Positions 1 to 64,000 of a stretch of DNA of 64,000 nucleotides are shown one piece after another (position 1 is the first letter of the stretch; each line of letters begins with the position of its first letter). The translations under genes and the position numbers were made by a program. Source of the stretch: Haliotis cracherodii (lineage: Eukaryota); assembly GCF_022045235.1 (NCBI RefSeq), contig NW_027266294.1, positions 496,001 through 560,000 on the forward strand, in the 5' to 3' direction. The notes under the pieces are model-generated. The model did no database searches and had not been told where the DNA came from. It worked only from the letters and a program-made list of their open reading frames with translations.

Positions 1-1164
1 CACAGTGAGATAGAACCACTACACCATCATGCATACACAGATGCAAGCTCATTGCCACACAGTGAGATAGAACCACTACACCATCATGCATACACAGATG
101 GCAGCTCATTGCCACACAGTGAGATAGAGCCACTACCCTATCATGCATACACAGATGGCAGCTCATTGCCACACAGTGAGATAGAGCCACTACCCCATCA
201 TTCATACTCAGATGCCAGCTCATTGCCACACAGTGAGGTAGAGCCAGCTCATTGCCACACAGTGAGATAGAGCCAGCTCATTGCCACACAGTGAGATAGA
301 GCCACTACCCTATCATGCATACACAGATGCCAGCTCATTGCCACACAGTGAGATAGAGCCAGCTCATTGCCACACAGTGTGATAGAGCCACTACCCCATC
401 ATGCATACACAGATGCCAGCTCATTGCCACACAGTGAAATAGAACGACTACACCATCATGCATACACAGATGCCAGCTCATTGCCACACAGTGAGATAGA
501 GCCAGCTCATTGCCACACAGTGAGATAGAGCCACTACCCCATCATGCATACTCAGATGCCAGCTCATTGCCACACAGTGAGATAGAGCCAGCTCATTGCC
601 ACACAGTGAGATAGAGCCACTACACCATCATGCATACACAGATGCCAGCTCATTGCCACACAGTGAGATAGAGCCACTACCCCATCATGCATACTCAGAT
701 GCCAGCTCATTGCCACACAGTGAGATAGAGCCACTACACCATCATGCATACACAGATGCCAGCTCATTGCCACACAGTGAGATAGAGCCAGCTCATTGCC
801 ACACAGTGAGATAGAGCCACTACCCTATCATGCATACACAGATGCCAGCTCATTGCCACACAGTGAGATAGAGCCACTACACTATCATGCATACACAGAT
901 GCCAGCTCATTGCCACACAGTGAGATAGAGCCACTACACCATCATGCATACACAGATGCCAGCTCATTGCCACACAGTGAGATAGAGCCAGCTCATTGCC
1001 ACACAGTGAGATAGAACCACTACCCCATCATGCATACACAGATGCCAGCTCATTGCCACACAGTGAGATAGAGCCAGCTCATTGCCACACAGTGAGATAG
1101 AACCACTACGCCATCATGCATACACTGATGCCAGCTCATTGCCACACAGTGAGATAGAGCCACT
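1..1164. repeat. Minisatellite mixing a 57-bp unit (CACAGTGAGATAGAGCCACTACACCATCATGCATACACAGATGCCAGCTCATTGCCA) and a 29-bp deletion-derived unit; runs off the window start
   Basis: 57-bp period read directly (19-aa repeat in the ORF track); the short unit lacks 28 bp between two GCCA motifs. Confidence 0.97.
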
Positions 1165-1210
1165 ATGTATGTGCATTGTACATTGAATACAGATCCAGCT
1201 GTCAACTCAC

Positions 1211-1253
1211 GCCCCAGTAGCGAGTTCCGTGTTTTGCTGCCCTGACTTGCTCC
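1211..1253 (-). pseudogene. Candidate 43-bp exon or exon relic (EQVRAAKHGTRYWG)
   Basis: Minus strand reads tcttgcag|GGAGCAAGTC...TACTGGGGC|gtgagt: canonical acceptor and donor around an open frame. Short, so chance is possible. Confidence 0.3.
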
Positions 1254-2006
1254 CTGCAAGATACTATATGTATACAAGAGTGGTTTCAAAAAATACTCCA
1301 CTGTTCTTTGCTCTGTTTTAAACATAACAAATTTTCTGACATTTCAGTTTGTACATAAATTTTGGGTACATTTATCAACAAACATTTCAGGAAATTATAC
1401 ATTCTGCATATCCAAAATATATTGTTGATCAGCTTTTTAACAAAGGAAACCCAGGTTTGCTTTCACACAAAAACACATATCATAACACTTTCTTGGATGT
1501 CTATAGCTTGGCATCCTCAGTGAAACACCTTGAAGTTTACACTGTTGATAAGTCTTAGGTGTCCTCAGAGGTATTCGTTTGGCTTGTGTTCCAGCGTGTA
1601 GGAAAGTGCCAGGATAATTTACCAAAAAATAAACTCCCAAATATTTATTGTTTTAACTACAACCAAGGCCTTGTCTGTATAAACCGCCTCTCTCATTTTG
1701 CACACACACCTCCATGTTTAAATTCAACTACTTTAGTTTTTTTCTGTGTTAAGACCTGAACAAGGAATTGTTGAACACTGAATTTTTCTCGCACATTTAT
1801 CGGATTTTGTTATCCAGGTATAAAAAATAATAGCTAAAATATGTTTTTATCCCCTTGTTAAGGATTTTGGGGATGATTAAGAAAAGTTTGTAGTGTTCTC
1901 CCTAATTACATGAACAACTGTAAAACATCTCATTCACTTTTAACAGACAACTTTCTCCTAAACACAAGTCATCATCCGAGTATTGACAATGTCTTTGTGA
2001 TGTTAC

Positions 2007-2610
2007 CTCCACTGTTGTAGTGTGAGTGATCGTGATAAACATGTCCGTCCGAAAAGCTGTGATCCATCCATAACTGCATCTGAGTTTAAACGTCTGTTTC
2101 TTTTGCCAGTTGGTTATTCAACAAACCAAGTATTAAGGACTTACTCTACACCCTTGCCTAACATCAGATTCTGCACACTACCTGTCGTGTCTCCTAACAC
2201 AAGCTCTCATATTGACTCCATAATAATTTCAACATGTCCCTGCTAGTTCTGCTTGTGTGAAGAAGTGCCCAGACAGTGAAGAGTTTGCCAAGGTTTACAG
2301 AGTCAAAGTCTTTGTGGGGGCGTGGGTGGCCCTGTCCTCTTAGGCGCCGCGATTCGCTGTGCAGAGTAGCGTCCCTTGGGCACGCCAGAAACCTATGATT
2401 GCGGGTTCGAATCCAGGTTCGCCCCGATTATGTTTCTAGGTTTGTCAGCACCATACCCGTGCTCGTGGGTTTCAACGAAGTGGTAAACGTCGGAGACCTG
2501 CATCACTTCTGGCTTTCCTCCCACATTAAGCTGACACACCGTGATATAACTGGAATATTGTTAAAAGCGGTGTGAAACTCACCACACTCACTCAAAGTCT
2601 TTGCTATAAT
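2007..2610 (-). pseudogene. Candidate decayed exon interrupted by a SINE
   Basis: Strong acceptor ttgcatttcttttag ending at 2611 and donor AG|gtaaca at 2006. With the SINE and one TSD removed, protein-like frames with stops appear (YSKDFDSVNLGKL...; ...VE*VLNTWFVE*PTGKRNRRLNSDAVM...). Confidence 0.3.
2316..2591 (+). mobile_element. Full-length tRNA-derived SINE with V-domain-like core (family A)
   Basis: GGGGCG (2317)...CGCCCC (2420-2425) acceptor-stem-like pair; B box GGTTCGAATCC 2404-2414; CCCGTG..CGTGGGTTT...GGCTTTCCTCCCACA resembles the V-SINE core; (ACTC)n tail; 12-bp TSD TCAAAGTCTTTG at 2303-2314 and 2592-2603. Confidence 0.9.
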
Positions 2611-2722
2611 CTAAAAGAAATGCAAACAAGCCTCCCTCACATGTCCCGCATCTGTTTCCTTGAATGATTCAGCTAAAAATATGAATCAGACCTTGATACC
2701 CAGAGATGTGTTGCTGTCTGCT

Positions 2723-3289
2723 TGATAACAGGATTCCCCTGTATGTGTTAGTGTCACTGACATGATAACAGGATTCCCCTGTAGGTGTTAGTGTCACTGA
2801 CATGATAACAGGATTCCCCTGTAGGTGTTAGTGTCACTGACATGATAACAGGATTCCCCTGTAGGTGTTAACTAATGTCACTGACATGATAACAGGATTC
2901 CCCTGTAAGTGTTAGTGTCACTGACATGATAACAGGATTCCCCTGTAGGTGTTAGTGTCACTGACATGATAACAGGATTCCCCTGTAGGTGTTAGTGTCA
3001 CTGACATGATAACAGGATTCCCCTGTAGGTGTTAGTGTCACTGACATGATAACAGGATTCCCCTGTTGGTGTTAGTGTCACTGACATGATAACAGGATTC
3101 CCCTGTAGGTGTTAGTGTCACTGACATGATAACAGGATTCCCCTGTAGGTGTTAGTGTCACTGACATGATAACAGGATTCCCCTGTAGGTGTTAGTGTCA
3201 CTGACATGATAACAGGATTCCCCTGTAGGTGTTAGTGTCACTGACATGATAACAGGATTCCCCTGTAGGTGTTAGTGTCACTGACATGA
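2723..3289. repeat. Minisatellite, 40-bp unit GATAACAGGATTCCCCTGTAGGTGTTAGTGTCACTGACAT, ~14 copies
   Basis: Direct periodicity, near-identical copies. Confidence 0.97.
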
Positions 3290-3802
3290 CCTTGTTGATG
3301 GAGACAAATCTCGCAGAAACTTTGAATTTTCAAAATTGACATCGAAGGTTATAAATTAATGTAATGAAGAAACATAAGTTACACTTCTTTTCAGGCGCCC
3401 AGCAGGGATTTTGTGAGATTTTCAGCAGCAATGGGCCCTTTCTGCATTGCTAATAAATTGGGTTTTGATTAGCTGCTCAATTATCAGTGATTATATGAAT
3501 AATTCTCAGAGAATGAGAGGCCTCGCTGTCACTGTGGAAAAGGCCAAACTGAAGAATCTGAGTCAAACTTGTAAACAGGGAACAGGGAAGGCGATGAATG
3601 AGTAATCAAGGAATTCCGATGTTACATTGTGAAAACCTGGCACATTTTCTGTTTGAACCTTGTGATGCTTTAGATGATATCCTCCCTTGAAGTAAGAGAT
3701 TCTGATATATCAGATGGTAAAATAGAATGGTCTTGGACAATCCTCTTCCAAATATTCACTGTTGTGTCAAGAGAAAGATGGTGTTGTTGTGAATATTATT
3801 AT

Positions 3803-3949
3803 CATAAGGAAGAGTATTTATGGATGTCAACTTCTTTATTATGAGGAACACATGTTTCAGAGTATATGCTTACTCCTTCATAAGGTGAATGAAGGAGTAA
3901 AGTATACTCCTAATAAAGAAGTTGACATCCATAAATACTCATCCTTATG
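3803..3949. mobile_element. Palindromic (foldback/MITE-like) element
   Basis: Arms 3803-3841 and 3911-3949 are reverse complements with one mismatch; inner arms TTACTCCTTCAT/ATGAAGGAGTAA. Confidence 0.8.
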
Positions 3950-4272
3950 CGTATCACTTCTAAATGCCTTTCAAAGACTTTATGGAACAACATGGAATAC
4001 TTGCATCCATAGACCAGACTCCTTCAACACTGTCTGAGGAAACTGCATCAATTGTTTGAACTTGTCCTTATCCTGTGAACCCAACTCATTCACACACATA
4101 CTCATGATCCCACACAAACTGGATAGAGTTCTAATTCATAATCTGTGACACTTGTACAATTGTGACCTACGTAAGATAACTCACCAACACCTCCATCAGA
4201 GCAATACCCTTCCTTCATTTTCTGAATGTTTAGTTCAGAACATATGTCTAGCAGACACCTGCCTTGACATAA

Positions 4273-4438
4273 GTGAGTGAGTGAGAATGGTGTTACACCG
4301 TTTTTAGCAATATTCCAGCAATATCACAGCAGGGGACACCAGAAATGGGCTTCACGCATTGTACCGATGTCGGGAATGGAACCAAGGTCTTCGGCATGAC
4401 GAGTGAACACTTTAACCCTTAGGCTACCCGACCGCCCC
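4273..4438 (-). mobile_element. Full-length short tRNA-derived SINE (family B)
   Basis: Minus strand: GGGGCGGTCGGGTAGCCTAAGGGTTAAAG (A-box-like)...GGTTCCATTCCC (B-box-like)...TTTCTGGTGTCCCC...GATATTGCTGGAATATTGCTAAAAACGGTGT...(ACTC)n; 13-bp TSD TGCCTTGA(C/T)ATAA at 4260-4272 and 4439-4451. Confidence 0.92.
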
Positions 4439-4922
4439 TGCCTTGATATAAACAGTCTTAACCCAGGGGTATCATGTGAGACGAAGATGATCCACCATGT
4501 ATTCCGGGAGGCTGTGCCCCAGTCCCTCACTGTGTTCAATGATGTCATCTCCACCATAATCTGGACCAGGACCTGTACATGCATTGATATCGCCATTGAT
4601 ATCGCCATTGAGAAAAGGTATTACATAGCCATCAGTGTCTATTGAAACATCTCGAATGTCTTCTTGTGTCATGAAATATTGTTTTTTCTCTCTATCCCAC
4701 ATCGCTATTCCTTGTGGAGCTCGGAGGTTGAATGCAGTTTGTGGAAGATGGTGCATCAGATGTAAGACCAGGTGCTGATTTATCAAATGGTACGAAAATC
4801 TGCCTTGCATTACGCATGGTCGGTCCACTTCATGTATTTACCAAGTTCCTTCACAATAGTTTGTGTCAGATTTCTTCTCTGCTTTGCTCTAAAGTATAGA
4901 AAAGTCACAACAGATAGAATAT

Positions 4923-5407
4923 ATGTGGTCAATATGTCACTTATACCTTCATGACTCAATCATGTGGTCAATATATCACTTATACCTTCATGACTCAATC
5001 ATGTGGTCAATATATCACTTATACCTTCATGACTCAATCATGTGGTCAATATATCACTTATACCTTCATGACTCAATCGTGTGGTCATTATATCACTTAT
5101 ACCTTCATGACTCAATCATGTGGTCAATATATCACTTATACCTTCATGACTCAATCATGTGGTCAATATATCACTTACACCTTCATGACTCAATCATGTG
5201 GTCAATATATCACTTATACCATCATGACACAATCATGTGGTCAATATATCACTTATACCTTCATGACACAATCATGTGGTCAATATATCACTTATACATG
5301 TACCTTCATGACACAATCATGTGGTCAATATATCACTTATACCTTCATGACTCAATCATGTGGTCAATATATCACTTATACCTTCATGACTCAATCATGT
5401 GGTCATT
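4923..5407. repeat. Minisatellite, 39-bp unit ATGTGGTCAATATATCACTTATACCTTCATGACTCAATC, ~12 copies
   Basis: Direct periodicity. Confidence 0.97.
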
Positions 5408-5521
5408 ACTGTATGTTTAATGCTGAAGGAGACTGAGACAGTCTATCCCCTCTCACACATCCGCTAGCCCCAGCTGTATCTGCATGTGACGAGGGGAAGC
5501 AGGTGATGAGGCCTGTGTCAG

Positions 5522-5668
5522 CTACAGGTAGTGTTCCACGTTTGGATTCCTCGCCATGAGAAGTTCCACCACCAGAACTCCACAATCATAATAAAAGTTC
5601 TCACTGATGTCAGGTTTGTTTAGTTCATGGTAAAATGTTCCTATCACTCGAACTTCTACTTCCTGCAT
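5522..5668 (-). pseudogene. Protein-like block MQEVEVRVIGTFYHELNKPDISENFYYDCGVLVVELLMARNPNVEHYL, possibly part of the same relic
   Basis: Manual minus-strand translation, 48 open codons, same strand as the neighbouring relic blocks; family not recognised. Confidence 0.25.
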
Positions 5669-5820
5669 GCCTTTTGTATTTCTGTCTGAAGAGTTTGTTT
5701 AATGGGATGGTTTACAAAATGGGGCCGGTTATTTTGGGGTATTGTAAAACGGGAATTATGAATGGAACTACTCCCGTTCAACTAGAAGTTAGGTACATGG
5801 TGTCTGCTGTGTCACCAAGT

Positions 5821-7095
5821 GTTGTCTGACCAACGCTCTCTGCCCAGGGTTATCTGACCAACACTCTCTGCCCAGGGTTATCTGACCAACACTCTCTGCC
5901 CTGGGTTATCTGACCAACACTCTCTGCCCAGGGTTATCTGACCTAACAGTTTCTGTCCTGGGTTACCTGACCAACACTCTCTGCCCAGGGTTATCTGACC
6001 AACTCTCTCTGCCCAGGGTTATCTGACCTAACAGTTTCTGTCCTGGGTTACCTGACCAACACTCTCTGCCCAGGGTTATCTGACCAACACTCTCTGCCCA
6101 GGGTTATCTGACCAACACTCTCTGTCCAGGCTTAACTGACCAACACTCTCTGACCTGGGTTAGTTGACGAACACTCTCTGTCCAGGGTTGTCTGACCAAA
6201 GCTGTCTGCCCCGGGTTAGCTGACCAACACTCTCTGTCCAGGGTTACCTGACCAAAGCTCTCTGCCCCGGGTTATCTGACCAACACTCTCTGTCCAGGCT
6301 TAACTGACCAACGCTCTCTGACCTGGGTTAGATGACGAACACTCTCTGTCCAGGGTTATCTGACCAACACTCTCTGCCCAGGGTTATCTGACCAACATTC
6401 TCTGCCAAGGGTTATCTGACCAACACTCTCTGCCCAGGGTTATCTGACCAACATTCTCTGCCCAGGGTTACCTGACCAACATTCTCTGCCCAGGGTTAAC
6501 TGACCAACATTCTCTGCCCAGGGTTATCTGACCAACACTCTCTGCTCTGGGTTATCTGACCAACGCTTTCTGACCTGGGTTAGTTGACCAACACTCTCTG
6601 TCCAGGGTTATATGACCATCACTCTCTGCCCTGGGTTATCTGACCAACACTCTCTGCCCAGGGTTATCTGACCAACACTCTCTGCCCAAGGTTAGTTGAA
6701 GAACACTCTCTGCCCTGGGTTATCTGACCAACAGTTTCTGCCCTGGGTTAGTTGACGAACACTCTCTGCCGAGGGTTATCTGACCAACATTCTCTACCCA
6801 AGGTTATCTGACCAACACTCTCTGCCCAGGGTTATCTGACCAACACTCTCTGCCCAAGTTTAGTTGAAGAACACTCTCTGCCCAGGGTTATCTGACCAAC
6901 AGTTTCTGCCCTGGGTTAGTTGACGAACACTCTCTGCCGAGGGTTATCTGACCAACATTCTCTGCCCAACGTTATCTGACCAATACTCTCTGCCCTGGGT
7001 TATCTGACCAACGCTCTCTGCCCAGGGTTATCTGACCAATACTCTCTGCCCTGGGTTAGTTGACCAACACTCTCTGCCAAGGGTTGTCTGACCAA
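5821..7095. repeat. Minisatellite, 28-bp unit TCTGACCAACACTCTCTGCCCAGGGTTA, ~45 copies
   Basis: Direct periodicity with variant copies. Confidence 0.97.
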
Positions 7096-7496
7096 CCAAG
7101 TATTTGGCCACACAGAATATAATGTACATATGCAGAGTACAGAGAATTGGTATGTACACATAGTGCTGGGAAGATGATAAATAGGTATCATGCTGTTGTT
7201 TCCACAACCAAGAATAGATAAAGCATGTTTAAAAAAGTTATAAAAATGTGCTATTTATTGCGTCTGGGAATGCAGCACTGCACTTGGAGTGAGGCGGATC
7301 AGGGGAGTGAAGTATGCAGGCACAGTGTCCTCTGTTCTAGATGTAGCTTCTGCTTCAGGAGAAGAAGAGGTCTTCTTGCATTTCCTGTAAATTCCTGCCA
7401 CCATGCCGAGGACAATCAATACCTGCCTCCATGTCTTATGTGGCCGTCCTCTGTTACCCCCCTGAAAATAGCAATCCCTGTTACATACCTGCTGCT

Positions 7497-9147
7497 TCTA
7501 TAGTGAAATGGTTGTATATGCCTTCTCCTGTAGTGATATAGTTGTATACTCCTGCTCCTGTAGTGATATGGTTGTATACTCCTGCTCCTGTAGTGATATG
7601 GTTGTATACTCCTGCTCCTGTAGTGATATGGTTGTATACTCCTGCTCCTGTAGTGATATGGTTGTATACTCCTGCTCCTGTAGTGATATGGTTGTATACT
7701 CCTGCTCCTGTAGTGATATGGTTGTATACTCCTGCTCTTGTAGTGATATGGTTGTATATTCCTTCTATAGTGATATGGTTGTATACTCCTTCTATAGTGA
7801 TATAGTTGTATACTGCTGCTTCTGTAGTGATATGGCTGTATACTCCTTCTATAGTGATATAGCTGTATACTCCTCCTTCTAAAGTGATATAGCTGTATAC
7901 TCCTTCTATAGTGATATGGCTGTATACTCCTTCTATAGTGATATGGCTGTATACTCCTTCTATAGTGATATGGTTGTATACTCCTTCTATAGTGATATAG
8001 CTGTATACTCCTCCTTCTAAAGTGATATGGCTGTATACTCCTCCTTCTAAAGTGATATAGCTGTATACTCCTTCTATAGTGATATGGCTGTATACTCCTT
8101 CTATAGTGATATGGCTGTATACTCCTTCTCCTTTAGTGATATGGCTGTGTACTCCTTCTATAGTGATATGGCTGATACTCCTTCTATAGTGATATGGCTG
8201 TATACTCCTTCTATAGTGATATGGCTGTATACTCCTTCTATAGTGATATGGCTGTATACTCCTTCTATAGTGATATGGCTGTATACTCCTTCTATAGTGA
8301 TATGGTTGTATACTCCTTCTATAGTGATATGGTAGTATACTCCTTCTATAGTGATATGGTTGTATACTCCTTCTCCTGTAGTGATATGGTTGTATATTCC
8401 TGCTCTAAAAGTGATAAGGTTGTATATTCCTGCTCTAAAAGTGATAAAGTTGTATATTCCTGCTCTAAAAGTGATAAGGTTGTATATTCCTGCTCTAAAA
8501 GTGATAAGGTTGTATATTCCTGCTCTAAAAGTGATAAGGTTGTATATTCCTGCTCTAAAAGTGATAAGGTTGTATATTCCTGCTCTAAAAGTGATATGGT
8601 TGTATATTCCTGCTCTAAAAGTGATAAGGTTGTATATTCCTGCTCTAAAAGTGATAAGGTTGTATATTCCTGCTCTAAAAGTGATAAGGTTGTATATTCC
8701 TGCTCTAAAAGTGATAAGGTTGTATATTCCTGCTCTAAAAGTGATATGGTTGTATAGTGCTGCTCCTGTAGTGATATGGTTGTATAGTGCTGCTCCTGTA
8801 GTGATATGGTTGTATACTCCTGCTCTAAAAGTGATAAGGTTGTATACTCCTGCTCTAAAAGTGATATGGTAGTATATTCCTGCTCCTGTAGTGATATGGT
8901 TGTATAGTGCTGCTCCTGTAGTGATATGGTTGTATAGTGCTGCTCCTGTAGTGATAAGGTTGTATACTCCTGCTCCTGTAGTGATATGGTTGTATACTCC
9001 TGCTCCTGTAGTGATATGGTTGTATAGTGCTGCTCCTGTAGTGATATGGTTGTATACTCCTGCTCCTGTAGTGATAAGGTTGTATACTCCTGCTCCTGTA
9101 GTGATATGGTTGTATAGTGCTGCTCCTGTAGTGATATGGTTGTATAT
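7497..9147. repeat. Minisatellite with 27/30-bp variant blocks (AGTGATATGGTTGTATACTCC core)
   Basis: Successive homogeneous blocks: CTCCTG 30-mer, TTCTA 27-mer, CTCTAAAA 30-mer, GTGC/CTCC 30-mer. Confidence 0.97.
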
Positions 9148-9178
9148 CTGACAACGTGTATAGGTTGTATTGCTGGAT

Positions 9179-9870
9179 TACGTAAGACCAGATGTTGTGC
9201 AGTGAACTACGTGAGACCAGATGTTGTGCAGTGAACTACGTGAGACCAGATGTTGTGCAGTGAACTACGTGAGACCAGATGTTGTGCAGTGAACTACGTG
9301 AGACCAGATGTTGTGCAGTGAACTACGTGAGACCAGATGTTGTGCAGTGAACTACGTGAGACCAGATGTTGTGCAGTGAACTACGTGAGACCAGATGTTG
9401 TGCAGTGAACTACGTGAGACCAGATGTTGCGCAGTGAAGTACGTGAGACCAGATGTTGTGCAGTGAACTACGTGAGACCAGATGTTGTGCAGTGAACTAC
9501 GTGAGACCAGATGTTGTGCAGTGAACTACGTGAGACCAGATGTTGTGCAGTGAACTACGTGAGACCAGATGTTGTGCAGTGAACTACGTGAGACCAGATG
9601 TTGTGCAGTGAATTACGTGAGACCAGATGTTGTGCAGTGAACTACGTGAGACCAGATGTTGCGCAGTGAACTATGTGAGACCAGATGTTGTGCAGTGAAC
9701 TACGTGAGACCAGATGTTGTGCAGTGAACTACGTGAGACCAGATGTTGCGCAGTGAAGTACGTGAGACCAGATGTTGTGCAGTGAACTACATGAGACGAG
9801 GTGCTGTGCAGTGAACTACGTGAGACCAGATGTTGTGCAGTGAACTACGTGAGACCAGATGTTGTGCAGT
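9179..9870. repeat. Minisatellite, 29-bp unit CTACGTGAGACCAGATGTTGTGCAGTGAA, ~24 copies
   Basis: Direct periodicity. Confidence 0.97.
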
Positions 9871-10118
9871 CAGCATAAGTATGTTTGTGATGGGGGAGAG
9901 GAGGGAGGGAGGAAGAGGAGAGAGGAAGATAGTTAAAGTGATACTACTGCAATAATGAAATCAATGCCATGCGTCTGTGCTATTGTCTGCATCCGTCCAG
10001 AATGAAATCCTCCAGATTGATGGCAGCTGAGATGGATATCTCCGCATGCCTGCCCTCCTCAATCTGTCAATATTCTCATATCTCTAGCCTGTTGATTTGT
10101 GTGCCGCTTAGAGTAGGA

Positions 10119-10841
10119 CAGTCCTTAAGATGGGGTTTATTGGACTAGTGTCCTACAAGATGGGGTTATTGGACTAGTGTCCTACAAGATGGGGTTTATT
10201 GGACTAGTGTCCTACAAGATGGGGTTTATTGGACTAGTGTCCTACAAGATGGGGTTATTGGACTAGTGTCCTACAAGATGGGGTTATTGGACTAGTGTCC
10301 TACAAGATGGGGTTATTGGACTAGTGTAGTACAAGATGGGGTTATTGGACTAGTGTCCTACAAGATGGGGTTATTGGACTAGTGTCCTACAAGATGGGGG
10401 TTATTGGACTAGTGTCCTACAAGATGGGGTTATTGGACTAGTGTCCTACAAGATGGGGTTTATTGGACTAGTGTCCTACAAGATGAGGTTTATTGGACTA
10501 GTGTCCTACAAGATGAGGTTTATTGGACTAGTGTCCTACAAGATGGGGTTATTGGACTAGTGTCCTACAAGATGGGGTTATTGGACTAGTGTAGTACAAG
10601 ATGGGGTTATTGGACTAGTGTCCTACAAGATGGGGTTATTGGACTAGTGTCCTACAAGATGGGGGTTATTGGACTAGTGTCCTACAAGATGGGGTTATTG
10701 GACTAGTGTCCTACAAGATGGGGTTATTGGACTAGTGTAGTACAAGATGGCCTTATTGGACTAGTGTCCTACAAGATGGAGGTTATTGGACTAGTGTCCT
10801 ACAAGATGGGGGTTATTGGACTAGTGTCCTACAAGATGGGA
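10119..10841. repeat. Minisatellite, 29-30-bp unit GTCCTACAAGATGGGGTTATTGGACTAGT, ~24 copies
   Basis: Direct periodicity. Confidence 0.97.
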
Positions 10842-10903
10842 TTTTTTCTGGAAGATCAGGCATCCTGGAGTAGGTCAAACAGATCTGTCCCCAGGAGTCT
10901 GTT

Positions 10904-11675
10904 GTACAGATCAGTACCCTGGAGTCAGGTGTACAGATCAGACACCCTGGAGTCAGGTGTACAGATCAGACACCCTGGAGTCAGGTGTACAGATCAGACA
11001 CCCTGGAGTCAGGTGTACAGATCAGACACCCTGGAGTCAGGTGTACAGATCAGACACCCTGGAGTCAGGTGTACAGATCAGACACCCCGGAGTCAGGTGT
11101 ACAGATCAGACACCCCGGAGTCAGGTGTACAGATCAGACACCCTGGAGTCAGGTGTACAGATCAGACACCCTGGAGTCAGGTGTACAGATCAGTGCCCTG
11201 GAGTCGGGTGTACAGATCAGTGCCCTGGAGTCGGGTGTACAGATCAGTGCCTTGGAGTCAGGTGTACAGATCAGTGCCCTGGAGTCGGGTGTACAGATCA
11301 GACACCCTGGAGTCAGGTGTACAGATTAGTGCCCTGGAGTCGGGTGTACAGATCAGTGCCCTGGAGTCAGGTGTACAGATCAGACACCCTGGAGTCAGGT
11401 GTACAGATCAGACACCCCGGAGTCAGGTGTACAGATCAGTGCCCTGGAGTCGGGTGTACAGATCAGTGCCCTGGAGTCAGGTGTACAGATCAGTGCCCTG
11501 GAGTCAAGTGTACAGATCAGTGCCCTGGAGTCGGGTGTACAGATCAGACACCCTGGAGTCAGGTGTACAGATCAGTGCCCTGGAGTCAAGTGTACAGATC
11601 AGTGCCCCGGAGTCAAGTGTACAGAACAGTGCCCTGGAGTCGGGTGTACAGATCAGTGCCCTGATCAGTGTACAG
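10904..11675. repeat. Minisatellite, 27/28-bp units CCCTGGAGTCAGGTGTACAGATCAG(ACA/TG), ~28 copies
   Basis: Direct periodicity, two unit types. Confidence 0.97.
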
Positions 11676-12057
11676 CTGTACCAGCTGTTATCTCAGTGTT
11701 ATGTTTTAGCTGTGCTGCAATAGCTAGTCACTTGAATCTGACATTTTTGTCAGTTGAATCTTTTTGTCATGTTGTGAGGCTCTTGTTACGGGAGTTCACT
11801 ACAGAACCACTTCCAGGCAGGCCCGAAGGGTTGAATGTACGTTGTGATGAGTGACTGTATCATTTGCCTCTTCTGTATCTAATTAATATGTTTTAAATGT
11901 CATCTCTACAATGGTCATAAAAAACTAATGTTTTAGTGTTTATATGAGACTCATGTCTCGAGGAGGAGTTTAACCTTCAATGGATGTCTTGTTGCACTGG
12001 AGATGGAGCAGGCCACTGGAATGTAGCTACACTTCAGCACTGCACAGCCTGCATCAT

Positions 12058-12790
12058 TCCTGGCTTCCTAGTCTGGCCTGGTCTGGCCTTGTCTGACCTA
12101 TCCTGGCCTTGTCTGGCCTAGTCAGGCCTAATTTAGCCTTGTCTCTCTTAGTCTGGCCTTGTCTGCCCTAGTCTGATCCAGTCTGGCCTTGTCTGACCTA
12201 TCCTGGCCTTGTCTGGCCTAGTCAGGCCTAATTTAGCCTTGTCTCTCTTAGTCTGGCCTTGTCTGGCCTAGTCTGATCCAGTCTAGCCTTGTCATTCCTG
12301 GTCTGGCCTGGTCTGGTCTTGTCTGGCCTTGTCATTCCTGGTCTGGTCCATCCTGACCTTGTCATTCCTTGTCTGGCCTAGTCTGGCCTTATCATTCCTG
12401 GTCTGGCCTAGTCTGGCATTGTCATTCCTTGTCTGGTCTAGTCTGGCCTTGTCATTCCTGGTCTGGTCTAGTCTGGCCTTGTCATTCCTTGTCTGGCCTA
12501 GTCTGGCCTTGTCATTCCTTGTCTGGCCTAGTCTGGCCTTATCATTCCTGGTCTGGCCTAGTCTGGCATTGTCATTCCTTGTCTGGTCTAGTCTGGCCTT
12601 GTCATTCCTGGTCTGGTCTAGTCTGGCCTTGTCATTCCTTGTCTGGCCTAGTCTGGCCTTGTCATTCCTTGTCTGGCCTAGTCTGGCCTTGTCATTCCTG
12701 GTCTGGCCTAGTCTGGTCTTGTTTCTCCTAGATCTCTCCTAGTCTGGTCTAGTCTGGCCTGGTCTGGTCCAGTCTGTCCCTGTCTGTCCC
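12058..12790. repeat. 10-bp-based repeat (GTCTGGCCTW/GTCATTCCTK) organised as a 30-bp higher-order unit
   Basis: 10-bp columns visible; 110-bp duplication 12071-12180/12181-12290. Confidence 0.95.
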
Positions 12791-12998
12791 GTTCAGAAAG
12801 GCAGTAAATTGTCTTCATTGCTGCTCAGCCACATAAACAAGCTTGAGTATAGTGTACGTCCTCGCTGTGGCTAAATAGGTGAGGAGAGTTTTATGATAGC
12901 ATAAACATGTTTGTTTGTATGGAACATACTCCTTAGCGCCATTATGGACAGCCACTGTCCGCATGTGAAACACTGATAGGTGTGCAGCACAACATTAT

Positions 12999-14147
12999 TG
13001 TATAACCACCTGGTATGTTAACACTGTGGTATAATCACCTGGTATGTTAACACTGTGGTATAATCACCTCGTATGTTAACACTGTGGTATAACCACCTGA
13101 TATGTAAACACTGTGGTATAATCACTGGTATGTTAACACTGTGGTATAATCACTGGTATGTTAACACTGTGGTATAATCACTGGTATGTAAACACTGTGG
13201 TATAACCACCTGGTATGTTAAGACTGTGGTATAATCACCTGGTATGTTAACACTGTGGTATAATCACCTGGTATGTTAACACCGTGGTATAACCACTGGT
13301 ATGTTAACACTGTGGCATATTCACCTGGTATGTTAACACTTTGGTATAATCACCTGGTATGTTAACACTGTGGTATAACCACTGGTATGTTAACACTGTG
13401 ATATAATCACCTGGTATGTTAACACTGTGATATAATCACCTGGTATGTTAACACTGTGGTATAACCACTGGTATGTTAACACTGTGGTATAATCACCTGG
13501 TATGTTAACACTGTGGTATAATCACCTGGTATGTTAACACTGTGGTATAACCACTGGTATGTTAACACTGTGGTATAATCACTGGTATGTTAACACTGTG
13601 GTATAACCACTGGTATGTTAACACTGTGGTATAACCACTGGTATGTTAACACTGTGGTATAACCGCTGGTATGTTAACACTGTGGTATAATCACTGGTAT
13701 GTTAACACTGTGGTATAATCACCTGGATATGTTAACAGTGTGGTATAACCACAGGTATGTTAAGACTGTGGTATAATCACTGGTATGTTAAGACTGTGGT
13801 ATAATCACCTGGTATGTTAACACTGTGGTATAACCACAGGTATGTTAACACTGTGGTATAATCACTGGTTTGTTAAGACTGTGGTATAATCACTGGTATG
13901 TTAACACTGGTATAACCACTGATATGTTATCACTGTGGTATAATCACTGGTATGTTAAGACTGTGGTACAATCACTGGTATGTTAACACTGGTATAACCA
14001 CTTATATGTTAACACTGTGGTATAATCACTGGTACTTTTACACTGGTACAATCACTGGTATGTTTACACTGGTATAACCACTGGTATGTTAACACTGTGG
14101 TATAATCACCTGGTATGTTAACACTGTGGTATAATCACTGGTATGTT
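12999..14147. repeat. Minisatellite, 28-29-bp unit GTGGTATAATCACCTGGTATGTTAACACT, ~40 copies
   Basis: Direct periodicity; the unit is made of two related TGGTAT halves. Confidence 0.97.
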
Positions 14148-15299
14148 ATGAAACAGTAAAATTAACAGGGATCCGATTAATAAAATATCACTAATACTCT
14201 GGCTGCTTTGTGAAGTGTCCAGATGTGGAGTGACGTTTATGTTCTTCTGGAGATTGATGAGTAATAGGTCATCGTGGAGGTGACTTGAAGTGAGGCACAG
14301 TTATTCACTATGTAGTTTTGTCCAAGACACTGTAAATGTTATCCTGGTAATCCATTAATTGTTTTTTATAAAATGGTTTTGTCTGAGATCACCAATGATA
14401 TTCTGGCATTTTTCGATATATGTTCTCCCCTCAAAGCTAACATCATCACAGCTTTTGAAGGAACTGGTTGACAGGAAAGAATTTGCTTTGTGTTTGGGGT
14501 CTGGAATATGTCTGGAAAATGTTTTCCAAATTACATTTCTCTTTCTCTTTCTCTCGTTGATCCATCTCGGTATCAGCCAGTGATGCAGCCGTGATGGGCA
14601 GCATGATTCAATGGCCCATTCAGCTCAATGTCTATCTCCATAAATTTGCTTGTTGTTGAACTCATTGTGCTAGATGTACAGGATAGGGAGGTATTTAAGT
14701 CATATCGGCAAACTTTGCATGTCCGTAGAAGGAGGTAATGGCGTGTTTGGGGAACTCTCCAATATGGAGCCGGCATCTATCATGACTGTGGCAAGGGCAG
14801 CCAAATATCTCCTACAGAAATATTGACCCCAAATTTCATTTGAGAGGAGTTATAGGAGTTGAATATTCTGAAATCTAATTTGAAAGTGTGTGGTGTCTCG
14901 GGCTTCAGTGGTCATCAAGTGATCTTGTGTAACAAAGGTTAAATTGTAGTAGGAGGCGGCCGGCGCAGCATCAAGGGTGGCCCGGCTGCCGTGTCCAGCT
15001 CCGCCAGAAATCAACCGATCTATCTGTCACTTGATTCCTCATGGAGAACTCAGCCCTGGTCGTGGTATCTCTGTGTTGTTCAGCCTTGCCTCTGGTATAT
15101 TCATCAGTGTCTTCCACAGAAGGGGCAGCGTTCCATGGGACTTGGGACTTGGTGTCTGGACAGATGAACAGATTCCTGCTTGAATCTATGAGTTAGGCGT
15201 TCCACCAGTGTTCACACGTGGGAGAAAATGTGGGGCTTAGATGTAAAACATGAGTTTGTTGATCTTTAGGTACATGGAGTGTTTTTGAAAGTGTGAGCA

Positions 15300-15362
15300 T
15301 GTGAGTGGTTGAGTGAGTGAGTGAGAGTTTAACCACCAACAACATAATTTCAGTGAGATCAC
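15300..15362 (-). mobile_element. Degenerate SINE 3' tail remnant
   Basis: (GAGT)n followed by GTTTAAC...ATTTCAG..AGATCAC, resembling the shared tail in reverse. Confidence 0.4.
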
Positions 15363-15496
15363 TGCATCAGAGATTCATATAGCTGGAGACATTGGTGAAA
15401 CTGCTGATCCTGACATGATGAAGGGAGGCAACTGCGCTTAGAAAAATATTTAATAGCATAGATGTTATTGAAATGTGTTTTCAGTGTATTAACTGC

Positions 15497-15961
15497 ATAT
15501 AATGTGTATACACAGTGTATATAGTGTGTATAGTGTGTGTATAATGTGTATACACAGTGTATATAGTGTGTATAGTGTGTGTATAATGTGTATACACAGT
15601 GTATATAGTGTGTGTATAATGTGTATACACAGTGTATATAGTGTGTGTATAGTGTGTGTATAATGTGTATACACAGTGTATATAGTGTGTATAGTGTGTG
15701 TATAATGTGTATACACAGTGTATATAGTGTGTGTATAGTGTGTGTATAATGTGTATACACAGTGTATATAGTGTGTATAGTGTGTGTATAATGTGTATAC
15801 ACAGTGTATATAGTGTGTATAGTGTGTATACACAGTGTATATAGTGTGTGTATAATGTGTATACAATGTGTGTATAATGTGTATACACAGTGTATATAGT
15901 GTGTATAGTGTGTGTATAATGTGTATGTAATGTGTATACAAAGTGTATATAGTGTGTGTAC
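15497..15961. repeat. TA/TG-rich minisatellite, 33-44-bp units around GTGTATACAC
   Basis: Direct periodicity. Confidence 0.95.
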
Positions 15962-15963
15962 AT

Positions 15964-16497
15964 TATCTTCCCTAGGGAAGGGAGTTAACTGACTCTAAAA
16001 GTTCAGTTTCAGCCCTTGCAGAACTAGCCTGTAATTATGGAGTTACAGTGTGCCTGGACTAACGAGTCTATTCATCGTCCAATCAAAATTGTGTTACGAA
16101 ATCGACATGAGGTTCATAAACAACATTGTGATTGCTGTGCAGATTTGGTCGACTGCAAGAAGTGCATGTGCGTTGACTCATATTTGCCAAATATTTTAAT
16201 GTTTTTAATCAAGGTGCTCCAGTGATTTGACGGACTTTGCGAGGTAAGAGCCATTTTATTATGATAAGATCTTGATTATCAATCAGATCGTTATGACTGA
16301 GCGTGCCATTTTGGTTTAGGAAATGCAAGTGACAGGAGAGGTGGAATCTGATTGGTCAATAGGGAGGGACATAGAAGGGACGTAACTCATTGTAGCCACT
16401 AGCGGCGCTACGTTCAAGTCAGGAAATATCAGCCTAGTTCGGCAAGGGTGGAAACTGGTTTTTCACAGTGAGTTAATTCCCTTGCCTCAGGACGATA
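15964..16497. mobile_element. Non-autonomous TIR element (MITE), ~534 bp
   Basis: ~68-bp imperfect terminal inverted repeats (TATCTTCCCTAGGGAAGGGAGTTAAC... vs reverse complement TATCGTCCTGAGGCAAGGGAATTAAC...); CAT on both flanks (15961-15963, 16498-16500). Confidence 0.8.
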
Positions 16498-16515
16498 CAT
16501 ATAGAGTATGGTATA

Positions 16516-16654
16516 ACGGTTGGGTTGATTGTGTGTCATTATGACCTGGTGCTCATGATGTCAATCACTGGATTGTCTGGACCAGACTTGATTATTTACA
16601 GACTGCTGTCATAAAGCAGGAATATTTATGGGTACAGCCTGAAACAATAAACAA
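16516..16654 (+). mobile_element. 5'-truncated, degenerate SINE (family C)
   Basis: GCTCATGATGTCAATCACTGGATTGTCTGGACCAGACTTGATTATTTACAGAC followed by a decayed GGAATATT tail and AAACAA repeats; matches a mollusc SINE body I recognise from memory. Confidence 0.7.
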
Positions 16655-17310
16655 AGTGTATAGTTTTTTCATAATTGTCTTGAGTACCTATGCAGGCAGG
16701 TCGTACATGTATGCACACTTCACACCACTTGAGGGCAGGTCCTGTTGCAGGCAAGGGCTGCACTACTTGGTGATGTGACGGATATGTTGACATAGACGTC
16801 ACCCGATATCACACACATGGGATAACATGAGTGTGTGTCATCACACCTGTCAGTCGCTGATATCCACACACAGTTTCACTCTCCACGCAGTGGATTAGCA
16901 TGTATCGAGTCGTCTGTTGGTGGAGATTTAGTCTCCGAACTGTAGCAGCAGCTGTGATGTAGATTTAGACATGGATTGAGTTTGGGTTAATTTTCCATGT
17001 GGAATAAACACGTTGAGGATTGAGGACATCGCTGGTTTGTCAATATGCATGTCCAGTGTTGAGCCACAATGTGTTCTGCAGATCCCTGAAGGACGCACTT
17101 GAACTTGGGAATCAGAAGTATCGTTATCCAAGCTGAATGTTTTTGAGATTATTATGGACCTACGCATATGGTGAACCCATTACAAGAATTAACTGGAGGG
17201 GAGTTTAGAGAATAAGTCTCTCGATGTTCACAGATGACCTTTCCAGCTGCCACAGACTTGTCTGGGGGTGACCACTTTGACACAGTCACACATACAAGGT
17301 TGTGGTAGAG

Positions 17311-17311
<1 letters not shown>

Positions 17312-17374
<63 letters not shown>

Positions 17375-17690
17375 TGACCACTTTAACGCAGTCACACATA
17401 CGAGATGAGGTGTAGATGAGCATGTGTGTGTGTAGATAAGTGTGTTTATGGATGCATGTGTGTGTGTATGTGTGTGTAAACGTGTGTGTAAATGAGTGTG
17501 TGTAGATGTGTAGAGCAAGTGTGTGTGTAGATAAGTGTGTTTATGGATGCATGTGTGTGTGTATGTGTGTGTGTAAATGAGTGTGTAGATGTGTAGAGCG
17601 TGTGTGTGTAGATAAGTGTGTTTATGGATGCATGTGTGTGTGTATGTGTGTGTAAATGAGTGTGTGTAGATGTGTGTGTGTGTGTAGGGG
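17312..17690. repeat. (TG)30 microsatellite (17312-17372) plus a degenerate TG-rich tandem region
   Basis: Direct; the microsatellite is flanked by a duplicated GTGACCACTTT..CAGTCACACATAC. Confidence 0.95.
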
Positions 17691-18669
17691 GGGGACTTAC
17701 ACACATGTTGGTAGTAAGAGCTGTCTCTCTCTGCCTCCGATGCTCCTCAGGCTTATGATGGATGTAAGTTAAATCTGCCACTCCATTCAAACAGAGGCCA
17801 CAGCTAAACCGATGATCACAGTCTGCCTTAAGCTGTAGATGTAATACAACTTCTAAAATAGATTGCTTTTAAAATTCCAAGTGAGATTTATGATGAAAGT
17901 GCAGGGTCTTCCACAACCAAATCACATATGACCTCACAAAGATGGGAGAGGAAGTCATATCTTTCTTCAGATAATTGGAGATTTCCAAAGAATAATTTTT
18001 CACAATGCATGTACATGTGCTGAACACGGACCAAGTTCATTATTTTCCAAACATCCCGCATCAAATACCTTCCAATAGTGTGATTAATCTTCCCTGTCAG
18101 AGAACAGCCAATCATGGCCTCAACTCAACCAATATTTTTAGGAGGTACGTGTCGATTGTTTTTATGGTACAAGACTTTAATCAGTCAAACAAAGTTTCTA
18201 GAGTGGGAGTTTTATGATTGGTTTATGTGGCCATATCTGGGCTGTGAATATTGCACCACGCACACTGAAGAGTTCCTGCATGGGGGCCGCGGGACCTGAT
18301 TACTAGGAGGTGGTCCGTCCAGGGCGTTGCTCCCCACTCCCGGAATCCCAACACTCGTATCACCACAACATCAAAGGCTTATCGAACAGACCTGCGATTT
18401 ATTGGGTCATAAAGTTTTTATTTTAATCTTTTTGTTTTCTCAATCGACTTAATGATAATCACAAGCATTACATCAATTTTGACATTTTTAATCAATTTGG
18501 AGAAATCGAAGCTCTTCAGGAGCAATCAGATTACTAACATGACACTGTAAAATAATTGTTGTATTAAACATCAGGACGTCAATATGCTAACGATGTCCGT
18601 GTAAACGTGAAGGGTCTAGTAACGAGGTGTGGAACGAGATCTGGCATCTTGATCACATCATGCAGTGCT

Positions 18670-20867
18670 TACTCTGAGCGACACTCCTTGTGTCATATTG
18701 TGTGACACTCTTAGAGACACTCCTTGTGTCATATTGTGTTACACTCTGAGAGACAATGCTTGTGTCATATTGTTACACTCTGAGGGACGCTCCTTATGTC
18801 ATATTGTGTTAAACTCTGAGAGACAATGCTTGTGTCATATTGTTACACTCTGAGAGACAATGCTTGTGTCATATTGTGTTACACTCTGAGAGACAATGCT
18901 TGTGTCATATTGTGTTACACTCTGAGAGACAATGCTTGTGTCATATTGTGTTAAACTCTGAAAGACAATGCTTGTGTCATATTGTGTTACACCCTGAGAG
19001 ACAATGCTTGTGTCATATTGTGTTACACTCTGAGAGACAATGCTTGTGTCATATTGTTACACTCTGAGAGACACTCCTTGTGTCATATTGTGTTACACTC
19101 TGAGAGACAATGCTTGTGTCATATTGTGTTACACTCTGAGAGACAATGCTTGTGTCATATTGTGTTACACTCTGAGAGACAATGCTTGTGTCATATTGTT
19201 ACACTCTGAGAGACAATGCTTGTGTCATATTGTGTTACACTCTGAGAGACAATGCTTGTGTCATATTGTGTTACACTCTGAGAGACAATGCTTGTGTCAT
19301 ATTGTGTTAAACTCTGAGAGACAATGCTTGTGTCATATAGTGTTACACTCTAAGAGACAATGCTTGTGTCATATTGTGTTACACTCTGAGAGACAATGCT
19401 TGTGTCATATTGTGTTACACTCTGAGAGACAATGCTTGTGTCATATTGTGTTACACTCTGAGAGACTCTCCTTGTGCCATATTGTGTTAAACTCTGAGAG
19501 ACAATGCTTGTGTCATATTGTTACACTCTGAGAGACACTCCTTGTGTCATATTGTGTTACACTCTGAGAGACAATGCTTGTGTCATATTGTGTTACACTC
19601 TGAGAGACAATGCTTGTGTCATATTGTTACACTCTGAGAGACAATGCTTGTGTCATATTGTGTGACACTCTTAGAGACACTCCTTGTGTCATATTGTGTT
19701 ACACTCTGAGAGACAATGCTTGTGTCATATTGTTACACTCTGAGGGACGCTCCTTGTGTCATATTGTGTTAAACTCTGAGAGACAATGCTTGTGTCATAT
19801 TGTGTTACACTCTGAGAGACAATGCTTGTGTCATATTGTGTTACACTCTGAGAGACATTTCTTGTGTCATATTGAGTTACACTCTGAGAGACACTTCTTG
19901 TGTCATATTGTGTTACACTCTGAGAGACATTTCTTGTGTCATATTGTGTTACACTCTGAGAGACACTTCTTGTGTCATATTGTGTTACACTCTGAGAGAC
20001 ACTTCTTGTGTCATATTGTTTTACACTCTGAGAGACATTTATTGTGTCATATTGTTTTACACTCTTAGAGACGCTCCTTGTGTCATATTGTGTGACACTC
20101 TGAGAGACACTTCATGTGTCATATTGTTTGATACTCTCAGAGAAACACTTTTTGTGTCATATTGTGTTACACTCTCAGAGGCACTTCATGTGGTATTGCA
20201 TTGCATTCTCAGAGAGACATGTATCTTGTGTCATATTGTGTTCCACTCTCAGAGAGACATCTTTTGTCATATTTTGTTACACTCTCAAAGAGACATCTTG
20301 TGTCATATTGTGTGACACTCTTAGAGAGGCATCTTGTGTCATATTGTATTCCACTCTCAGAGAGACATCTTGTGTCATATAGTGTTACACTCTGACAAAC
20401 ACTTCTTGTGTCATATTGTGTTGCACTCTGACAAACACTTCTTGTGTCATATTGTGTTACACTCTCAAAGAGACATCTTGTGTCATATTGTGTGACGCTC
20501 TTAGAGAGGCATCTTGTGTCATATTGTATTCCACTCTCAGAGAGACATCTTGTGTCATATAGTGTTACACTCTGACAAACACTTCTTGTGTCATATTGTG
20601 TTGCACTCTGACAAACACTTCTTGTGTCATATTGTGTTATACTCTCAGAGAGACACTATTTGTGTCATATTGTGTTGCACTCTCAGAGAGACATCTTGTG
20701 TCATATTGTGTTACACTCTGAGAGAGACATCTTGTGTCATATTGTGTGACACTCTCAGAGAGATACTTTTTGTGTCATATTGTGTTACACTCTGAGAGAG
20801 ACCACTTGTGTCATATTGTGTTGCACTCTCAGAGAGACATCTTGTGTCATATTGTGTTGCACTCTTA
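18670..20867. repeat. Minisatellite, 36-bp unit (34-bp variant) TGTGTCATATTGTGTTACACTCTGAGAGACAATGCT, ~61 copies
   Basis: Direct periodicity; more diverged toward the right end. Confidence 0.97.
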
Positions 20868-21011
20868 GAGTGAGTGAGTGAGTGAGTATGGTTTTGCGCT
20901 GCTTTTAGCAATATTCCAGCAATATCACAGCAGGGACACCAGAAATGGGCTTCACACATTTTACCCACGTCGGGAATCGAACCCGGGTCATTGGCGTAAC
21001 CACTAGGCTAC
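20868..21011 (-). mobile_element. Family B SINE with an internal deletion in the head
   Basis: Aligns with 4273-4438; B box GGTTCGATTCCC on minus; (GAGT)n tail. Confidence 0.92.
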
Positions 21012-21016
21012 TAGGC

Positions 21017-21544
21017 TGTGATAGACTCTAGGTGTGTTTGTGTGATAGACTCTAGGTGTGTTTGTGTGATAGACTCTAGGTGTGTTTGTGTGATAGACTC
21101 TAGGTGTGTTTGTGTGATAGTCTCTAGGTGTGTTTGTGTGATAGTCTCTAGGTGTGTTTGTGTGATAGACTCTAGGTGTGTTTGTGTGATAGACTCTAGG
21201 TGTGTTTGTGTGATAGTCTCTAGGTGTGTTTGTGTGATATACTCTAGTTGTGTTTGTGTGATAGACTCTAGGTGTGTTTGGGTGATAGACTCTAGGTGTG
21301 TTTGTGTGATATACTCTAGTTGTGTTTGTGTGATAGACTCTAGGTGTGTTTGTGTGATAGACTCTAGGTGTGTTTGTGTGATAGACTCTAGTTGTGTTTG
21401 TGTGATAGTCTCTAGGTGTGTTTGTGTGATATACTCTAGTTGTGTTTGTGTGATAGACTCTAGTTGTGTTTGTGTGATAGACTCTAGGTGTGTTTGGGTG
21501 ATAGACTCTAGTTGTGATTGTGTGATAGACTCTAGGTGTGTTTG
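21017..21544. repeat. Minisatellite, 24-bp unit TGTGATAGACTCTAGGTGTGTTTG, ~22 copies
   Basis: Direct periodicity. Confidence 0.97.
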
Positions 21545-22822
21545 AGCCAAGTCGGTTCAGCTGTTGATGGGAAGCCATTACTTGCTGTATCCTGCCATTT
21601 GGTCCAGCTATTTCTCCTGCATCCCTCGCCGGGGTTGGTGTTTTATGTGAGTCGGTGGCCCTGCCATGCTGGTAACTACAAGAGACACGATATTAACACA
21701 TCGGCACAAATGCTCCTCTCAATGGGCACACATTAACGCAAATAACAGCAGCTAGAATTTCTTATGAAATTACTGTAATAATTACCTCATTGCTTTTCTT
21801 GTGACGTTTTCAAGGAAAGTGAATTATTCACTACAGCTTTACGACGGGGTTGAATAAAGCGGCGCGGCCAGAAATACAATCTGACAATCAGCAACAGAAG
21901 CTCACTATAATTAAAAGGCCTCGATTTGAACACTTCGTATCATTTTTGATGCAAATGTATTGATTTGTTGAAGGAACAGATAGTCAAAGTTGATGAAGTC
22001 ACAAATATCATGGGGATTGTTTGACAAGTAAAAAGGTGAAACCTGTTTGAAATGTTCCACCGAGTGTTCAGTTTTTGTGAGGACTCCCGGCACAGAGAGG
22101 ACGTCGGCACAGAGAGGACGTCGGCAGAGAGGACGTCGGCACAGGCCACAGACTTCTGTGAGGGAAGCATTCTGGAGCTGTCAGCGTCCGTGTCTATTAG
22201 ATTTCTCCCATCACAGAGAGACACATTTGTGGATCAAAAACATTAAAATTCATGACATTGAAGTAAATTGTTTTAAGGTAATATGACATTCTATTGATTT
22301 TCCGAGAAAAGAAAATATTTTGTGTTTGTAGTTTGAGTTAATCATGTTTCTTGATCCCAGAACATTTGACTGCACAGATATGGGGAAACAATGCCATGGA
22401 ACTTGTGCTGTCCTCTCATAGCTGGTTTTGGAGTCTTCAGTCATGCTTGGACCTCTAGTTCCTGTCTATCTCGTGTACCAGCAATACTTGTCCATATTCC
22501 CGTGCCTGATGTGTTGTTATGCTGCCAGTCTATCTTCATTATCAGGGTCGTATTTCTGGAGTTGATTGGTACAGCAACAGACATGGCCATTCAGATTTTC
22601 TTATCAATTTTCCCGTGATTTTTGGTGGGACCAGTTAGTCACAGAGTTCAATACATATCAGGATGATAAATGCCATCTTGTTTTCTCACTTTCTTCCAAT
22701 CTGAAAATGAGTTGGACCTAATTTCCTGTCTATTGGAAGCGAAGGTGTTTTTCCTGCAGTGATGGTGCAGCCTTGTGATGGGAACTTGTTCTTCACTTTG
22801 ATTTGAAGAGCACATGTTGGGA

Positions 22823-25008
22823 GGGCTGCACATGAATGCCGAGTGTCTTAATGGTGGGGCTGCACATAATGCTGAGTGTCTTAATGGTGGGGCTGCACAT
22901 AATGCTGAGTGTCTTAATGGTGGGGCTGCACATAATGCTGAGTGTCTTAATGGTGGGGCTGCACATAATGCTGAGTGTCTTAATGGTGGGGCTGCACATA
23001 ATGCTGAGTGTCTAAATGGTGGGGCTGCACATAATGCTGAGTGTCTAAATGGTGGGGCTGCACATGATGCCGATTGTCTAAATGGTGGGGCTGCACATAA
23101 TGCTGAGTGTCTAAATGGTGGGGCTGCACATAATGCCGAGTGTCTAAATGGTGGGGCTGCACATAATGCTGAGTGTCTAAATGGTGGGGCTGCACATGAT
23201 GCCGAGTGTCTAAATGGTGGGGCTGCACATAATGCTGAGTGTCTAAATGGTGGGGCTGCACATAATGCCGAGTGTCTAAATGGTGGGGCTGCACATAATG
23301 CTGAGTGTCTTAATGGTGGGGCTGCACATAATGCTGAGTGTCAAAATGGTGGGGCTGCACATAATGCTGAGTGTCTAAATGGTGGGGCTGCACATAATGC
23401 TGAGTGTCTTAATGGTGGGGCTGCACATGATGCCGAGTGTCTAAATGGTGGGGCTGCACATAATGCTGAGTGTCTTAATGGTGGGGCTGTACATAATGCC
23501 GAGTGTCTAAATGGTGGGGCTGCACATAATGCTGAGTGTCTAAATGGTGGGGCTGCACATAATGCTGAGTGTCTTAATGGTGGGGCTGCACATAATGCTG
23601 AGTGTCTTAATGGTGGGGCTGCACATAATGCTGAGTGTCTAAATGGTGGGGCTACACATAATGCTGAGTGTCTTAATGGTGGGGCTGCACATAATGCTGA
23701 GTGTCTTAATGGTGGGGCTGCACATGAATGCCGAGTGTCTAAATGGTGGGGCTGCACATAATGCTGAGTGTCTAAATGGTGGGGCTACACATAATGCTGA
23801 GTGTCTAAATGGTGGGGCTGCACATAATGCTGAGTGTCTAAATGGTGGGGCTGCACATAATGCTGAGTGTCTTAATGGTGGGGCTGCACATAATGCTGAG
23901 TGTCTTAATGGTGGGGCTGCACATAATGCTGAGTGTCTTAATGGTGGGGCTGCACATAATGCTGAGTGTCTTAATGGTGGGGCTGCACATAATGCTGAGT
24001 GTCTAAATGGTGGGGCTACACATAATGCTGAGTGTCTAAATGGTGGGGCTGCACATAATGCTGAGTGTCTAAATGGTGGGGCTGCACATAATGCTGAGTG
24101 TCTTAATGGTGGGGCTGCACATAATGCTGAGTGTCTTAATGGTGGGGCTGCACATAATGCTGAGTGTCTAAATGGTGGGGCTGCACATAATGCTGAGTGT
24201 CTTAATGGTGGGGCTGCACATAATGCTGAGTGTCTTAATGGTGGGGCTGCACATAATGCTGAGTGTCTAAATGGTGGGGCTACACATAATGCTGAGTGTC
24301 TTAATGGTGGGGCTGCACATAATGCTGAGTGTCTAAATGGTGGGGCTACACATAATGCTGAGTGTCTTAATGGTGGGGCTGCACATAATGCTGAGTGTCT
24401 TAATGGTGGGGCTGCACATAATGCTGAGTGTCTTAATGGTGGGGCTGCACATAATGCTGAGTGTCTAAATGGTGGGGCTGCACATAATGCTGAGTGTCTA
24501 AATGGTGGGGCTGCACATAATGCTGAGTGTCTAAATGGTGGGGCTGCACATAATGCTGAGTGTCTAAATAGTGGGGCTGCACATAATGCCGAGTGTCTAA
24601 ATGGTGGGGCTGCACATAATGCTGAGTGTCTAAATGGTGGGGCTGCACATAATGCTGAGTGTCTTAATGGTGGGGCTGCACATAATGCTGAGTGTCTTAA
24701 TGGTGGGGCTGCACATAATGCCGAGTGTCTAAATGGTGGGGCTGCACATAATGCCGAGTGTCTAAATGGTGGGGCTGCACATAATGCTGAGTGTCTAAAT
24801 GGTGGGGCTGCACATAATGCTGAGTGTCTAAATGGTGGGGCTGCACATAATGCTGAGTGTCTAAATGGTGGGGCTGCACATAATGCTGAGTGTCTAAATG
24901 GTGGGGCTGCACATAATGCTTAGTGTCTTAATGGTGGGGCTGCACATAATGCTGAGTGTCTTAATGGTGGGGCTGCACATAATGCTGAGTGTCTTAATGG
25001 TGGGGCTG
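22823..25008. repeat. Minisatellite, 33-bp unit GCTGCACATAATGCTGAGTGTCT(A/T)AATGGTGGG, ~66 copies
   Basis: Direct periodicity, very homogeneous. Confidence 0.98.
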
Positions 25009-25049
25009 TCATGGATAGTTGTTAATCACAGATTAATCACAGTTTTGGA

Positions 25050-26235
25050 GTGGATGTAGAAATGGAAGTTAATTCTCTCTTAGTAATAGTAATAGATAGC
25101 TGTGAATTAATAGTAATAGATAGTTGTGAATTAATAGTTATAGATAGTTGTGAATTAATAGTAATAGATAGCCGTGAATTAATATTATTACTTGCCTGTG
25201 AAGAGATCACCCGTTTAATAAACATACAGCTGTATTACACATTGTGTCTCGGAAAGCTTTTCACGAACAAATATTGAAAGCTGTCAACATCCCTTGGCTT
25301 ATTCAACGACATTGCGAGTGGAGATGATAGATCACTGAGAGGAGCTTATGCACACTCGATGACCCCAGCAACCTTGTTGCTAGGCTGACGTCACATGGCA
25401 TTGTTTCCCCGATGGATCTTGCAACAAAATTCCACAAATTACATCATCTGGTATTGTGACGTTATTGTAAACTTTGAGGTACAAGACCCGTTACACAAGG
25501 CGATCGTATTGTAGCGCAACTACAGTCGTTAGTCTGTTAAAGTATGTGAGTTGCGATAGTCTTATCCCTACAATAATTTTGTGAATTCTAAAGGTGGACT
25601 GAAGTATGGTATTAAATTCATACGTTTCAACTTTTGACGTGTTTGAAGTATTATTCTGTTAAACTCAATGGGACTATGCCGTTGATCGTGTAGGTGTCAG
25701 CCTATTCATACTCAACAGTATAATTCTAAAAACGTTCTAATGGCAAGTAATAAATAAAATACGAAACAATTAAACCAATTTTATGAAACGAGTGAATAGT
25801 TGTGGTATCTGAAGAGCGAAAGCGAGTCAGATACCACAACTATTCACGAGTTCTATAAAATATAGTATTCTATATGTAATAGAAAGCTGTGAATTCATAG
25901 TAATAGATAGTTGTGAATTAATAGTAATAGTTAGTTGTGAATTAATGGTAATAGATAGTTGTGAATTAAGAGTAATAGATAGCTGTGAATTAATAGTAAT
26001 AGACAGCTGTGAATCAGGATGTCACAATAGATTTTGTGGAAATGGAAGTTAATTCTCTATTAGTAATAGTAATCGATAGCTGTGAATTAATAGTAATAGA
26101 TAGCTGTGAATTAGGATGTCACAGTAGATTTTGTGGAAATGGAAGTTAATTCTCTATGAGTAATAGTAATAGATAGCTGTGAATTAATAGTAATAGATAG
26201 TTGTGAATTAATAGTAATAGATAGTTGTGAATCAC
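25050..26235. repeat. 24-bp AT-rich repeat (GTGAATTAATAGTAATAGATAGYT) in two parts, split by an insertion at ~25181-25870
   Basis: Same unit at 25080-25182 and 25875-26232; recurring GAAATGGAAGTTAATTCTCT block. Confidence 0.85.
25181..25860. mobile_element. Non-autonomous element with subterminal inverted repeats and a terminal palindrome
   Basis: TTATTACTTGCC (25185-25196) / GGCAAGTAATAA (25742-25753); perfect 21-bp hairpin arms 25792-25812 and 25827-25847; interrupts the 24-bp array. Confidence 0.6.
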
Positions 26236-27333
26236 AGGTGAAGTGTATTCTCCTAAACCTAACCCTAACCCTAAACCTGTCTAATTGTTAACTAGAACCT
26301 CTCTAGGCATGGAGATTAAGTGAGTTACACTAGGCCAACAAGGTTAATTTGTGAACATTGTGCTTAGATGTCGTTGATGATGCTGCTATCATGGAATATC
26401 ACCATCGTCTCTGGGACTGTAACTGCCACCGTCCTCCATGCAGGTGAAGTGTGAGTGTTCCTCCATGACAGGAGAGCTCTTCAGGGGAAACTATTGGGAG
26501 TAAGTGTCTTTGATCTTCACAGTGCCTGTTATGTGATGGTTGTTGTGTCTCCAGTCAGCCATCTTACGGTTCCTGCAGAAACACACAGCGCTGGCGGCGG
26601 CCGGATGTGGCGCACGGCGTGCACTAGGACGGACACGTTTCCCCTGAAGCATATGCCCTGGTGACACGGAACCTCCTTACCAACACGTGTGCTGAAAGCG
26701 ATGCCCATAAACTTACAGGAAGTAATGTTTTGTTGATGTTTTGCAGTATCAAAGACTAGAAAAGCTGCCGAATATTTATGGCTCCCATTTGCTGGGACTA
26801 GTTGAATGCATTTATTGTCTGTGAAAATGTGTGTTTGCACACCAATTCCCAACCATAGCCCTGGAATAACTGCATGTTTTATCTCCCTCGTAATTCTTGG
26901 TATTCCACAAATAGCCCACTGCCTTAACTGTCTCCATCAATACCAGTTTGTGTGCAGCCGTTATAATCCACAACGGCATTACTGAACGGCATTACTGATA
27001 GCGGGGCTATACTTATGTAACAGCAGTAATGAAGGCTAGTTACTTTCCACTATGTAACAAGGCAGGAATTGTTACAGCTTGACATGATGGCTAGTTACAG
27101 TCTCCTCTTCTTAAACTCATCCATCAATAAGTTACATAGTTGTACAAAGTGGTTATGCAGAAATGATTGTTCTAAAAGTTGAATAGTTATACAAAGTGTT
27201 CTAAACAGAATGCAAATACATAACAAGTTGTAAAGTTATACAAAGTGTTTTAAACAATACAAGTTTATAACAAGTTGTAAAGTTTAAAAGTGTTTTAAAC
27301 AGAATACAAGTTCATAACAAGTTGTAAAGTTGT

Positions 27334-28769
27334 ACAGCTTGGATGGTTGGTTGTACATAGTTGCACTCAGTGTTTCTGTGTAGGAAACAGCTTGGGACGG
27401 ATGGTTGTACATAGTTGCACTCAGTGTTTCTGTGTGGGAAACAGCTTGGGATGGATGGTTGTACATAGTTGCACTCAGTGTTTCTGTGTAGGAAACAGCT
27501 TGGGATGGTTGGTTGTACATAGTTGCACTCAGTGTTTCTGTGTAGGAAACAGCTTGGAATGGATGGTTGTACATAGTTGCACTCAGTGTTTCTGTGTAGG
27601 AAACAGCTTGGATGGATGGTTGTACATAGTTGCACTCAGTGTTTCTGTGTGGGAAACAGCTTGGGATGGATGGTTGTACATAGTTGCACTCAGTGTTTCT
27701 GTGTAGGAAACAGCTTGGGATGGTTGGTTGTACATAGTTGCACTCAGTGTTTCTGTGTAGGAAACAGCTTGGAATGGATGGTTGTACATAGTTGCACTCA
27801 GTGTTTCTGTGTAGGAAACAGCTTGGGATGGTTGGTTGTACATAGTTGCACTCAGTGTTTCTGTGTAGGAAACAGCTTGGAATGGATGGTTGTACATAGT
27901 TGCACTCAGTGTTTCTGTGTAGGAAACAGCTTGGGACGGATGGTTGTACATAGTTGCACTCAGTGTTTCTGTGTAGGAAACAGCTTGGGACGGTTGGTTG
28001 TACATAGTTGCACTCAGTGTTTCTGTGTGGGAAACAGCTTGGGACGGATGGTTGTACATAGTTGCACTCAGTGTTTCTGTGTAGGAAACAGCTTGGGATG
28101 GATGGTTGTACATAGTTGCACTCAGTGTTTCTGTTTGGGAAACAGCTTGGGACGGATGGTTGTACATAGTTGCACTCAGTGTTTCTGTGTGGGAAACAGC
28201 TTGGGATGGATGGTTGTACATAGTTGCACTCAGTGTTTCTGTGTAGGAAACAGCTTGGAACGGATGGTTGTACATAGTTGCACTCAGTGTTTCTGTGTAG
28301 GAAACAGCTTGGGATGGTTGGTTGTACGTAGTTGCACTCAGTGTTTCTGTGTAGGAAACAGCTTGGGATGGATGGTTGTACATAGTTGCACTCAGTGTTT
28401 CTGTGTAGGAAACAGCTTGGGATGGATGGTTGTACATAGTTGCACTCAGTGTTTCTGTGTAGGAAACAGCTTGGAATGGATGGTTGTACATAGTTGCACT
28501 CAGTGTTTCTGTGTAGGAAACAGCTTGGAATGGATGGTTGTACATAGTTGCACTCAGTGTTTCTGTGTAGGAAACAGCTTGGGATGGATGGTTGTACATA
28601 GTTGCACTCAGTGTTTCTGTGTAGGAAACAGCTTGGGACGGATGGTTGTACATAGTTGCACTCAGTGTTTCTGTGTAGGAAACAGCTTGGGACGGATGGT
28701 TGTACATAGTTGCACTCAGTGTTTCTGTGTAGGAAACAGCTTGGGATGGATGGTTGTACGTAGTTGCAC
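27334..28769. repeat. Minisatellite, 54-bp unit ACAGCTTGGGATGGATGGTTGTACATAGTTGCACTCAGTGTTTCTGTGTAGGAA, ~26 copies
   Basis: Direct periodicity; preceded by degenerate repeats at 27130-27333. Confidence 0.98.
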
Positions 28770-29168
28770 ATTGTACCCAACTGCTGCCCGCTAGTTGGAC
28801 AGAGAACCTGGAGGTGTGTGCTGATAGATTCCTTACATCACAGATTATTGTCTGATGTTACTTTTGTTCTTTGATCTCATAACTCTTTTAGCCCGTCTGG
28901 TTTGGATGTGATTAGTTAGCTGCTGCTGCTGCTGGCAACTGAAGGAGACGAGTGTCCCACGGTCAGCTTCTGCCCTGACTCGCATTTCCTGGTCAGCGAT
29001 GGCGACCAAACAGTGTTCACTCGTAGAGGTTCATATGGGCCAGTTTCCTTGAAAATATATCGGACCCTTCTGGGAGATGAAGTTTCTTGACTATATTAGA
29101 CAGTTATTGTGGACCGAATTCTTTCAGCTTCCAATAGACCTGTGTAGACCGGTTCCCTCGATGCCGGA

Positions 29169-29182
29169 CCACTAGAGGGCGC
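29169..29182 (+). promoter_or_regulatory. CTCF-like motif CCACTAGAGGGCGC
   Basis: Matches the bilaterian CTCF core consensus CCASYAGRKGGCRS; lies in a small CpG-retaining patch; binding untested. Confidence 0.5.
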
Positions 29183-29573
29183 GGTGTATCAGTCGGCCGG
29201 CTCCGTCATGGGATGGACGTTCACACAAACACTGCTAGAGCGTGGAATAACAGACCATTGATTTAGGCCTCTCTGGGAACTAACACAGCTTTTCGTCATG
29301 ACTATAAATATTGATCCTACATTTTATAGAGTTTACTTACTCCTATTGACTGGAATCTGATCTGTTTATGTTCTCATTGTGTTCAACAGGGTTTTGTGGT
29401 GAAAGAACTATTGCTTGTTCCACATGGCCAGGTACAGGAGATTCTGGCAGTAAAACACCAGCTTGTTAGTGTGACACGCAGCCGGAACCATGAAGTGAGC
29501 AGATTGTGATGAGAAGTGAGATTAATGCAGGATTACATGATGATTGTAACGTTCAGTGTTATGGCTGGATACT

Positions 29574-29648
29574 AGTGAGTCTGTATGGTTTTACACCGCT
29601 TTTAGCAATATTCCAGCGATCTCATGGTGGGGGACACCAGAAATGGGC
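29574..29648 (-). mobile_element. Family B SINE 3' fragment
   Basis: GGTTTTACACCGCTTTTAGCAATATTCCAGC...GGGGACACCAGAAATGGGC matches 4285-4350. Confidence 0.88.
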
Positions 29649-29939
29649 GGCTGGATACTCCTTTGTCTCCCAGACAAATTGCATGTTTCGATATAGTTAC
29701 TGGACCATGTCTCTGGGATTGGACTGACGTGCCTACGTGGAGTGTGACAGTAGACAAGTGTTGACGGTTCACCTGCTTGTTCTGTGTGCCAGGACAGGCT
29801 CCAGCATGAAGATAGAGGAACCAGTGGGATTTTTACGAGGTCTTTATTTGCTCTTATGACTTTGTTGTATGTGTCCCGTTTTTATGAGATGACATCATCA
29901 GTTTATACAGTATACACGGGAACAACTTAAAACAACCAA

Positions 29940-31188
29940 GGACATGCCACACCCTGAGGACATACAAAACCCTGAGGACATACCACACCCTGAGAACATA
30001 ACACACCCTGAGGACATACCACACCCTGAGGACATACCACACCCTCAGGACATACCACACCCTCAGGACATACCACACCCTCAGGACATACCACACCCTC
30101 AGGACATACCACAACCTGAGGACATACCACACCCTAAGGACATACCACACCCCTAAGGACATACCACAACCTGAGCACATACCACACCCTGAGGACATAC
30201 CACACCCTGAGGGCATACCACACCCCTAAGGACATACCACACCCTGAGGGCATACCACACCCTGAGGACATATCACACCCTGAGGACATATCACACCCTC
30301 AGGACATACCACACCCTGAGGACATACCACACCCTGAGAACATACCACACCCCTAAGGACATACCACACCCCTAAGGAAATACCACACCCCTAAGGACAT
30401 ACCACAACCTGAGGACATACCACACCCTGAGGACATACCACATCCTGAGGGCATACCACACCCTGAGGACATACCACACCCTGAGGACATACCACACCCA
30501 GAGAACATACCACACCCCTAAGGACATACCACACCCCTAAGGACATACCACAACCTGAGAACATACCACACCCTGAGAACATACCACACCCTGAGGACAT
30601 ACCACACCCTGAGGACATACCACACCCAGAGAACATACCACACCCCTAAGGACATACCACACCCCTAAGGACATACCACAACCTGAGCACATACCACACC
30701 CTGAGGACATACCACACCCTGAAGGCATACCACACCCCTAAGGACATGCCACAACCTGAGAACATACCACACCCTGAGAACATACCACACCCTGAAGACA
30801 TACCACACCCTAAGGACATACCACACCCTGAAAACATACCACACCCTGAGGACATACCACACCCTGAGGACATACCACACCTCTGAGGACATACCACACC
30901 CTGAGAACATACCACACCCTGAGGGCATACCACACCCCTAAGGACATACCACTCCCCTAAGGAAATACCACACCCTGAGGACATACCACACCTGAGGACA
31001 TACCACACCCAGAGGACATACCACACCCTGAGGAGATACCAAGCCCTGAGAATATACCACACGAGGACATACCACACCCTTAAGGACATACCACACAATG
31101 AGGACATACCACACCCCTGAGAACATACCACATTCTGAGGACATACCACACAACGAGGACGTACCACACCCTGACATACCACACCCGT
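29940..31188. repeat. Minisatellite, 18-19-bp unit ACCACACCCTGAGGACAT, ~68 copies
   Basis: Direct periodicity. Confidence 0.97.
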
Positions 31189-31243
31189 GAGGTGCTAAAA
31201 GACATAAAATCCTTTGAGAACTTAAAGCCTTGGAGAATTGTAC

Positions 31244-33000
31244 CTGACTCTGTATAGCATCACTACCAACAGCTCTGACTCTGTATAGCATCACTACCAA
31301 CAGCTCTGACTCTGTATAGCATCACTACCAACAGCTCTGACTCTATAGCATCACTACCAACAGCTCTGACTATATAGCATCACTACCAACAGCTCTGACT
31401 ATATAGCATCACTACCAACAGCTCTAACTCTGTATAGCATCAATACCAACAGCTCTGACTCTGTATAGCATCAATACCAACAGCTCCGACTATATAGCAT
31501 CACTACCAACAGCTCCGACTATATAGCATCACTACCAACAGCTCTGACTATGTAGCATCACTACCAACAGCTCTGACTATGTAGCATCACTACCAACAGC
31601 TCCGACTATATAGCATCACTACCAACAGCTCCGACTATATAGCATCACTACCAACAGCTCTGACTATGTAGCATCACTACCAACAGCTCTGACACTATAT
31701 AGCATCACTACCAACAGCTCTGACTCTGTAGCATCACTACCAACAGCTCCGACTATATAGCATCACTACCAACAGCTCCGACTTTATAGCATCACTACCA
31801 ACAGCTCTGACTATGTAGCATCACTACCAACAGCTCTGACACTATATAGCATCACTACCAACAGCTCTGACTATGTAGCATCACTACCAAAATCTCTGAC
31901 TATGTAGCATCACTACCAACAGCTCCGACTATATAGCATCACTACCAACAGCTCCGACTATATAGCATCACTACCAACAGCTCTGACTATGTAGCATCAC
32001 TACCAACAGCTCTGACTATGTAGCATCACTACCAACAGCTCCGACTATATAGCATCACTACCAACAGCTCTGACACTATATAGCATCACTACCAACAGCT
32101 CTGACTCTGTAGCATCGCTACCAACAGCTCCGACTATATAGCATCACTACCAACAGCTCTGACTATATAGCATCACTACCAACAGCTCTGACTATGTAGC
32201 ATCACTACCAACAGCTCCGACTATATAGCATCACTACCAACAGCTCTGACTATGTAGCATCACTACCAACAGCTCCGACTATATAGCATCACTACCAACA
32301 GCTCTGACTATGTAGCATCACTACCAACAGCTCTGACACTATATAGCATCACTACCAACAGCTCTGACTCTGTAGCATCACTACCAACAGCTCTGACTAT
32401 ATATAGCATCACTACCAACAGCTCTGACTATATAGCATCACTACCAACAGCTCTGACTCTATATAGCATCACTACCAACAGCTCCGACTATATAGCATCA
32501 CTACCAACAACTCTGACTATATAGCATCACTACCAACAGCTCTGACTATATAGCATCACTACCAACAGCTCTGACTCTATATAGCATCACTACCAACAGC
32601 TCTGACTCTGTATAGCATCAATACCAACAGCTCTGACTCTGTATAGCATCAATACCAACAGCTCTGACTCAATATAGCATCACTACCAACAGCTCTGACT
32701 CTGTATAGCATCAATACCAACAGCTCTGACTCTGTATAGCATCAATACCAACAGCTCTGACTCAATATAGCATCAATACCAACAGCTCTGACTCTGTATA
32801 GCATCAATACCAACAGCTCTGACTCTGTATAGCATCACTACCAACAGCTCTGACTATATAGCATCACTACCAACAGCTCTGACTATATAGCATCACTACC
32901 AACAGCTCTGACTCTATAAAGCATCACTACCAACAGCTCTGACTCTGTATAGCATCAATACCAACAGCTCTGACTATATAGCATCACTTTCAACAGCTCT
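31244..33000. repeat. Minisatellite, 29/31-bp unit CTGACT(CT)RTATAGCATCACTACCAACAGCT, ~59 copies
   Basis: Direct periodicity. Confidence 0.97.
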
Positions 33001-33725
33001 GTCCGTGTATATCAGCAATACTTCACTCGATATGACAATATTGCCACTGAATATATTTAAAATACAGAATTTGCCAGCACATTTTCAAAAAGAACTGTCA
33101 GAAATGATCAACTTGTCCTGTTTTGACTGATTCTGTTTGTCTGAATAAGTCCTTCTGATTACTTGTGTTACGTTGAGAGATAGTCCATGACTGTGTTTGG
33201 CTGAATGAGGACGAGTGATTTCCCTGCATGTACTTTGTTTCATCTTCACTCAGCTGGTCGGGACTAATGAATCTCTCAATATTCAGCCTTACATTCCAAC
33301 GGAATTCCAGTTAATGACAAATCTGACATGATTTCTGCCCATTGCCTCGACACCAGCCGGTGTGCAATCAGGGTATCAGGAAATAGCACAAGCTCAATGA
33401 CTGGTGTGGAGAGGCCGATTATTCCGATATCAGACACGCAGGAATTAGGCTTTTCATGTCTGCCATTAGTTCAAGAGTTTGAGGATTGTAAAGGAATTCT
33501 TATGCAGGAAGAAGGGTTTTGTCAAAGTTGGAGTATTTCAATATGGCTGTCTGTCGGGGGTCCTATTGATCAGACAACTAATATTGATGTTACCTTGTGA
33601 TGAGGCAATATAGTCCTTCAGATAACCAGCCTCACTTCTTGTTGACATGGCGAGATAGCTTTCACACTTAGCCTCATGTTAATAAGACCAGAAGCACATT
33701 GACATTGCATATATCTCTCTCACAG

Positions 33726-34295
33726 AGCTGACTTACATAGCTGACTTACAAAGTTGACTCACATAGCTGACTTACATAACTGAATCACATAGCTGACTCA
33801 CATAGCTGACTCACAAAGCTGACTCACATAGCTGACTTACATAGCTGACTCACATAGCTGACTTACATAGCTGACTTACAAAGCTGACTCACATAGCTGA
33901 CATACATAGCTGACTCATAGCTGACTCACATAGCTGACTCACATCGCTGACTTACATAGCTGACTCACATCGCTGACTTACATAGCTGACTCACAAAGCT
34001 GACTCGCGTAGCTGACTTACATAGCTGACTCACGTAGCTGATTTACATAGCTGACTCACATAGCTGACTTACATAGCTGACTTACATAGCTGACTTACAA
34101 AGCTGACTCACATAGCTGACTTACATAGCTGACTCATAGCTGACTCACATAGCTGACTTACATAGCTGACTCATAGCTGACTCACATAGCTGACTCACAT
34201 CGCTGACTTACATAGCTGACTCACAAAGCTGACTCGCATAGCTGACTTACATAGCTGACTCACGTAGCTGACTCACATAGCTGACTTACATAGCT
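33726..34295. repeat. Minisatellite, 13-bp unit AGCTGACTYACAT, ~44 copies
   Basis: Direct periodicity. Confidence 0.96.
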
Positions 34296-34934
34296 GTTAT
34301 TGCATATGTCACATGACTTATTGCATTTGTCATGTGACTGGTTTTGCATATTTAACATGACTGTCACTGTATATGTCATGTGACTGCCATTGCATTTTGG
34401 GTTTTATTGCATATATCTTATATGACTGGTATTTTGAACATATACCAGGTTCTGGTATTATTGCATATGTCTCAAATGTATGGCATTAATAATGTGTTGA
34501 CTGCCAGAAGGCCACGGGAAGGAGTGCTGCATATTCTCCAATTTCTTCCCCACATGGACGTATATCAAGAGCAGGTTAAAAATGATAATTGACATGCAAT
34601 GTTTACGTAAATAAAGCTTTCTATCAGGCTTTGATGGATAACAGAGAGCTCTAAATTCCAGTTCCCTCGTCCCACTTGACGCTGGCATCAATGGAGATAA
34701 GTGGTGCGTCTTGAAGGGAAGGTCTTTTCAATCACAAAACATAATACACTTGAAATTGCCAGTCCTCTGTTAGCCTTTAAAGTTCATCCTGTGTAGATTG
34801 TGGCAGTGAGTGAAGGAGTAGTTTCTCACCGACAGACTCCTGTGTAATGAAGTGTGGTTTGTATGCACATGTTAATCAACGGCATCTTGGCTAAATCTGC
34901 AACCAGTTGATTTGTACCATGGCCCCTGGATCTC

Positions 34935-34996
34935 GCCTCTTCCTCCTTCTGTCAGTCACGGATAGCCTCTTCCTCCTTCTGTCAGTCACGGATAGC
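34935..34996. repeat. Perfect 30-bp tandem duplication (2 copies)
   Basis: GCCTCTTCCTCCTTCTGTCAGTCACGGATA twice. Confidence 0.9.
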
Positions 34997-35131
34997 AGCT
35001 TCCAGGAGCATAAATCATGCCGGAAAAAATCCACCAATTAGCCATTTTTTGCAAGGGTACGAAATGTTCTCATTAGGCCTCAGTATCTAAAATACTAGAG
35101 CAGATGGTCACTAGGGAGTCAAAGTGTACTC

Positions 35132-35972
35132 GTAAACTGGGGATTGAGATAGTAGTCGTAAACTAGGGATTCAGTATGCAGTCGTCAACCAGGCATTCAG
35201 TTTTTAGTTGTACACTGGGGATTCAGTGTATAGATGTAAACTGGGGATCCAGTGTATAGATGTAAACTGGGGATCCAGTGTATAGATGTAAACTGGGGAT
35301 CCAGTGTATAGATGTAAACTGGGGATTCAGTGTATAGATGTAAACTGGGGATTCAGTGTATAGATGTAAACTGGAGATTCCGTGTTTAGGTGTAAACTGG
35401 GGATCCAGTGTATAGATGTAAACTGGGGATTCAGTGTTTAGGTGTAAACTGGGGATTCAGTGTATAGATGTAAACTGAGGATTCAGTGTTTAGGTGTAAA
35501 CTGGGGATTCAGTGTATAGATGTAAACTGAGGATTCAGTGTATAGATGTAAACTGGGGATTCAGTGTATAGATGTAAACTGGAGATTCAGTGTTTAGGTG
35601 TAAACTGGGGATCCAGTGTATAGATGTAAACTGGGGATTCAGTGTTTAGGTGTAAACTGGGGATTCAGTGTATAGATGTAAACTGAGGATTCAGTGTTTA
35701 GGTGTAAACTGGGGATTCAGTGTATAGATGTAAACTGAGGATTCAGTGTTTATGTGTAAACTGGGGATCTGTGTGTAGTCGTGGAACACACTTACAGGTG
35801 ATGTGGGGATCCGTGTGTAGTCGTGGAACACACTTACAGGTGATGTGGGGATCTGTGTGTAGTCGTGGGACACACTTACAGGTGATGTGGGGATCTGTGT
35901 GTAGTCGTGGGACACACAGGTGATGTGGGGATCTGTGTGTAGTCTCGGGACACACAGGTGATGTGGGGATCT
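35132..35972. repeat. 26-bp array (GTAAACTGGGGATTCAGTGTATAGAT, ~24 copies) fused to a ~42-bp array (~5 copies, from 35763)
   Basis: Direct periodicity; junction at a shared GGGGAT. Confidence 0.95.
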
Positions 35973-36214
35973 ACTTGTGTGGGTGCTCACCAGTCATACT
36001 TCCATGTGTGCTGGGCCGGGTCTGCTTCAGCCACACCTGCAGATGTTACCGATATGGATCCCTTGTCCATGCATAATGAATGTGTATGTGGGTCCGTCAC
36101 GTGACTGCCTGCCCGCGTGGAACACTACCTGTTCAGTGTGATGTAAGTGCAGTGTGTGTTGTGATGTGACTGATGTGGGTGTTATGTGAGTATGAATTGA
36201 GTGTGGGGTGTGAG

Positions 36215-36439
36215 TACAGGGTCAAGTTGACTGCCGTCAGGTTACATGGTCGAGTTGACTGCCGTGAGGTTACAGGGTCGAGTTGACTGCCGTCAGGTTA
36301 CATGGTCGAGTTGACTGCCGTCAGGTTACAGGGTCAAGTTGACTGCCGTCAGGTTACATGGTCGAGTTGACTGCCGTGAGGTTACAGGGTCGAGTTGACT
36401 GCCATCAGGTTACAGGGTCAAGTTGACTGCCATCAGGTC
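36215..36439. repeat. Minisatellite, 28-bp unit GGTCGAGTTGACTGCCGTCAGGTTACA(T/G), ~8 copies
   Basis: Direct periodicity. Confidence 0.95.
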
Positions 36440-37010
36440 CTGGATGTTTGCTTCAAATCAACAATTTAGTGAGGAACTTGTTGTGATGCACTCAATAAAG
36501 TTTGTCCTGCTGCACTTGGAGCCGGCTCCTCCAGGGAGCCTGATGGGAGTCAGTTTAGTCAGTGCTAATTACGCCATTCAATTTGCAGGTTGTTTCCAGA
36601 TGTGAACTTCAAAATGAATTATTTTTTATAAGTTTAAAGATTGATATTTTTTTCACGCATGTAATTTTCTAAATGGCGCCTGATGGAGGCGTTTTGTTTA
36701 TCATCAGAAATCTCAGAGGAGTTCAAATACTCCAGCTGATGAATTTCAAATTAACCCAAATTTGATGTCACAACTTTGTTGAAACGTCTGCTGATTAAAT
36801 TTGGTTTCTGATAAAGAAATAATACAAGTTTCTCCCGAAACATCCTTGATACTTCACAAATTACTTCTAATGAAATTACAATGTAATACCAAGGTTCATG
36901 CTTTCAGGTTTTCTAATGTGCGCGGTGAAGGCATCTCCCGCAGTACGCTGTGCACTTAGTACCATCTTCCAACAGGCTCCTGGTTTTCTTGACCTCCTCC
37001 GTAACGCAGC

Positions 37011-38268
37011 GGTGTCGGGAGGGTGTGTCCGTGGTGTCTGGGAGGGTGTGTCCGTGGTGTCGGGAGGGTGTGTCTGTAGTGTCGGAAGTTGACTGGTCCG
37101 TTGGATCGGGAGTTGACTGTGTCCATGGTGTTGGGAGTTGACTGTGTCCTTGGTGTCGGGAGGGTGTGTCCATGGTGTTGGGAGTTGACTGTGTCCTTGA
37201 TGTCGGGAGTTGACTGTGTCCTTGGTGTCGGGAGTTGACTGTGTCCTTGGTGTCGGGAGTTGACTGTGTCCATGGTGTCGGGAGTTGACTGTGTCCTTGG
37301 TGTCGGGAGTTGACTGTGTCCGTGGTGTCGGGAGGATGTGTCCTTGGTGTCGGGAGTTGACTGTGTCCGTGGTGTCGGGAGGATGTGTCCTTGGTGTCGG
37401 GAGTTTGCTGTGTCCATGGTGTTGGGAGTTGACTGTGTCCATGGTGTCGGGAGTGTGTGTCCATGGTATTGGCAGCAGGGGTGTCCATGGTGTTGGGAGG
37501 ATGTGTCTGTAGTGTCGGGAGTTGACTAGTCCGTTGGATCGGGAGTTGACTGTGTCCATGGTATTGGGAGCCGACTGTGTCCGTGGTGTCCGGAGTTGAC
37601 TGGTTCGTTGTGTCGGGAGTTGACTGTGTCCATGGTGTACGGAGTTGACTGTGTCCATGGTATTGGGAGCTCGCTGTGTCCGTTGTGTCGGGAGTTGACT
37701 GGTCCGTTGTGTCGGGAGTTGACTGGACGTGGTGTGGGAAGCCGGCTGCGTCCATGGTGTTGGGATGTGTCTGTAGTGTCGGGAGTTGACTGGTCCGTTG
37801 TGTCGGGAGTTGACTGTGTCCATGGTATTGGGAGCTGACTGTGTCCGTTGTGTCGGGAGTTGACTGTGTCCGTGGTATTGGGAGCCGGCCGTGTCCGCTG
37901 TGTTCTAGAGGATGTGTCTGTAGTGTTGAGAGTTGACTGGTCTGTTGTATCGGGAGTTGACTGTGTCCGTGGTATTGGGAGCTGACTGTGTCCGTGGTGT
38001 CCGGAGTTGACTGGTATGTTGTATCGGGAGTTGACTTTGTCCGTGGTATTGGGAGCCGACTGTGTCTGTAGTGTCGGGAGTTGACTGGTCTGTTGTATCG
38101 GGAGTTGACTGTGTCCGTGGTATTGGGAGCAGGCTGTGTCCGTTGTGTCGGGAGTTGACTGGTCCGTTGTGTCGGGAGTTGACTGGACGTGGTTTCGGAA
38201 GCCGGCTGTGTCTATGGTTCTCGGAGGATGTGTCTGTGGTGTCGGGAGTTGACTGTGTCCGTGGTATT
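37011..38268. repeat. Complex G/T-rich minisatellite, ~21-25-bp units (GTGTCCGTGGTGTCGGGAGTTGACT)
   Basis: Direct periodicity with many variants. Confidence 0.95.
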
Positions 38269-39139
38269 GCGATAATACTGACATTTGTTCACCATGAATT
38301 CCTCACAAAGGTTGAGGCGCCTGGTCAGCCATCTCAGGGACTGCAGGTGTCATTGCCCGTCGAAATCAATAAGCATTCATCAACCGGTTTTAACAAAAAA
38401 CTGATGACAAAGTGGGTAAGGATTCGATTCTCCCTTCTCCACCCGTGTGTATCTAAACACGATCACTCACTGCCGTCAGACTGGGTATACCTCCACACTG
38501 GACCAGTCTCACGATGAAACCAAAATATCGTAATCGGCAGGCGTGATCGATGCCAGGGAAATGGCATTTCATCTGACTTAAGTAGAAGGAAGCAGTTATG
38601 CTTAATTCACTGGCAATAGAAGATTGGGGGCTGAGGGCAGATTACTGCCTGGAGCTGGACTCAACACTCATGGCTAAATATGGACACTTGTAAAATGGGG
38701 TTCAACTTTTGTTTGATTCTTGTTTAATTAGTTCAGGCAGTTTGAGACCCGACTGAACTTTGGTGATAATTCTGACAGAGCAGTGGTAGGTTTATTACGT
38801 TGTTGAGGACACCGGGGCCTTTTTTATACAGTAGCCAGGCCATCCCTGCATATGTCTGAGTACTTATCTGAAGCCAGACGCAGAACATCTATATCTTTCA
38901 AATTGTTATCAATAAGAATGATTCCAAGATATATATGTCCAATTTGACTTTTATCTTTTTTAGTCCTGGTATGATGAATATATGTTGAAGTGGTATAAGA
39001 AAACGAGTAATTGAATTTTGTGAAGTTATTATTATGTTTTACATGCAATCTTTCCTTGTGTGCTGCTGTCTATTGATCGTGTCTAGTTCCAGTCTATTCC
39101 TACATGGAAACCAGCTAGTGACCGTCTATTGCTGTCTAG

Positions 39140-41493
39140 ATTGTCACATGACCATGTGCTGACAGAGTGTCACATGGTCTGGGAATTGCTGACAGATTGT
39201 GACATGGTGGGGATGTGCTGACAGAGTGTGACATGGTCTGGGAATTGCTGACAGAGTGTCACATGGTGGGGATGTGCTGACAGAGTGTCACATGGTGGGG
39301 ATGTGCTGACAGATTGTCACATGGTGGGGATGTGCTGACAGAGTGTCACATGGTGGGGATGTGCTGACAGAGGGTCACATGGTGGGGATGTGCTGACAGA
39401 ATGTCACATGGTGGGGATGTGCTGACAGAGTGTGACATGGTGGGGATGTGCTGACAGAGTGTCACATGGTCGGGATGTGCTGACAGAGTGTCACATGGTG
39501 GGGATGTGCTGACAGAGTGTCACATGGTGGGGATGTGCTGACAGAGTGTCACATGGTGGGGATGTGCTGACAGAGTGCCACATGGTGGGGATGTGCTGAC
39601 AGAGTTTCACATGGTGGGGATGTGCTGACAGAGTGTCACATGGTGGGGATGTGCTGACAGAGTGTCACATGGTGGGGATGTGCTGACAGAGTGTGACATG
39701 GTGGGGATGTGCTGACAGAGTGTCACATGGTGGGGATGTGCTGACAGAGTGTCACATGGTGGGGATGTGCTGACAGAGTGTCACATGGTCTGTGATGTGC
39801 TGACAGAGTGTCACATGGTGGGGATGTGCTGACAGAGTGTCACATGGTGGGGATGTGCTGACAGAGTGTCACATGGTGGGGATGTGCTGACAGAGGGTCA
39901 CATGGTGGGGATGTGCTGACAGAGGGTCACATGGTGGGGATGTGCTGACAGAGTGTCACATGGTGGGGATGTGCTGACAGAGGGTCACATGGTGGGGATG
40001 TGCTGACAGAGGGTCACATGGTGGGGATGTGCTGACAGAGTGTCACATGGTGGGGATGTGCTGACAGAGTGTCACATGGTGGGGATGTGCTGACAGAGTG
40101 TCACATGGTGGGGATGTGCTGACAGAGTGTCACATGGTGGGGATGTGCTGACAGAGGGTCACATGGTGGGGATGTGCTGACAGAGGGTCACATGGTGGGG
40201 ATGTGCTGACAGAGTGCCACATGGTGGGGATGTGCTGACAGAGTTTCACATGGTGGGGATGTGCTGACAGAGTGTCACATGGTGGGGATGTGCTGACAGA
40301 GTGTCACATGGTGGGGATGTGCTGACAGAGGGTCACATGGTGGGGATGTGCTGACAGAGGGTCACATGGTGGGGATGTGCTGACAGAGTGTCACATGGTG
40401 GGGATGTGCTGACAGAGTGTCACATGGTGGGGATGTGCTGACAGAGTGTCACATGGTGGGGATGTGCTGACAGAGTGTCACATGGTGGGGATGTGCTGAC
40501 AGAGGGTCACATGGTGGGGATGTGCTGACAGAGGGTCACATGGTGGGGATGTGCTGACAGAGTGCCACATGGTGGGGATGTGCTGACAGAGTTTCACATG
40601 GTGGGGATGTGCTGACAGAGGGTCACATGGTCTGTGATGTGCTGACAGATTGTCACATGGTGGGGATGTGCTGACAGAGTGTCACATGGTGGGGATGTGC
40701 TGACAGAGGGTCACATGGTCTGTGATGTGCTGACAGATTGTCACATGGTGGGGATGTGCTGACAGAGTGTCACATGGTGGGGATGTGCTGACAGAGTGTC
40801 ACATGGTGGGGATGTGCTGACAGAGTGTCACATGGTGGGGATGTGCTGACAGAGTGTCACATGGTGGGGATGTGCTGACAGAGTGTCACATGGTGGGGAT
40901 GTGCTGACAGAGTGTCACATGGTGGGGATGTGCTGACAGAGTGTCACATGGTGGGGATGTGCTGACAGAGTGTCACATGGTGGGGATGTGCTGACAGAGT
41001 GTCACATGGTCGGGATGTGCTGACAGAGTGTCACATGGTGGGGATGTGCTGACAGAGTGTCACATGGTGGGGATGTGCTGACAGAGGGTCACATGGTCTG
41101 TGATGTGCTGACAGATTGTCACATGGTGGGGATGTGCTGACAGAGGGTCACATGGTCTGTGATGTGCTGACAGATTATCACATGGTGGGGATGTGCTGAC
41201 AGAGTGTCACATGGTGGGGATGTGCTGACAGAGGGTCACATGGTCTGTGATGTGCTGACAGAGGGTCACATGGTGGGGATGTGCTGACAGAGTGTCACAT
41301 GGTGGGGATGTGCTGACAGAGTGTCACATGGTGGGGATGTGCTGACAGAGTGTCACATGGTGGGGATGTGCTGACAGAGGGTCACATGGTCTGTGATGTG
41401 CTGACAGAGGGTCACATGGTGGGGATGTGCTGACAGAGTGTCACATGGTGGGGATGTGCTGACAGAGTGTCACATGGTGGGGATGTGCTGACA
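39140..41493. repeat. Minisatellite, 29-bp unit GTGCTGACAGAGTGTCACATGGTGGGGAT, ~80 copies
   Basis: Direct periodicity. Confidence 0.98.
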
Positions 41494-41965
41494 CATGTCC
41501 GTGGTGAGTGCTGAGCTCCAGATGATGGAGCCGGCGTGTTGGAAGGAGGGTAATGTAGCAGCCAGCCCACAATTTACTGCGGCCTGTGACCAGTGAAGGA
41601 TGAGGCTGAAGATGACAACACTTTTACGTTAAATCAGAATTAAGTGTGTGGCGATTGTGTGGGGTAATGTGCGGCTTAATGAAGCAGTTTGTGGGTGCTT
41701 GAGAGGAATACGGAATGTAACAGCCCCATCGGGAAGCCCCACTGCCCCCTGCACTCACAGCCCGATCAATGAAATGAGAAGGATGCACGATTTAAATGAA
41801 TCATGTGTGTCAAGATTCTGGCCTTTTTAGTCCCAATCCTACTTCCAACTGTGATAGACTGTTCTTACCAGGACATAGGGGAACGATTCAATAAACTCGG
41901 GTCTCATGGCAATCCTAAATTTGACTATAATACGTGAACAATGCTACTTCATACATTTGGAAAAT

Positions 41966-42130
41966 AAACTGTTCAGGTCAGACATTCAGAGAACACACTG
42001 TTTCAGGTCTTGCGTTCAGAGAAACTGTTCAGGTCTTGCATTCACATAAACTGTTCAGGTCTTGCTTTCACAAACAGTTCAGGTCAGACATTCACGCAAA
42101 CTGTTCAGGTCGTGCATTCACACAAACTGT
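41966..42130. repeat. Degenerate ~26-bp repeat AAACTGTTCAGGTC..., ~6 copies
   Basis: Recurring TTCAGGTC motif. Confidence 0.8.
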
Positions 42131-42131
42131 T

Positions 42132-43693
42132 GACACTGTGTGGCTACTTTGATGTCTGACAGTGTGGACACTGTGTGGCTACTTTGATGTCTGGCAGTGT
42201 GGACACTGTGTGGCTACTTTGATGTCTGACAGTGCGGACACTGTGTGGCTACTTTGATGTCTGACAGTGTGGACACTGTGTGGCTACTTTGATGTCTGAC
42301 AGTGTGGACACTGTGTGGCTACTTTGATGTCTGGCAGTGTGGACACTGTGTGGCTACTTTGATGCCTGACAGTGTCAACACTGTGTGGCTACTTTGATGC
42401 CTGGCAGTGTGGACACTGTGTGGCTACTTTGATGCCTGGCAGTGTGGACACTGTGTGGCTACTTTGCTGCCTGACAGTGTGGACACTGTGTGGCTACTTT
42501 GATGTCTGACAGTGTGGACACTGTGTGGCTACTTTGATGCCTGGCAGTGTGGACACTGTGTGGCTACTTTGATGCCTGGCAGTGTGGACACTGTGTGGCT
42601 ACTTTGATGCCTGGCAGTGTGGACACTGTGTGGCTACTTTGATGCCTGGCAGTGTGGACACTGTGTGGCTACTTTGATGCCTGACAGTGTCGACACTGTG
42701 TGGCTACTTTGATGCCTGGCAGTGTGGACACTGTGTGGCTACTTTGATGTCTGACAGTGTGGACACTGTGTGGCTACTTTGATGTCTGGCAGTGTGGACA
42801 CTGTGTGGCTACTTTGATGCCTGACAGTGTCAACACTGTGTGGCTACTTTGATGCCTGGCAGTGTGGACACTGTGTGGCTACTTTGATGCCTGGCAGTGT
42901 GGACACTGTGTGGCTACTTTGATGCCTGACAGTGTGGACACTGTGTGGCTACTTTGATGTCTGACAGTGTGGACACTGTGTGGCTACTTTGATGCCTGGC
43001 AGTGTGGACACTGTGTGGCTACTTTGATGCCTGGCAGTGTGGACACTGTGTGGCTACTTTGATGCCTGGCAGTGTGGACACTGTGTGGCTACTTTGATGC
43101 CTGGCAGTGTGGACACTGTGTGGCTACTTTGATGCCTGACAGTGTCGACACTGTGTGGCTACTTTGATGCCTGGCAGTGTGGACACTGTGTGGCTACTTT
43201 GATGTCTGACAGTGTGGACACTGTGTGGCTACTTTGATGTCTGACAGTGTGGACACTGTGTGGCTACTTTGATGTCTGACAGTGTGGACACTGTGTGGCT
43301 ACTTTGATGTCTGACAGTGTGGACACTGTGTGGCTACTTTTATCCCTGACAGTGTCGACACTGTGTGGCTACTTTGATGCCTGACAGTGTGGACACTGTG
43401 TGGCTACTTTGATGTCTGACAGTGTGGACACTGTGTGGCTACTTTGATGTCTGACAGTGTCGACACTGTGTGGCTACTTTGATGCCTGACAGTGTGGACA
43501 CTGTGTGGCTACTTTGATGCCTGGCAGTGTGGACACTGTGTGGCTACTTTGATGTCTGACAGTGTCGACATTGTGTGGCTACTTTGATGCCTGGCAGTGT
43601 GGACATTGCGTGGCTACTTTGATGCCTGACAGTGTCGACACTGTGTGGCTACTTTGATGCCTGACAGTGTGGACACTGTGTGGCTACTTTGAT
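42132..43693. repeat. Minisatellite, 35-bp unit GACACTGTGTGGCTACTTTGATGYCTGRCAGTGTG, ~45 copies
   Basis: Direct periodicity. Confidence 0.98.
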
Positions 43694-44196
43694 CCCCAAC
43701 TGGTTTTATGGAAGTCTCAATAGATTGCAGCAAGTAGACATGAGCCCAACACACTGAGGCTGCTTGGTGCCGGAATTGATATGCAAATTGGTTCTTGTGA
43801 ATCTGGGAGAAGTATTTTGGACTTGTACTGTTGTGGTGAGACGCAGGTTGGATTCCTTTGTGTGGAGAACATCAAAGAGATCCGTGGTGACAGGCCTCTA
43901 CATAGGCAGGATTTACGTAGCAGTTTGATTTTCCAGTATTTGATTCTGTACATGTGATATGTGTTGGTGAATGTGTTCTGTAGGTAATGGGGCTGGAGTG
44001 GCTGCTGCTGATGCTGCTGCTGCTGGAGATAATGACATTTATTCATAGCTGGAGCTTGCAGATGTATGAAGATGCTTAGAACATGATCAATTTGGGAAAA
44101 GAAGAAGAAACTATAAAATGTTTTTTACATGTTATTTAAAAAACTGTGATGCACTAACATGATAGGACAGACAGCAGGCATCTCCAGTCACTTGAC

Positions 44197-45040
44197 TTTA
44201 TGTAGGATATATGCCATCACATACCACAGTATTGCTGTATCTTATGTAGGATATCTGCCATCACATACCACAATATTGCTGTATCTTATATAGGATATCT
44301 GCCATCACATACCACAGTATTGCTGTATCTTATATAGGATATATGCCATCACATACCACAGTATTGCTGTATCTTATATAGGATATATACCATCACATAC
44401 CACAGTATTGCTGTATCTTATATAGGATATCTGCCATCACATACCACAGTATTGCTGTATCTTATATAGGATATCTGCCATCACATACCACAGTATTGCT
44501 GTATCTTATATAGGATATCTGCCATCACATACCACAGTATTGCTGTATCTTATATAGGATATCTGCCATCACATACCACAGTATTGCTGTATCTTATATA
44601 GGATATATACCATCACCTACCACAGTATTGCTGTATCTTATATAGGATATCTGCCATCACATACCACAGTATTGCTGTATCTTATATAGGATATATACCA
44701 TCACATACCACAGTATTGCTGTATCTTATATAGGATATCTGCCATCACATACCACAGTATTGCTGTATCTTATATAGGATATCTGCCATCACATACCACA
44801 GTATTGCTGTATCTTATATAGGATATCTGCCATCACATACCACAGTATTGCTGTATCTTATATAGGATATCTGCCATCACATACCACAGTATTGCTGTAT
44901 CTTATATAGGATATCTGCCATCACATACCACAGTATTGCTGTATCTTATATAGGATATATGCCATCACATACCACAGTATTGCTGTATCTTATATAGGAT
45001 ATATGCCATCACATACCACAGTATTGCTGTATCCCATATA
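44197..45040. repeat. Minisatellite, 44-bp unit TATATAGGATATCTGCCATCACATACCACAGTATTGCTGTATCT, ~19 copies
   Basis: Direct periodicity. Confidence 0.97.
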
Positions 45041-45106
45041 GAATAAATAATGCTGTATATTATAGATAAAAAGTAATTCTTTATATATCATGCACAATAA
45101 ATAATG

Positions 45107-45889
45107 TAACAAATGTTATATTTGGGATAACACTTTCTTAGTAAAGTACAGATTCTCGTACTTTGTTTGGGTTGAGTCCCGTGCGGGGTTCAAACCCACA
45201 CCTGCCAGAGTGAGGCACCTTATCGTCAGCGCGCAACGTCAGTGATCTAACCCACACTGTCAGAGTGAGGCACCTAATCGTCAGCACACAAAGTCAGTGA
45301 TCTAACCCACACTGCCAGAGTGAGGCACTTTATCGTCAGCACACAAAGTCAGTGATCTAACCAACACTGCCAGAGTGAGGCACTTTATCGCCAGCACACA
45401 AAGTCAGCGATCTAACCCACACTGCCAGAGTGAGGCACCTAATCGCCAGCACAGAAAGTCAGCGATCTAACCCACACTGCCAGAGTGAGGCACCTAATCG
45501 CCAGCACAGAAAGTCAGCGATCTAACCCACACTGCCAGAGTGAGGCACCTAATCGCCAGCACACAAAGTCAGCGATCTAACCCACACTGCCAGAGTGAGG
45601 CACCTTATCGTCAGCACAGAAAGTCAGCGATCTAACTACCAGTTGTCAGACGTCCATTTTTGTGGAAGCCTTTGTGTGCTGGCGATAAGGTGCCTCACTC
45701 TGGCAGTGTGGGTTAGATCGCTGACTTTGTGTGCTGGCGATAAGGTGCCTCACTCTGACAGTGTGGGTTCGAATCCCGGACGGGACTCAACCGAAAAAAA
45801 AGTACAAGAACCTGTACTTTACTAAGAAAGTGTTATCCCAAATATAACATTTGTTACGTTTGACCCCTTTCTAAATGGCATTGTGTATT
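45107..45889. mobile_element. Head-to-head inverted dimer of a tRNA-headed SINE-like element with internal 55-bp tandem amplification
   Basis: Left arm 45106-45636 and right arm 45671-45857 are reverse complements; B box GGTTCGAATCC near 45766-45776; 8 copies of the 55-bp unit on the left, ~2 on the right; CACAATAAATAATG at 45093-45106 and 45890-45903. Confidence 0.85.
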
Positions 45890-47695
45890 CACAATAAATA
45901 ATGCTATATATTATAGATAATAAGTAATTCTGTATTTCATGCACAATAAATAGTGCTGTATATTATAGATAATAAGTAATTCTGTAAATCATGCACAATA
46001 AATAGTGCTGTATATTCTAGATAATAAGTAATTCTGTAAATCATGCAGAATAAATAATGCTGTATATTCTAGATAATAAGTAATTCTGTAAATCATGCAA
46101 AATAAATAATGCCGTATATTATAGATAAATAGAGGATTAACCAGGGAATTTAAGAGCGAATTAAATAGTGTCTTAAATATTGTGAAATATTGTTAACAAA
46201 AAACAAGGGCCCAAGGAACTGTCAGCAGGATTGATCAGGCATGATTCTATAAATACCAACTCAGGCAGCTGATCAGCTGATTACTGCTAGGTAAATCTTC
46301 TCAAATCCACCAATGGATTGTAATATTTTTGAATGAATTTTCCTCTTTAAAACTCATTTTACAGTGAATAAATTATTATGTAAAATGATGATTATTTCAT
46401 GTCATCTTTTTTTTGTTTTTCTTTGTTCCTGAACATGGTGAGCACATGTGTTTTTATTATATGAAAAAAACAACTTATTCAGTGAACAATTTTTCTTTTG
46501 AACATAATATTTAACATCATGACACCCAAAATGTTACTAAATGAGTAATTTAATTTTCCCATATTTGTGAATGACAAGAAACAATGTGAATTTGACAAGC
46601 ACAATACTTTATTGTGTGTGAAACATAGATACATAGGATATATGTAACAATAAATTATCATTTCAATAGTTCTACAAATATTTGCATTTTAATACCCTTG
46701 TAATGTTACATTGTTATTTTACTGCAACAGTCACCTCCAAACTTTATTCTTTTCATATTTTATCAGATTAGAAGTTAAGACTTACTGATAAAAGGTAATT
46801 TAACATTAACATTTTCTTCTTTTTATCTTCATGAAAACAAGACTCATAATAAATTTGTATTTTAGTGACCTGTACATATATGATTTTTTTGTAAAAAGTA
46901 TCAAAAGTAAAATATGACATTGCTAATGTAAAGAAATGAGGTTTATGGTAAAATGTAATAAGAGGACCCATTGTTGGTCATTTCTTCATCTCCCATAAAT
47001 TTGAGTTTTTCTTTGCTTACCATGTTCTGAAAATTTACACATTACAAATTAGAATAATTTAAGGTCTCTGATTAAAATAGCGACACAGCTTTCCACTCTC
47101 AGGCAATTAGATTATGTGAAAAAAAACACTGTAAACCTTGTAATGGGAGAATGATAAATAAAAATACATTTCTTATTTTGTCATATGTCCAGTTTATCAT
47201 CCCAAGAAATGCTAAACATTTATCATTAAAATTAAGCTAGCTATGCATATCGGGGCTCTTTATCTGCCACGGTAATATAACATAGGCATTATTAAAGAAG
47301 TGTTGTTTTATTCAGTAAACATGGTAAATAATAAATCTTTTGTTTTAAGAATATACTTGAGACAAACATAATTCTACATGCCTTTAATACTCTGTTTTGT
47401 CTGTTAATTCTGAACTGTGGCATTGAGTTTCTACCTAAAACTAATTATATGAAATTAATTTTAAGATTATTTCATCCTATCTAAAATACAAATTATATTT
47501 TAAGGTGCATAAATGCAAATCATTGTTGAAAATAAAGAATAATGTTTTTGAAAAAAAAGGCCTGATAAGGTTGATTGGTGCCCACCATCTTTATCTTCAT
47601 CATTTTGTCTGCTCCCTATAATAAATCAAAATAGTAAAGAAAAATTATAAATACATATATTACTTTTTTGAGTTTACATAGATTGAGGTATGACT

Positions 47696-48043
47696 TACTG
47701 TATTCAATGTAATATGCACCCAGGGCGCTCTCAAAACTAGAAATAGGGGCTCTTATTACAATATTATTTTGGTGAAAAAAACAGAGTTGAAAGATAAATT
47801 TTGTGGTTTATGCTGACAGCCTGAAATGTTTATATTCGACAGATATATTTTTCCAGAATCTAAATGCTAATGATAAAGGGTGCATATAACACACGAGTGC
47901 GTATTTATACACGAATAAATAAATCTTATGTACATTGATCAATCGGAAGGGGTGCTAATTGGGATTGTTCACTAGCCAATATATAAGCAAATCTCGCCGT
48001 GGGCGCTTATTAAAGTGGGGCTCTTATTACTTCGAATAAGGTA
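47696..48043. mobile_element. Nested MITE with ~27-bp imperfect TIRs and TA ends (Tc1/mariner-pogo-like)
   Basis: TACTGTATTCAATGTAATATGCACCCA vs reverse complement of the right end TACCTTATTCGAAGTAATAAGAGCCCC (19/27); internal GGGGCTCTTATT motifs. Confidence 0.6.
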
Positions 48044-48576
48044 ATACATTCAAGTTTAAATGTGGTAGTGTAGTTTTTTATAATGAGTTTCTTAATTGTC
48101 CTGACATAGTATGTTTAAATAATTGAAGTCTTCATGTTTTAAAAAAACCCAAATAATTATAGGCCAAAATAAATTAATTCTATTGATCTGGATAAACTCC
48201 ACCGGTTGAAAGGGGAAACAACTGCTGTGGTTGCAAAACATCGTGGTGGTGAGGTGTACGGTCTGTCCGGCAAAGATTGAGCGTTACCTGCATTAACATT
48301 GAATATTGCTTTAGATCCAAATTATTTGAGTCTTTTTTTTCTTAAAATATGAAATTCAAGTCTCGATTATTTTAATATAACTATGAAATATATTTTTGAA
48401 TGATCGGCTCTACGTGACATTTATTATGTGGTTGATAGTTGTTGTTTTTTAAATGTACCAAAAACAATATGGTTTGCTTCACTATTTCATCAGTATTTTT
48501 ACATGAATTAACTGTTTCATTAGCTTTGTTATTAGCCTTGAAAACGCCCAGTAAAGAATGTACCGGAGTGGCTCAC

Positions 48577-48761
48577 CTGGTTCCGTAATATCGATGCGGT
48601 ATCTTGCTTCGGTTACCGTCTCCCCATTCTGCAACTGAATCTCATACATTGGGAAGCTGAAATTCTCTGATATATCTCCACATATCACATCCCTTCCTCC
48701 CCCCACAAATTGTCTCTCGGTTACCCACTTTGGTAGATGGAAACATCGTCACTACGATCAT
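48577..48761 (-). pseudogene. Frameshifted first coding exon within the 2.8-kb insert
   Basis: AAAACATG start context at 48761; donor CCAG|GTGAGC at 48576; peptide ...VGNRETICGGRKG/VICGDISENFSFPMYEIQLQNGETVTEARYRIDITEP needs a frameshift; upstream AGCCAATCAGATTGG (two opposed CCAAT boxes) near 48813-48827. Confidence 0.45.
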
Positions 48762-50364
48762 GTTTTGCCAGCTGGGTATTTCCTGCGATGACACAGCTCT
48801 CCACTCTCAACCAGCCAATCAGATTGGGTGAATAAAAATAAACCACTGCGAATAAACCACTGCTGGCGATTGAAGATCAAGCCCTGTTATGGGAGAATAA
48901 GTAATTCTGTATTTCATGCACAATAATAATGCCGTATATTATAGATAATAAGTAATTCTGTATATCATGCACAATAAATAATGCCGTATATCATAGATAA
49001 TAAGTAATTCTGTATATCATGCACAATAAATAATGCTGTATATTATAGATAATAAGCAATTCTGTATTTCATGTTAAGTAAATAAGGCCGTATATTATAG
49101 ATAATAAGTAATTCTGTATATCATGCACAATAAATAATGCTGTATATTATAGATAATAAGTAATTCTGTATATCATGCTAAGTAAATAAGGCTGTATATT
49201 ATAGATAATAAGTAATTCTGTATTTCATGCACAATAAATAATGTGAGCATTACACTTGAAACTATGTTGCAAATCTGTACTGAAGTACACAAATTAATCA
49301 GGTCATAACACTGCATGGTGATAAACACTGCATATTGTTTATCTGGACTTATGTATGAAAATAATTTCATTAAAATACATTTTTTACATAACTTTGGGCA
49401 AAATTGTGTGAAGTGATTGGTAGCTTGCACAATTTGCCGTTATTTACAGCAACTTCAGTCAGATTAGCGCTATTGAAGCCTTGAAATGAAATTTAGTTTA
49501 TAGAGAATGGATATATATATATCCTAAATGCCATACTTGGACTCATTAAAAGTTATGTTTGTTGTAGTTTGACTTTTATATGTCAGCAAAAAGGTTTCAC
49601 AATCTGAGCGCAGGAGTCTCAACAGTGACTGGTCAAATTGTTTCGTGTGAAAAATATATCCTTCAATAATGTGATCAGCTGTATCAAAGTGCAACACTTA
49701 TGGTTATTATTATTTCTATGTGTAGCTGCAACTAAAGTAACACAATATTGGAATATATTCATGATAGAATATTAATTTTAGAAACAATTCTTACGAGATT
49801 GCATCAACATTCTTTAAAGTAATATCATTGTGTAGTGTATAACCAGATCCCCGGTGGCTTGGTGGCCTCCTTCACAGATATTGTCTTTGTGTGCACGGGA
49901 AGCTGCATTTTGAAAGTCTCAATTCAAGACACTAATTGTATATATATTTTGTCTGTGCGAAGACAGTGGTAATACTGGACACCCAAGTCTTGTGAGTTAA
50001 GTTGGTCTTCAAATGCCAAAGTTGACCAGAGCAGTAAACCAGCCATAGCTTTAGATAGGATGACAAGTTTTCAAATGTAATTTTCTCAAAATGGCAGACA
50101 GAAGCCAAGGTCATTTGAAGTAATCCTGAAACAAGAACCAGGGTGAGCATCATCAGTGGCTGCCGGACCAGGTCATGATGTGAGGAGCACGGGGATGTCA
50201 GTTTAATCCCGGGGTGAATCCAATAATCACGTGTAGTTCTATGATGGCCCACATCTGTTGTGGGAACCTGGACACACAGACAACCGTTCCCCCATCCGCA
50301 ACATGACACCAACAGCATCCGTAACTCACATCTATAACTCTGTAGAACTCTATAGTAGAACTGT

Positions 50365-53300
50365 GTAACGTGACTCCCTATAACTGTGTGATGTGACACA
50401 CTTATGTAACTATCTACAGCTGTGTGATGTGACGGACACACTTATGTATCTCCCTATAACTGTGTGATGTGACACACTTATGTAACTCCCTATAACTGTG
50501 TGATGTGACACACTTATGTAACTCCCTATAACTGTGTGATGTGACACACTTATGTAACTCCCTATAACTGTGTGATGTGACACACTTATGTAACTCCCTA
50601 TAACTGTGTGATGTGACACACTTATGTAACTCCCTATAACTGTGTGATGTGACACACTTATGTAACTAACTCCCTACAACTGTGTGATGTGACACACTTA
50701 CGTAACTCCCTATAACTGTGTGATGTGACACACTTATGTAACTCCCTACAACTGTGTGATGTGACACACTTATGTAACTCCCTATAACTGTGTGATGTAA
50801 CACACTTACTTAACTCCCAATAACTGTGTGATGTGAAACACTTATGTAACTCCCTATAACTGTGTGATGTGACACACTGATGTAACTATCTACAACTGTG
50901 TGATGTGAGACACTTACGTAACTCCCTACAACTGTGTAATGTGACACACTTATGTAACTCCCTACAACTGTGTGATGTGACACACTTATGTAACTCCCTA
51001 TAACTGTGTGATGTGACACATTTATGTAACTCCCTATATCTCTGTGATGTGACACACTTATGTAACTATCTACAACTGTGTTATGTGAAACACTTATGTA
51101 ACTTCCTATAACTCTGTGATGTGACACACTTATGTAACTCCCTATAACTGTCTGATGTGACACACTTACTTAACTCCCTATAACTGTGTGATGTGAAACA
51201 CTTATGTAACTCCCTATAACTGTGTGATGTGACACACTTATGTAACTCCCTATAACTGTGTGATGTGACACACTTATGTAACTCCCAATAACTGTGTGAT
51301 GTGACACACTTACTTAACTCCCTATAACTGTGTGATGTGAAACACTTATGAAACTCCCTACAACTGTGTAATGTGACACACTTATGTAACTGTCTACAGC
51401 TGTGTGATGTGACACACTTATGTAACTATCTACAACTGTGTGATGTGACACACTTATGTAACTCCCTACAACTGTGTAATGTGACACACTTATGTAACTA
51501 TCTACAGCTGTGTAATGTGACACACTTATGTAACTATCTACAGCTGTGTGATGTGACACACTTATGTAACTCCCTACAACTGTGTAATGTGACACACTTA
51601 TGTAACTATCTACAGCTGTGTAATGTGACACACTTATGTAACTATCTACAGCTGTGTGATGTGACACACTTATGTAACTCCCTACAACTGTGTAATGTGA
51701 CACACTTATGTAACTGTCTACAGCTGTGTGATGTGACACACTTATGTAACTATCTACAACTGTGTGATGTGACACACTTATGTAACTCCCTACAACTGTG
51801 TAATGTGACACACTTATGTAACTATCTACAGCTGTGTAATGTGACACACTTATGTAACTATCTACAACTGTGTGATGTGACACACTTACTTAACTCCCTA
51901 TATCTGTGTGATGTGACACACTTATGTAACTCCCTATAACTGTGTAATGTGACACACTTATGTAACTCCCAATAACTGTGTGATGTGACACACTTACTTA
52001 ACTCCCTATAACTGTGTGATGTGAAACACTTATGAAACTCCCTACAACTGTGTAATGTGACACACTTATGTAACTGTCTACAGCTGAGTGATGTGACACA
52101 CTTATGTAACTATCTACAACTGTGTGATGTGACACACTTATGTAACTCCCTACAGCTGTGTAATGTGACACACTTATGTAACTATCTACAACTGTGTGAT
52201 GTGACACACTTACTTAACTCCCTATATCTGTGTGATGTGACACACTTATGTAACTCCCTATAACTATGTAATGTGACACACTTATGTAACTCCCTACAAC
52301 TGTGTGATGTGACACACTTATGTAACTCCCTATAACTGTGTGATGTGACACATTTATGTAACTCCCTATATCTCTGTGATGTGACACACTTATGTAACTA
52401 TCTACAACTGTGTTATGTGAAACACTTATGTAACTTCCTATAACTCTGTGATGTGACACACTTATGTAACTCCCTACAACTGTGTGATGTGACACACTTA
52501 TGTAACTCCCTATAACTGTGTGATGTAACACACTTACTTAACTCCCAATAACTGTGTGATGTGAAACACTTATGTAACTCCCTATAACTGTGTGATGTGA
52601 CACACTGATGTAACTATCTACAACTGTGTGATGTGAGACACTTACGTAACTCCCTACAACTGTGTAATGTGACACACTTATGTAACTCCCTACAACTGTG
52701 TGATGTGACACACTTATGTAACTCCCTATAACTGTGTGATGTGACACATTTATGTAACTCCCTATATCTCTGTGATGTGACACACTTATGTAACTATCTA
52801 CAACTGTGTTATGTGAAACACTTATGTAACTTCCTATAACTCTGTGATGTGACACACTTATGTAACTCCCTATAACTGTCTGATGTGACACACTTACTTA
52901 ACTCCCTATAACTGTGTGATGTGAAACACTTATGTAACTCCCTATAACTGTGTGATGTGACACACTTATGTAACTCCCTATAACTGTGTGATGTGACACA
53001 CTTATGTAACTCCCAATAACTGTGTGATGTGACACACTTACTTAACTCCCTATAACTGTGTGATGTGAAACACTTATGAAACTCCCTACAACTGTGTAAT
53101 GTGACACACTTATGTAACTGTCTACAGCTGTGTGATGTGACACACTTATGTAACTATCTACAACTGTGTGATGTGACACACTTATGTAACTCCCTACAAC
53201 TGTGTAATGTGACACACTTATGTAACTATCTACAGCTGTGTAATGTGACACACTTATGTAACTATCTACAGCTGTGTGATGTGACACACTTATGTAACTC

Positions 53301-55400
53301 CCTACAACTGTGTAATGTGACACACTTATGTAACTATCTACAGCTGTGTAATGTGACACACTTATGTAACTATCTACAGCTGTGTGATGTGACACACTTA
53401 TGTAACTCCCTACAACTGTGTAATGTGACACACTTATGTAACTGTCTACAGCTGTGTGATGTGACACACTTATGTAACTATCTACAACTGTGTGATGTGA
53501 CACACTTATGTAACTCCCTACAACTGTGTAATGTGACACACTTATGTAACTATCTACAGCTGTGTAATGTGACACACTTATGTAACTATCTACAACTGTG
53601 TGATGTGACACACTTACTTAACTCCCTATATCTGTGTGATGTGACACACTTATGTAACTCCCTATAACTGTGTAATGTGACACACTTATGTAACTCCCAA
53701 TAACTGTGTGATGTGACACACTTACTTAACTCCCTATAACTGTGTGATGTGAAACACTTATGAAACTCCCTACAACTGTGTAATGTGACACACTTATGTA
53801 ACTGTCTACAGCTGTGTGATGTGACACACTTATGTAACTATCTACAACTGTGTGATGTGACACACTTATGTAACTCCCTACAACTGTGTAATGTGACACA
53901 CTTATGTAACTATCTACAGCTGTGTGATGTGACACACTTATGTAACTCCCTATAACTTTGTAATGTGACACACTTATGTAGCTATCTACAGCTGTGTAAT
54001 GTGACACACTTATGTAACTATCTACAACTGTGTGATGTGACACACTTACTTAACTCCCTATATCTGTGTGATGTGACACACTTATGTAACTCCCTATAAC
54101 TATGTAATGTGACACACTTATGTAACTCCCTACAACTGTGTGATGTGACACACTTATGTAACTCCCTATAACTGTGTGATGTGACACATTTATGTAACTC
54201 CCTATATCTCTGTGATGTGACACACTTATGTAACTATCTACAACTGTGTTATGTGAAACACTTATGTAACTTCCTATAACTCTGTGATGTGACACACTTA
54301 TGTAACTCCCTATAACTGTCTGATGTGACACACTTACTTAACTCCCTATAACTGTGTGATGTGAAACACTTATGTAACTCCCTATAACTGTGTGATGTGA
54401 CACACTTATGTAACTCCCTATAACTGTGTGATGTGACACACTTATGTAACTCCCAATAACTGTGTGATGTGACACACTTACTTAACTCCCTATAACTGTG
54501 TGATGTGAAACACTTATGAAACTCCCTACAACTGTGTAATGTGACACACTTATGTAACTGTCTACAGCTGTGTGATGTGACACACTTATGTAACTATCTA
54601 CAACTGTGTGATGTGACACACTTATGTAACTCCCTACAACTGTGTAATGTGACACACTTATGTAACTATCTACAGCTGTGTAATGTGACACACTTATGTA
54701 ACTATCTACAGCTGTGTGATGTGACACACTTATGTAACTCCCTATAACTTTGTAATGTGACACACTTATGTAGCTATCTACAGCTGTGTAATGTGACACA
54801 CTTATGTAACTATCTACAACTGTGTGATGTGACACACTTACTTAACTCCCTATATCTGTGTGATGTGACACACTTATGTAACTCCCTATAACTGTGTAAT
54901 GTGACACACTTATGTAACTCCCAATAACTGTGTGATGTGACACACTTACTTAACTCCCTATAACTGTGTGATGTGAAACACTTATGAAACTCCCTACAAC
55001 TGTGTAATGTGACACACTTATGTAACTGTCTACAGCTGTGTGATGTGACACACTTATGTAACTCCCTACAACTGTGTAATGTGACACACTTATGTAACTA
55101 TCTACAGCTGTGTGATGTGACACACTTATGTAACTCCCTATAACTTTGTAATGTGACACACTTATGTAGCTATCTACAGCTGTGTAATGTGACACACTTA
55201 TGTAACTATCTACAGCTGTGTGATGTGACACACTTACTTAACTCCCTATATCTGTGTGATGTGACACACTTATGTAACTCCCTATAACTGTGTAATGTGA
55301 CACACTTATGTAACTATCTACAGCTGTGTAATGTGACACACTTATGTAACTATCTACAACTGTGTGATGTGACACACTTATGTAACTATCTACAACTGTG
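50365..55400. repeat. Minisatellite, 36-bp unit TGTGATGTGACACACTTATGTAACTCCCTATAACTG, ~140 copies, with higher-order duplications
   Basis: Direct periodicity; identical ORF translations at a 1728-bp offset. Confidence 0.98.
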
Positions 55401-55848
55401 AAGGGCAACAGCACACAACCCTATCTTCCGGTTTTTGTGACAGAACCTCCTGTGATGTTATCACCAAAAAAACGATCTTACAACCAGCTATAAGCCTGTA
55501 ATGTTGAGTGCCTTGTTATAGACATGTTGAAAGCAGTACACACTTGTGTAGATTCCTGATGCTTCCACAAACAGATTGTGAACCACAGAAAACCAGAGGA
55601 AAACACTTGAGGTATTTGTGTAGGGCAGGACTCACGTTGCCCCTGATTGCTCCAGTATGGCGGTCCTCGGTGTGTTGAGATGTAATGGGCCAAGCTAATC
55701 AGCCCCTTGAGTATCTGTGGATCTTTGACATCAAACAAATGCAGCTAATTTGTGTGTTGCTTCACCAAGCTCATAAAACTGAGGCTCGAAGGGCTGTGCT
55801 GCTCTCCTCAAGGTGTGGATTGGGACTACAGGAGTCACAGCTGTTGGA

Positions 55849-55977
55849 CTGAGTGAGTGAGTAGGGTTTAACGCCGCCTTTAACAGTATTCCAGTCATAT
55901 CACGGCGTTTCAGCTGAATGTGGGAGGAAAGCCCGAAGTGATGCAGGTCTCAGATGTTTACCACTTCAATGAAACCC
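55849..55977 (-). mobile_element. 5'-truncated family A (V-like) SINE
   Basis: Reverse complement aligns with 2467-2591; 14-bp TSD TCACAGCTGTTGGA at 55835-55848 and 55978-55991. Confidence 0.92.
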
Positions 55978-56032
55978 TCACAGCTGTTGGAACAGGAGAG
56001 GGGGATAATGTCTTTCCTCTCAGACACATGCA

Positions 56033-56366
56033 GTATGTGGAAATGTGACCCTCTATGTATGATGTGGAAATGTAGTCTGTCATATGTGGAAACGTGACCC
56101 ATACAGCAGTATGATGTGGAAATGTAGTATCTCATATGTGGAAATGTGACCCTCTATATAAGATGTGGAAACATAGTCTGGCATATGTGGAAATGTGACC
56201 CTCTACATAAGATGTGGAAACATAGTCTGGCATATGTGGAAATGTGACCCTCTACATAAGATGTGGAAACATAGTCTGGCATATGTGGAAATGTGACCCT
56301 CTACATAAGATGTGGAAACATAGTCTGGCATATGTGGAAATGTGACCCTCTATGTATGGTGTGAAA
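56033..56366. repeat. Minisatellite, 49-bp unit ATATGTGGAAATGTGACCCTCTACATAAGATGTGGAAACATAGTCTGGC, ~7 copies
   Basis: Direct periodicity. Confidence 0.93.
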
Positions 56367-56692
56367 ATATGCTTCCTGGAAATAGGGTCAGATGACAGGA
56401 AGGGTGGTGAAGGACGGATCTCTCCTTGTGTTCACTCTAAACAGGAAGTACAAAGACAACGTCAGATGACTGTGTCAGGGATATGTTCTTGCAACAAACT
56501 GAGCTGTTAATTACTACTCCAGGAGCACCCACTGATCCATTCTGCTAGAGACGGCTGGTTTATAATTACACAACCTCCAGCAGATGTTCATCATGGGTTA
56601 ACTATCAAGAGTGCAGTAAATGGCTTCCAACTTTTGGCAGTGGATGAAAATTCATTAATTATATCATGTGTCAGCGTTATGTGGATGGCAAC

Positions 56693-56828
56693 ATGGTCAA
56701 TAGAGAATCTCACCCCAGTGTCTTTTGATATCAAATACATCAACATGAGTTGATAAAAGTGGAAAAACTCCGAGGTTTGTTGAGGAGTTTGATATTAAAA
56801 GACACGAGGGTGAGATTTTATTGATCAT
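56693..56828. mobile_element. Imperfect palindromic element
   Basis: ATGGTCAATAGAGAATCTCACCCCAGTGTCTTTTGATATCAAA pairs with TTTGATATTAAAAGACACGAGGGTGAGATTTTATTGATCAT. Confidence 0.75.
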
Positions 56829-57201
56829 CCAACATCATTCTTCAAACTTTTCCAGTTTGTAGACAGTAATACACAGTGTCTTAAGTGTAAAAAGTACTGC
56901 GGACAACTTCAGTAGCAGAGCCATCAATGATGTCATTTGATTGTGACGTTAGGGTCACCAATGACGTCACAATGGTCTGCAAAGCATTGTGATGCAATTT
57001 CATCGCAGCGATATCTACAATGGGAGCCAGTTTTGGTTGATAATACAAGATAACATCCAACTTGATAAATAATGCTTTGATAGAATTACAAGTCCTGGAT
57101 GGATGGATGCACGCTGAAGAATTGAACACTTGACCATTACTTGTTTGAAGAAGTATAACGTTTACGTCATATTTGATGTTTGATTTGTTGTTGTCTTAGG
57201 A

Positions 57202-58283
57202 AGTGACTGTTGGCTGTAGTGAGTGTTGGCTGTAGTGACTGTTGGCTGTAGTGAGTGTTGGCTGTAGTGAGTGTTGGCTGTAGTGAGTGTTGGCTGTAGT
57301 GAGTGTTGGCTGTAGTGACTGTTGGCTGTAGTGAGTGTTGGCTGTAGTGAGTGTTGGCTGTAGTGACTGTTGGCTGTAGTGAGTGTTGGCTGTAGTGAGT
57401 GTTGGCTGTAGTGAGTGTTGGCTGTAGTGACTGTTGGCTGTAGTGAGTGTTGGCTGTAGTGACTGTTGGCTGTAGTGAGTGTTGGCTGTAGTGACTGTTG
57501 GCTGTAGTGAGTGTTGGCTGTAGTGACTGTTGGCTGTAGTGAGTGTTGGCTGTAGTGGGTGTTGGCTGTAGTGAGTGTTGGCTGTAGTGAGTGTTGGCTG
57601 TAGTGAGTGTTGGCTGTAGTGACTGTTGGCTGTAGTGAGTGTTGGCTGTAGTGAGTGTTGGCTGTAGTGACTGTTGGCTGTAGTGAGTGTTGGCTGTAGT
57701 GAGTGTTGGCTGTAGTGACTGTTGGCTGTAGTGAGTGTTGGCTGTAGTGAGTGTTGGCTGTAGTGACTGTTGGCTGTAGTGAGTGTTGGCTGTAGTGACT
57801 GTTGGCTGTAGTGAGTGTTGGCTGTAGTGACTGTTGGCTGTAGTGAGTGTTGGCTGTAGTGACTGTTGGCTGTAGTGAGTGTTGGCTGTAGTGACTGTTG
57901 GCTGTAGTGAGTGTTGGCTGTAGTGACTGTTGGCTGTAGTGAGTGTTGGCTGTAGTGAGTGTTGGCTGTAGTGACTGTTGGCTGTAGTGAGTGTTGGCTG
58001 TAGTGACTGTTGGCTGTAGTGACTGTTGGCTGTAGTGAGTGTTGGCTGTAGTGACTGTTGGCTGTAGTGAGTGTTGGCTGTAGTGACTGTTGGCTGTAGT
58101 GAGTGTTGGCTGTAGTGACTGTTGGCTGTAGTGACTGTTGGCTGTAGTGAGTGTTGGCTGTAGTGAGTGTTGGCTGTAGTGAGTGTTGGCTGTAGTGACT
58201 GTTGGCTGTAGTGAGTGTTGGCTGTAGTGACTGTTGGCTGTAGTGAGTGTTGGCTGTAGTGACTGTTGGCTGTAGTGAGTGTT
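57202..58283. repeat. Minisatellite, 16-bp unit GTGA(C/G)TGTTGGCTGTA, ~67 copies
   Basis: Direct periodicity, two-state variant. Confidence 0.98.
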
Positions 58284-58408
58284 AAATGGCTGCCTCACAG
58301 ATGGAACAGAGTTGCAGGTGTGGTGATACTGATGTTTCCAACAGCGCTGTTTGGATGTTGTCTGGAAGATGGGGCAGTGTCTGTTTCCTTCAGTACTGCT
58401 GTGGGTCA

Positions 58409-59472
58409 TGTCAGTGTTGGAATATTGCAGTGGGTAGTGTCAGTTCCAGAGTGTCACCGTGTGTCAGTTCTAGAGTGTTGCTGTGTGTAAGTTTTGGAAT
58501 ATCGCTGTGGAGTGTCAGTTCTAGAGTGTCGCTGTGTGTCAGTTCTGGAATATCGCTGTGTGTCAGTTCTGGAATATCGCTGTGGGTAATATCAGTTCTA
58601 GAGTGTCTCTGTGTTTCAGTTCTAGAGCGTTGCCGTGTGTCAGTTCTGGAATATTGCAGTGGGAAATGTCAGTTTTAGAGTGTCTCTGTGTGTCAGTTCT
58701 GGAATATCGCTGTGGGTAGTGTCAGTTCTAGAGTGTCGCTGTGTGTCAGTTCCAGAGTGTCTCTGTGTGTCAGTTCTGGAATATCTCTGTGTGTCAGTTC
58801 TGGAATATGGCTGTGGGTAGTGTCAGTTCTAGAGTGTCTCTGTGTCTCAGTTCTAGAGCGTCACTGTGTGTCAGTTCTGGAATATGGCTGTGGGTAGTGT
58901 CAGTTCTAGAGTGTCTCTGTGTGACAGTTCTAGAGCGTCTCTGTGTGTCAGTTCTGGAATATTGCAGTGGGTAGTGTCAGTTCTAGAGTGTCTCTGTGTT
59001 TCAGTTCTAGAGTGTCGCCGTGTGTCAGTTCTGGAATATTGCAGTGGGTAATGTCAGTTCTAGAGCGTCTCTGTTTGTCAGTTCTAGAGTGTCGCCGTGT
59101 GTCAGTTCTGGAATATCGCTGTGTGTCAGTTCTGTAATATGGCTGTGGGTAGTGTCAGTTCTAGAGTGTCTCTGTGTCTCAGTTCTGGAGTGTCTCTGTG
59201 TGTCAGTTCTGGAGAGCCTCTGTGTGTCAGTTCTGGAGTGTCTCTGTGTCTCAGTTCTAGAGGGTCTCTGTGTGTCATTTCTGGAGTGTCTCTGTGTGTC
59301 AGTTCTGGAGTGTCTCTGTGTGTCAGTTCAAGAGTGTCTCTGTGTGTCAGTTCTAGAGTGTCTCTGTGTGTCAGTTCTAGAGTGTCTCTGTGTGTCAATT
59401 CTAGAGTGTCTCTGTGTTTCAGTTCTAGTGTGTCTCTGTGTGTCAGTTCTGGAATATCGTTGTGGGTAGTGT
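58409..59472. repeat. Complex 24/29-bp minisatellite (GTGTCAGTTCTRGA core)
   Basis: Direct periodicity, two unit types. Confidence 0.95.
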
Positions 59473-59865
59473 CTCTTCAGATGGTGTGTTGTTGCTTCCA
59501 GTCATGGTAGGTCAGTATGACACAGCTGTATGTCAGCTGAAGGAACAGTTGATGGAAGGATTCTTCCATGAAGACAATTTCCTGTTGGGTGGTTTATGAC
59601 GAAGAGAAGAGAAGTGTCCATGCACTGATGGTTGTGGCTCTGGGGAGATGTGCTGAAGGCTGGCCCTTCAATCTCCACGCAGTCGTTACTTTTGTTGAGA
59701 GACTGTGTGTTTGAATAGTAAAATTTAAAATTCTTATCATCAGATGTTTCCCATTTGTCTCGGTAAGTTTGTTTTTTTCAGAAGCAGTAACTGTAAGGGC
59801 AGGCGGTCTTTGTCTTGATGTTATAGTGACTGGTCAGATTGTATCTTATTAAGGATTGTAGATTA

Positions 59866-60000
59866 GCTGTTGTAAAGGATGTTACTGGACTTTATCCTAC
59901 ATTTCACTATCGACAGCTGTCAGAAAGGATGTTATGGGACTTTATCCTACATTTTGCTATCGACAGTTGTCGGAAAGGATGTTATGGGACTTTATCCTAC
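59866..60000. repeat. 50-bp tandem repeat, ~2.7 copies
   Basis: AAAGGATGTTA at 59874, 59924 and 59974. Confidence 0.88.
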
Positions 60001-60074
60001 TTAGTTTATGATGTGATTATTTATCACACAGTCATTACCTGTTTCCATCATAGCTTGGTCAGTGACACTTTGAT

Positions 60075-61763
60075 GCTGTGAGTAATCTGTATGTAAGTGG
60101 GCTGTGAGTAATCTGTATGTAAGTGGGCTGTGAGTAATCTGTATGTGAGTGGGCTGTGAGTAATCTGTATGTAAGTAGGCTGTGAGTAATCTGTATGTAG
60201 GTGTGCTGTGAGTAATCTGTATGTAAGTGTGCTGTGAGTAATCTGTATGTAAGTGGGCTGTGAGTAATCTGTATGTAAGTGGGCTGTGAGTAATCTGTAT
60301 GTAAGTGGGCTGTGGGTAATCTGTATGGAAGTGGGCTGTGAGTAATCTATGTAAGTGGGCTGTGAGTAATCTGTATGTAAGTGGGCTGTGAGTAATCTGT
60401 ATGTAAGTGGGCTGTGAGTAATCTGTATGTAAGTGGGCTGCGAGTAGTCTGTATGTAAGTGGGCTGTGTGTAATCTGTATGTAAGTGGGCTGTGAGTAAT
60501 CTGTATGTAAGTGGGCTGTGAGTAATCTGTATGTAAGTGGGCTTTGAGTAATCTGTATGTAAGTGGGCTGTGAGTAATCTGTATGTCAGTGGGTTGTGGG
60601 TAATCTGTATGTAAGTGGGCTGTGAGTAATCTGTATGTAAGTGGGCTGTGGGTAATCTGTATGTAAGTGGGCTGTGAGTAATCTGTATGTGAGTGGGCTG
60701 TGAGTAATCTGTATGTAAGTGGGCTGTGAGTTATCTGTATGTAAGTGGGCTTTGAGTAATCTGTATGTAAGTGGGCTGTGAGTAATCTGTATGTTAGTGG
60801 GCTGTGAGTAATCTGTATGTAAGTGTGCTGTGAGTTATCTGTATGTAATTCAGCTTTGAGTAATCTGTATGTAAGTGGGCTGTGAGTAATCTGTATGTAA
60901 GTGGGCTGTGAGTAATCTGTATGCAAGTGGGCTGTGGGTAATCTGTATGTAAGTGGGCTTTGAGTAATCTGTATGTAAGTGGGCTGTGAGTAATCTGTAT
61001 GTTAGTGGGCTGTGAGTAATCTGTATGTAAGTGTGCTGTGAGTTATCTGTATGTAATTCAGCTTTGAGTAATCTGTATGTAAGTGGGCTGTGAGTAATCT
61101 GTATGTAAGTGGGCTGAGTAATCTGTATGCAAGTGGGCTGTGGGTAATCTGTATGTAAGTGGGCTTTGAGTAATCTGTATGTAAGTGGGCTGTGAGTAAT
61201 CTGTATGTCAGTGGGTTGTGGGTAATCTGTATGTAAGTGGGCTGTGAGTAATCTGTATGTAAGTGGGCTGTGGGTAATCTGTATGTAAGTGGGCTGTGAG
61301 TAATCTGTATGTGAGTGGGCTGTGAGTAATCTGTATGTAAGTGGGCTGTGAGTTATCTGTATGTAAGTGGGCTTTGAGTAATCTGTATGTAAGTGGGCTG
61401 TGAGTAATCTGTATGTTAGTGGGCTGTGAGTAATCTGTATGTAAGTGTGCTGTGAGTTATCTGTATGTAATTCAGCTTTGAGTAATCTGTATGTAAGTGG
61501 GCTGTGAGTAATCTGTATGTAAGTGGGCTGTGAGTAATCTGTATGCAAGTGGGCTGTGGGTAATCTGTATGTAAGTGGGCTTTGAGTAATCTGTATGTAA
61601 GTGGGCTGTGAGTAATCTGTATGTTAGTGGGCTGTGAGTAATCTGTATGTAAGTGTGCTGTGAGTTATCTGTATGTAATTCAGCTTTGAGTAATCTGTAT
61701 GTAAGTGGGCTGTGAGTAATCTGTATGTTAGTGGGCTTTGAGTAATCTGTATGTAAGTGGGCT
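60075..61763. repeat. Minisatellite, 26-bp unit GCTGTGAGTAATCTGTATGTAAGTGG, ~65 copies
   Basis: Direct periodicity; 622-bp block duplication. Confidence 0.98.
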
Positions 61764-62040
61764 TGTGTGTGATGTAACAGATTGTATTCAGAATGGGGAT
61801 TGATTATTGAAGTGAGTTGGAGAGATGTGGCTGTGGTGGGCGTCATCGTCCTGCCAGCACACATCACATTGCCCGTATCTCTCTTTAGGATTAAATACAC
61901 ATTATGATCACCCTGTATAATTCACGTTCTGGGCGATGAACAGTGTCATAATCATGCTAAACACGGCCAATGGCCTTCCATGACTTTGGAATATCTCCCA
62001 GCAAACTGAATATAGAATACAAGAAAAAAAATGTTGTGAA

Positions 62041-63568
62041 TGTGTCTTACTATGTGAGTGTGTTATTGTGTGGGTGTCTTACTATGTGAGTGTGTTATTG
62101 TGTGGGTGTCTTACTATGTGAGTATGTTATTGTGTGGGTGTCTTATTGTGTGAGTATGTTATTGTGTGGGTGTCTTATTGTGTGAGTATGTTATTGCTTG
62201 GGTGTCTTATTGTGTGAGTATGTTATTGAGTGGGTGTCTTATTGTGTGAGTGTGTTATTGAGTGGGTGTCTTACTATGTGAGTATGTTATTGAGTGGGTG
62301 TCTTATTGTGTGAGTGTGTTATTGTGTGGGTGTCTTACTATGTGAGTATGTTATTGTGTGGGTGTCTTATTGTGTGAGTATGTTATTGAGTGGGTGTCTT
62401 ATTGTGTGAGTGTTATTGTGTGGGTGTCTTACTATGTGAGTGTGTTATTGTGTGGGTGTCTTATTGTGTGAGTATGTTATTGAGTGGGTGTCTTCTTGTG
62501 TGAGTATGTTATTGTGTGGGTGTCTTACTATGTGAGTGTGTTATTGTATAGGTGTCTTATTGTGTGAGTGTGTTATTGTGTGAGTGTGTTATTGCGTGGG
62601 TGTCTTATTGTGTGAGTGTGTTATTGTGTGGATGTCTTCTTGAGTGAGTATGTTATTGTGTGGGTGTCTTACTATGTGAGTATGTTATTGAGTGGGTGTC
62701 TTACTATGTGAGTGTGTTATTGTATAGGTGTCTTATTGTGTGAGTGTGTTATTGTGTGAGTGTGTTATTGCGTGGGTGTCTTATTGTGTGAGTGTGTTAT
62801 TGTGTGGGTGTCTTACTATGTGAGTGTGTTATTGTGTGGGTGTCTTACTATGTGAGTATGTTATTGAGTGGGTGTCTTACTATGTGAGTGTGTTATTGTA
62901 TAGGTGTCTTATTGTGTGAGTGTGTTATTGTGTGGGTGTCTTACTATGTGAGTATGTTATTGTGTGGGTGTCTTCTTGTGTGAGTATGTTATTGTGTGGG
63001 TGTCTTACTATGTGAGTATGTTATTGAGTGGGTGTCTTACTATGTGAGTATGTTATTGTATAGGTGTCTTATTGTGTGAGTGTGTTATTGTGTGAGTGTG
63101 TTATTGCATGGGTGTCTTATTGTGTGAGTGTGTTATTGTGTGGATGTCTTCTTGTGTGAGTATGTTATTGTGTGGGTGTCTTATTGTGTGAGTGTGTTAT
63201 TGTGTGGGTGTTTTACTGTGTGGGTGTTTTACTGTGTGGGTGTGTTATTGTGTGGGTGTGTTACTGTGTGGGTGTGTTACTGTGTGGGGGTTTTACTGTA
63301 TGGGTGTCTTACTGTGTGGGTGTGTGATTGTGTGGTTGTCTTTATGTGTGGGTGTCTTACTGTGTGAGTGTGTTATTGTGTGGGTGTCTTACTGTGTGGG
63401 TGTGTTATTCTGTGGGTGTTTTACTGTGTGGGTGTTTTACTGTGTGAGTGTGTTATTGTGTGGGTGTCTTACTGTGTGGGCATCTTACTGTGTGAGTGTG
63501 TTATTATGTGGGTGTTTTACTGTTGGTGTTTTACTGTGTGGGTGTTTTACTGTGTGGGTGTCTTACTG
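62041..63568. repeat. TG-rich 16/32-bp minisatellite (TGTGAGTGTGTTATTG TGTGGGTGTCTTACTA)
   Basis: Direct periodicity. Confidence 0.96.
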
Positions 63569-63569
63569 C

Positions 63570-63695
63570 TCCCCCTGACACCCTCATCCCCACATGTCCC
63601 CTGCCTCCCCACTCCCAGACCTTCTTCTCCACATCCCCCCCTACCCTGTCCCCACCCTGTCCCCACCCTGTCCCCATCCCCTCCCCGTCCCCACC
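63570..63695 (-). other. C-rich tract; G-quadruplex-compatible on the minus strand
   Basis: (CCCTGTCCCCA)n and multiple C3-C6 runs with short spacers. Confidence 0.6.
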
Positions 63696-64000
63696 TCTGT
63701 GCTGGTGTGTGAGTGTGTACGGGAGAGAAGTTGAGGAATACGAGGGGGAAGTTGTTGGGGGTGCACTGGGGAAGGGGGATAATGGCTCTCTTGTACGTGT
63801 TTGCTGCGTCGTTCCATCACTGTCTTTCACAGACACTTTATTATCTCCTTGGAGAATTGTGATAAATATTCCTCCAATCTCGGAGAACACACATGTTACA
63901 CTATTGCCACTTGTTTCAATAAGCCGTGCAATCACTGACAGTCCCTGGCTTCCCCTCAGCAAATGTTTCCACTTGTCTCCGCAGATTCTCATCTGACGTC

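What the first reader, a model, noticed from the sequence alone, without database searches (positions are those of the whole stretch)
45107..45889. Foldback element built from two head-to-head tRNA-SINE-like arms with an amplified Pol III promoter segment
Seen: each arm reads outward as [55-bp unit]n, then a B box (GGTTCGAATCC on the right, GGTTTGAACCC on the left), then an ~80-bp body. The unit spans from an A-box-like GGTTAGATCGC to just before the B box and rejoins at GGTT microhomology (8 copies left, ~2 right). A 34-bp spacer separates the arms. A 14-bp direct repeat flanks the whole dimer, suggesting one insertion event, although the host is itself a repeat. Inference: either a SINE-derived foldback DNA transposon or an inverted retro-insertion. 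It has divergent Pol III promoter remnants and would give long dsRNA if read through. It also shows a minisatellite forming from a tRNA head. This is the most unusual single structure in the window.
Basis: partly seen in the sequence, partly recalled or inferred. Interest (0 to 1): 0.7.

Follow-up and report, generated by a model that had tools for sequence, protein, structure and literature searches.

The report
Penelope-borne tRNA-promoter repeat, inserted back-to-back
This fold-back is one of many back-to-back copies of a common 298-base repeat with tRNA-type promoter motifs that was likely pasted in by the enzyme of a Penelope-type jumping gene; the locus is ordinary for its family, but the family likely shows a short non-coding RNA hitchhiking on that enzyme without a self-cutting ribozyme.

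Summary
The structure is real, but it is not a mobile foldback. It is one insertion of a 298-nt head-to-tail unit (1,350 exact hits of a 24-mer). Of 85 unselected loci, 52 are head-to-head and none tail-to-tail, all with different inner junctions; this window's junction is unique. The 'spacer' is ordinary unit sequence and the true A box is deleted here. Outer ends fall at two sites about 33 nt apart, the Penelope 'tail'. In 34 of 36 scorable pairs, this one included in kind, one arm ends at each site. The unit's end shares an 8-bp stem, with two compensatory pairs, with coding Penelope-like elements of this genome. It has no hammerhead and no nearby ORF. Its predicted Pol III transcript is one permuted unit that folds into a rod with paired ends. 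The 55-bp array is secondary slippage, seen at four other loci. No RNA evidence. This scan noted the same kind of element earlier in other genomes; I did not find it in print.

The parts
45093..45106 (+). Left target-site duplication (14 bp; last 4 nt also fit the element end)
45107..45636 (-). Inverted arm: unit positions about 121-268 with the 55-bp array; outer end at the short site, no tail
45186..45196 (-). Decayed B box of the inverted arm
45193..45636 (-). 55-bp minisatellite, 8.1 copies, from slippage between the 7-nt repeats at unit 117 and 173
   Evidence: like arrays at four other loci
45620..45636 (.). Inversion junction; falls on the unit's own internal inverted repeat (unit 54-68 against 121-136), 6-nt exact core; unique in the genome
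45635..45669 (+).
45669..45670 (+). 29-nt deletion (unit 105-133) that removes the A box
45670..45765 (+). About 1.8 copies of the 55-bp unit in the direct arm
45766..45776 (+). B box of the direct arm
45799..45820 (+). 7-bp hairpin at the place, and with a loop like that, of hammerhead stem II in the coding elements; the catalytic core is absent (homology inferred by eye)
45825..45872 (+). 8-bp stem (45825-45832 with 45865-45872; 7 of 8 pairs in this copy) enclosing the short end site at about 45857; shared with coding Penelope-like elements
45858..45889 (+). 32-34-nt 'tail', present on this arm only; ends at the long site
45890..45903 (+). Right target-site duplication (first 2 nt also fit the element end)
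45042..46128 (+). Host: 52-bp AT-rich minisatellite split by the insertion (45042-45106 and 45890-46128)

Best explanation
The element is one head-to-head insertion of an abundant, non-coding 298-nt tandem unit with tRNA-type A and B boxes, which is likely transcribed by RNA polymerase III and likely copied in trans by the reverse transcriptase-endonuclease of a Poseidon-type Penelope-like element (PLE). Inferred cycle: Pol III starts just after the unit's only T-run and stops at the next one, giving one permuted unit whose ends pair into a rod. The PLE protein recognises an 8-bp stem-loop inside that RNA, nicks both target strands about 9-16 bp apart, and starts DNA synthesis from each nick at one of two internal sites 33 nt apart, on the same template. 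One strand's copy therefore carries the tail and the other does not, and the two truncated copies are joined head-to-head by microhomology. Synthesis runs across the RNA's start/stop junction (joined ends, an end-to-end jump, or a read-through transcript), which gives the tandems. At this locus the A box was deleted and a 55-bp stretch expanded by slippage, so the copy is likely promoter-dead.
For: Shown: tandem 298-300-nt unit. Census of all 100 listed exact 24-mer hits (99 on contig C1, 1 on C2; 85 loci after merging hits of one insertion): 52 head-to-head, 33 direct, 0 tail-to-tail; 30 of 85 hold a tandem join; 114 of 137 outer ends lie at 262-274 (63) or at 294 and above (51). Of 36 head-to-head loci with both ends at these sites, 34 have one short and one long end (17.9 expected if independent, binomial P 9e-9). 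Target duplication of 8 nt or more in 29 of 52 head-to-head loci and 26 of those 36, against 2 of 300 mismatched flank pairs. The papers give this anatomy as the PLE signature: partial tandems, an adjacent inverted 5'-truncated copy, an optional 30-40-bp tail (PMC8557442, passages; PMC3846280, passages), and two internal RT start sites that define the tail, both target strands cut and extended (PMC11167929, parts 1-2 of 4). Coding PLEs of this genome show the same two-ended pattern. The unit's last 70 nt align to four of their end types better than shuffles (1-51 of 2000) but not to two Neptune-type ends (532-1336 of 2000). The shared 8-bp stem has 2 pairs changed on both sides (98.9% paired, 0 of 500 shuffles; slid controls 38-53%). 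A box and B box on the + strand only; the only run of 4 or more T lies just before the head in 14 of 15 full units. The permuted unit folds at z -7.4 on +, -3.5 on -, with 29-36 end-to-end pairs in 9 of 9 units (0 of 150 shuffles reach 36). The two arms of a locus share diagnostic alleles (31 of 31, 27 of 29, 21 of 22, 15 of 16, 13 of 13; expected about 18, 15, 13, 8, 8; two sites weaker, 18 of 24 and 13 of 19). 59 segments cross the predicted start/stop junction, 7 end near it.
Against: No autonomous element with a closely matching end was found: blastn of the unit against about 130 PLE-bearing loci gave only short chance-level hits and a profile of 9 PLE ends did not detect the unit (though that run passed no residues and may have been faulty). 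The anchored alignment start was chosen by eye, and two compensatory pairs may be one event (a 1-nt slip on each side). ARAGORN and Rfam do not call the head a tRNA; relaxed ARAGORN gives no consistent isotype, so tRNA origin rests on the two boxes. 16 of 52 head-to-head loci have at least one end off the two sites, and 23 of 52 show no clear target duplication. Allele sharing between arms could also come from one subfamily being active at a time or from later gene conversion. The end-pairing stem shows little variation among these young copies and could be a fixed fossil of an earlier fold-back. Pol III transcription, the partner enzyme and the RNA form are all untested.
Confidence: 0.8

Rival explanations
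1. The unit is the terminal repeat (pLTR) of a protein-coding PLE that carries a tRNA promoter, and these are its truncated stubs (mobilised in cis).
For: Same insertion anatomy as coding PLEs; the ATG in the tail sits where one coding family's ORF begins and opens a 43-codon frame; two earlier scan notes reached this reading for other genomes.
Against: What follows the tail is always the same unit again; tblastn of four PLE proteins against 151 unit-bearing loci (1.2-1.5 kb flanks) gave no hit at E 1e-4; a genome-wide pattern for a hammerhead end upstream of the unit's 15-nt motif found only variants of the known families.
Confidence: 0.07
2. An ordinary LINE-driven tRNA SINE whose 5' inversions come from twin priming.
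For: A and B boxes, 9-16-bp target duplications, variable 5' truncation; the last 20 nt resemble LINE-2-type tails I recall from fish SINEs (recalled, not tested).
Against: No simple-repeat or poly-A tail; tandem permuted units; arms overlap by 35-230 nt where twin priming (recalled) leaves little overlap; 61% inversions; a second fixed end 33 nt inside.
Confidence: 0.06
3. A foldback or MITE-like DNA transposon built from two SINE arms.
For: Long inverted arms and a target duplication.
Against: 52 of 52 junctions differ, this one is unique, arms are unequal, duplications vary in length, and 33 of 85 loci have no inverted arm.
Confidence: 0.02
4. A retrozyme: the template is the - strand, processed by a hammerhead-like motif whose cut site coincides with the long end.
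For: A core-like 7-mer and a GAAA with a minimal stem III lie on the - strand, and the implied cut falls at the long end; an antisense template was suggested for PLEs (PMC3846280, passages).
Against: Positions 3 and 8 are unpaired in 83 of 84 copies, stem II has 1 pair and stem I none, while three coding PLE controls pass; no Rfam ribozyme hit; the motif is the complement of a strand paired in the + rod.
Confidence: 0.05

Closest known systems
Insertion units of EN+ Penelope-like elements (Penelope/Poseidon; PAc of Anolis, PMC11167929 parts 1-2 of 4; Adineta Pen2a, PMC3846280 passages; overview PMC8557442 passages)
   Same: Partial tandems, head-to-head inverted truncated copy, optional 30-40-bp tail from two internal start sites, target duplication of about 8-16 bp
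   Different: No ORF, no hammerhead, a tRNA-type internal promoter with a T-run, unit of 298 nt closed on itself
Animal non-LTR retrozymes (PMC7761336 passages; bioRxiv 10.64898/2026.07.22.740005 part 1 of 5 and passages)
   Same: About 300-nt non-coding tandem unit, highly self-paired RNA, proposed PLE partner and rolling-circle copying
   Different: Retrozymes are defined by a type I hammerhead and are said to lack promoters; this unit has A/B boxes and no valid hammerhead
Schistosoma Sm-alpha / Sj-alpha SINE-like repeats (seen only through passages of the review PMC6765202)
   Same: Tandem, Pol III-type promoter inside a permuted unit, needs two copies to make a full RNA
   Different: They are cut by a hammerhead; here a T-run would set the ends; PLE-type tails and inversions were not in the passages I saw
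Non-autonomous Chlamys elements such as MRC1 (PMC8557442 passages)
   Same: Non-coding, head-to-tail multimers, 3' end related to an autonomous PLE
   Different: No tRNA promoter in the passages I saw; algal clade with N-terminal endonuclease
TRIMp3: Helenus, Ajax, Cassandra (PMC10886601 passages)
   Same: A small-RNA-gene promoter captured by a non-autonomous retroelement that is not a LINE partner
   Different: LTR elements with PBS and PPT; partner is an LTR retrotransposon

Membership tests
PLE-mobilised element | Partial tandem (pLTR-like) arrangement | tested here: met
   30 of 85 loci hold a tandem join
PLE-mobilised element | Adjacent inverted 5'-truncated copy, head-to-head | tested here: met
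   52 of 85, none tail-to-tail
PLE-mobilised element | Optional 30-40-bp tail (two fixed 3' ends) | tested here: met
   114 of 137 ends at two sites about 33 nt apart
PLE-mobilised element | 3' end related to an autonomous PLE | tested here: inconclusive
   Shared stem with compensatory pairs and anchored alignment above shuffles; no close parent, blastn and profile negative
PLE-mobilised element | Mobilisation by the PLE protein | not testable with these tools
   Needs a biochemical or cell assay
Autonomous PLE | RT plus GIY-YIG ORF next to the repeat | tested here: not met
   No tblastn hit in 151 loci
Non-LTR retrozyme | Type I hammerhead in each unit | tested here: not met
   No valid core on either strand; three PLE controls pass; no Rfam hit
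Non-LTR retrozyme | Circular monomer RNA | not testable with these tools
   Only the fold and junction crossing bear on it
tRNA-derived SINE (SINE2) | A and B boxes | tested here: met
   Unit 110 and 176, + strand only; A box deleted at this locus
tRNA-derived SINE (SINE2) | Head assignable to a tRNA | tested here: inconclusive
   No ARAGORN or Rfam call; no consistent isotype when relaxed
tRNA-derived SINE (SINE2) | Head at the 5' end, simple-repeat or poly-A tail at the 3' end | tested here: not met
   Copies run through the head into upstream unit sequence (59 segments); ends are fixed and tail-less
tRNA-derived SINE (SINE2) | 3' end shared with a LINE | not tested
   No LINE library on hand
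Foldback / MITE DNA transposon | Recurring element with fixed inverted termini, constant interior and fixed-length target duplication | tested here: not met
   52 of 52 junctions differ; unequal arms; duplications vary

The most novel reading that the evidence does not exclude
A ribozyme-free, Pol III-made rod RNA whose paired ends are joined into a circle is copied by a PLE dimer whose two subunits start at the two tail sites on one RNA, one on each target strand; the strict one-long-one-short rule (34 of 36) would be the genomic footprint of that dimer, and such 'Penelope SINEs' would be an unrecognised third class of Pol III parasites beside LINE-driven SINEs and TRIMp3.
Probability: 0.3. 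Interest if true: 0.75.

Novelty: new variant of a known kind. Interest (0 to 1): 0.5.

Why it matters
The locus itself is a decayed copy and matters little. The family matters in two ways. It points to tRNA-promoter elements that ride Penelope-like enzymes without a hammerhead, a pairing I did not find in 8 paper searches (Repbase, Dfam and supplements not seen), though this scan has noted it in other genomes. And its many short, fully resolved insertions give counts that bear on the open PLE mechanism: head-to-head only, one tailed and one untailed end, both arms from a like template, and an 8-bp stem conserved by compensation around the first start site. That stem and the two sites can be tested directly in the published in vitro PLE assay.

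Tried and rejected
Rfam at E up to 10 on the window and on a tandem copy: only chance-level hits. ARAGORN: none. Search for the autonomous parent by GIY-YIG family, RT protein, EN protein and a pattern: found Neptune-type and three to four Poseidon-type families, none with a closely matching end. Six hammerhead-bearing loci share the unit's exact 15-nt motif but lack its tail, so I do not count them as the parent. nhmmer profile of 9 PLE ends: no hit. RNA: no RNA holder listed on record. Three miRNA-seq runs of a related organism gave 1, 35 and 4 reads, 29 of them starting at one place on the - strand and mostly running on unlike the unit: too few to bear on expression or dsRNA processing. Contigs of a guessed RNA run did not cover this locus's junction, which proves nothing. 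No excess of 5' ends at the predicted RNA start (0.73 per 100 nt against 0.22-1.44 elsewhere), so a plain linear template that stops there is not supported. A 56-nt version of the minisatellite junction was not found. Host gene: no recognisable coding frame near the element among unmasked frames of 45 aa or more (by eye only), so intronic position and read-through dsRNA remain open. Look-ups of earlier findings by sequence found nothing.

Full report
Observation. The described structure is in the sequence: an 8.1-copy 55-bp array at 45193-45636, about 1.8 copies in the opposite orientation at 45670-45765, inverted bodies, and a 14-bp direct repeat at 45093-45106 and 45890-45903 that duplicates a once-per-unit stretch of the host 52-bp minisatellite. 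The right arm is 32-34 nt longer at its outer end than the left. The window is 63% tandem repeat, so a new minisatellite is unremarkable here. Short-read contigs touch both outer junctions, each with only 23 nt on the element side, which is partial support against an assembly artefact.

The family. The right arm has 2,270 first-look candidates in the 1.18-Gb genome, and a 24-mer from it matches exactly 1,350 times. Fetched copies show a 298-300-nt unit in head-to-tail partial tandems. Numbering below follows the natural copy L014. Against it, the 'spacer' is unit 70-104 on the + strand, followed by a 29-nt deletion that removes the A box. The left arm is unit 121-268 on the - strand and also lacks the A box. 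The inversion junction lies on the unit's own internal inverted repeat and occurs once in the genome at up to one mismatch.

Census. I took all 100 listed hits (99 on C1, 1 on C2), merged hits of one insertion (15 rows) and parsed 85 loci. 52 are head-to-head, 33 direct, none tail-to-tail, and all 52 inner junctions differ. 114 of 137 outer ends lie at two sites (63 at 262-274, 51 at 294 or above). In 36 head-to-head loci with both ends on these sites (262-272, 292 or above), 34 have one of each, against 17.9 expected (P 9e-9); 16 loci have an end elsewhere and were not scored. The window locus, counted apart, is of the one-short-one-long kind. Duplications of 8 nt or more flank 29 of 52 head-to-head and 7 of 33 direct loci (null 2 of 300). 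The two arms of a locus are closer to each other than to other loci in 30 of 40 cases and share diagnostic alleles. This removes the foldback-transposon reading.

Why Penelope. Partial tandems, an adjacent inverted truncated copy and an optional 30-40-bp tail are given as the PLE signature in PMC8557442 (passages) and PMC3846280 (passages). PMC11167929 (parts 1-2 of 4) shows that the purified protein cuts and extends both target strands, starts at two internal RNA sites that define the tail, and does not need hammerhead cleavage. The genome holds coding PLEs. I label them Neptune-type and Poseidon-type from recalled motifs, without a tree; Pfam finds RT in all five scanned and GIY-YIG only in the first type. 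The Poseidon-type families are young and show the same two ends and head-to-head pairs. Their ends and the unit's last 70 nt share two blocks at the same distance from the two ends, which pair as an 8-bp stem around the short site; two pairs differ on both sides between the unit (74 distinct sequences) and the coding families (20 of 22). Anchored alignments beat shuffles for four Poseidon-type ends (1-51 of 2000) and not for two Neptune-type ends. Against this, blastn and a profile found no overall homology, no close parent was found, and the two compensations may be one event. No PLE protein match lies near 151 unit-bearing loci, so the unit is non-autonomous.

The RNA (predicted). A and B boxes lie at 110 and 176 on the + strand, and the only run of four or more T lies at 92-96, just before the head, in 14 of 15 full units. 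A Pol III transcript would be one permuted unit with both start sites inside it, which suits an enzyme that starts internally and would not suit a LINE. After an earlier scan note suggested paired ends, I tested this: 9 of 9 natural units pair 29-36 bases between their first and last 45 nt, none of 150 shuffles reaches 36, and the + strand folds at z -7.4 against -3.5 for the - strand. 59 segments cross the predicted start/stop junction and 7 end near it, with no excess of ends. That fits a joined circle, an efficient end-to-end jump or read-through multimers; these data do not separate them. Neither strand has a valid hammerhead, while three coding controls do (the U3-A8 variant is in PMC4209133, passages).

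The 55-bp array. Its junction occurs at four other loci: C12 (3 units, also head-to-head, other junction), C14, C31:43 kb and C34 (about 39 units with their own variants). It arises between 7-nt repeats at unit 117 and 173, at least twice independently. Both arms here carry it, so it likely predates or accompanied the insertion and grew later; conversion between arms is the alternative.

What is known. Nearest are PLE insertion units, animal retrozymes (PMC7761336 passages; bioRxiv 10.64898/2026.07.22.740005, part 1 of 5 and passages), Schistosoma Sm-alpha (through PMC6765202 passages), non-autonomous Chlamys, and TRIMp3 (PMC10886601 passages). It works like a non-autonomous PLE; it fails the retrozyme, ordinary-SINE and foldback tests. 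Eight searches showed no paper describing a tRNA-promoter, ribozyme-free PLE passenger; subscription journals, Repbase, Dfam and supplements (for example File S1 of PMC8557442) were not seen and may hold one. Earlier notes of this scan describe the same kind in other genomes, one of 297 bases; they are unchecked and are not counted as support. Other notes call this genome an abalone; I did not test that.

Verdict. Real, explained, and ordinary for its family; the family is a new variant of a known kind with a testable mechanism. Interest 0.5.

Noticed in passing
L178, L181, L182, L185, L197, L198, L201-L205, L209, L211-L215, L217, L218, L220, L222: Many copies of three Poseidon-type PLE families stop 5-25 nt upstream of their hammerhead and continue directly into varied parts of one RNase H-bearing LINE in the same orientation; a LINE insertion hotspot or a template switch.
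   Followed up: no
L264-L267 (G000 C4:14.91 Mb, C18:8.30 Mb, C45:9.38 Mb, C67:52.48 Mb): Four loci share one junction joining another SINE/LINE-like repeat to the unit at about position 228: a composite subfamily.
   Followed up: no
L127, G000:C34:45995340-45997505: 2.2-kb minisatellite of about 39 copies of the same 55-bp stretch, with higher-order repeats, an intact head and no 3' body.
   Followed up: partly
L080, L091, L114: A Neptune-type PLE with a canonical minimal hammerhead, its own tail of about 34 nt and insertion into (TA)n.
   Followed up: partly
L108-L111, L113, L116, L117: A PLE family whose copies end about 25 nt after the stop codon, with no hammerhead seen downstream.
   Followed up: no
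L118, L119 (G000 C14:1.38-1.40 Mb): Two small stand-alone GIY-YIG-like frames of about 135 aa, unlike PLE endonucleases.
   Followed up: no
window 48896-49243: A second array (6.7 copies) of the 52-bp host minisatellite, 3 kb from the first.
   Followed up: no
window 1-64000: 63% of the window is tandem repeat, in dozens of unrelated minisatellites separated by short unique stretches.
   Followed up: no
Words of the unit occur in runs of five coded organisms (A-E), so the family is shared among relatives; one run of organism C was laid and holds many copies with inverted joints.
   Followed up: partly
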